Shown here: positions 1 to 32,000 of the stretch, piece after piece | How the letters are laid out: each line of letters opens with the position of its first letter | How positions within the stretch are numbered: the stretch's first letter is position 1 | Source of the DNA: Candidatus Jordarchaeales archaeon | Lineage (GTDB): Archaea; Asgardarchaeota; Jordiarchaeia; Jordiarchaeales; Freyrarchaeaceae | NCBI GenBank assembly: GCA_038858525.1 | Contig: JAWCFL010000011.1 | Location: forward strand, 25,284 to 57,283 | Direction: 5' to 3' | DNA: 32,000 nt | Made by a program: the position numbers and the translations under genes | Notes under the pieces: model-generated | What the model saw: the letters and a program-made list of their open reading frames with translations, nothing else | Database searches by the model: none | Told to the model about the DNA's origin: nothing

Positions 1-1
1 T

Positions 2-226
2 GGTTGCGGCAACTGCGTCGTAGGGTGCCCAGCAATAGCAGCAGAGTGCCCCCTCATAGGGAGCGGTAAGGGCGAGGTGAGGGACAACGTGGTTTTTAGA
101 GTAGAGAACGGAAAAATAAAGGTGGTTGATCTCACGAAGTGCAGAAGGTATGGTCCAATAAAGACTTGTCGAGTGTGCGAAATGTACTGTTTCAGCGGTG
201 CCATAGAACTAAGAACAGTAGCCTAA
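2..226 (+). CDS. 4Fe-4S ferredoxin/polyferredoxin-type protein, C-terminal fragment (gene starts outside window)
   Basis: Frame 2 translates GCGNCVVGCPAIAAECPLIGSGKGEVRDNVVFRVENGKIKVVDLTKCRRYGPIKTCRVCEMYCFSGAIELRTVA*, with CxxCxxxCP cluster motifs; sits directly upstream of fwdB. Confidence 0.75.
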   Translation, partial: GCGNCVVGCPAIAAECPLIGSGKGEVRDNVVFRVENGKIKVVDLTKCRRYGPIKTCRVCEMYCFSGAIELRTVA

Positions 227-268
227 GAATTAGGAGTACTTTAACTTAGGTTAAAGGGTGAAGGAAAC

Positions 269-1561
269 TTGAGGTTTAAAACGGTCTGCACTGGTTGTAG
301 CCTTCTCTGCGACGACATCATAGTTGATCTAGAGGGGGAAAAAATAGTTTCCACGTTTAATCTTTGCGGCCACGGTGAGGAGAAGTTTCTGAGAGCGCGT
401 GGTACTGAAAGACTCCTTAAACCTTTTGTAAGAAGCCGGGATAGCGTGAGAGAGGTTTCCATCAGCGAAGCTATTGAGAAGGCGGCGGAGATCCTGCTAA
501 ATGCGGAAAGACCTGTTCTTTGGGGTTGGGGGTCTTCCTCTGTTGAGGCGCAAATAGCAGGAATAGAACTGGCACGTGAAATTGGAGGTGTGATTGATAG
601 TACTGGGTCCATATGCCATGGAATTACGTGGCTTGCTGCCTCGGAGAGCGGGTTATATACAGCCACACTAGGAGAGGTGATGAGCAGAGCTGACGTGGTT
701 GTTTATTGGGGTAGTGACCCTGGTCATTCGCATCCTCGCCATCTTAGCCGCTATAGTGTTCTTTCTAGAGGCATTTATACGCAGAGTGGCTATGAGCAAA
801 GACGGGTCTATGTGTTCGACATAAGAAGAACAAGGGTGGGAAAAATTGCTAATGTTTTAATAGAGGTGGAGCCAAACAAGGATTATGAGTTGATAACAGC
901 CATGCGACTTATTTTGAGAGGGAAAAAACTGCAATTTGATAGCGTTGCTGGTGTTCCTATTAAGACGATCGAGAAAGTAATACAAGAATGGAAGGAAAGG
1001 GACTTTGGCGTGGTGTTTTACGGCATGGGGTTGCTAGCCAGCCGAGGCAAGTACCGGAACTTAGAGGCACTTCTCAAATTGGTGTGGGAGATGAATGAAT
1101 ATACGAGCTTCGTAGCACTACCAATGGCCGGGCACTTTAATACGATTGGATTTAACCATACTGCAACATGGGTTACGGGTCACCCTTCAGGTATAGATTT
1201 CAGTAGAGGCGCACCATACGCTAACCCTGGAGAAACGACTTTCGTCGAAATGCTTCAAAGAGGTGAAGTTGATGCTGCACTCATAATAGGCTCTAACCCC
1301 ATGTCGAGTTTTCCAACCGAACTGGCGAGAAAACTTTCCCAGATCCCCCTAATAGTCGTTGACTGCTTCAGGACGCTCACTGTAAAGCATGCAACAGTGG
1401 CAATCCCAACGGCCATAACGGGAATAGAGGCGGGAGGCATAGCTTACAGGATGGACTCCGTCCCAATAATTTTGAGGGAGTTTCTTAGCCCGCCGGAAAG
1501 CATTCTCAGTGATGCGGATATTATTCGAAGTATAATTGAAAAAGTAAAAAGAAAGAATTAA
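269..1561 (+). CDS. fwdB: Formylmethanofuran dehydrogenase subunit B (molybdopterin oxidoreductase family)
   Basis: N-terminal VCTGCSLLCDDI Fe-S motif, SICHG with likely Mo/W-ligand Cys, DVVVYWGSDPGHSHPRHLSRYS; TTG start. Confidence 0.9.
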   Translation: MRFKTVCTGCSLLCDDIIVDLEGEKIVSTFNLCGHGEEKFLRARGTERLLKPFVRSRDSVREVSISEAIEKAAEILLNAERPVLWGWGSSSVEAQIAGIELAREIGGVIDSTGSICHGITWLAASESGLYTATLGEVMSRADVVVYWGSDPGHSHPRHLSRYSVLSRGIYTQSGYEQRRVYVFDIRRTRVGKIANVLIEVEPNKDYELITAMRLILRGKKLQFDSVAGVPIKTIEKVIQEWKERDFGVVFYGMGLLASRGKYRNLEALLKLVWEMNEYTSFVALPMAGHFNTIGFNHTATWVTGHPSGIDFSRGAPYANPGETTFVEMLQRGEVDAALIIGSNPMSSFPTELARKLSQIPLIVVDCFRTLTVKHATVAIPTAITGIEAGGIAYRMDSVPIILREFLSPPESILSDADIIRSIIEKVKRKN

Positions 1562-1562
1562 A

Positions 1563-2114
1563 TTAAAGTGGAGTGACTAGAAACTTTACCACTAGGAAAG
1601 GATTAAAGGTTAAATGTCTTCTCAAGACACGTGCGCCGGACGGATAAAATAAAGTTAATGCACCTATTTTTTGCCCATAGAGCTTTATGAGAAGTTGCGA
1701 TATGCGTCTTGCCTTTCTAGCTTGTGAGGCGAAGAGACGAGATGCTTGTGTTATATGAGGTTTAAGCATCAGGGAGTTACCGAAGAGGAAGAGGAAGGCG
1801 AGCGCAACAGCTAGAAACGAGGAAAGCGGCAAAGTAAGATAGGATGGGAGAAACGGATATGTGAGAGTGAGGGAGAAAGATATAAAAATTAAGAGTAGAA
1901 GAAGACGGAAAGGTGTGCTACGCCTGTAGAAGTTCTGCATTTCCCTTAGTCCTCTAAGAAGCGGTTTAAGTTCGTGAATGTCAACATGCTGCTGCAAGAA
2001 AAGGTAGGCTTGGCGAGTTAACAGGATGCTAGAAAAGAGGGGAGGTTTAAGCGATGCGAAAGCGTCCAGTTCCTCGATGACACGCCTTACAAAGGCAACA
2101 TCAAACGTATTCAT
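1563..2114 (-). CDS. Hypothetical protein with two predicted transmembrane segments
   Basis: 183 aa ORF with hydrophobic stretches FRLLLLLIFISFSLTLTYPFL and LPLSSFLAVALAFLFLFG; fits tightly between neighbours. Confidence 0.6.
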   Translation of the reverse strand: MNTFDVAFVRRVIEELDAFASLKPPLFSSILLTRQAYLFLQQHVDIHELKPLLRGLREMQNFYRRSTPFRLLLLLIFISFSLTLTYPFLPSYLTLPLSSFLAVALAFLFLFGNSLMLKPHITQASRLFASQARKARRISQLLIKLYGQKIGALTLFYPSGARVLRRHLTFNPFLVVKFLVTPL

Positions 2115-2149
2115 ATGGACTCACTCATGCCAAAAGCTAAATCAGGGGT

Positions 2150-2686
2150 TTATTTTTCAGAGAAAAGCGTTATATATTCTTGGGCTAATTTCCTGTATGT
2201 TTCCACTCCCGCCTTAATTATCTCAACCGTTTCTGGGGGGAGAGTTTTTTTGAGCTGAGCTGGCGCACCTACTATGAGGCTATTCGGGGGGAACTCTTTT
2301 CCCTCCGTGACTAAGGATCCGGCGCCAACTATTGACCCTGAACCTATTTTTGCTCCGTTAAGTATTATGCTTCCCATACCTATCACTGTGCTGCTTCCGA
2401 TAATGCAACCATGCAGAACTGAATTATGGCCCACCACGACGTCGTCACCAATGCGACAAGGGTTACCGGGGTCTGCGTGAATAGTTACGTTATCTTGGAT
2501 GTTCGTTCTCTCTCCGATCTCTATGAGTTCAAGATCTCCACGTATAACGGCGCCAAACCATATGCTTGCGTCCCTCGCAACTCTAACATTACCTATTATT
2601 GTGGCGTTTGGAGCTACAAAAACGGATGGGTGGAGCTGAGGCTTCTTGCCCATAAAAAGATAAACAGGCATTCGTGAATCCTCCAC
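2150..2686 (-). CDS. Gamma-class carbonic anhydrase-like left-handed beta-helix protein (hexapeptide repeats)
   Basis: Hexapeptide repeats; DNVTIHAD and VGHNSVLHG histidines typical of Cam/gamma-CA metal sites; IRGD motif. Confidence 0.85.
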   Translation of the reverse strand: MEDSRMPVYLFMGKKPQLHPSVFVAPNATIIGNVRVARDASIWFGAVIRGDLELIEIGERTNIQDNVTIHADPGNPCRIGDDVVVGHNSVLHGCIIGSSTVIGMGSIILNGAKIGSGSIVGAGSLVTEGKEFPPNSLIVGAPAQLKKTLPPETVEIIKAGVETYRKLAQEYITLFSEK

Positions 2687-2701
2687 GACCAGAACAATTT
2701 C

Positions 2702-3544
2702 TTAAATGTTTCGATTTGTCTTTTTAAGGTATTCTCCTATAGGAAGAAAAGAGACACCCTTGTCTTCGAGATACGCTATGAGACGGTAAAGTAGGGAAAC
2801 GTTCTCCTGCACTTGCCGAGGTGAGAGCTTCAAGTTAGATGAGATCCTGTATGCAAAATGCCATGCGTGAGTTGATATCATCAGTAAGCCACCATCGTCG
2901 TTCGCTATGTACGTATCCAGTATATGTTTAAATTCGTCGAAACTTCTTTTTCCCTCATGTAAAGTCCAAGTATAGAGCGTCGCCTTCCTTTCGTTTAAGG
3001 GGTATAATGGGAGGGGGACCTCAAACAATTTGCACCCTAAAAGGTATGGGTGAGGAGGCTTAAACGACTCCGAGTATATAGAAGAGTCATACTTGTAATC
3101 TAGAGACCTCAGAATTTCACCTAGATTGGGTGTAGTGGACAAGTATGGTGCTCTGAAGCCTACAGGCTTTAACCCTGTGATTTCTGATATTATCTCTGTG
3201 GCTTTTCTTATCAGCGCCAGCTGTTGAAGTGGGGGTATTGGAACACCAGTGTATTTTCCGGCGAGATCTTCGTGATCCAAACCGTGGCATCCAACCTCAT
3301 TTTTCGTAACGACTCCGAGTAACGCTTCATCATGAGCACATATGTGCTGAAGCGCTCTGGCTTCAACGAAAAAAGTCACCTTTAGACTTATTTCTTCCAG
3401 CATGTTGGAAAGCGCCTTCAGCCCCCTAATCGTACAAGTGAAGCTAGGCTTACATTCAGGAGAGTAACTGGCTGCCTTTAGCGTCCCACTTACAGGAACA
3501 GGGTAGTCACGGTCTAAGTCGATTGTGAGAGCGACGTAAGGCAT
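2702..3544 (-). CDS. Polysaccharide deacetylase (NodB-like) family protein
   Basis: VALTIDLDRDYP, ATFFVEAR-like KVTFFVEARAL, NEVGCHGLDHEDL, GFRAPYLS motifs. Confidence 0.8.
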   Translation of the reverse strand: MPYVALTIDLDRDYPVPVSGTLKAASYSPECKPSFTCTIRGLKALSNMLEEISLKVTFFVEARALQHICAHDEALLGVVTKNEVGCHGLDHEDLAGKYTGVPIPPLQQLALIRKATEIISEITGLKPVGFRAPYLSTTPNLGEILRSLDYKYDSSIYSESFKPPHPYLLGCKLFEVPLPLYPLNERKATLYTWTLHEGKRSFDEFKHILDTYIANDDGGLLMISTHAWHFAYRISSNLKLSPRQVQENVSLLYRLIAYLEDKGVSFLPIGEYLKKTNRNI

Positions 3545-3690
3545 TGTTAGCGCCCCTATACAGCTCTGTTCAGGAAGATGAAGCGTTAAAATCTTTTAAA
3601 AATGCTTGCGTCACTAAGGACGAGGTTTTTTAGCAAAACGCTCATCGTTATAAACGAGAGTTTCCAAATACATTTAGGAGGTCTTTAACC

Positions 3691-4551
3691 TTGGTTGCCA
3701 AAATCATTGATGGACGTAGCATTGCAGCTGAAGTCAGGAGACAGGTAGCTGAAGAAGCTAAGCTACTTTGGGAGAAGCACGGCGTACGCCCAGGATTAGC
3801 TGCTATTTTAATAGGTAATGACCCTGCCTCAGAAGTTTACGTTGGCTTAAAGCAGAAAGCCTGTGAGGAGGCAGCTTTCACTTTTAGGAGAATAACATTA
3901 CCAGAGAATGTAAGTGAGGAAGAGGTTATTGAGCGCGTTCATAAGCTTAACGTTGATGAGCGCATACATGGAGTTATAGTTCAGCTTCCATTACCACGCC
4001 ATTTGAATGAAAACAGAATAATAGAAGCGCTCTTACCCGAAAAGGATGCGGATGGTCTTCACCCAGCTAACATGGGGCGCCTCCTATTAGGTGATGAAAG
4101 CGTTACTCCATGCACGCCTACCGGGATAATTACTCTCCTCGAAAGGGAAGGGGTCACCCTCCGAGGGAAGCATGTTGTTATAGTTAACAGAAGCAAAATA
4201 GTCGGCCGCCCATTAATGGTCATGATGCTTAATAGAGACGCCACAGTCACCGTGTGCCACTCTAAAACCGTTAACCTCGCAGAGCAAACAAAAGCCGCAG
4301 ATATCTTGGTTGTCGCCGTAGGAAGACCGATGTTCATTACGGAGGATATGGTGAGAGAGGGAGCCATTGTGATTGATGTGGGGATTAACAGGGTTGAGGG
4401 GAGAATAGTGGGGGATGTTGATTTTGAGAGAGTAAAGGAGAAGGCTGCTGCCATAACGCCTGTTCCTGGCGGTGTGGGCCCTATGACTGTGGCGTTGCTC
4501 TTGATGAACGTGCTTAAAGCTGCTAAACGCAGCGTAGAAAAAATTAGGTAG
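3691..4551 (+). CDS. folD: Bifunctional methylene-tetrahydrofolate dehydrogenase/cyclohydrolase
   Basis: VYVGLKQKACEE, GVIVQLPLPRHLNE, VIVNRSKIVGRPL, PVPGGVGPMTVALLLMN signatures. Confidence 0.95.
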   Translation: MVAKIIDGRSIAAEVRRQVAEEAKLLWEKHGVRPGLAAILIGNDPASEVYVGLKQKACEEAAFTFRRITLPENVSEEEVIERVHKLNVDERIHGVIVQLPLPRHLNENRIIEALLPEKDADGLHPANMGRLLLGDESVTPCTPTGIITLLEREGVTLRGKHVVIVNRSKIVGRPLMVMMLNRDATVTVCHSKTVNLAEQTKAADILVVAVGRPMFITEDMVREGAIVIDVGINRVEGRIVGDVDFERVKEKAAAITPVPGGVGPMTVALLLMNVLKAAKRSVEKIR

Positions 4552-4561
4552 GAGGGGTGGC

Positions 4562-6097
4562 ATGAAGGCCAAGCGCGCGCTTATAAGCGTGTGGGATAAG
4601 AGAGGCATACTTGAGTTAGCTAAAGCACTTCATGAAATGGGTATTGAGATAGTTGCAACCGAGGGTACTGCTAAGGCGCTCGAAGGAGTGCCTGTGAGGA
4701 GGATATCAGAACTAACAGGGTTTACCGAGATGCTAGACGGCAGAGTCAAGAGCCTGCACCCTCACGTTTACAGTGCTATTCTGGCTAGAAATAAAGAGGA
4801 AGATTTGAGGCAACTCAGGAAGATGGGGATAGAGCCCATAGACATCGTAATTGTTAACCTTTACCCTTTCATGGAAGTGGCAGCAAAAAATGAGGAACTA
4901 GACTTACTCGTGGAGAACATTGATATTGGAGGAGTGAGCCTGGTCAGGGCCGCCGCGAAAAACTTCGAGAGAGTTACTGTTGTTGTTGACCCGGAGGACT
5001 ACAATTTGATTCTTGAAGAATTGAAGAAGTATGGAGGAGTGCGAGAGGAAACTAGGAGAAGACTTGCGGTAAAGGCGTTCGCGTATACTTCAGGGTATGA
5101 CGATGCCATAACGCAGGCGCTCTCCAGCAGGCTCCTAGGGAAGGGAGAAATGCCGGACATACTTACTTTAAGGTTCGCTAAAGTACAGGACTTAAGGTAT
5201 GGAGAAAACCCGCATCAGAAAGCTGCGCTCTACAAGGAAATCGCCTCAATTGTTAGTGGAGCAGTTGTCGACGCTGTGCAACTTCAAGGCAAGGAGCTCT
5301 CGTTTAACAACATTCTTGACCTAAACGCAGCACTCGAGATTATAAGGGAGTTTTCAAAACCAATGGCGGTTGTAATTAAGCACACGAACCCGTGCGGAGC
5401 AGCAACAGGTGAAACGATACGTGATGCTTACGTGAGGGCTAGGGAAAGCGACCCTGTATCGGCATACGGTAGCATAGTGGGCTTAAACGGGAAAGTAGAT
5501 CTTGATACGGCAAGGGAGATTACTTCAACATTCGTCGAGGCGGTCATTGCACCCGGCTATACAGAAGACGCTTTAGAGGAGCTTAAAAAGAAGGAGAGCT
5601 TAAGGGTGCTTATGCTGCCCACCATTAAAAGGCGGGAGGCAGGCATCGACTTCAGAAGGGTAGTCGGCGGGTTACTTGTCCAAAGTGAAGACTTGACTGA
5701 GGAAGACTTTCCAGATTTTAAAGTTGTTAGTGCCAGAGAGCCAACGGAGAGAGAAGTCCAATCGGCATTGTTCGGATGGAGGATAGTCAAACACGTGAAG
5801 TCGAACGCAATAGTGATCGCCAATGGGGAGTGGGTTGTAGGAGTAGGAGCAGGACAGATGAGCAGGGTGGACTCAGCGAAGATCGCGCTAGAGAAAGCGG
5901 GAGGCAGAGCAAAGGGAGGAGTGCTTGCGTCAGACGGCTTCATTCCCTTCAGGGATACTGTTGACGCCGCCGCCGAGGCAGGGGTAACATGTATTATACA
6001 GCCTGGTGGTTCCAAAAGAGACGAAGAAGTTATAGAGGCGGCAAACGAGCACGGTATGGCCATGATCCATACAGGCATAAGGCACTTCAAGCACTAG
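4562..6097 (+). CDS. purH: Bifunctional AICAR formyltransferase/IMP cyclohydrolase
   Basis: RALISVWDKRGILELAKAL, TEGTAKAL, DGRVKSLHPHVY, DLRYGENPHQKAALY, VIKHTNPCGAA, FIPFRDTVDAAAEAGVTCIIQPGGSKRD. Confidence 0.95.
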   Translation: MKAKRALISVWDKRGILELAKALHEMGIEIVATEGTAKALEGVPVRRISELTGFTEMLDGRVKSLHPHVYSAILARNKEEDLRQLRKMGIEPIDIVIVNLYPFMEVAAKNEELDLLVENIDIGGVSLVRAAAKNFERVTVVVDPEDYNLILEELKKYGGVREETRRRLAVKAFAYTSGYDDAITQALSSRLLGKGEMPDILTLRFAKVQDLRYGENPHQKAALYKEIASIVSGAVVDAVQLQGKELSFNNILDLNAALEIIREFSKPMAVVIKHTNPCGAATGETIRDAYVRARESDPVSAYGSIVGLNGKVDLDTAREITSTFVEAVIAPGYTEDALEELKKKESLRVLMLPTIKRREAGIDFRRVVGGLLVQSEDLTEEDFPDFKVVSAREPTEREVQSALFGWRIVKHVKSNAIVIANGEWVVGVGAGQMSRVDSAKIALEKAGGRAKGGVLASDGFIPFRDTVDAAAEAGVTCIIQPGGSKRDEEVIEAANEHGMAMIHTGIRHFKH

Positions 6098-6117
6098 GCG
6101 TACGAGGAAGGGAGAAT

Positions 6118-7293
6118 TTGCCTGCACCACTAGAAGGGATTACCGTCCTAGATTTAACTAGGCTTCTCCCTGGTCCCTTCTGCTCAATGATTTTAGGAGA
6201 CTTGGGAGCAAATGTGATAAAAATCGAGTCAGTACGGTTAGGCGACTGGACGAGGTGGGTTCCACCTTTTATCCAGAGTGAAAGCGCTATTTTTCTTTCC
6301 GTTAACAGAAACAAGAAAAGTGTAACTTTAAACCTGAGGAGCGAAGAAGGACTTGAAATATTCTATAGGATGGTTAGGAGGAGCGATGTGATCCTTGAGG
6401 GGTTTAGGCCGGGCGTGGCTAGAAGGCTTAGAATAGATTATGATACAGTGAGGAAAATTAACCCACGAATAGTATACTGCTCTATTTCGGGCTTCGGCCA
6501 GAACGGACCTTACGCTGAGAGAAGTGGACACGACGTCAATTATGTAGGAATAGGGGGAGTACTCGATTTAACGGGAGTGAGGGATGAGCCACCTGTTATT
6601 CCCGGAGTGCCGATAGCTGACTTGGCAGGCGGCATGGCTGGAGTAATCGGCGTGCTAGCAGCCCTCTTGGCTAGAGAAAAAACAGGTGTAGGCCAGTATG
6701 TTGACGTTTCAATGCTGGACATCGTAGTTTCTTGGCTTTCAATTTACGCTGGTATGCACCTAATTGGGGGAGTTACTGTTAGTAGAGGAAGTAACATATT
6801 AGCGGGGGGTATAGGTAGTTATGGTGTTTTCGAAACGAAAGATGGAAAGTACATTACGCTAGGGATACTGGAAGAGCACTTCTGGAGAAATTTCTGTAGA
6901 GCCGTAGAAAGACCTGACCTTGAAAAGTACCCTTACCTTTCACTCGAAAGAAGAGACGAGCTACATGAAATTATTCAGGAGATAATTGTGAATAGGACGC
7001 TCAACGAGTGGCTTAGGATTTTTGAAGAGAACGATGTGCCATGCGGCCCGGTCAATAGCCTACGTGAAGTATTTTCTGATCCACATGTTTTACATCGCGA
7101 AATGGTAACAGAAGTGGAACACGCAAAGGTGGGAAAAATTAAACAAGTCGGGTTTCCATTAAAGTTCTCTGAGAAGTGGCGCGTAATCAGGCAGCCCCCA
7201 CCCATTCTGGGGGAGCACACTGTGGAAGTCCTGAGAGAAATAGGGTACAACGACGAAGAAATAGAAAACTTTAGGAAGAAGGGGGTAATCTGA
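6118..7293 (+). CDS. CoA-transferase family III (CaiB/BaiF)
   Basis: LPAPLEGITVLDLTRLLPGPFCSMILGDLGANVIKIE; TTG start at 6118 is preferred over the upstream ORF start 5989, which overlaps purH. Confidence 0.9.
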   Translation: MPAPLEGITVLDLTRLLPGPFCSMILGDLGANVIKIESVRLGDWTRWVPPFIQSESAIFLSVNRNKKSVTLNLRSEEGLEIFYRMVRRSDVILEGFRPGVARRLRIDYDTVRKINPRIVYCSISGFGQNGPYAERSGHDVNYVGIGGVLDLTGVRDEPPVIPGVPIADLAGGMAGVIGVLAALLAREKTGVGQYVDVSMLDIVVSWLSIYAGMHLIGGVTVSRGSNILAGGIGSYGVFETKDGKYITLGILEEHFWRNFCRAVERPDLEKYPYLSLERRDELHEIIQEIIVNRTLNEWLRIFEENDVPCGPVNSLREVFSDPHVLHREMVTEVEHAKVGKIKQVGFPLKFSEKWRVIRQPPPILGEHTVEVLREIGYNDEEIENFRKKGVI

Positions 7294-7315
7294 AAGAATT
7301 TTAAGGTGATACATT

Positions 7316-8299
7316 GTGAGCGTTAAGTCTAGAGGGGTGCTTATTCCATCGGCTGTTGCAATGGTTTTAAAGAAGCAGAAGTACCAGCTTGTTGGGAGGC
7401 ACTCCGCAGTTAAGCGCTGCCATTGGTTTTACAAGGCGTTGACGGGCAGGGGACACTGTTACAAGCAGGAGTGGTATAATATTAGGTCGCATAGGTGTCT
7501 TCAAATGACGCCTTGCGCTGTGTTCTGCACCAATCGCTGTCTTCCATGCTGGCGTTTGGAGCCGGGGGATTTGGGGTTTGAATGGGATCAAATGGCGATA
7601 CTGAGGGAGGACGTAGATGAGCCGGAGGAAATTGTTGAGGAATGCATTAGGGCGCAACGAAGAATACTCACTGGTTTTAACCCTGCACACCACCAATTAG
7701 TTAGTGAGGAGAAGTGGAGGGAGGCACTTGAGCCTAAGCATGCTGCTATAAGTTTAGCAGGCGAGCCTACTCTTTACTCTGAACTGGGAGGCCTTATAGA
7801 GGCCTTCCACAGAAGGGGGATGACTACGTTTCTTGTGACAAATGGAGTGGTTCCCGAGAGGCTTGAGGAGATAGAGGAGCCGACGCAGCTTTACCTTACA
7901 CTTTACGCTCCATCTGAGGATGTCTATAAGCAGGTTTGTAGGCCTCTCCTAAAAGACGCTTGGAGCAGAGTTGTTGAAAGCCTAAGCTTACTGAGAAGTT
8001 TTAGTTGCCCGACGGTAGTGAGGCTTACTTTAGTTAAAGGGTTAAACTTTATGGAGCCAGAGAAGTACGCTGAGCTCATAAAGTTGGCTGAGCCCACTTA
8101 TGTAGAGTGCAAAAGCTACGTGTCGGTTGGAATGTCCCTTAGAAGAGGTTTAAACAATAGTAACATGGTGGGTGTTGGCGAATTAAGGTTATTTGCAGAA
8201 AAGATAGGAGAGGAGTTAGGGTATAACATTATAGGGGAGTCTGTTTCGAGTAGAGTTATCTTGTTGAGTAAGCTTAGCAAACCGATAAAAGTGGCTTAA
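7316..8299 (+). CDS. taw1: tRNA 4-demethylwyosine synthase, radical SAM (TYW1/Taw1)
   Basis: CAVFCTNRCLPCWR radical SAM cluster motif, FYKALTGRGHCYKQEWY, TYVECKSYVSVG. Confidence 0.9.
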   Translation: MSVKSRGVLIPSAVAMVLKKQKYQLVGRHSAVKRCHWFYKALTGRGHCYKQEWYNIRSHRCLQMTPCAVFCTNRCLPCWRLEPGDLGFEWDQMAILREDVDEPEEIVEECIRAQRRILTGFNPAHHQLVSEEKWREALEPKHAAISLAGEPTLYSELGGLIEAFHRRGMTTFLVTNGVVPERLEEIEEPTQLYLTLYAPSEDVYKQVCRPLLKDAWSRVVESLSLLRSFSCPTVVRLTLVKGLNFMEPEKYAELIKLAEPTYVECKSYVSVGMSLRRGLNNSNMVGVGELRLFAEKIGEELGYNIIGESVSSRVILLSKLSKPIKVA

Positions 8300-8389
8300 A
8301 CACGATTTTTTAAAGCGCAGGGCACAACCTTTAAACGTTTTAGGCTTTTCGGTATGCTGAAGAGAAAAGGTGCTACTAGGTGGCTCTTC

Positions 8390-9031
8390 ATGCCCATTAG
8401 AGATATTATCCTTAAAATAATAGAGGAGCTTGAGGAGAGGGATAAGGTTAGAGAGAAGGTTTTGTCTCTTTCAAGAGAGGTTGTGAGGCTTGCAGGCTTT
8501 GCGATAAGAGCGATGCATAGAGGCGAACTGAGGGATGCTGAGGAAAAGTTGAGGATGGCAGAGGAGCGCTTAAGTGACGCGGTAGCGACTACGGCAAAGT
8601 ATGACGAGTTCGCCTACAAGGGCTTTATGACTACGGCATTCCAAGAATACGCTGAAGCTCGCTTACTTCACGCTTTTATCATGGGCAGAGAAATTCCATC
8701 TCCCCAGGAGTTAAACGTTCCCAGTATTCCATACTTGATGGCGCTGGGCGATTTCGTTGGCGAGCTACGACGTAACGTGTTAATATGCATGAGAGATGGA
8801 AGGTTCGAAGACGCTGAAAGAGCTCTGGATTTAATGGAAGAGGTATATGTAAACATGATGCTTGTCGACTACCCAGAAGTCTCCTCTCTGGGGTTTAGGC
8901 AAAAGTGCGACGTCGCCCGTAGCCTCCTAGAAAGGACGAGAGCCGAGGTACTCCTCGTATCGCAGGAGGCTAAGTTAGCGGAGGGTATAGAGAAGCTCTT
9001 GAAGAGATGGAAGGGAGAGAATGAGGTTTAA
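8390..9031 (+). CDS. Translin family protein
   Basis: All-helical; YDEFAYKGFMTTAFQEYAEARLLHAFI, IPYLMALGDFVGELRR. ATG at 8390 (MPIRD) seems the better start; the ORF track opens at 8354. Confidence 0.85.
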   Translation: MPIRDIILKIIEELEERDKVREKVLSLSREVVRLAGFAIRAMHRGELRDAEEKLRMAEERLSDAVATTAKYDEFAYKGFMTTAFQEYAEARLLHAFIMGREIPSPQELNVPSIPYLMALGDFVGELRRNVLICMRDGRFEDAERALDLMEEVYVNMMLVDYPEVSSLGFRQKCDVARSLLERTRAEVLLVSQEAKLAEGIEKLLKRWKGENEV

Positions 9032-10586
9032 CATTAAAAAACTGCTGGAAAGAGCTGAGGAAGATTATGAAGCGGCTTGGGTTGAGTCGCGTGAGCTCCT
9101 CAAACTAGAGGGGAGATACTTCAGACTTAAGCCTCTTGGAAGAAGCAACGAAATAATGAATTTCATAGAAGAAGTGAGAAAAACGCTAGTAGAAATGGGC
9201 TTCGAGGAAGTGGTCTTGCCGGTGATCGTTGACGAGAGCGAGGTGCGTAAGGAATATGGCCCAGAGGCTACTATAATTCTGGATAGAGTGTTCTACCTGG
9301 CGGGGTTACCTAGACCCGATGTGGGGCTAAGCAAAGAGGATGCCGAGCGTATTAAGGAGCTGGTCCCATCGTTTAACGAATTCGAGAAGCTACGGGAGAT
9401 TCTCAGAAAGTATAAAAAGAGAAAGATAGAAGCAGACGATTTAGTTGAAACAATGGTTAACGAATTGTCGTTGCAAGAAGAGGACGCGACGAGAATAATA
9501 GACACCGTTTTCCATGCGTTCAAGAACCTTACCCCTGTCCCGTCGCCTCTTACTCTTAGGTCACACATGACGGCACTATGGTTTCCGGTTCTTAGCGCGA
9601 TTTACAAGTATAAGTGGAAAGAGTTACCAGTTCAACTTTTCACCGTTGGACAAAAATTTAGAAGAGAGCAGAAAATTGATCCAACACACCTTTACAGCTC
9701 GTACACTGCATCGTTCGTGATAATGACCGAAGAAATAAGTTTGGAGGATGGTAAGAGTATTGTTCAAGAATTTCTTGGGAGACTAGGGTTCTCGAAGGCG
9801 GAGTTTAGACTTAAGAAGGCGACTTCGAAGTATTATGCTCCCCAAACAGAGTTCGAGGTCTTCATACAGCATCCGGAAACTAGTGAGTGGATAGAAGTTG
9901 GAGACTGCGGTTTTTACTCTCCCGTCAGCCTTGCAAAATATGACATAGACGTTCCCGTATTTAACGCAGGTTTCGGCATTGAAAGGTTTGTCATGATAAG
10001 AACTGGAGAAACTGATGTGCGGCGGCTAACGTACCCCTACTTCTACAGACGTGACATCTACTCCGACGAAGAAATAGCTGAGGGGATATGCTACGCGGAG
10101 AAGCCAGAGACAGAGCTTGGAGAGGAAATAATGAACTCGATAATTAGCGTAGCTGAGGAGCACATGCATGCTGACGCACCCTGCAAGTTCACCGCTTGGA
10201 AAGGTAAAATTGATAGAGGAGAACTAACCGTGACTGTTTTCGAGGAGGAAAAGGGAGTTAAACTACTCGGCCCGGCGGCACTAAATGTAATATGCATTCA
10301 CGAAGGGAACATTTTAGGTCTTCCGCCATCCGAGGTGAGGGGAACCGTAACTAAGTTAAGGTACCTGGATGGTGTAGCAGCACTTTTCGCCAGAAAAGTC
10401 GAAAAAGAAATTTTAGAGGAAGGAAAGCGTGAGGTTAGTATGAAAGTGAGAATGGCGAAGAAGCCTTCGGATGTTAATATATACTTGAGTGAACAGGTTA
10501 GGCGCTACATTTCCTCAAAAAACAAGAGGATAGACATTAGAGGGCCTGTATTCATAAGCTTAGCGGCTTCACTAAATGACTCATAA
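9021..10586 (+). CDS. sepS: O-phosphoserine--tRNA(Cys) ligase (SepRS)
   Basis: MRFNIKKLLERAEEDYEAAW start, class II motifs including GQKFRREQKIDPTHLYSSYTASFVIM, NAGFGIERFVMI, YPYFYRRDIYSD. Confidence 0.95.
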   Translation: MRFNIKKLLERAEEDYEAAWVESRELLKLEGRYFRLKPLGRSNEIMNFIEEVRKTLVEMGFEEVVLPVIVDESEVRKEYGPEATIILDRVFYLAGLPRPDVGLSKEDAERIKELVPSFNEFEKLREILRKYKKRKIEADDLVETMVNELSLQEEDATRIIDTVFHAFKNLTPVPSPLTLRSHMTALWFPVLSAIYKYKWKELPVQLFTVGQKFRREQKIDPTHLYSSYTASFVIMTEEISLEDGKSIVQEFLGRLGFSKAEFRLKKATSKYYAPQTEFEVFIQHPETSEWIEVGDCGFYSPVSLAKYDIDVPVFNAGFGIERFVMIRTGETDVRRLTYPYFYRRDIYSDEEIAEGICYAEKPETELGEEIMNSIISVAEEHMHADAPCKFTAWKGKIDRGELTVTVFEEEKGVKLLGPAALNVICIHEGNILGLPPSEVRGTVTKLRYLDGVAALFARKVEKEILEEGKREVSMKVRMAKKPSDVNIYLSEQVRRYISSKNKRIDIRGPVFISLAASLNDS

Positions 10587-10597
10587 GGTGACCAGTT

Positions 10598-11269
10598 TTG
10601 AATGAGGAATTATGGTTTACACTGTACGAGATAGCATTAGTAGGGGGATGCGAAGGAGGAATTGATATTTCGTCAACGCGTCTTGCAGACCGGCTTGGGG
10701 TTAGCCAGCAGACCGCCGCAAGAAGGCTCCAAGACTTAGAGAAAGAGGGACTCATAGTCAGAGAGATAACGGCTAAGGGGCAAAACATCAAGATAACTAA
10801 GGAGGGAGTAAGAAGGCTTTGGGAAGTTTATGTTGGACTTAAAAGAGTTTTTGAGGAGAAGCCTCAAACAATCAAGGTGAAGGGAGAAGTCTTCAGCGGC
10901 ATGGGAGAAGGAAGATACTATGTGTCCATTGACGGATATAGGAAGCGTTTTGAAGAAAAGTTGGGATTCACGCCTTACCCGGGAACATTAAACTTAAAGT
11001 TGAAGTCGTATCACGATGTGCAAACGAGAAGACTTCTGGAAGCTTACCCGGGGATCATCATAGAGGAGTTCGAAGAAGGAGGACGTACCTTCGGCAGAGT
11101 GAAGTGTTTCAGGGCTCTAATCGAAGGTAAGATTGAAGGAAGCCTTTTGCTCATCAACAGGACACATTACGGAGATGATGTTGTAGAAATTATCTCCCCC
11201 GTATTCCTTAGGGAGGCGCTCAACTTGAAAGATGGAGAAAACGTAACAATATACGTAATCCTTGAGTAG
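10598..11269 (+). CDS. ribK: CTP-dependent riboflavin kinase with N-terminal winged helix
   Basis: wHTH LADRLGVSQQTAARRLQDLEKEGLI followed by DUF120-type GEGRYYVSIDGYRKRFEEKLGFTPYPGTLNLKL. Confidence 0.93.
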   Translation: MNEELWFTLYEIALVGGCEGGIDISSTRLADRLGVSQQTAARRLQDLEKEGLIVREITAKGQNIKITKEGVRRLWEVYVGLKRVFEEKPQTIKVKGEVFSGMGEGRYYVSIDGYRKRFEEKLGFTPYPGTLNLKLKSYHDVQTRRLLEAYPGIIIEEFEEGGRTFGRVKCFRALIEGKIEGSLLLINRTHYGDDVVEIISPVFLREALNLKDGENVTIYVILE

Positions 11270-11286
11270 TTGCTGGAGGAAGGGCT

Positions 11287-11769
11287 ATGAGAAAGGTGAT
11301 GGTCTTCGGAACATTTGATATACTACACGCTGGCCACTTAAAATTCCTAGAAGAAGCGAAGAAGCTTGGAGGCAAGGATGCGAAGCTTATTGCAGTAATA
11401 GCGAGAGATTCTACCGTGCAAAAAGTAAGAGGGCGCCCTCCAATATTCAGCGAAGAAGATAGAAGGAAATTGATAGAGGGACTAAAGCCGGTTGACGAAG
11501 CTATTCTAGGATATGAAGGCGGCGACATGCTTAAAATAGTTGAGGAGAAGAAGCCTGACGTTATAGTGCTCGGATATGACCAAAGAAAAGACATGGATCA
11601 ATTCATTGATGAGTTAAGAAGTAGAGGGATCAATGCTGAAGTCTATCGGCTCCCGAAGTACGGAGAATTGAACAGCTCAAGTATAATAGTCAAAAAAATA
11701 GTTGAAATGGCTAATAAGTGGGGGATTAGTGGGAGAGAGTTAGAGAGGCGGGAGCGGAGCGGCCGCTAG
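11287..11769 (+). CDS. ribL: Archaeal FAD synthase (nucleotidyltransferase)
   Basis: MVFGTFDILHAGHLKFLEEAKKLG, VRGRPPIFSEEDRRKLIE, IVLGYDQRKD. Confidence 0.92.
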   Translation: MRKVMVFGTFDILHAGHLKFLEEAKKLGGKDAKLIAVIARDSTVQKVRGRPPIFSEEDRRKLIEGLKPVDEAILGYEGGDMLKIVEEKKPDVIVLGYDQRKDMDQFIDELRSRGINAEVYRLPKYGELNSSSIIVKKIVEMANKWGISGRELERRERSGR

Positions 11770-12531
11770 GAGGCGAAGCGCCTCTATCTCTTTAAAGTGA
11801 AGAGACCCAGTAACGATTAAGATGTGAGGAGGAGACCCAAAATCGTAGTATAAAAGGTTGCGAGGGTAATCTGCTTTAACGGTTGGGTTCTCGGACCCCG
11901 CTCGCGCCACGCCAACCATTAGGGTCTTTTCCAGGAGGGGGGATTGAGAGGATAACTTATGCTCTAGTTCTAGCAATATTGCTACTCCTTCGTTGACCGT
12001 CATGAAACGTTTTTCCTCAGCTCGGACGTCAAGGAAAACCAAGGTGTGTAATCCGCGCTCTATGTTCTCTCGAACAACTAGATATGGCGTCTCGGGAAAG
12101 TAATTCTCTTCCGGGAAGGGTATTGTTACAGATCTGCCAAACTTATAGTTTTCCAATCCGCAAATGCTTGGGGCAGCTGAATAAATGGATACGCCATGAA
12201 TAACACGCGTTTTCACTCCAAGCTTTTCAGCTTCCAGCCTGAGCGCGACATGCGTCGTAGCCACCATAGGGTCTCCTGGAACAAGAATCGCCACACGCTT
12301 ATCTCTTGCGCGAGAAAGTATTTCTTCCACATTCTCCTCAACATCTTTTCTGGTGAGAGCGCGGACATTCTTACCGATCAAGGCTTCTAAGTTATCCTTT
12401 GTTAAGCCTCCCATAACGCTTGTGTAAGCTTCAAAGTATACTTCATCTGCAGAACGGGCGGCATTTAGCCCCTTAAGAGTTATGTCATCGATACCCCACA
12501 AGCCTAAGCCAATGAAGATGAGTTCCCCCAA
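11740..12531 (-). CDS. dphB: Diphthine synthase
   Basis: LIFIGLGLWGIDDITLKGLNAARSADEVYFEAYTS, LVPGDPMVATTHV, FLDVRAEEKRFMTVNE. Confidence 0.95.
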   Translation of the reverse strand: MGELIFIGLGLWGIDDITLKGLNAARSADEVYFEAYTSVMGGLTKDNLEALIGKNVRALTRKDVEENVEEILSRARDKRVAILVPGDPMVATTHVALRLEAEKLGVKTRVIHGVSIYSAAPSICGLENYKFGRSVTIPFPEENYFPETPYLVVRENIERGLHTLVFLDVRAEEKRFMTVNEGVAILLELEHKLSSQSPLLEKTLMVGVARAGSENPTVKADYPRNLLYYDFGSPPHILIVTGSLHFKEIEALRLLAAAPLPPL

Positions 12532-12546
12532 AAGAAAACCTCCAAC

Positions 12547-13617
12547 TTAAAGCTCGCGTTTTATTTCGTTCGGCTTGAAAATGCCTTTCTCGGTAACCAT
12601 GAAGGTGACGTATTTTGAGGGAGTTAAGTCGAATGAAGGGTTCCTGGCATTAACGTTCGGGTGTATTTTAATGTGAGTGATTGTTCCTAACTCTGGATTG
12701 TATCCTTTCACGTGCGTGATTTCCTCTGATGAGCGCTCCTCAACTTTTACAGATGAACTCGAAGAGGCGAAAGTTGTAGTAGGCGCTGCGACTATGAACG
12801 GAACACCATTCTCATACGCCGTAACCGCGAGCATGTACGTTCCTATTTTGTTTACCACGTCTCCGTTTGGAAGTATTCTGTCTGCTCCAACTAAGACAGC
12901 GTCAACCTCCCTTCTCTGGAGATAATATCCTGCAGCTGAGTCAACTATAAGGCAGTGGGGTATTCCTTCTTGGGTTAGCTCCCAACTAGTAAGCCTACCC
13001 TGTAGCCAAGGGCGAGTTTCCGTCGCGTAAACAAAGATGTTTTTTCCCTGAGCGTGGGCAAATCGAACTATGCTTAGCGCGGTTCCGTAGTCTACTGTTC
13101 CAAGCGCGCCTGGGTTGCAATGAACCATGACCTTAGCATTTTTAGGTATTAGGCTACTTCCCAGCTCGCCTATCCTTCTGCAAGCTTCAAGGTTCTCTTG
13201 GGCTATTTTTCTCGCCTCACAAAGGGCTGCTTGAGCGACTTCATCGGAGGAGTTTAAATCTTCGCACATTCCTAAGACGCGGGTAACCATGTTTTGCATG
13301 TCTACAGCTGTAGGCCTCGTGGAAAGAAGGTGGGCGGCAACCTTGCTAAGAAAAGCTTTCAGCTCCTTTGAAGGGAGATGACGATTTTGAAGAGCTGCTT
13401 GAGCTAGCCCATAACATGCGGCTACCCCTATGGCTGGCGCTCCTCTAACCTTCATCATCCTTATGGCCTCGGCGACTTCCTCCACGTTCTTTGCCCTATA
13501 AATTGAAAACTCGAACGGGAGCTTTGTCTGATCGATCATGCAAACAACGTCCTCCTCCATCCATACGGTTTGGTACTCCCTTACCTCACTACCGATTCTG
13601 ACTTTCATAGCAACCAT
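12547..13617 (-). CDS. mtnA: S-methyl-5-thioribose-1-phosphate isomerase / eIF-2B alpha-like family
   Basis: MKVRGAPAIGVAACYGLAQAAL, CNPGALGTVDYGTAL, ETRPWLQGRLTSWEL, VGADRILPNGDVVNKIGTYMLA. Confidence 0.88.
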   Translation of the reverse strand: MVAMKVRIGSEVREYQTVWMEEDVVCMIDQTKLPFEFSIYRAKNVEEVAEAIRMMKVRGAPAIGVAACYGLAQAALQNRHLPSKELKAFLSKVAAHLLSTRPTAVDMQNMVTRVLGMCEDLNSSDEVAQAALCEARKIAQENLEACRRIGELGSSLIPKNAKVMVHCNPGALGTVDYGTALSIVRFAHAQGKNIFVYATETRPWLQGRLTSWELTQEGIPHCLIVDSAAGYYLQRREVDAVLVGADRILPNGDVVNKIGTYMLAVTAYENGVPFIVAAPTTTFASSSSSVKVEERSSEEITHVKGYNPELGTITHIKIHPNVNARNPSFDLTPSKYVTFMVTEKGIFKPNEIKREL

Positions 13618-13708
13618 CTCGCAGGGGGGACGTTTTAGCAGATACTAAAAAATCCACGCTCTAATTTTTAACTCTACGACCACCCCCTAAAATGAAAGGG
13701 TAGGGAAG

Positions 13709-14335
13709 TCACTTTTTATATGCAGAAATTAAATCGATCTTTGTAATGATTCCTACTATTTCTCCCTTGTCCACAACTAGAACAGCGGGGTTCCCGCATA
13801 TTATTAAGTGACGGACTACGTCTATACTGGTAGACGGGTTCACTGTGGGAAAGCTTTCCTCCATAAGGTCTCCAACAGTTTTATCAAAAACGTCCTTCCC
13901 CTCCGAGAGACGCTTCATTATGGTGCCCTCACTTAGGCTACCAACCAAGCGCCCTTCATCCACAACTGGTAGTTGCGATATGCCTTTTTTCTCCATGAGA
14001 CTAATAGCCTTCCTAACTGGTTCCTTAGTAGATACAGATATGACCGGGGAGAACATTATGTCCTTGGCGCAGATTTTACTCCTGTCAAACTCGCCCAGCG
14101 CGTTAATTATCTTTCTAAGCGTTGAGAGACGTGGGTCTACCGAGCCAGATTCGATCCTAGCGATTAACGACTGGCTTACGCCAGCCATCCGTGCCAGTTC
14201 CTCCTGCGTAATACCTAGGCGCTTCCTCGCTTGTTTAAGATCTTCTGGTGAAGGAAGGTAGAACATCAACATCACCTTAAAGAAGAGAAAAAAGGTCCTT
14301 CTTGAAGCATTATCACTTATAATTGAGGAAAACAT
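13709..14335 (-). CDS. XRE-family HTH regulator with tandem CBS domains
   Basis: ARKRLGITQEELARMAGVSQSLIARIESG HTH plus paired CBS repeats (GISQLPVVDEGRLVGSLSE; GNPAVLVVDKGEIVGIITKIDL). Confidence 0.9.
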   Translation of the reverse strand: MFSSIISDNASRRTFFLFFKVMLMFYLPSPEDLKQARKRLGITQEELARMAGVSQSLIARIESGSVDPRLSTLRKIINALGEFDRSKICAKDIMFSPVISVSTKEPVRKAISLMEKKGISQLPVVDEGRLVGSLSEGTIMKRLSEGKDVFDKTVGDLMEESFPTVNPSTSIDVVRHLIICGNPAVLVVDKGEIVGIITKIDLISAYKK

Positions 14336-14445
14336 TACTTTTAATTTTTCTACGGGTCTGTTTGTTTTCTAAACTAGAAGGAAATTTATAGGGGCAAGTG
14401 GGTCGTTAAATGTGGATGACGCAAAGTTCCTAGAAGGGTTATGCT

Positions 14446-16761
14446 GTGAAGAAAAGATGCGAAATACTGTGCAGCGGAGTAGTTCAAGGAGTCGGCATGC
14501 GGCCTTTCGTGTACCGGATAGCTGTCAAAAACAGCTTAACAGGCTACGTCCTCAACTTGGGGGATGCCGGAGTAAAAATAGTCGTTGAAGGAGAAGAGGA
14601 AGACATTAAAAGGTTTATGATGGAGCTAAAGGAGAAAAAACCCCCACTGGCAAAGTTTGAGAAGATAAGGACGAAGTGGGGAAAGGCACGCGGAGAGTTC
14701 GATACGTTCACCATAGAGAAGAGTAGCAGTGACAGGATACTCGAAAGTTCCTACATACCTCCAGACGTGGCGATCTGCAATAACTGCATACAGGACATGT
14801 TGAACCCTAATGATAGGCATTACAAGTATGCGTTCACATGCTGCGCGGACTGCGGTCCAAGGTATACATCAATAATAGGTTTACCCTACGATAGAGAACT
14901 AACAACGATGCGAGACTTCCCTCTGTGCCCTCACTGCATGGAGGAATACATGAACCCTATGGATAGGAGATACCACGCTCAAGGAATATGCTGCCCTATC
15001 TGCGGCCCAAAACTCACACTCCACGCGAAAAACGGTGAGCTCATAGATTGCAACAACCCAATAGCGGAGGCAGCCAGATTAATAAATGAGGGGGCCATAG
15101 TGGCTGTGAAGGGTATAGGGGGAAGCCACCTAGCGGCGCTCACAACTGATGACGAATGCGTACTTAAACTAAGGCAGAGGAAAAGAGACAGGAAGTATAA
15201 GCCCTTCGCTGTCATGTCTCTGAGCCTCAACGAAGTAAGAAAGTATGCAGAAGTTAGTCAAAAAGAAGAGGAGGTTCTAACATCCTTCAGACGACCCATA
15301 GTGCTACTCAGGAAAAAAGAGGACTTTCCGCTTTCTAAGTGGATTAGCCCCGGACTACACAACATAGGTGTGATGCTGCCATACTCGGGACTGCACATAC
15401 TCTTGCTGCAAGAGGTCACAGACCCCGCTGTCATAATGACCAGCGGAAACGCGTCAGGAAAGCCCATAGCAGCAAGCAACGAGGAAATCATCACCCACCT
15501 TAGCGACTTAGCAGATTACTTCTTGCTCCACAACAGAGTGATATACCAGAGGTGTGACGACTCTGTTGTCAAGATAGTAAATGGAAAAACCAAGCTGATA
15601 CGCAGGTCAAGAGGCTATGTGCCAGAACCAATAGAGACGCCGATACCGTACAGGGGAAAAGGAATACTGGCAGTCGGACCAGAACTAACAGTAACAGTAA
15701 CCGTTATGAAGGGAAGTAGGTGCTATGCCAGTCAACACATAGGCGACGTCTCAGGCGACCTCGACATGATGGAGTTCCACGAAAGCGTCACGACACACCT
15801 GCTAAAACTTTTAAACGTAAATCCTGAAGCCTTGGCATGTGATCTGCACCCTCAATTCATGACGACCAAGATAGCAGAAGAATACGCTGAAAAATGGCAG
15901 GTCCCGCTGGTGAGGGTTCAGCACCATCATGCCCATGCGGCTGCACTAAAAGCGGAGCACAAATTGGATGAACCCATAGTCTGCATAGCGTGTGACGGCG
16001 TCGGCTACGGGCCAGATGGAACTATATGGGGTGGAGAAGTGCTACTCTCAGACTATGAGTCGAGCGAGAGACTCGGGCACCTTGCCCCCCAACTTATGCC
16101 CGGAGGAGACCAAGCCACTAAGTACCCAATAAGAATGGCGGCATCCATTCTCAGCCGTGTTTTGTCCGACAGTGAACTGAGGGATATTCTAACATCAAAA
16201 TACATTGACGGGTTTAAATACGGGGAAAAAGAGGTGGAAGTTGTCCTAAAGATGATAAGAGACGCTAAGGGGCCTCTCTCAACCAGTACAGGGCGCGTCT
16301 TAGACGCTATAGCAGCCCTGCTAGGAATATGCATGGAGAAAACATATCAAGGAGAGCCAGCGATGAGGCTTGAGGCAGCGGCGGCAAAAGGCAAACCAAC
16401 CCTGAAAATAGAGCCCAAAATAAGTCGCTCAGACGGACGATACGTACTTGACACGTCCCAAATACTTTCTGAAGTGCTACAGGCGTTAGGAAAACATAGA
16501 GTAGAGGACTTAGCGGCATCCGCCCAGCACGCTATAGCAATAGGATTAGCGGACATCGCCGTGAACGTGGCACAAGAGGAAAATGTGAGAACCGTTGGGT
16601 TTACAGGAGGCGTAGCATACAACGAAGCCATAACAAAAACCATAAGAAAGCACGTCGAAAAAAACGGGCTAGTTTTTATACAGCACTCAGTTATACCTCC
16701 AGGCGACGCTGGAGTGAGCATAGGGCAAGCGATAGTGGCGGCGTGCAGATTATTAGGTTAG
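14446..16761 (+). CDS. hypF: [NiFe]-hydrogenase maturation carbamoyltransferase HypF
   Basis: Acylphosphatase domain GVVQGVGMRPFVYRIA, zinc fingers CNNCIQDM..CCADCGPR and CPHCMEEY..CCPICGP, YrdC domain, HHHAHAAAL. Confidence 0.95.
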   Translation: MKKRCEILCSGVVQGVGMRPFVYRIAVKNSLTGYVLNLGDAGVKIVVEGEEEDIKRFMMELKEKKPPLAKFEKIRTKWGKARGEFDTFTIEKSSSDRILESSYIPPDVAICNNCIQDMLNPNDRHYKYAFTCCADCGPRYTSIIGLPYDRELTTMRDFPLCPHCMEEYMNPMDRRYHAQGICCPICGPKLTLHAKNGELIDCNNPIAEAARLINEGAIVAVKGIGGSHLAALTTDDECVLKLRQRKRDRKYKPFAVMSLSLNEVRKYAEVSQKEEEVLTSFRRPIVLLRKKEDFPLSKWISPGLHNIGVMLPYSGLHILLLQEVTDPAVIMTSGNASGKPIAASNEEIITHLSDLADYFLLHNRVIYQRCDDSVVKIVNGKTKLIRRSRGYVPEPIETPIPYRGKGILAVGPELTVTVTVMKGSRCYASQHIGDVSGDLDMMEFHESVTTHLLKLLNVNPEALACDLHPQFMTTKIAEEYAEKWQVPLVRVQHHHAHAAALKAEHKLDEPIVCIACDGVGYGPDGTIWGGEVLLSDYESSERLGHLAPQLMPGGDQATKYPIRMAASILSRVLSDSELRDILTSKYIDGFKYGEKEVEVVLKMIRDAKGPLSTSTGRVLDAIAALLGICMEKTYQGEPAMRLEAAAAKGKPTLKIEPKISRSDGRYVLDTSQILSEVLQALGKHRVEDLAASAQHAIAIGLADIAVNVAQEENVRTVGFTGGVAYNEAITKTIRKHVEKNGLVFIQHSVIPPGDAGVSIGQAIVAACRLLG

Positions 16762-17267
16762 AAGTTGCCAGCAACCATAAACGGCTTAGCATACTCCTCA
16801 ACCAACTGAATTAACTGCTCCTCTAGCTTTTTAAGATGGGGACTTGATTCCCCATAATCCAACCTCAACCTTTCGCGATAACTCGATATGAGGCTTGAAA
16901 GCTCAATGTAAGGCGCCAAGTTTGGAGTGTCCAGTAGCCCAACGTAACCTAGAAGGATTAACGTGTAAATTGACTTCACAACGTTCCTACAAGCCTGCTC
17001 GAGTACACGTCTAAAGGCGCCCTTTGTAACCCCGCGGGCAAGACGTGGCCTCCGCCCTCTCGCATTCCTAGAAGCTCTCAGGAGACCTTTGAGGGAATAC
17101 TGAACTCCTCTTCCAGCGCTTTCATCTAGAAGAAAATGGATGACCAGCGTTTCAAACTGTATACGGGTGAGGTTAGACGAAGAGAGAAGGCGAGAAACAA
17201 TAGAGTCGCCGAGGAGGCGACGCAGAAAATCCTCTAATTCGTTCAGTTCGACGTCTGCTCTGTCCAT
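16758..17267 (-). CDS. Hypothetical predominantly helical protein
   Basis: 169 aa ORF, 2 nt downstream of the preceding minus-strand gene, overlaps hypF stop by 4 nt; no recognised family. Confidence 0.65.
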   Translation of the reverse strand: MDRADVELNELEDFLRRLLGDSIVSRLLSSSNLTRIQFETLVIHFLLDESAGRGVQYSLKGLLRASRNARGRRPRLARGVTKGAFRRVLEQACRNVVKSIYTLILLGYVGLLDTPNLAPYIELSSLISSYRERLRLDYGESSPHLKKLEEQLIQLVEEYAKPFMVAGNF

Positions 17268-17269
17268 CT

Positions 17270-17701
17270 TCAGCCACCTTCACTTTTCAATTTGCCAAGC
17301 GTAGTGTACTGCTCCTCTAGGAGCTGGAATAATCCAAGTTCCTTCAGCTCTAACTCATCAAAAACTGTTTTCATCTTCTCCAGTATGGCAAGCCTGCAGA
17401 ATACTGTTGCTCCACGCTCCCCAAACTTTTTCTTGAGCAGGGAGATGAAGCTACTAGGAAGCCTTACGTTGAAGTTTTGATCAAGCCGAGTCTTAGGGTC
17501 CTTCCTCACATAGACTATTTTCTCCACTACCTGGACGGGTAGAGGCGACGTGACCTTCTCATCCACCAGAGATAATGAGGCCGCTGGCTGAGGATGAGCC
17601 ACGGCACCTTCCTCATAGTTAAGAGGAGCAGGAGGCTGTGAGATTTGCCCATACTTTTCCTGCTCCTTGACTTTCTTCGCTATGTCAACCAGCCTCGTCA
17701 T
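17270..17701 (-). CDS. Hypothetical protein with possible ribbon-helix-helix-like C-terminal segment
   Basis: 143 aa; DQNFNVRLPSSFISLLKKKFGERGATVFCRLAILEKM resembles a beta-helix-helix DNA-binding unit. Confidence 0.6.
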   Translation of the reverse strand: MTRLVDIAKKVKEQEKYGQISQPPAPLNYEEGAVAHPQPAASLSLVDEKVTSPLPVQVVEKIVYVRKDPKTRLDQNFNVRLPSSFISLLKKKFGERGATVFCRLAILEKMKTVFDELELKELGLFQLLEEQYTTLGKLKSEGG

Positions 17702-17753
17702 CTTATATCACCCGCATCGATGCGCGACATCGATATCTGAAAGCGATATCAGA

Positions 17754-18800
17754 CTACTCTGGAACCTCCTCGATGCATGGTAAAGCATCCACAAGGGCTC
17801 CATCGATCACAGGGCTTCCTCCATCCTTGAACCTGTTAGCAGCAACGAACACTGCCTGGTTGCAAAGCATACGAAGGTCACGCCCCACACCCATAGACTT
17901 TCGTTTCAAAGCAGGAACCGCATCCTCGGTGAAGGGGTGTATTTCAAAAGAGGACTCGTCAAACTCCTTAAGGCGGCCGCTAGCCCAATAAAGCCTCCTG
18001 CCGATAAATTCCCTGACGCCGCGCTCATCCAATGGTTCAAGCTCGATCTCCCAACATCTATCATAGAGGTGAGGGACGCCTTCCTTGAGACCTATAGCAT
18101 GAGTCTTCGTTCCAGTCAAAACGAGCATGCATATCATCTGATCCTCGTCGCCCTCCTCCGCAGCCCGCTTAATCGCATTAATCTCCCCCTCGTCAAGCTT
18201 CATTTTTTTAAGCTTAAGGAACCGCTTGAATTCATCTTCTTCTTCAACTACGAACCGCTTGGCGTCCTTCAGCGTTAAGTCGCCGACCTCCTTGATCTTA
18301 ATAAAGACCTCAACGTCGTTCTCGCCGAAATCATCTATGAATATCAACGTAAGATATCCACTCAAAAGATATCGAAGCATGATATCATACTTGACCAGCA
18401 CGTAAATGTCTTCAGCATTGGCCGATCGAGAATATGGAACCCTAAGTTTCTTCGCCAAAACCTCAGCCATCTGCCTCACATACAGCTTACTCTGAGACAC
18501 CATCACGGGATAGAAACGATACTCAGGGTCACCCTGCCTAGAAAGCTCTAGAAGGTCCCCGTAAATCAGCTCGAGAAGCGTCGTTTTACCCATGCCGGGA
18601 AACTCGCTCGTTATCAGTATATGCCGCTCCCTAGCCTTAATGTAATCATCGATCTCAACTATTACATCATGAGGAGCCACGAACAGTTCAGGGTCGCTTA
18701 ACCTCACACTCGAAAACGGGTTCCACCTCCACCCGAAGAAGGAGTAGTATGCATTTCTAATCTCAGCCACCGAAGGGTAGAGACGCCCAACAGCACCCAT
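17754..18800 (-). CDS. AAA+ ATPase, ExeA/Orc-like architecture, with charged insertion
   Basis: YYSFFGWRWNPF N-terminal motif, Walker A SEFPGMGKTTLLE, Walker B LTLIFIDDF, sensor-1-like ICMLVLTGT. Start ATG 18800 (or GTG 18809) preferred; the ORF track start 18989 adds an unlikely hydrophobic leader. Confidence 0.8.
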   Translation of the reverse strand: MGAVGRLYPSVAEIRNAYYSFFGWRWNPFSSVRLSDPELFVAPHDVIVEIDDYIKARERHILITSEFPGMGKTTLLELIYGDLLELSRQGDPEYRFYPVMVSQSKLYVRQMAEVLAKKLRVPYSRSANAEDIYVLVKYDIMLRYLLSGYLTLIFIDDFGENDVEVFIKIKEVGDLTLKDAKRFVVEEEDEFKRFLKLKKMKLDEGEINAIKRAAEEGDEDQMICMLVLTGTKTHAIGLKEGVPHLYDRCWEIELEPLDERGVREFIGRRLYWASGRLKEFDESSFEIHPFTEDAVPALKRKSMGVGRDLRMLCNQAVFVAANRFKDGGSPVIDGALVDALPCIEEVPE

Positions 18801-19183
18801 ACGCTCCACACAACCACCTCCGACATCCGATATCGACAGCCGAAAAAGATACCAGAATCCAGATATCAAAACCAGAAAACGATACGCAAAATCTAAAGAG
18901 AAAAAACATCGTAATACGTAGAGAACACCAACAGAATACGAGAAATACGCGGGAAGGCCAGCTGCGATTGAAAAGGAACACGAGCTCAAGAAACACTAAG
19001 AGAGCTAAACGAGAACCAAGAGCGACGTAGGTTTACAAAAAAGTATACCCACAGGGAGCCTAAAGCAGAAGAGAACATCAAACGAAAAGGATAAATACCA
19101 GAAATATGGAGGGAATACCTCCATAAATAAGAAAGACGAAGAGCACAACAGTATTAGTTACTTTGGAACATGTGTTCCAAAAA

Positions 19184-19546
19184 TCACGACTTTTTGCTCT
19201 CCTTAAGCGCAGCATAAGAAGTAAGGAGGTCCACCCAAGATTTGAGAAAACCCTTGGCGAACCCCGCCCTCTCAGGAAGGTTTGAGGAGAAAACTTGCGC
19301 CAGAGAATCCAGATACTTCGCGTATCTCCTAGCGTCTTCTGCTGAGAGACCATTCATTAGTGAAACTATTAGGGAAATCTGGTTAAGTTTTTCAAGACCT
19401 GCAAGCCAACCTCGCCAGGCCAGCTCAACCCATTTATCTTTAAACCGTGATTCCTCCAAAGCTGCTTTAGCGATTTCAATGGCCTTCTTGTGATCGCCTT
19501 CAGCCAATGCTTTAACGAATTCTTCAACTTCACTCAAAACAACCAC
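19184..19546 (-). CDS. Hypothetical small helical protein
   Basis: 120 aa ORF with a regular amphipathic composition; stop codon directly abuts a palindrome. Confidence 0.5.
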   Translation of the reverse strand: MVVLSEVEEFVKALAEGDHKKAIEIAKAALEESRFKDKWVELAWRGWLAGLEKLNQISLIVSLMNGLSAEDARRYAKYLDSLAQVFSSNLPERAGFAKGFLKSWVDLLTSYAALKESKKS

Positions 19547-19692
19547 CCTGCTTAATTAAATATATAAAAAGACGACTAATTAAGATTTCCAGCAAAATGA
19601 CGATTTCAGCAATCGAAAATGGATGTCGTAATCAGATATCGATACTTGAATTGCATTTTTTATTTTTGTTCAGTGCATGAAGTGCGACAAGC

Positions 19693-19713
19693 ACCCCTTC
19701 GTTTCTACTGTAA
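19693..19713 (-). promoter_or_regulatory. ORB-like element A
   Basis: Minus strand TTACAGTAGAAACGAAGGGGT, close to the archaeal Orc1/Cdc6 origin recognition box pattern (TTCCAsTGGAAAC-AAA-GGGGT). Confidence 0.75.
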
Positions 19714-19848
19714 CAGGTAAACTTATAAATCACTAAGCTAAACTTGAGCTTTTTATACAAAAAACTTATATCTTCTAAGTCCCAAGTATTTTGGGGGAGA
19801 GTTTTAATTTTAAAAGTTTAATTAATAAACTTAAGAGAGTTTTACTTT

Positions 19849-19870
19849 TTCCAGTTGAAACAGTGGGGTG
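19849..19870 (+). promoter_or_regulatory. ORB-like element B
   Basis: TTCCAGTTGAAACAGTGGGGTG followed by more G-rich sequence (GGTGGG). Confidence 0.75.
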
Positions 19871-19905
19871 GGTGGGTTTCCTTCTTTTATTTTGGAACAC
19901 ATGTT

Positions 19906-20193
19906 CTAAATGTTTTCTTCCTCTACAACTACAAAAACTCGGCACTTAACAATATCCTTGTATTTCTTGAAGAAAGCATTGAAGACTTCTGCGTGTTCAT
20001 CTTGAACTAGTATTGCGCTATCTCCTGCCCTGTCGCAACCATAGAAGTCCACAAGGCCTAATTTTTGCCCCTTTAATGTTTTTCCTTCCTTGTTTTTCCA
20101 TTTGTAGGCGTATCCGAAGAGTTCCTTGAAGAATTTCACCCTGCGCGGGTTACTCGAATGTTCCGCCTTTACGTCGTAGACGTATATTCTCAA
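19906..20193 (-). CDS. Hypothetical 95 aa protein, possible ferredoxin-like (Cas2-like?) fold
   Basis: MRIYVYDVKAEHSSNPRRVKFFKELF ... GLVDFYG ... DSAILVQDEHAEVFNAFFKKYKD ... CRVFVVVEE gives a beta-alpha-beta-beta-alpha-beta pattern. Confidence 0.55.
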   Translation of the reverse strand: MRIYVYDVKAEHSSNPRRVKFFKELFGYAYKWKNKEGKTLKGQKLGLVDFYGCDRAGDSAILVQDEHAEVFNAFFKKYKDIVKCRVFVVVEEENI

Positions 20194-20271
20194 AGTTTTC
20201 CCTCCATCAATACGTTGCAGCCATTCGTCTTTGAAGACTTGTATTTTCGTTGTCTTTTTGTGGTCAATAGC

Positions 20272-20638
20272 TTAACATGTTAACACAGTGTTAACATAGC
20301 CGTTTTGAGTTGTTAACACGTTGTTTTTGCTATGAATAATGCAAATTATCTTAGTTAAAAATTGACCCCTTTATTTCAACTGCAACATTTTTTTCGATAT
20401 TTTTCTCTTTCCTTTTCGTGTTAACACGGTTTGTTAACCTTTATTTAGAAAAAACAATGGAAAATTGTTTTTTTGAAGATTTACCGCTTTTTATTTCAAT
20501 TTTTCTTGTTAATACTTTTTAAAAATTCTCTTTGTCAAAAGATGGCGTATTTTTTCCTTTTTTTGTTCTTTTCGTGTTCGTCACGTTAACAAATTTACAC
20601 ATTATTTCTCTTTGTTTTTAACGCGTTGTTTTGTTAAC
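20272..20638. repeat. Cluster of seven GTTAAC-core palindromic repeats (consensus about tGTTAACac)
   Basis: GTTAAC at 20279, 20290, 20312, 20420, 20433, 20585 and 20633; includes GTTAACAC-A-GTGTTAAC (20279-20295) and GTGTTAACAC (20418-20427). Confidence 0.8.
20365..20385 (-). promoter_or_regulatory. ORB-like element C
   Basis: Minus strand TTGCAGTTGAAATAAAGGGGT. Confidence 0.7.
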
Positions 20639-20968
20639 GTATTGCGTGTTTTAGGTGAACCATTTCCCCCTTTAGAAAATAACGTTTTTTTGCTGGCTTC
20701 AAAGTTTTTATGGACTCTTCTTTTAGCTTATCGTAGAAAGCGGCATATGTTCTGTTTTTCAGAGGGATTGAGCTGCGGGTTAATGTTCAAGTGTAAAGTG
20801 TTTGGTGTTGGCTCCTGAAAGCCCCTGAGGTTGTATTTTTGTGGGTGGAATGCATTAGTCTTGCAGTTTGATTATTCTGCTTTTTATGTGTTGCTGGTTG
20901 GAGTTGTTAAGGGTGTTTTTCGGGTGTAATAGATAGACATATATATTTACGCGTGTAAGTTTAACTTA

Positions 20969-20986
20969 CCTCGTTTCCAGTGGAAG
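20969..20986 (-). promoter_or_regulatory. ORB-like element D, abutting the wHTH gene start
   Basis: Minus strand CTTCCACTGGAAACGAGG. Confidence 0.65.
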
Positions 20987-21466
20987 GTGTGCTGGTTGGG
21001 GGCGAAGCGCTACAAGATCGAGATAGTTGATGCCGAGCGCAACGTGAAGGCTACTTTGACTATTGAGGGTGATGTTTCCCCCCAGCTGGCGGCATCTCTT
21101 GTGGAGGAGCTTTCCGAGAAACTGTCTGAGGGCGGAGTGGCGGAGGAGGCACCTGCTGGGTTTGAGGCTTCCGAGGTTGACGCCGAGCTCCCCGACACTG
21201 AAAGTCTCTCGATGAAGGATAAAATTGAACTTGTACTGCTAAAGTATTTCCAGTATGGGTGGTTTACTTCTGGTGATGTTCATGAGCAGTTTACTCGGGT
21301 TTTTGGTGAGACCTCTCTAAGCGTGGTTTCAACATACTTGGCGAGGCTGCGTAGTGAGGGGCTCTTGGAGCGTAAGGGAACGAAAAAGCAGTATTATTAC
21401 CGGCTTAAGGAAAGTGGCCGGCTCAGGGCTTCTAGGCTTAGCGAGCTTCTTCAGCTTCTTCCGTGA
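20987..21466 (+). CDS. Winged-helix domain protein, origin-adjacent
   Basis: SMKDKIELVLLKYFQYGWFTSGDVHEQFTRVFGETSLSVVSTYLARLRSEGLLERKGTKKQYYYRL wHTH; GTG start. Confidence 0.75.
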   Translation: MCWLGAKRYKIEIVDAERNVKATLTIEGDVSPQLAASLVEELSEKLSEGGVAEEAPAGFEASEVDAELPDTESLSMKDKIELVLLKYFQYGWFTSGDVHEQFTRVFGETSLSVVSTYLARLRSEGLLERKGTKKQYYYRLKESGRLRASRLSELLQLLP

Positions 21467-21481
21467 AGTTGCTTCTCGACC

Positions 21482-21500
21482 GAGTGTGTTTCCAGTGTAA
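21482..21500 (-). promoter_or_regulatory. ORB-like element E (degenerate)
   Basis: Minus strand TTACACTGGAAACACACTC. Confidence 0.5.
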
Positions 21501-21537
21501 TATTAATGGATATATTTGCCGGAAGTTAAGCATTATT

Positions 21538-21558
21538 CACCTTTGTTTCCAGTGGAAG
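21538..21558 (-). promoter_or_regulatory. ORB-like element F, just upstream of orc1/cdc6
   Basis: Minus strand CTTCCACTGGAAACAAAGGTG. Confidence 0.7.
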
Positions 21559-21566
21559 TAGGAAAA

Positions 21567-22826
21567 GTGGTGGTTTGTTTGGGTGAACGTTCTCTTGAGG
21601 CGCTTTTTGAAAGGTTTCTCTCAACCAAGATCTTCAAGAATCGTGACGTGTTGAGTCATACTTATGTTCCTGACGAGTTACCTCACCGTGACGAGCAAAT
21701 AGAGAAGGTTGGGTTAATTCTCGCCTCAGCTCTTAAGGGCGGCACTCCTTCGAACGTTTTCATTTATGGAAAGACGGGTACAGGTAAGACTGCTGTCGTA
21801 CGCTTCGTTCTTAAGCACCTTGTTGCTAAGTGTCACGAGCTGAATGTGCCTGCTCCCTTACCCGCTTACCTTAACTGTAGAATTGTAAACACTAATTATC
21901 GTGTTCTGGCTCGGCTTTGCTCCTACTTAGGTGTCGAGGTTCCCTTTACGGGTCTGCCTACCGATGAGGTTTACAGTAGGTTTAGGGACGTGCTTGATAG
22001 CAGGGACGTGTTGATGATAATCGTGCTCGACGAGGTTGAACGGTTAGTTGAGCGGGACGGTAGTAACGTCCTCTACGACCTAACTAGGATGAATCACACT
22101 GTTCTTAAGCGGGCGCGCGTCAGCATAATAGGCATCACGAATGACTTAACGTTCAAGGATAACCTTGATCCTAGAGTGCTGAGTAGCTTAGGGGAAGAAG
22201 AGCTAGTTTTCCCGCCTTACACTGCCGCTGAGCTCAGGGACATTCTTTGGCAGAGGGCTCAGCTTGCCTTCAGAGAGGGCGCTCTTGAAGGTCCAGGAGT
22301 CATCAATCTTTGCGCAGCTATAGCCGCTAAGGAGCACGGGGACGCCCGTCGCGCCCTAGACTTGCTTAGAGTCGCTGGCGAGATAGCTGAGCGGGAGGGC
22401 GCAGAAAAGGTTTCCGAAGAGCATGTGAGAGCCGCTCAACACGTCATCGAGCGAGATCACCTGGTTGAGGCACTGAGAACTCTCCCTATGCATTCTAAGC
22501 TTGTACTTTACACTATTTTTGAGTTGACTAAGCAGGGAAGGGGTAAAGCTAGGACCGGGGACATATACAACTACTACTTGAACGTTTGCAGGCGTCTACA
22601 TGTTGAGCCGTTAACTCAGAGGCGGGTTAGTAGCCTTATAAATGAGCTTGACATGCTGGGTGTCGTTGCGGCTCATCTTAAAAGCAGAGGACGCCATGGG
22701 CTCTCGAAAGAAGTGAAACTCAACGTTTCAGTAAATCAAGTCAAACAAGTCTTAGAGGAGGATTCATTCATAAAGAAGCTTTCATCCAGTGACTCGTCTC
22801 CTCTCTTTGAGGCTAGTCCCCAGTAA
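21567..22826 (+). CDS. cdc6: Orc1/Cdc6 replication initiator
   Basis: SLEALFERFLSTKIFKNRDVLSHTYVPDELPHRDEQIE, Walker A YGKTGTGKTAVV, Walker B IIVLDEVERL, C-terminal winged helix. ORF track start 21516 (TTG) lies in the promoter/ORB; a GTG at 21567/21570 or TTG at 21579 is more likely. Confidence 0.93.
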   Translation: MVVCLGERSLEALFERFLSTKIFKNRDVLSHTYVPDELPHRDEQIEKVGLILASALKGGTPSNVFIYGKTGTGKTAVVRFVLKHLVAKCHELNVPAPLPAYLNCRIVNTNYRVLARLCSYLGVEVPFTGLPTDEVYSRFRDVLDSRDVLMIIVLDEVERLVERDGSNVLYDLTRMNHTVLKRARVSIIGITNDLTFKDNLDPRVLSSLGEEELVFPPYTAAELRDILWQRAQLAFREGALEGPGVINLCAAIAAKEHGDARRALDLLRVAGEIAEREGAEKVSEEHVRAAQHVIERDHLVEALRTLPMHSKLVLYTIFELTKQGRGKARTGDIYNYYLNVCRRLHVEPLTQRRVSSLINELDMLGVVAAHLKSRGRHGLSKEVKLNVSVNQVKQVLEEDSFIKKLSSSDSSPLFEASPQ

Positions 22827-24327
22827 AGTCCAGCTGAGCCACCCAGAAGTCCTTCAAATTAACGATGTACGGTTTTCCGGGTGTTGGTGTTAAGCCCATG
22901 GCTTTCTGATAATCTGTTTGGTCCTGAAATGTCCCTGAGTTTATCACGGTCACACCGCGATAATTTTCTTGCCCATTCACGTGAAGGTGGCCACAATGAA
23001 AAATATCTGGGACCTTCTCGATAACTAAGAGGTCCATTGGTTCAGGGGACAATGGCGTTGAACCATAGACTGGCGCTAAATGTCTTCCTCTAAGAAGCTC
23101 TATCATTGCTTTTTCCGGGTAGTGTGAGTCTATTGATAGAGCTGTCATCACGTCATTCAGCGGGTCTCCATGAAAGCATAACACCTCAACGCCGTGTATT
23201 CTAAAGTATGCTGGGTCTCCAAGCATTTCGACTCCTATTTCGTAAAGTGGTTCACTGTAATCTTTAGGTATGGCTGGCTGGGGTAATGCTTGCCTAGTTG
23301 CATCGTGCCCGCCCGGTATAGCTATAGTCTTAACGTAGTCTGGTACGTTTTCAAGATGCCTCGCTGCTATTTCGTATTGCGCGTAGAGTTCCTCGACGAC
23401 GAGCTCCTTCTCTTGATTCGGGTAGACTCCGACTCCATCCACTATGTCTCCTCCAATTACCAAGTATTTAACTTGTTTTGCCAAGCTTCTGCTTTTCTCG
23501 TCCCCTCTTTTGCCCTGAAGCCATTCTAGGAACCTTGTAAATGGTTTCTCCATGAATTTCTTGCTGCCGAAATGCGTGTCTGAAATGAAGACCGCCATTA
23601 TGGGTTCATCAGCCCTCCTAGGTTTGTGATCGAATGGTATGTCGGGCCAAATGATGTTATCAGCCACAACGAACGCTCCATTACTCCTACCTTCCACGCA
23701 GACTACTTGGTCCAGCATAAGGTGTCGCGCCTTGTCTGTTAAGTTGCTCGGGATTAGAACGCTGACCACACCGTCAAGATCCTCAAGTTCTATGACCATG
23801 GAGCCACTTCGAGCCCTCGAAATTTCCCTGACTAATCCTATTAACTTGACTTCCTCGGCTCTGCCTACTTCACATGTCCTACATATCCCTTTTATGTCCC
23901 CCCTTTTCAGAAAGAGGTTGCTGAGACGCATATATCTATCCTTGAAGTAATTAACAAAGTCGTCTAGGGACCCACTGGTTCCTATCATCTTTGTTGGATC
24001 CATCACCACTTCAAAATCTTCATCTACTTCCCTAGCGGTTAGGGCCGGCTTAGGCTTCAAGCCTGGAGGAATTATACTTTGTGCTTCCTCGCTTTTAGGA
24101 GCTTTTACATTAGTTGCTTCTCGGGGCTCCTCTTTTTCAATTAGCTTCCTAATATCTTCCTCTGTTAGGACAAGTGTTCCCTCTGTGGCCTTAACCTTAC
24201 TTATGACTAAGGAAGCTAAGCTAGGCTCAAGTGCCAATATGACGTCTAGCGCTCTGGGAGTAACTTGCAGTCCGGCTTCAAGCAACTCCTTAACTGTTCT
24301 CTTTGCAACCTGCGATGTCCCTATCAA
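22813..24327 (-). CDS. polB: Archaeal DNA polymerase II (PolD) small subunit DP1
   Basis: OB-fold region then calcineurin-like phosphoesterase: VFISDTHFGSKKF, IGGDIVDGVGVYPNQ, IPGGHDATRQALPQP, HCGHLHVNG; C-terminus overlaps cdc6 3' end. Confidence 0.93.
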   Translation of the reverse strand: MIGTSQVAKRTVKELLEAGLQVTPRALDVILALEPSLASLVISKVKATEGTLVLTEEDIRKLIEKEEPREATNVKAPKSEEAQSIIPPGLKPKPALTAREVDEDFEVVMDPTKMIGTSGSLDDFVNYFKDRYMRLSNLFLKRGDIKGICRTCEVGRAEEVKLIGLVREISRARSGSMVIELEDLDGVVSVLIPSNLTDKARHLMLDQVVCVEGRSNGAFVVADNIIWPDIPFDHKPRRADEPIMAVFISDTHFGSKKFMEKPFTRFLEWLQGKRGDEKSRSLAKQVKYLVIGGDIVDGVGVYPNQEKELVVEELYAQYEIAARHLENVPDYVKTIAIPGGHDATRQALPQPAIPKDYSEPLYEIGVEMLGDPAYFRIHGVEVLCFHGDPLNDVMTALSIDSHYPEKAMIELLRGRHLAPVYGSTPLSPEPMDLLVIEKVPDIFHCGHLHVNGQENYRGVTVINSGTFQDQTDYQKAMGLTPTPGKPYIVNLKDFWVAQLDFTGD

Positions 24328-24552
24328 AGTTTCCGCCCTGCTTATCTCTTAAACCAAAACACACTATAAATTTTTGTGTGATCCGTCTCTTAACTAAAGT
24401 AGAAGTTCACCCTGAGTTTCCGCGTTTTTGTTTTTACCTTTCACTTAAAAGAATAACCATTTATTAATACTTCAAGTTGCGTCGCCTCTTACAAATGACA
24501 AGTAGCTTAAAGATTCCTCATTGTAAGCTCTTTAGCCTAAGACCTAAGACGC

Positions 24553-24582
24553 ATTTGCTCGCTCTTTTTCGAAAAAGCAAAT
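24553..24582. repeat. Inverted repeat / potential hairpin
   Basis: ATTTGCT(24553-24559)...AGCAAAT(24576-24582) enclosing the perfect palindrome CTTTTTCGAAAAAG (24564-24577). Confidence 0.5.
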
Positions 24583-24799
24583 CACTAAACTCTCTCCCAA
24601 CTTCTTCATTTGCAAAGGTTCTCCAACCAATGAGAGGGTTTTGCACATTTTCGTTCTCTTATGACTAATTTTACACATGAATATGCTTCGTTTAAATGAG
24701 ACGGAATTTATTAAATTGAGTCCATAAAAAATATATAGTATTTGTAATTACGTGTTTTTGAATTGAAATCGTTAAAGATCATAGTGGGAGGTTTATTAC

Positions 24800-25780
24800 G
24801 TGTCTAAGATGGAAATTAGGAAGCTTCAGAAAACTGGAGGTAGCACCTTCCTCTTAAGCCTTCCTAAGGGTTGGATTAAGCGTATGGGTCTTAAACAAGG
24901 AGACCTTGTAGCATTAATAGAAAGAGGGGACGGTGCCCTCCTTGTCGATCCTCGCTACTCTGAAAAGGAAAAAGTCAAAATGGCTATTATAGAAATTGAC
25001 GCTAGCCCGAATTTTACAAGAGAAATAACCGCAAACTTCCTTTATGGTTATGACGTTATACGGATCCGCTCGAAGAATGGCATCACGTCCGAGCAGAGAG
25101 ATGCCATTAAGCGCTCGCTTCAACAACTTGTTGGCGTAGAAATAGTTGAGGAAAGCGCTAAGGAGATCACTCTCCAATGCTTACTTTCACCCTCAGCTCT
25201 TTCCCTAAAGAGAACGATAAAGAGAACTTACCTCATAGCTGCTAGAATGCAGGAGGACGCTGTGACCGCTATAAAGGACAAGGACCTTAACTTGGCAGAA
25301 AGTGTTGTGGTGAGAGACGAGGACATTGATAGGCTTTACTTTTTAATGGTCAGGCAGCTTCGCTCAGCGATAATGGAACCCTACTTAGCGGAGAAAATCG
25401 GCATCAGCCCCATAGAATGCTTAGATTACCGTGTCGCAATCAAAAGCATAGAGTCCATGGCAGACTACTCCGTCAAGATAGCCGAGCAAGTCCACCTCAT
25501 ACTTGACGCTAAGATCCCGGAGAACGTTATTGAAAGCATCCTGAAAATAAATCGCATAGCTCATGAAATGCACTCTAACGCCATAGAAGCTCTCGTAAGG
25601 AAGGACGGAGTTTTAGCGTCAAAAACCATCGCGATGAAGCCTCAACGTAACCAAGCCGTAGAGGAAGCTTACAAGGCCCTTGCAAACGAATCAGTAGAAA
25701 TATCTATTCCTCTCAGCACTGTAGTTGACATGCTAGACCGTATATCTGAATGCGGCGTTGACATAGCTGACCTAGCATAA
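24800..25780 (+). CDS. Archaeal phosphate uptake regulator, SpoVT/AbrB domain fused to PhoU
   Basis: EIRKLQKTGGSTFLLSLPKGWIKRMGLKQGDLV AbrB-like domain followed by helical PhoU repeats. Confidence 0.88.
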   Translation: MSKMEIRKLQKTGGSTFLLSLPKGWIKRMGLKQGDLVALIERGDGALLVDPRYSEKEKVKMAIIEIDASPNFTREITANFLYGYDVIRIRSKNGITSEQRDAIKRSLQQLVGVEIVEESAKEITLQCLLSPSALSLKRTIKRTYLIAARMQEDAVTAIKDKDLNLAESVVVRDEDIDRLYFLMVRQLRSAIMEPYLAEKIGISPIECLDYRVAIKSIESMADYSVKIAEQVHLILDAKIPENVIESILKINRIAHEMHSNAIEALVRKDGVLASKTIAMKPQRNQAVEEAYKALANESVEISIPLSTVVDMLDRISECGVDIADLA

Positions 25781-25831
25781 GCTCAAAAAGACCATTAACT
25801 ATTATGTTTTGAGCATAAGGAGGGATGTCTC

Positions 25832-26695
25832 ATGAAGTCGATAGATGAAATGGCTCGTGAAATACAGTCTCGCTTCAAAATCGTTGGTAGGCTAGAGGAG
25901 CTAAAGAAGGCACTAGCCGCTAAACTAGCGTCCCGCCACCTTCTAATAGAAGGGGAAGTGGGTGTTGGAAAGACGACACTGGCGGACGCAATAGCGAGAT
26001 ACTTTAACCAGCCAATGTTCCGAGTTGACGGCGATGAACGTTACACGGAGGCTAAATTAACAGGGTGGTTTGATCCTCCAGCAGTAATGAAGTACGGCTA
26101 CACGAAGGACGCTTTTGTTCCGGGGCCCCTTACTCTCGCCATGCTTGAAGGCGGCATTCTATTCGTAAACGAAATAAACCGTTTAAGTGAGTCTACGCAG
26201 AATGTTTTCCTTCCTGTTATGGATGAAGGCAAATTGGGGATCCCGAAGATAGGCGAGATCACAGCGAAGGACGGATTCTTCATCATAGCCACGCAGAACC
26301 CTCTTGAGCATGTTGGTGTAACCGCTTTAGGTGAAGCATTAAGAGACCGTTTCTGCTGGATACGAATCGACTACCAGAGTGAAGAAGAAGAAAGAGAAAT
26401 AGTGGCACTCAAATCCGGCTGCTCCAACCCTGATATAATACGGTTGGCAGTAAAAATAGTGAGAGCAACCCGCACACATGAGGATCTGCGGAGGGGGGCG
26501 TCAGTTAGAGGCGCTATCGACATTGCGCGTCTCCTATCTCACTACAACGGCACCCAGGTGACTTCGAAGGACTTGTGGGTTCAAGTTGCAGTAATGGCTC
26601 TTGGCACACGTGTCGAACTCGAGGACGGTGTCGGCAAGACGGTTGAAGAAGTCATAAGGGAAATTGTAGACGAATGCTTTGAGGATTTTCGGTAA
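25832..26695 (+). CDS. MoxR-family AAA+ ATPase
   Basis: LLIEGEVGVGKTTLADAIARYF Walker A, GGILFVNEINRLSESTQNVFLPVMDEG Walker B, IIATQNPLEHVGVTALGEALRDRF. Confidence 0.92.
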   Translation: MKSIDEMAREIQSRFKIVGRLEELKKALAAKLASRHLLIEGEVGVGKTTLADAIARYFNQPMFRVDGDERYTEAKLTGWFDPPAVMKYGYTKDAFVPGPLTLAMLEGGILFVNEINRLSESTQNVFLPVMDEGKLGIPKIGEITAKDGFFIIATQNPLEHVGVTALGEALRDRFCWIRIDYQSEEEEREIVALKSGCSNPDIIRLAVKIVRATRTHEDLRRGASVRGAIDIARLLSHYNGTQVTSKDLWVQVAVMALGTRVELEDGVGKTVEEVIREIVDECFEDFR

Positions 26696-26853
26696 GAGAG
26701 GAGGCCCAGCCCTCCGATGAGACTAAACGCATAAATCCCTTCTCGGCTTTCGACCTCCTCCTAGAGGAAATCTCCCTGGGCTCAGCACCTCCTTACGTTT
26801 ACACAGACCTCGCAAGAAACCTTGACTATGCCTCCATAAAAAGAGCCGCCGAA

Positions 26854-27765
26854 ATGGCGTTAAAATGTGGAAACCTTTCAGCCATCAAGGGCCTCTCAAA
26901 AGTGAACCCTGTCGCCGTCTCTGACGTCTTCTCATGTCCTGACGCAGCTCTCCTGGTTGCTAGGCGCCTATCCCGCGGCGACGTCCAAAGCCCTGTAGAA
27001 CTTTACGTTCTGTTGCGTGGCAATCTTCGCTACAAGTATAGGCAAATTTTCAGAAGACTGGCGAAGATGGCGGTTCTCAAAACGTCCCTCAGGATCAGCG
27101 GGCGCGGACTTAAAGGGCCATTAAGAAGAAGGGTGCCTTATTACCCTGGATTAATGGAGTTCGATGATGAGTCGATGATTGAATCCTTTTTGGAGAAAGG
27201 ATACCTCTCATACGAGGATGTAGTTGGACTGGAGTCCCGCTCGCAAGCTAAATCTAGCGTGCTTCTCTTCGACTCCAGTGGAAGCATGACCGAAGAGAAA
27301 CTTTTCAACGCGGCTCTTTCGACAGCAGTCTTAGCTTATCATATGCGAAACGAGGATTACGCGGTTATAGGGTTTGGAACCCGTGCCTTCACCCTTAAAA
27401 AAATCGGTGAGAGAAAGGACATAGGTAAAGTGGTTGAGGAAATACTAGACATAATTTCTATAGGTTACTCAAATATAAGCGACGCACTCTCGGTTGGGCT
27501 AAAAGAGCTTTCCAAAGTAAAGCATAAAGGAAAACGCTGGGGAGTTCTAATAACGGACGGTGAGTGGAATGTGGGAGGAGACCCCACGCCGTTGGCAGCC
27601 AAGTTTCCAACCCTTCATGTTATAGCAACTCCAAGCAAGGGTAAAATAGCGGAACATGGCTTGAAAACATGTAAAGAGCTGGCCAGCGCGGGCAGAGGGC
27701 GCTTTATGGTTGTAAAAAACTTCTCAGAAATTCCCCGCCTACTCATAAAGCTACTTCTATCATGA
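26854..27765 (+). CDS. von Willebrand factor type A domain protein, MoxR partner
   Basis: LLFDSSGSMTEEK MIDAS motif, VLITDGEWN. Coding-like sequence extends upstream of this ATG (see findings). Confidence 0.85.
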   Translation: MALKCGNLSAIKGLSKVNPVAVSDVFSCPDAALLVARRLSRGDVQSPVELYVLLRGNLRYKYRQIFRRLAKMAVLKTSLRISGRGLKGPLRRRVPYYPGLMEFDDESMIESFLEKGYLSYEDVVGLESRSQAKSSVLLFDSSGSMTEEKLFNAALSTAVLAYHMRNEDYAVIGFGTRAFTLKKIGERKDIGKVVEEILDIISIGYSNISDALSVGLKELSKVKHKGKRWGVLITDGEWNVGGDPTPLAAKFPTLHVIATPSKGKIAEHGLKTCKELASAGRGRFMVVKNFSEIPRLLIKLLLS

Positions 27766-27783
27766 ACGCTGGCTGCCTCCCTT

Positions 27784-28677
27784 TTATTTCTCTGATGCAA
27801 ACCTCCAAAACTCCTCTACCGCTGCGGACATCTTCCTTCTTTTGTCTCTAACAAGATACAGCACACGCTCGACGTCCCACCCTTCCACCTCAATGATCTT
27901 GACCAGTCCAGCGGCCTCTGCCTTCCTGGCAGCAGTCTCAGACAAAACGGTTATCCCAAGCCCCACAGACACCGCGTTTATCACCGCTTCCGTGCTGCCA
28001 GCTTCCAGTGATATCTTCACCTTGTCAAGAGGAACTCCCAGCTGCATGAAAGCTCTTTCTGCCTCAATTCTGGTTCCCGATGTTTTTCCCCTAAACACAA
28101 ATGGGTAACGTAAGCAATCCTCCAATGTAACTTTCTTTTTCATCGCAAGCTCATGGTTAACTGGACATATGAAAACAAGTCTTTCTCTTCCGATAGGCGT
28201 TACCTCTATCTCCTTAGCACTCGCCTCCATAAGGCTTCCCACAGCTGCTAGGTCAGCCTCTCCCCTAAGTAGCTTCTTTAAGGCTCCACCAGTATCTAAC
28301 ACCTCGATCTCAAAACTGATCTTCGGATTCTTTTCTTTGAATCGAGCCACTAATTCAGGAAGAATGTGCTCCCCTGGAATAGTGCTCGCTACAAGTATTA
28401 TTTTTTCCTCCCCCTCTCCCTCCATCTTTCTTAGCTCCTCCTTAATCTTCTCTACTAGTTCTAGAATCTCCTTAGCTCTCTTCAGCAGTGCTTCACCTTC
28501 CTTGGTTAACCTTACTGTTCTCCTACTCCTATCAAAAAGAGTTACACCAAAAAATTTCTCGAGCGCAGCTATGTGATTGCTTACTGTGGCTTGGGTCACT
28601 CCCAGCTCTCTAGCAGCCCTAAGGAACCCGCCCTTCTCCACAACCTCAACAAACGTTCTAAAGTACTCTATCCTCAT
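27784..28677 (-). CDS. LysR-family transcriptional regulator
   Basis: MRIEYFRTFVEVVEKGGFLRAARELGVTQATVSNHIAALEKFFGVTLFDRSRR HTH and periplasmic-binding-like effector domain. Confidence 0.93.
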   Translation of the reverse strand: MRIEYFRTFVEVVEKGGFLRAARELGVTQATVSNHIAALEKFFGVTLFDRSRRTVRLTKEGEALLKRAKEILELVEKIKEELRKMEGEGEEKIILVASTIPGEHILPELVARFKEKNPKISFEIEVLDTGGALKKLLRGEADLAAVGSLMEASAKEIEVTPIGRERLVFICPVNHELAMKKKVTLEDCLRYPFVFRGKTSGTRIEAERAFMQLGVPLDKVKISLEAGSTEAVINAVSVGLGITVLSETAARKAEAAGLVKIIEVEGWDVERVLYLVRDKRRKMSAAVEEFWRFASEK

Positions 28678-28846
28678 CCGTCACCCCTCTCTTTTTCCAG
28701 TATTTCCCAATGTACCATAAAAAATTTTTGATAAATGACACATATAAGATAACGTTTTGATCAATAAAACAAATTATCTTTTAGAATTTATAAAGATAAG
28801 TCCCCCGACACTCTATTAAAAACAAACTGAGAACGAAACTATAAAA

Positions 28847-29000
28847 TGGTGCGGGGGGTGGGATTTGTTCCCGCAGCAACGGATTGAACCCACGAACGCC
28901 TACGCCCACCTGGACTGCGCGACAGGATTCTGAGTCCTGCCCCTATAGCCGCTTAAACTTTGACTTAGCCTGCAGGCGCATCTGGCTTGGGTACCCCCGC
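28847..29000 (-). tRNA. tRNA-Leu(CAG) with four predicted short non-canonical introns and encoded CCA
   Basis: GCGGGGG acceptor pairs CCCCCGC + ACCA; anticodon arm CAGGA-CUCAGAA-UCCUG; T arm GUGGG-UUCAA[intron]AU-CCCAC; D arm and variable arm restored after intron removal. Confidence 0.88.
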
Positions 29001-29050
29001 ATCTACCGCCAATCACCTTCATTATGGCTTCCTCAAAAATTTTTTGATTT

Positions 29051-30451
29051 TTAACTCTTAATGTTTGCAACAGTTTTCTCCGCGATGAGCTCCGCGACTC
29101 GTTCAGCTTTCCGTTTAAGCTTTTCTGTTATGTACCCTTTAATGAATGCTTCTTCGAGAGCGTTTTTGTCTATTATTTTTACGGTTCCGTTAGGGAATTG
29201 TATGACGTCAATCTCCAAGTCTATATATCTGATCCTATTGGGATATAGCTCTATGGGTGTGTTTATGTTGTAGAATGTTCCTTTAAGTTCTCCTTTTTTA
29301 GAGTAGTATTCCGTTTTGAATGTCCATTCCCCAACTTTTACTTGAGTTATGCCGTAGTCTCCGGCTTCCTTTGGTATGTTTAAGCCGTCGTAGTATCCCC
29401 CCGCCGTAAAACTTCTCTTTATGATCATCTCTTGATGGTCTCTCTTTTGAAGGAGCTTTCCATGAAGGAGTATTACTTTTCCATTGAGTTTCACGTGTTC
29501 AAAGCGTACTTCATCGTTTTTGAAGGCGTTATCAATGACCATTTTTTGGAGTAATTGGCTTGCTTCTTCGCGTAGTTCTGGATGTCTTGAAATGAGTTCC
29601 TCTGCGAAGTCTACTATCTGTGCCACATCACTTCCTAACGCCTTATAGTAATGGTGCCCATTTATTGTCGGAGCGACTCTCTCCCTTATGTTGTCTAGCT
29701 GTCTTTTGATACTCGCTGGAAACTCAGCGATCACAGTTTCATCACCCTCCCTTACTAGTGTTGGCTCATCTAAATCCGCTGAGATGTCTAAAATCCTCCT
29801 CATTTCCTCTTCTAGCTCCTCTATTTCTTTTGCGATTAGTGAGAGGTCTGCTTTTCCCGCCGCCGTCCTAAATATTACCCCCATGCCTGCCGGCTTCATC
29901 TTATTGCCAAGATGGTAGAGGATGTCACGTACCTCTCTATTTCTGATTTTGTTACTTATGCCAATATGCCCACCGAAAGTTAAGACCACATATTTCCCTG
30001 CGATTGCTATTTCTCCGGTTGCTTGCGGTCTAGGGTCAACTTCATACACTCTCAGGAGCTGTACTTCCCCTTCTTCTCTAGCTTTTTCATTTACGGGAAC
30101 TTTTAGACACCCGATATCCGCTATTGCTTTTTCATCGTACTTTTTGATTATGCGTCCTACATAAATGGCGTTTAAGTTAGCTTCTGCTTTACGGATAATC
30201 ACATCTTCCAGCCCTTCTCTAATAACACTGACTACTTTTCCCAACGGTTCCCTTTCACCAGTTATAATTACTCCCTGCCTGTTCTTCGTGTCATAAACCT
30301 CTACATTTGGAGGGTTCATTGTTCTTTCAATTTTTAGTCTTTCAGCCAGTATAGCTGAACTTTGAGTTATTGAGAAGCCATGTTCTAGGAAAAGTTTGGA
30401 AAGTGCTGTAGCGTATATCCCTCTGACTCTAATTTGTATCTCTTCTCCCAA
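29051..30451 (-). CDS. Probable ribonuclease FAU-1 family (RNase E/G-like, DUF402 C-terminus)
   Basis: IQIRVRGIYATALSKLFLEHGFSITQSSAILAERL, NAIYVGRIIKKYDEKAIADIG, C-terminal HHYYKALG...YYDGLNIPKEAGDYG..YIDLEIDVI. Confidence 0.85.
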   Translation of the reverse strand: MGEEIQIRVRGIYATALSKLFLEHGFSITQSSAILAERLKIERTMNPPNVEVYDTKNRQGVIITGEREPLGKVVSVIREGLEDVIIRKAEANLNAIYVGRIIKKYDEKAIADIGCLKVPVNEKAREEGEVQLLRVYEVDPRPQATGEIAIAGKYVVLTFGGHIGISNKIRNREVRDILYHLGNKMKPAGMGVIFRTAAGKADLSLIAKEIEELEEEMRRILDISADLDEPTLVREGDETVIAEFPASIKRQLDNIRERVAPTINGHHYYKALGSDVAQIVDFAEELISRHPELREEASQLLQKMVIDNAFKNDEVRFEHVKLNGKVILLHGKLLQKRDHQEMIIKRSFTAGGYYDGLNIPKEAGDYGITQVKVGEWTFKTEYYSKKGELKGTFYNINTPIELYPNRIRYIDLEIDVIQFPNGTVKIIDKNALEEAFIKGYITEKLKRKAERVAELIAEKTVANIKS

Positions 30452-30547
30452 TCAGGATACACCTCTACTCTTCAATCCGCCTCTTGATAACGAGAGAAAA
30501 TAAATGAAGTGTTCTGCTTGACCTCTCGTTTTCACGTAATTTTATAC

Positions 30548-30811
30548 TTACTCGTCCCTTACAGTTTCTAAGATTGATACGGCGCTCCATATTTTCGTTC
30601 TGCTGTGTAAGGGGCAGTTTGGGTCTTGTGAGACCTCTTCAAGTATTGATATGGCGTTTGAAGCTTTAACGGCAGGAGTATACTTTCCCTCTTTAAGAGC
30701 CTCTATTGCCTCACTTGCCGCTCTCCTAATATTTCTCGGAGTAGTCGTATCCTCTGATATCTGCTTTAAAATTGCTATCGCCTGATTCATTTTCTCGATA
30801 GAATCACTCAA
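30548..30811 (-). CDS. UPF0147 family protein
   Basis: MNQAIAILKQISEDTTTPRNIRRAASEAIEALKEGKYTPAVKASNAISILEEVSQDPNCPLHSRTKIWSAVSILE. Confidence 0.92.
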   Translation of the reverse strand: MSDSIEKMNQAIAILKQISEDTTTPRNIRRAASEAIEALKEGKYTPAVKASNAISILEEVSQDPNCPLHSRTKIWSAVSILETVRDE

Positions 30812-31048
30812 CGTATAACCCTCCCTGCACTTAATTGCAGGCTATGCATTCCTTCCTTTAAAACGGAACTCTTCTACGTGTTTTCTTATTCCTCACCTAT
30901 CTCAATTAAAGTGTGGACTATTTTTGTCTTACGCTACAATCTGCCTTAAACTAGTCTTCTTCCCTAAAAAGCACTTACCTTTGAAAAACGTTTATTTTTT
31001 ATTAAGAGCTCCGTAGTATCTGGGAGTATCTAACAAATTATTGTCTCG

Positions 31049-31399
31049 GTGGTTTTCTTGGAGTCTGAAGATTTGCAGAAAATGGTTGACATGTTACGAC
31101 GTGGCGCGACGTTGCTTTCTAAGTCGTGTCCCGTATGTAACTCCCCCCTATTTAAGGTGGACGGGAAAATATGGTGTCCAACATGTGAAAAGCAAGTTGT
31201 TGTGATAAGAGAGGGAGAGCCGCCTCCCCCAGAGTTAAGTAGCTTGCTACTCGCCAGCTTGGCAAATGCAATCTATGAGAAGCTCAGAGGAGTAGAAGCA
31301 CGCATCAGGGAAGCTAGAGACGCTGATGAGCTACAAGAGTCATTAAGACTTGCTGTTGGACTACTAGAAGTTTTAGAGCGAATAAAACGCTTAACTTAA
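31049..31399 (+). CDS. Sjogren's syndrome/scleroderma autoantigen 1-like (UPF0148) zinc-ribbon protein
   Basis: MVDMLRRGATLLSKSCPVCNSPLFKVDGKIWCPTCEKQVVVI. Confidence 0.85.
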   Translation: MVFLESEDLQKMVDMLRRGATLLSKSCPVCNSPLFKVDGKIWCPTCEKQVVVIREGEPPPPELSSLLLASLANAIYEKLRGVEARIREARDADELQESLRLAVGLLEVLERIKRLT

Positions 31400-32000
31400 T
31401 TCTTCTTCGTTGTACTCGGCTTGGATGATCTTCCTTATTCGTTCCGCCTTCTTTTTTCCTATACCTTGAACTTCCATGAGCTCCTTCTCATTAGCAGTGA
31501 ATACTTTTTCAACACTCTTAAACTTCTGAAGTAATCTTTTAGCTAAAATATGATCTACGCCTGGTAAGGCCGCTACCAAATGCTCCTGTAGCTCTTTTAT
31601 TGTGCCTGGCTTTTTGATTCCAATCCGTATTCCCTTTCTCCCCTCTTCTCTTTCTCTTCGAGCCACAGTCTTAATTACCTCAGCGGTTTCTTTAGCGTTT
31701 CTCGTCCAAAAAATTGGCGTTTTAAAGTCTAATGCTATACTTACTAACGCCCCTCTGATCGCTTCAGCCTTCACACCTCCTCTCTCATACAAGCCTTCCC
31801 CTTCTATTATCAAGAGGGGAGCTTCATAGGTCCTTGAGAGGTCGGCGATCTGCTTGAAAACACGCTGGTCTATGATTGACTGCACGAAATCGGTAGCCGT
31901 CTTACGCTCTATGCACACTTTCTCCGAAACAACGTAGTCGCCAACATCTAGCTTCGTTAAAATAACCTCAACTCCAAGCCTAGCCAGCTCCTGAACAACA
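31391..32000 (-). CDS. ERCC4/XPF-family nuclease with helix-hairpin-helix C-terminus (5' end outside window)
   Basis: Frame remains open to window end: VVQELARLGVEVILTKLDVGDYVVSEKVCIERKTATDFVQSIIDQRVFKQ; GDY...ERKxxxD nuclease motif; HhH LPGVDHILAKRLLQKFKSVEKVFTANEKELMEVQGIGKKKAERI. Confidence 0.88.
   Translation of the reverse strand, partial: VVQELARLGVEVILTKLDVGDYVVSEKVCIERKTATDFVQSIIDQRVFKQIADLSRTYEAPLLIIEGEGLYERGGVKAEAIRGALVSIALDFKTPIFWTRNAKETAEVIKTVARREREEGRKGIRIGIKKPGTIKELQEHLVAALPGVDHILAKRLLQKFKSVEKVFTANEKELMEVQGIGKKKAERIRKIIQAEYNEEELS

Follow-up and report, generated by a model that had tools for sequence, protein, structure and literature searches.

The region from 19.69 to 21.56 kb of the window, the 32,000-nucleotide stretch of DNA analysed here, is probably the chromosomal replication origin, orc1-linked and of oriC1 type, of an Asgard archaeon of the Jordarchaeia, a reading to which we assign a probability of about 80% on the basis of sequence comparison. 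In kind the candidate is ordinary and textbook-style, with putative initiator-binding boxes placed around an easily melted AT-rich stretch beside the initiator gene, and the locus shows every sequence feature that defines an Orc1-type archaeal origin. The reading is supported by an initiator gene, orc1, that belongs to the conserved ORC1 equivalog, by full origin recognition boxes (ORBs), by an inverted ORB(-)/DUE/ORB(+) pair around a candidate duplex-unwinding element (DUE) and by mini-ORBs. A preliminary description of this DNA had proposed an archaeal origin beside orc1/cdc6 that follows the known pattern, and this proposal is borne out by what is observed directly, namely the sequence elements, which cluster beyond chance and are conserved, and the gene identities.

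Origin recognition boxes and their clustering

All six ORB-like elements listed in the preliminary description are in place, in position and in strand, and the sequence agrees with its claim that the full GGGGT string is kept in A, B, and C. ORB A (TACAGTAGAAACGAAGGGGTG, 19693-19713, minus strand) is a full ORB with its G-string pointing leftward, away from the DUE. ORB B (TTCCAGTTGAAACAGTGGGGTG, 19849-19870, plus strand) has the opposite orientation to A, its G-string pointing rightward, and has no mismatch to the core motif, and ORB C (TGCAGTTGAAATAAAGGGGTC, 20365-20385, minus strand) is the third full ORB, on the side nearest the winged-helix gene. The remaining elements, mini-ORB D (TTCCACTGGAAACGAGGT, 20969-20986), box E (TACACTGGAAACACACTCG, 21482-21500) and mini-ORB F (TTCCACTGGAAACAAAGGTGA, 21538-21558), all on the minus strand, lack GGGGT. 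Box E is the weakest of the six; it is found at its site, but is ORB-like only in the window and in the related locus L002, whereas L003 and L001 carry degenerate versions. The stretch 20484-20500 was considered as a seventh ORB and dropped because it is not conserved in L002 or L003. Polarity is given under the assumed convention that an ORB(+) runs from the dyad to the G-string when read 5' to 3', and the link between polarity and G-string is one that we take to hold for these ORBs, from Orc1-DNA structures and from the pattern definition of the Ori-Finder-Arch preprint.

The core TTCCASTKGAAAC with up to two mismatches matches 12 times in the window, compared to 3.1 expected matches, and none of 100 shuffles of the window reached 12. 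Six distinct sites lie within 1.9 kb versus two in the remaining 30 kb, and ORB-like motifs are therefore not equally dense elsewhere. In a motif search with an ORB weight matrix that was trained only on the distant genomes L005, L006, and L081, leaving out the window, B, A, and C rank first in the window with 27.3, 26.9, and 24.0 bits, all above the maximum of 20.4 bits seen in 300 shuffles; mini-ORB F reaches 19.9 bits.

The AT-rich spacer and strand composition

ORBs A and B had been described as inverted, with G-strings facing outward around about 135 bp of AT-rich DNA, and this is the arrangement found: A on the minus strand, 135 bp with a GC content of 25% and B on the plus strand. The spacer (19714-19848) is the candidate DUE by GC content, which is 46% for the window, and by nearest-neighbour stability, as two of the four 60-bp stretches with the lowest stability in the window lie within it; other promoter-type AT-rich stretches of the window equal it in instability. 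The orthologous A-B spacers are 131 to 162 bp long, each being more AT-rich than its own locus. The A(-)/DUE/B(+) arrangement matches the ORB(-)/DUE/ORB(+) origin pattern, which the accessible part of the Ori-Finder-Arch preprint (2026) states to be the minimal archaeal oriC. In S. islandicus, a 130-bp ORB3-DUE-ORB2 unit is essential (PMC12141716), and the 135-bp DUE described here is of similar length.

The gene-strand-corrected purine (RY) and AT skews of the genes in the window have their best switch at 19726, inside the A-B spacer, which is only suggestive as support for an origin, the 32-kb test being low-powered and confounded by gene content. GC skew alone has its best breakpoint at about 13.7 kb, not at the candidate origin, with low power in a 32-kb window; it is dominated by gene orientation and uninformative as an origin marker here.

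The orc1 and DP1 genes

The orc1/cdc6 initiator gene (21567-22826, plus strand) encodes the Pfam domains Cdc6_C, Cdc6_lid, and AAA, and its product scores 544.7 bits against the NCBIfam ORC1-type equivalog NF001625 (cutoff 501). The reading frame is open from an ORF-maximal TTG at 21516, but the alignment with the L006 Orc1 and the tblastn coverage make GTG 21567 or 21570 the more likely start. Hundreds of archaeal genomes have an orc1 beside DP1 or beside ORBs whose product is 50 to 60% identical to this protein. The gene for DP1, the small subunit of DNA polymerase D (22813-24327, minus strand; Pfam DNA_pol_E_B and Metallophos), follows to the right. The identities given for these two genes in the preliminary description are confirmed by Pfam and NCBIfam, but DP1 is on the minus strand and convergent with orc1, not co-oriented with it, a pairing also found in L081, L084, and L086. 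Similarly, the ORBs of the proposed origin interval are in place, but the interval is not purely intergenic, as a 95-aa gene and a 159-aa gene are embedded in it. The 0.8-kb gene-free stretch has no match to an Rfam family at gathering score and the window has no tRNA, and a noncoding RNA in that stretch was rejected; the search for tandem repeats found none of relevance.

Conservation of the ORB triplet

ORB A is kept in L002, L003, L005, L006, and L081, and ORBs B and C are kept in all relatives compared. J. madagascariense (L004) was left out of the triplet comparison because its locus is rearranged, with both the triplet and the winged-helix gene being absent within the 1.3 kb available. 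The (-)(+)(-) triplet is also found upstream of orc1 in Freyarchaeum deiterrae and Atabeyarchaeum-2, both complete chromosomes, and in LC30. In the two complete chromosomes it lies at about 1.637-1.640 Mb of CP147778 (Freyarchaeum deiterrae) and at about 0.640-0.642 Mb of CP147780 (Atabeyarchaeum-2). Nucleotide identity to the window is 82% for L002 and 68 to 74% for L003, and across relatives with an Orc1 between 95% and 60% identical the ORBs keep their position and orientation, whereas the surrounding noncoding DNA has diverged. In Atabeyarchaeia, the 95-aa gene is absent and the B-C core spacing is 173 to 174 bp.

Bathyarchaeia possess a mirror form of the triplet. Their orc1 loci (L009-L077) share the ORB consensus with the Jordarchaeia locus, have three ORBs and then the winged-helix gene and, as here, place orc1 and a convergent DP1 adjacent. 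In 21 of these loci, the intergenic DNA that separates orc1 from the winged-helix gene totals 16.7 kb and contains 48 full ORBs, compared to one in 245 kb elsewhere. Atabeyarchaeia, Bathyarchaeia, L084, and L086 also have an ORB(-) that precedes the winged-helix gene by about 150 to 260 bp. From Bathyarchaeia to Asgard lineages, three ORBs and the winged-helix gene after them are kept as a unit, and it is orc1 that switches side: in Bathyarchaeia, orc1 and the winged-helix gene diverge from the stretch that holds the ORBs, whereas in Jordarchaeia, Freyarchaeia, and Atabeyarchaeia orc1 lies downstream of the winged-helix gene. A single inversion of the origin and winged-helix block explains the two layouts.

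The locus could be of genuine origin type and yet be dormant or minor, with the chromosome replicated mainly from another origin or origin-independently. Freyarchaeum encodes at least one further Cdc6-related protein, so an orc1-linked origin need not be the sole one, and GC skew alone shows no break at the locus; the accessible parts of the literature document dormant origins, origin-independent growth and replication without an Orc1 origin in other archaea. We nevertheless consider this unlikely, since ORBs, spacing and linked genes show strong purifying conservation across deeply diverged genomes, which speaks for an origin still in use. Furthermore, cumulative GC skew has been published for complete genomes of Freyarchaeia and Atabeyarchaeia and points to bidirectional replication (PMC11291895); neither that paper nor its supplements give coordinates for the skew-predicted origin.

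Embedded gene, additional motifs and predicted promoter modules

The 95-aa gene (19906-20193, minus strand) is embedded between ORB B and ORB C and is restricted to the Jordarchaeia/Freyarchaeia lineage. Its product has four clusters among 5.8 billion proteins, all Jordarchaeales-type, and a 55% identical gene occurs at the corresponding place in Freyarchaeum (L081). The AF2 model of the protein is an alpha/beta fold with a pLDDT of 67, and a comparison of this model to the PDB gave no significant match.

A cluster of TGTTAAC/TGTTAAY motifs (20278-20639) brackets ORB C and may represent candidate binding sites for some factor. Seven of the 16 GTTAAC sites of the window fall in this interval, and TGTTAAY occurs 12 times in 20194-20986, compared to 0.5 expected. 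The cluster is kept in L001, L002, and L003; in L081, ORB C has TGTTAAT variants on its flanks, and the Atabeyarchaeia loci have no such motifs. Two palindromes lie outside the A-B pair. The left copy, GAACATGTGTTC (19166-19177), is an exact match about 0.5 kb left of ORB A, just beyond the 3' end of a 120-aa gene, and has orthologues in L002 (3651) and L003 (3737). The right copy, GAACACATGTTC (19895-19906), lies to the right of ORB B at a distance of 25 bp, shares its last base with the stop codon of the 95-aa gene, and is also found right of ORB B in L002 (4360), L003 (4448, one mismatch) and L081 (5019).

Module P1 (20913-20986, plus strand), in front of the winged-helix gene, is composed of a degenerate box, GTAATA, a TATA-like ATATAT and mini-ORB D at the predicted transcription start, and module P2 (21482-21558, plus strand), in front of orc1, is composed of box E, GTAATA, ATATAT (TATA-like) and mini-ORB F. 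The two are paralogous, aligning over about 70 bp, nearly gap-free, in four genomes, and they would serve as promoters of these genes. The best-conserved noncoding block is GTAATAGATAGACATATATA in P1, being identical in the window, L002, and L001 and having one change in L003. From each TATA-like box to the mini-ORB downstream of it, the distance is about 22 bp for D and about 29 bp for F, and F is kept in L001 to L004. The preliminary description had counted D and F among the origin elements; the sites are real, but their TATA-proximal position fits promoter operators better than origin-core boxes, and Orc1 probably uses them for autoregulation. In Freyarchaeum deiterrae, the promoter of orc1 has no F-type box, so autoregulation through F may be genus-specific.

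If such a role extended to all boxes, they would be only transcriptional operators, of Orc1 or of a regulator paralogue comparable to Sulfolobus Orc1-2, for the orc1, winged-helix and 95-aa genes, and replication would start elsewhere. This explanation suits D and F, which are located where transcription from the two paralogous promoters is predicted to begin, and it suits the 95-aa gene, whose promoter region contains ORB C and the TGTTAAY repeats; a globally regulating Orc1 paralogue is also on record (PMC9738581). However, we regard it as very unlikely, because A and B occupy no promoter-proximal position that would account for their inverted arrangement, with outward G-strings around the most AT-rich DNA, because this arrangement and its spacing of 131 to 162 bp are kept across classes and in Bathyarchaeia and constitute the defining origin pattern, and because the Orc1 encoded here is the conserved initiator equivalog.

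The genes around the candidate origin are housekeeping genes, and the synteny HypF...orc1-DP1-PhoU is preserved in Freyarchaeum over more than 13 kb. Archaeal mobile elements often bear orc1/cdc6 with ORB-like repeats, and the 95-aa gene is lineage-restricted, but the origin of an integrated plasmid or virus carrying its own orc1/cdc6 was rejected as extremely improbable in view of the housekeeping neighbours, the conserved synteny, searches that found no integrase domain, tRNA or attachment-type repeat and the similarity of this Orc1 to those of the many DP1- or ORB-adjoining loci.

The winged-helix gene

The 159-aa winged-helix protein gene (20987-21466, plus strand; alternative start TTG 20996) belongs to a family of 3117 sequence clusters without a Pfam model. 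In each of the 27 Bathyarchaeia loci whose upstream DNA is long enough, the gene is found within about 1.5 kb on the upstream side of orc1, and several Asgard lineages show the same placement. That the gene remains linked to the origin in two archaeal phyla may surprise a specialist.

The best structural matches of the protein are generic winged helices of the PadR, MarR, ArsR, and F-93 types. Among Pfam profiles, Cdc6_C (E value of 0.15) and MCM_C (E value of about 1e-3) both remain below cutoff, and no specific similarity to replication winged-helix domains, as a WhiP/Cdt1-type or Orc1-WHD-type accessory would have, was found. A free-standing Orc1-type WHD that reads the mini-ORBs was rejected, hhalign against the Orc1 WHD alignment giving a probability of 0.3%. 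We tentatively suggest that the family might be an uncharacterised, widespread and dedicated origin factor, be it a co-initiator, an origin-architecture protein or a regulator of orc1. The suggestion draws on the size of the family without a Pfam model, the conserved linkage to ORBs and the paralogous ORB-bracketed promoters in Jordarchaeum.

Comparison to known origins

In Pyrococcus, the single oriC is at the cdc6-DP1-DP2 locus and combines long ORBs with mini-ORBs of 13 bp that have a TTCCAGTGGAAAC core. The Jordarchaeia locus shares with it the position by orc1/cdc6, the neighbouring DP1 and the combination of full and mini-ORBs with this core, but here DP1 is convergent with orc1 instead of being in one operon, and the mini-ORBs sit in two paralogous promoters.

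The resemblance to Sulfolobus/Saccharolobus oriC1 (Robinson 2004; Dhanaraju 2025, PMC12141716) includes an adjacent orc1 and three full ORBs, among which an inverted pair encloses an AT-rich DUE of about 130 bp. The Sulfolobus ORBs bind Orc1 monomers with defined polarity, and an additional non-ORB motif (ucm) is bound by another protein, UBP (PMC12141716), which is a precedent for extra motifs at the Jordarchaeia locus. No ucm was identified here, and the extra motifs that are present, the TGTTAAY repeats and the GAACAnnTGTTC palindromes, lie outside the A-B spacer. The Jordarchaeia locus, known from sequence alone, further differs from Sulfolobus oriC1 in the protein-coding gene between ORB B and ORB C and in the second gene that parts the ORB triplet from orc1.

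The accessible part of the Ori-Finder-Arch preprint (2026) provides bulk oriC predictions, Promethearchaeota included, and the locus agrees both with its Type I definition, ORB-bearing intergenic DNA by an initiator gene, and with its structural pattern; this part of the preprint has no mention of a linked winged-helix gene, an embedded gene or paralogous promoters. The literature searched contained no ORB-level description of any Asgard origin.

Proposed mechanism and implications

By analogy with Sulfolobus oriC1, we infer that Orc1 monomers would bind ORBs A and B with opposite polarity and load MCM onto the 135 bp of AT-rich DNA between them, where the duplex would melt and from where bidirectional replication would proceed, with ORB C as a third conserved Orc1 site. 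Orc1 bound to mini-ORBs D and F would exert negative feedback on the winged-helix gene and on orc1, so that the expression of both would be coupled to the amount of initiator.

Asgard archaea are the closest known relatives of eukaryotes. The locus suggests that the Asgard lineages compared here still rely on the sequence-specific ORB/Orc1 system of other archaea, and its defined DNA elements, together with the two unstudied proteins linked to them, are open to biochemical tests that use recombinant proteins and need no culture. If the winged-helix family is indeed a dedicated origin factor, a second, previously unnoticed protein would join the conserved oriC1 module in the lineages nearest to eukaryotes.

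Origin recognition boxes and the A-B unit

All six ORB-like elements (ORB, origin recognition box) of the preliminary description are present exactly where it placed them when the sequence is read: the ORBs A (19693-19713, minus), B (19849-19870, plus) and C (20365-20385, minus), and the short boxes D (20969-20986), E (21482-21500) and F (21538-21558), all on the minus strand, D and F being mini-ORBs. A, B and C retain the GGGGT string, which follows a dyad core after three to four bases, and D, E and F consist of the 13-bp core alone. With up to two mismatches allowed and palindromic sites counted twice, the core TTCCASTKGAAAC has 12 matches in the whole window against 3.1 expected, a count reached in 0 of 100 dinucleotide-preserving shuffles. 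The motifs are not equally dense elsewhere, six distinct sites falling within 1.9 kb and two in the rest of the window (30 kb). When a weight matrix is built solely from nine sites of the distant genomes LC30, Atabeyarchaeum-2 and Freyarchaeum deiterrae, the three top-scoring positions in the window are B (27.3 bits), A (26.9 bits) and C (24.0 bits); the maximum over 300 shuffled windows is 20.4 bits, and box F scores 19.9 bits. The clade consensus, TTCCAGTnGAAAYnnnGGGGT, is the same ORB motif as that upstream of orc1 in numerous further archaeal loci that we fetched.

As proposed earlier, A and B form an inverted pair whose G-strings point away from the very AT-rich DNA between them. The 135-bp spacer (19714-19848), a candidate duplex-unwinding element (DUE), has 25% GC, compared to 46% for the window, and includes two of the window's four least stable 60-bp stretches, with two ordinary promoter regions equalling it in instability. 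In the Ori-Finder-Arch preprint, the minimal functional archaeal oriC is given as ORB(-)/DUE/ORB(+). Firing in S. islandicus needs a 130-bp ORB3-DUE-ORB2 unit, each box individually, and Orc1-1, which binds as one monomer per box with fixed polarity and, when ATP bound, recruits MCM (PMC12141716). By analogy, Orc1 would occupy A and B in head-to-head orientation on the two sides of the spacer and, once bound, would load MCM there.

Raw GC skew tracks gene orientation within the window. When per-gene skew is regressed on gene strand and side of the origin (31 genes), the right side of the origin has lower values for GC skew and for AT skew (t = -3.2 and -4.2, respectively). Of all inter-gene breakpoints, 19726, within the A-B spacer, is the best for AT and purine skew, which is suggestive only with 31 genes, and the best for GC skew lies near 13.7 kb. 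The paper describing the complete Freyarchaeia and Atabeyarchaeia chromosomes gives no origin coordinates.

Conservation of the proposed origin layout

Collinearity with the window extends across the whole region in two related Jordarchaeia-type loci, L002 (82% nucleotide identity) and L003 (68-74%). Few non-coding blocks in the alignments are kept as well as the ORBs, which hold position and orientation where much other non-coding DNA has diverged, and ORB C is, as judged from sequence, a conserved third site. A triplet of full ORBs in (-)(+)(-) orientation also stands upstream of orc1 in LC30 (4682, 4855, 5028) and on the complete chromosomes of Atabeyarchaeum-2 (CP147780; locus L006 4714, 4889, 5063) and F. 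deiterrae (CP147778; locus L081 4778, 4948, 5700). The A-B spacer is 131-162 bp long and AT-richer than its own locus in all six genomes. The F. deiterrae locus lies at about 1.64 Mb of the 3.58-Mb chromosome. Freyarchaeum carries another Cdc6-related gene, as would suit a dormant or secondary origin at this locus, a reading that we consider unlikely.

The F. deiterrae origin region is much longer than that of the window, with about 2.3 kb free of called genes directly left of ORB A (L081 2684-5036; AT-rich, 22-41% GC per 100 bp). The J. madagascariense locus (L004 1-1400) is rearranged, a homologue of the window's 120-aa gene (19184-19546) immediately preceding orc1 in the same orientation; it has one F-type mini-ORB at 1205, and the ORB triplet and winged-helix gene are absent within the 1.3 kb available. 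At about 0.3-1.5 kb left of ORB A, Atabeyarchaeia-type loci carry a ParA/MinD-like ATPase gene (minus strand; LC30, L005 3288-4070; L006 3163-3948) together with a small conserved gene; a partition-type ATPase would then adjoin the origin.

Short boxes and predicted paralogous promoters

The 70 bp ending in D align almost gap-free with the 77 bp spanning E-F in four genomes. Both predicted promoter modules, that of a 159-aa winged-helix gene (20913-20986) and that of orc1 (21482-21558), are composed of a degenerate or E-type box, an invariant GTAATA, N7, an invariant ATATAT, N22-29 and a mini-ORB, a likeness that suggests duplication of one promoter and co-regulation. The orc1 ORF is open from 21516, and alignment with relatives sets its likely start at GTG 21567 or 21570, so that box F and the TATA-like box fall upstream of the gene. 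If ATATAT(TT) is read as the TATA box, D and F lie at about the predicted transcription starts of the 159-aa gene and orc1, and we therefore infer them to be Orc1 operators autoregulating both genes. E is ORB-like in the window and L002 only, and no F-type box is present in the orc1 promoter of Freyarchaeum, so the putative autoregulatory layer may be genus-specific. If all boxes were regulatory sites only, D and F would be accounted for, whereas the inverted A/B pair, which is conserved and encloses the most AT-rich DNA, would not; this leaves the explanation decidedly improbable next to a replication origin.

Gene neighborhood

The orc1/cdc6 and DP1 genes expected to the right are both there; DP1 (22813-24327) turned out to be convergent with orc1, not co-oriented. 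Orc1 has the Pfam domains Cdc6_C, Cdc6_lid and AAA and matches the NCBIfam ORC1-type equivalog NF001625 at 545 bits (cutoff 501). It is 95% identical to its counterparts in two Candidatus Jordarchaeia/Jordarchaeum MAGs, 87% to a third, and 60-66% to those of J. madagascariense, LC30 and Atabeyarchaeum deiterrae. The window accordingly belongs to a Jordarchaeia (Asgard) chromosome. The neighbors are housekeeping genes (FolD, PurH, PheRS, a wyosine radical-SAM enzyme, an IF-2B-family protein, HypF, riboflavin kinase and PhoU), and a search of the window found no tRNA or integrase domain; an origin belonging to a mobile element is contradicted by this context and by the synteny, and is hardly credible.

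Just left of the origin, a conserved 350-410-aa protein with the Walker-A motif GMGKTT is encoded on the minus strand (17754-18989; L081 1622-2683). Its P-loop matches are all sub-threshold (NB-ARC, E 0.0045; AAA_22, E 0.22), and a divergent STAND or AAA-type ATPase is a possible identity; the first ~70 aa of the window ORF are probably non-coding. Between this gene and the 120-aa gene, the segment 18790-19160 has 12% T, 66% purine and an AT skew of up to 0.47, is moderately conserved in L002 and L003, and holds only short hydrophobic ORFs in its minus-strand reading frames.

The 95-aa gene and further motifs of the proposed origin region

ORBs B and C are separated by a 95-aa gene on the minus strand (19906-20193), whose protein falls into no more than four clusters in a set of 5.8 billion proteins, every one of them from Jordarchaeales-type genomes. 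Freyarchaeum has a copy in the same place (L081 5037-5267, minus; 55% identity); Atabeyarchaeia have no counterpart, the B and C cores being 173-174 bp apart there. The protein is modelled as a low-confidence alpha/beta sandwich, for which the fold search gave no significant match.

Between the 95-aa and winged-helix genes, TGTTAAC (the HpaI site) or TGTTAAY occurs 12 times, versus 0.5 expected from shuffles of that segment. The cluster (20278-20639) brackets ORB C and is kept in the Jordarchaeia-type loci L001-L003 (L002 4741-5047; L003 4823-5145). TGTTAAT variants flank ORB C in Freyarchaeum (L081 5573-5715), and Atabeyarchaeia have no such repeats; the motif and the 95-aa gene thus occur together. 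The palindrome GAACAnnTGTTC has exactly two copies in the 32 kb (19166-19177 and 19895-19906), flanking the A-DUE-B unit, and two matches each in L002 (3651, 4360), L003 (3737, 4448; one with a mismatch) and L081 (5019, 5410), the copy right of ORB B being orthologous in all three. A dimeric DNA-binding protein may bind this palindrome; the Sulfolobus ucm/UBP pair is a precedent for non-ORB origin motifs.

A winged-helix family associated with orc1

The 159-aa protein (20987-21466, plus) is predicted to begin with a beta-hairpin and a helix, followed by an acidic linker and, at the C-terminus, a confidently modelled winged helix of the PadR/MarR/ArsR/F-93 type. A specific kinship of this winged helix to the Orc1 WHD was rejected (hhalign probability 0.3%). 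The family is two-domain and uncharacterised and lacks a Pfam model, and its annotation goes no further than "ArsR family regulator"; its 389 representatives at 50% identity (3117 clusters at 90%) come from Asgard lineages, Bathyarchaeia and Nitrososphaerales.

A family profile search covering 83 loci, fetched for their orc1 only, found a member at most ~1.5 kb upstream of orc1 in 36. These include every Jordarchaeia, Freyarchaeia, Atabeyarchaeia (for example, L006 5334-5816) and Borrarchaeum locus except the rearranged J. madagascariense one, and, where ~0.9 kb or more of upstream DNA was available, 27/27 Bathyarchaeia loci (for example, L013 5018-5458, minus). The search found none near orc1 in Sulfolobales, Desulfurococcales, Methanomethylicota, Caldarchaeales, Hadarchaeia, Thermoplasmatota or Thermococci. 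Beyond the 83, the loci L084 (labelled Promethearchaeota; 4001-4438) and L086 (4001-4441) were found through the winged-helix protein. They share the Bathyarchaeia order, namely, DP1, convergent orc1, ORBs, and a winged-helix gene divergent from orc1. Viewed from the winged-helix gene, the triplet in these Bathyarchaeia-type loci is again (-)(+)(-), matching the window, so that three ORBs plus the winged-helix gene form a conserved unit, which holds its internal orientation as orc1 switches side. Going by gene order, one inversion of the unit would explain the Jordarchaeia/Atabeyarchaeia arrangement; the duplicated promoter module fits this history because orc1 would have needed a new promoter afterwards.

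The preliminary reading as an archaeal replication origin agrees with what we found, every sequence-level feature of an Orc1-type origin being present. The closest known system is Sulfolobus oriC1, and the Pyrococcus cdc6-DP1 origin is also among the closest. The searched literature held no ORB-level description of an Asgard origin; bulk oriC predictions including Promethearchaeota appear in a 2026 preprint (Ori-Finder-Arch). Three points are lineage-specific: a 95-aa gene inside the origin region, paralogous promoters bracketed by ORBs, and an uncharacterised winged-helix family tied to the origin across phyla.

Follow-up and report, generated by a model that had tools for sequence, protein, structure and literature searches.

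The window, by which is meant the whole 32,000-nt stretch of DNA that was analysed, carries what is with a probability of about 0.9 a functional spliced tRNA-Leu(CAG) gene of a thermophilic, hot-spring Asgard archaeon. The gene lies on the minus strand, from 29000 to 28847, and consists of five exons and four short introns, which would be removed, most likely with intron 1 preceding intron 2, by EndA and the ligase RtcB. The exons add up to 88 nt and the introns to 66 nt, or 43% of the 154-nt precursor, and the spliced product is an 88-nt class II tRNA. An earlier note on this DNA had proposed such a gene, and its coordinates for the gene itself and for introns 1, 2 and 4 are exact, each of these introns having a 4-bp helix and 3-nt bulges. 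Its account of the variable-arm intron and of the mature RNA needs to be changed, as described below.

The locus, its product and its host

The precursor begins with GCGGGGGTACCC (minus strand from 29000) and ends with CCCCCGCACCA at 28847 (Table 1). Once spliced, it has the features by which a class II tRNA-Leu is recognized: a 7/3-4/5/5 cloverleaf, a long variable arm with a stem of its own, the anticodon CAG and A73. It also has U8, A14, G18G19, U33, R37 and a T loop of the form UUCRANY. The anticodon arm is uninterrupted within exon 3, where the loop reads CUCAGAA, and there is no intron at position 37/38, just as the earlier note had claimed. The T-rich tail directly 3' of the CCA is plausibly an archaeal oligo-T terminator. 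Upstream, an A/T-rich box may be a TATA/BRE-type promoter element, to judge from its sequence; a near-identical box is found at about the same distance in two of the related lineages discussed below (L001 and L008) and not in the third (L004), that is, in three of four lineages including the window.

Table 1. Features of the tRNA-Leu(CAG) locus in window coordinates. Read downwards, the exon and intron sequences give the full minus-strand order of the gene.
Feature	Position	Strand	Length	Sequence	Description
tRNA-Leu(CAG) gene, whole	28847..29000	-	154 nt		precursor, CCA encoded
Exon 1	28982..29000	-	19 nt	GCGGGGGTACCCAAGCCAG	acceptor 5' strand, U8, D-stem 5' strand, D loop to G18
Intron 1, at 18/19	28965..28981	-	17 nt	ATGCGCCTGCAGGCTAA	central helix AGCC/GGCT, 4 Watson-Crick pairs; bulges AGA and AAG; inner helix TGC/GCA
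Exon 2 (micro-exon)	28960..28964	-	5 nt	GTCAA	G19-A21, D loop
Intron 2, at 21/22	28945..28959	-	15 nt	AGTTTAAGCGGCTAT	central helix AGTC/GGCT with intron 1 present, GGTC/GGCT with intron 1 removed; bulges AAA and ATA; inner helix G-C plus U.G
Exon 3	28915..28944	-	30 nt	AGGGGCAGGACTCAGAATCCTGTCGCGCAG	D-stem 3' strand, anticodon arm, variable-stem 5' strand and loop
Intron 3, after mature nt 54 (best-supported boundaries)	28900..28914	-	15 nt	TCCAGGTGGGCGTAG	same cut position in 4/4 lineages; between variable loop and variable-stem 3' strand; central helix GCGC/GCGT; bulges AGT and AGG; inner helix CC/GG
Exon 4	28884..28899	-	16 nt	GCGTTCGTGGGTTCAA	variable-stem 3' strand, T-stem 5' strand, T loop to A58
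Intron 4, at 58/59	28865..28883	-	19 nt	TCCGTTGCTGCGGGAACAA	central helix GTTC/GAAC, 4 Watson-Crick pairs; bulges AAT and AAA; inner helix CCG/CGG
Exon 5	28847..28864	-	18 nt	ATCCCACCCCCCGCACCA	T loop end, T-stem 3' strand, acceptor 3' strand, A73, CCA
A/T-rich box (possible promoter element)	29033..29046	-		CAAAAAATTTTTGA	33-46 nt upstream of the tRNA 5' end
T-rich tail (plausible terminator)	28818..28846	-		TTTTATAGTTTCGTTCTCAGTTTGTTTTT	directly 3' of the CCA

The raw locus is invisible to standard tRNA finders, as had been anticipated in the earlier note. ARAGORN reports zero tRNAs in the whole 32-kb window, and Rfam gives zero matches at the gathering score and, around the locus, no tRNA-like match at E <= 10. 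Only with all four segments removed does ARAGORN call a tRNA-Leu(CAG), of 88-89 nt, which bears out the claim that a class II leucine tRNA emerges only after four removals. When the 15 partial subsets of these removals were tried, none gave a tRNA-Leu (0/15), the one call obtained being a spurious Val (with the -i option). A relaxed acceptor/T-arm scan for other hidden tRNAs in the window returned only this locus, along with 23 hits inside ORFs that are not tRNA-like.

The host belongs to the Asgard class Jordarchaeia/Freyarchaeia. The window encodes Cdc6/Orc1, the small subunit of PolD, HypF, the C-terminus of a Hef/XPF nuclease, TYW1, PheRS-alpha and other archaeal genes. The tRNA is preceded on its own strand, at a distance of 51 nt, by a gene for a FAU-1-like RNase. 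A Candidatus Jordarchaeales MAG encodes a protein with 100% identity to this RNase, whose next relatives are labelled Jordarchaeales, Jordarchaeia or Freyarchaeota. (CUG is used as a codon here, making up 11% of the leucine codons in 23 ORFs of the window.) Since the source is itself a MAG, an assembly or chimera artefact could be suspected. However, three independent assemblies (NCBI GCA_018383855.1 and two Logan runs) have the identical 154-nt locus, which is therefore not an assembly artefact; homologous interrupted genes also occur in three further lineages from other samples. The chance that the gene is a product of assembly is practically nil.

Intron geometry and the boundaries of the variable-arm intron

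In BHB geometry, a 4-nt helix strand on each side leads into a 3-nt bulge, which is cut behind its second nucleotide. All four introns have this archaeal geometry, with four of four pairs at the cuts dictated by the mature tRNA. The central helix alone was dropped as evidence, there being 99 chance helices with 4/4 pairs within 154 nt. What makes the helices significant is that they coincide with the product-defined cuts. When the intron letters were shuffled, a 4/4 helix arose at a product-compatible cut with P = 0.011, 0.046, 0.064 and 0.063 for introns 1-4, which gives 2e-6 when multiplied over the four. By sequence inspection, none has the strict hBHBh' form, in which both the outer and the inner helix have at least 2 bp, the outer helices being weak, absent or displaced. 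Local folds are consistent with weak or absent outer helices; for intron 1, the local MFE fold reproduces both the central and the inner helix. Thus, the four motifs are relaxed HBh'-type BHBs, which are usual at non-canonical intron positions. Self-splicing group I and group II introns have a catalytic RNA core of hundreds of nucleotides. They were rejected for these insertions, which are only 15-19 nt long and have no Rfam intron match.

How far does the window by itself determine the introns? Every combination of up to five non-overlapping BHB-compatible excisions from the precursor was enumerated. Acceptance by ARAGORN turned out to be too lenient as a test of uniqueness (357 of 41,618 products were accepted, many of them with mangled D arms) and was replaced by a strict filter that demands all stems plus U8, A14, the D-loop GG, U33, R37 and a UUCRANY T loop. 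Strict cloverleaves resulted from 7 of 107,272 excision products. All seven share the introns at precursor positions 20-36, 42-56 and 118-136 (introns 1, 2 and 4) and differ only in the variable-arm cut, and these three introns are therefore fixed uniquely by the window alone.

The variable-arm intron is certainly present, with boundaries that are ambiguous from the window alone, where a G+C-rich stretch offers seven BHB-compatible options. The three relatives, L001, L004 and L008, all have their BHB cut after mature nt 54, where the 4-nt variable loop meets the 3' strand of the variable stem, on a GCGY/GCGY helix (GCGT/GCGT in L001 and L008, GCGT/GCGC in L004), and L004 has no equivalent alternative. 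The homologous motif in the window is GCGC/GCGT, with a cut at 28900-28914, again after nt 54. This cut gives the variable arm UCGCGCAGGCGUUC, one base off the UCGCGUAGGCGUUC of L001 and L004, and the mature junction would be ...UCGCGCAG joined to GCGUUC.... Because the cut position is common to the relatives, intron 3 is placed at 28900-28914, and these are probably its true boundaries, on the strength of sequence comparison. The earlier note had put this intron within 28894-28922 and on a CCTG/CAGG helix. The intron is real, it does lie inside that interval and the CCTG/CAGG helix exists; the cut, however, is at the relatives' position and not on that helix. The mature RNA given there, with the arm UCGCGUAGGCGUUC, has one base wrong, and a cut on CCTG/CAGG yields 89 nt rather than the sequence in question. 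A mature sequence with the UCGCGUAGGCGUUC arm was rejected for the window, where no product-equivalent cut with a paired central helix leads to it and where it is absent from the seven strict solutions.

A cut on CCTG/CAGG itself (28907-28920, 14 nt) would still make a four-intron gene, producing an 89-nt tRNA with the arm UCGGCGUAGGCGUUC. Its helix is a perfect one, with four Watson-Crick pairs and 3-nt bulges, and the product is accepted by ARAGORN and by the strict filter for cloverleaves. A single perfect helix does not decide the matter, however, given the number of BHB-compatible cuts in this G+C-rich stretch. The position is found in no relative (L001, L004 and L008 all cut after nt 54, L004 unambiguously), the 89-nt product differs from the 88 nt of all the relatives and has a bulged variable stem, and CCTG is the 3' strand of the anticodon stem, which has to unpair first. 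This placement is accordingly unlikely. (It would leave the mature junction ...CCUGUC joined to GGCGUAGG....)

Class II tRNAs tolerate long variable arms, and with the boundary of intron 3 ambiguous in the window, one might also consider a gene with only three introns, in which the variable-arm insertion is kept as an extra-long arm, or some of the insertions are retained as expansions. With introns 1, 2 and 4 out and intron 3 left in, however, ARAGORN finds no leucine tRNA. Furthermore, a BHB is present at the same variable-arm position in all four lineages, despite intron identities of 53-69% and lengths of 15-17 nt, and excision leaves an arm of 14 nt that is conserved and shows a compensatory change in one pair. 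Retention of the insertion is thus extremely unlikely, and the four-intron gene with intron 3 at 28900-28914 is the reading followed here. A complementarity of 4-5 nt between the variable-arm intron and the 3' strand of the anticodon stem, seen in four of four lineages, was set aside as not significant, a rough estimate of its occurrence by chance being ~0.5 per lineage.

The gene in related lineages

The order FAU-1-like gene, interrupted tRNA-Leu(CAG), LysR-type gene is conserved in three further lineages, whose FAU-1 proteins are 82% (L001-3, L010), 72% (L004-6) and 61% (L008, L009, L012, L091) identical to that of the window. ARAGORN and the Rfam tRNA model miss the interrupted tRNA-Leu(CAG) in these relatives too. 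Splicing by BHB geometry leads to an 88-nt tRNA-Leu(CAG) in all four lineages, so that the comparison with related genomes, which the earlier note had named as a check, comes out in favor of the gene. The window and L001 have four introns each, of 17, 15, 15 and 19 nt and of 17, 15, 17 and 19 nt, respectively. L004 has three (18, 16 and 16 nt) and no T-loop intron, and L008 has three (21, 17 and 13 nt) and no intron at 18/19. Wherever introns 1, 2 and 3 are present, their cuts occupy the same mature positions. In a scan of genome contigs, the mesophilic Freyarchaeia clade turned out to lack this tRNA beside the FAU-1-like gene, and a metagenome scan for more relatives produced no new lineage.

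In the four spliced sequences, 92 of 92 cloverleaf cells hold standard pairs, and compensatory changes on both sides mark five pairs, four of them anticodon-stem pairs and the fifth a variable-stem pair. The covariation score was matched in none of 500 shuffles (0/500), and controls in which the positions were slid collapse. Exon identity to the window is 97, 91 and 80% in the three relatives versus 53-100, 44-89 and 47-65% for the introns. These figures bear on the possibility that the locus is a decaying or silent tRNA pseudogene full of insertions, with CUG decoded by another gene. The blindness of standard finders to the locus would fit such a relic. A pseudogene would not be expected, however, to keep its exons at 80-97% over four lineages while the introns diverge, to retain every cloverleaf pair by way of five double changes, or to accommodate insertions that change in sequence and still have BHB geometry precisely where the product requires the cut; the gene order and the encoded CCA have been kept as well. 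The combination of conserved exons, compensatory stem changes, diverging introns and maintained BHB geometry shows the mark of a functional spliced gene and not of a pseudogene, for which only a very small probability remains.

The introns themselves have not stood still. Across the family, the sequence of the variable-arm intron has been largely replaced, not every lineage has the 18/19 intron, and the T-loop intron is in place, shifted or missing. The T-loop cut lies at 58/59 in the window (GTTC/GAAC) and in L001 (GTTC/GGAC), and at 56/57 in L008 (GGGT/GCCC), where the intron is shorter and dissimilar in sequence. Owing to junction redundancy, the point of DNA insertion in the T loop is ambiguous: in the window it may follow any of mature nt 67-70, and in L008 either of nt 68-69. 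The difference in L008 could be a shift of the BHB register at one site or an independent gain.

Likely splicing order, proposed mechanism and known systems

Introns 1 and 2 are only GUCAA apart, and the first position of the intron 2 helix is filled by G18 if intron 1 has been removed, or by the last A of intron 1 if it is still present. The partner base is U in the window, C in L001, C in L004 and U in L008, the lineage without intron 1. G18 pairs with it in all four lineages, completing a 4/4 helix. The A of the unspliced neighbor pairs only in the window, which leaves L001 and L004 with 3/4. Likewise, in the enumeration on L001, intron 2 appears only in the second round, once intron 1 has been excised. 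Because G18 becomes adjacent only after intron 1 is gone, the likely order is intron 1 and then intron 2, a conclusion drawn from two informative lineages, L001 and L004. In that order, the 5-nt exon would at no step lose its covalent attachment. Tolerance for relaxed helices is evident from the A.A mismatch in intron 1 of L004, and the strict rule is not universal. The earlier note had held that the helix of intron 2 seems to need prior removal of intron 1; covariation in L001 and L004 speaks for this, but in the window itself it is not required, since AGTC/GGCT forms 4/4 pairs with intron 1 in place. Skipping of exon 2 through pairing of AGCC with the GGCT of intron 2 is seen in the MFE fold of the window, but it is not conserved in L001 or L004 and was judged non-functional. 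A bolder proposal, that the D-loop introns are obligately ordered so that GUCAA is never freed, and that the gene family records active intron turnover in one Asgard order, is tentative and rather doubtful at present. If true, it would provide a compact natural system for the enforcement of splice order and for the gain, loss and sliding of BHB introns, and one that sits in the archaeal lineage closest to eukaryotes.

In the proposed explanation, whose inferred parts are the enzymes, the splicing order and expression, a primary transcript of ~154 nt plus a leader would fold locally at each intron into a relaxed BHB with a 4-bp exon-intron helix, two 3-nt bulges and, usually, a short inner hairpin. 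EndA would cleave each bulge 3' of its second nucleotide. The D loop would thereby lose introns at 18/19 and 21/22, the variable loop one after mature nt 54 and the T loop one at 58/59, and RtcB would join the exons into the 88-nt class II tRNA with A73 and its encoded CCA. Intron 1 would be removed first and intron 2 next, and the micro-exon would never be a free piece. This EndA would presumably be of the broad-specificity (alpha-beta)2 type and have an L1 loop, and the weak outer helices would make cleavage depend on this assumed enzyme. Cleavage of non-canonical introns of this kind is restricted to (alpha-beta)2 and epsilon2 EndAs, and Asgard archaea are reported to have an (alpha-beta)2 EndA carrying the L1 loop (PMC5829648). 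Pfam scans of 30 ORFs found neither EndA nor RtcB in the window; the annotation of Atabeya-1, from a sister lineage, lists several EndA (K01170) hits and an RtcB.

Why does such a gene matter? It is invisible to ARAGORN and to the Rfam tRNA model, and its isoacceptor is missing from the published tRNAscan-SE list for one complete Freyarchaeia genome, so the tRNA inventories of Asgard MAGs are probably undercounted. Completeness estimates and inferences on decoding or recoding that are built on these inventories are probably affected likewise. In the 38-gene Freyarchaeia list, Leu-CAA, -GAG, -TAG and -TAA are present and Leu-CAG is not (PMC11291895). This gap fits the isoacceptor being among the hardest to detect, and it also fits the remark made in 2018 that incomplete Asgard tRNA sets point to unidentified disrupted genes (PMC5829648).

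Several known systems resemble the window gene. In Methanopyrus kandleri, too, one tRNA can have multiple non-canonical introns, and EndA is a heterotetramer; there, however, the (alpha-beta)2 enzyme lacks the L1 loop and has constrained specificity, in contrast to the Asgard EndAs reported with L1 (PMC5829648). The relaxed motifs of the window gene would need broadened specificity of the L1 type. In nuclear tRNA genes of the red alga Cyanidioschyzon merolae, the D, anticodon and T regions can contain BHB-type introns, as many as three per gene, and RT-PCR showed a preferred order of intron removal, which was explained by BHB stability (PMC3728597). These are likewise ectopic multi-intron BHB genes with ordered removal, and there the order is experimental. 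On the other hand, they belong to a eukaryotic nucleus with a TSEN-type enzyme, the maximum is three introns, and no helix spanning a splice junction is invoked.

Closer in kind are the multi-intron tRNA genes of Thermoproteales (Pyrobaculum, Thermofilum and Caldivirga; Sugahara et al. 2007/2008, summarised in PMC8450103). They share with the window gene short BHB introns at non-canonical D, variable and T positions, relaxed BHBs cut by an (alpha-beta)2 EndA, order dependence between neighboring introns and intron turnover among related species. Indeed, it has been pointed out that closely spaced introns may need one to be removed before the second BHB can form (tRNAscan-SE 2.0 paper, PMC8450103). 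These organisms are Thermoproteota, however, not Asgard archaea, and according to reviews and to the tRNAscan-SE 2.0 paper (PMC8450103) no more than three introns occur in any one of their genes, versus four in the window gene, with none at 37/38. The window gene thus goes beyond the 'up to three introns' that was still quoted in 2021.

The closest match is with Freyarchaeia and Atabeyarchaeia, which are the same or a neighboring class, the names Jordarchaeia and Freyarchaeota covering the same relatives. In their complete genomes, 92-95% of tRNA genes have introns, over half have several, and there are up to four per gene (Valentin-Alvarado et al. 2024, PMC11291895). Supplementary Data 4 of that study has 'intron 4' columns, with 4/4 for Arg-TCT and Ile2-CAT of Freyarchaeia and four by R2DT for Leu-GAG, and Trp-CCA of Atabeya-2 also has four introns by R2DT (PMC11291895). 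The likeness lies in several short, non-canonical introns, up to four in number (the window and L001 have four each, L004 and L008 three each). The novelty implied by the earlier note was therefore overstated, since both four-intron tRNAs in the clade (PMC11291895) and order-dependent BHBs (PMC8450103) had already been published; the window adds one more four-intron tRNA to an Asgard class from which such genes were known, and no new mechanism is involved. There are also differences. The FAU-1 of the SRVP Freyarchaeia genome is only ~43% identical to that of the window, which represents the thermophilic Jordarchaeales branch. With the window gene, the extreme intron load described in 2024 for mesophilic soil Freyarchaeia and Atabeyarchaeia is seen to extend to this branch. 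The published study, moreover, gives no per-gene BHB anatomy, cross-lineage comparison or analysis of splicing order (PMC11291895). The set of four lineages affords a rare view, within a single gene, of the turnover of BHB introns, together with covariation for order-dependent splicing around a 5-nt exon.

Distribution of the interrupted tRNA-Leu gene

The synteny in which tRNA-Leu(CAG) lies downstream of the FAU-1-like gene is limited to Jordarchaeales lineages with 61-100% FAU-1 identity relative to the window. In the clade at about 44% identity, represented by Jordarchaeia RPF2 and QZM_A3, Freyarchaeota SQRJ_82 and the SRVP19 Freyarchaeia chromosome (L013-L016), no tRNA-Leu is present downstream of the FAU-1-like gene; its isolates are named Jordarchaeia or Freyarchaeota, and the SRVP Freyarchaeia chromosome is among them.

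An interrupted tRNA-Leu-like gene, which starts GCGGGGGTGGCCGAGCCAGGTCAAAG and ends GGGTTCGAATCCCACCCCCCGCACCA, is located close to the FAU-1-like gene of an uncultured archaeon (locus L018). ARAGORN did not detect it, and Rfam returned only a sub-threshold "tmRNA" match, due to the intact T arm and ACCA. For a complete Freyarchaeia genome, just 38 tRNAs were listed by tRNAscan-SE/R2DT (PMC11291895, Supplementary Data 4); Leu-CAG is absent from this list, and the rows shown also lack several further expected species, Glu, Phe, His and Cys among them. These gaps, as far as the rows shown go, suggest that this genome contains additional, heavily disrupted tRNA genes that are still undetected.

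Competing pairings in the precursor

Rival pairings compatible with a bulge-helix-bulge (BHB) are present in the tRNA-Leu(CAG) precursor at window positions 28907-28920 and 28945-28999. In the former, CCTG of the 3' strand of the anticodon stem can pair with CAGG within intron 3, the variable-arm intron. In the latter, AGCC of exon 1 is able to pair with GGCT of either intron 1 or intron 2, and pairing with intron 2 would skip the 5-nt exon 2. Such competition could lead to mis-splicing, or it could be avoided through the order of folding. Neither CCTG/CAGG nor the AGCC pairing with intron 2 is kept in relatives.

Neighboring genes and a predicted origin

Two A/T boxes, one preceding the tRNA and one the downstream LysR-type gene, are alike and may constitute a common promoter element of the Jordarchaeales host.

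Features of the window and of locus L018
Feature	Position	Strand	Remark
TYW1-like radical-SAM wyosine-formation gene	7316-8299	plus
Translin-family gene	8354-9031	plus
PheRS alpha subunit gene	9021-10586	plus
TTCCAGTTGAAAC	19849-19861		related to the repeat below
Repeat GTTTCCAGTG[GT]AA[GT]	20973-20986, 21488-21501, 21545-21558		three copies
cdc6/orc1	21516-22826		converges with PolD gene
PolD small-subunit gene	22813-24327		convergent with cdc6/orc1
LysR-type gene	27784-28677		downstream of tRNA-Leu(CAG)
A/T palindrome-like box CAAAAATTTTTTATGG	28715-28730	minus	precedes LysR-type gene
A/T palindrome-like box CAAAAAATTTTTGA	29033-29046	minus	precedes tRNA-Leu(CAG)
tRNA-Leu-like gene, interrupted, 126 nt	L018 3299-3425	minus	CAYYZD010000054.1

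Elsewhere in the window, the TYW1-like, translin-family and PheRS alpha genes are consecutive (7316-10586). Wyosine is a modification of tRNA-Phe, and the TYW1-like and PheRS alpha genes may for this reason be functionally linked.

Adjoining cdc6/orc1 is an A+T-rich non-coding stretch (19400-21560, GC 0.36-0.38), within which several further repeats also occur. This stretch is probably a replication origin, and its three GTTTCCAGTG[GT]AA[GT] repeats are similar to archaeal origin-recognition (mini-ORB) boxes.
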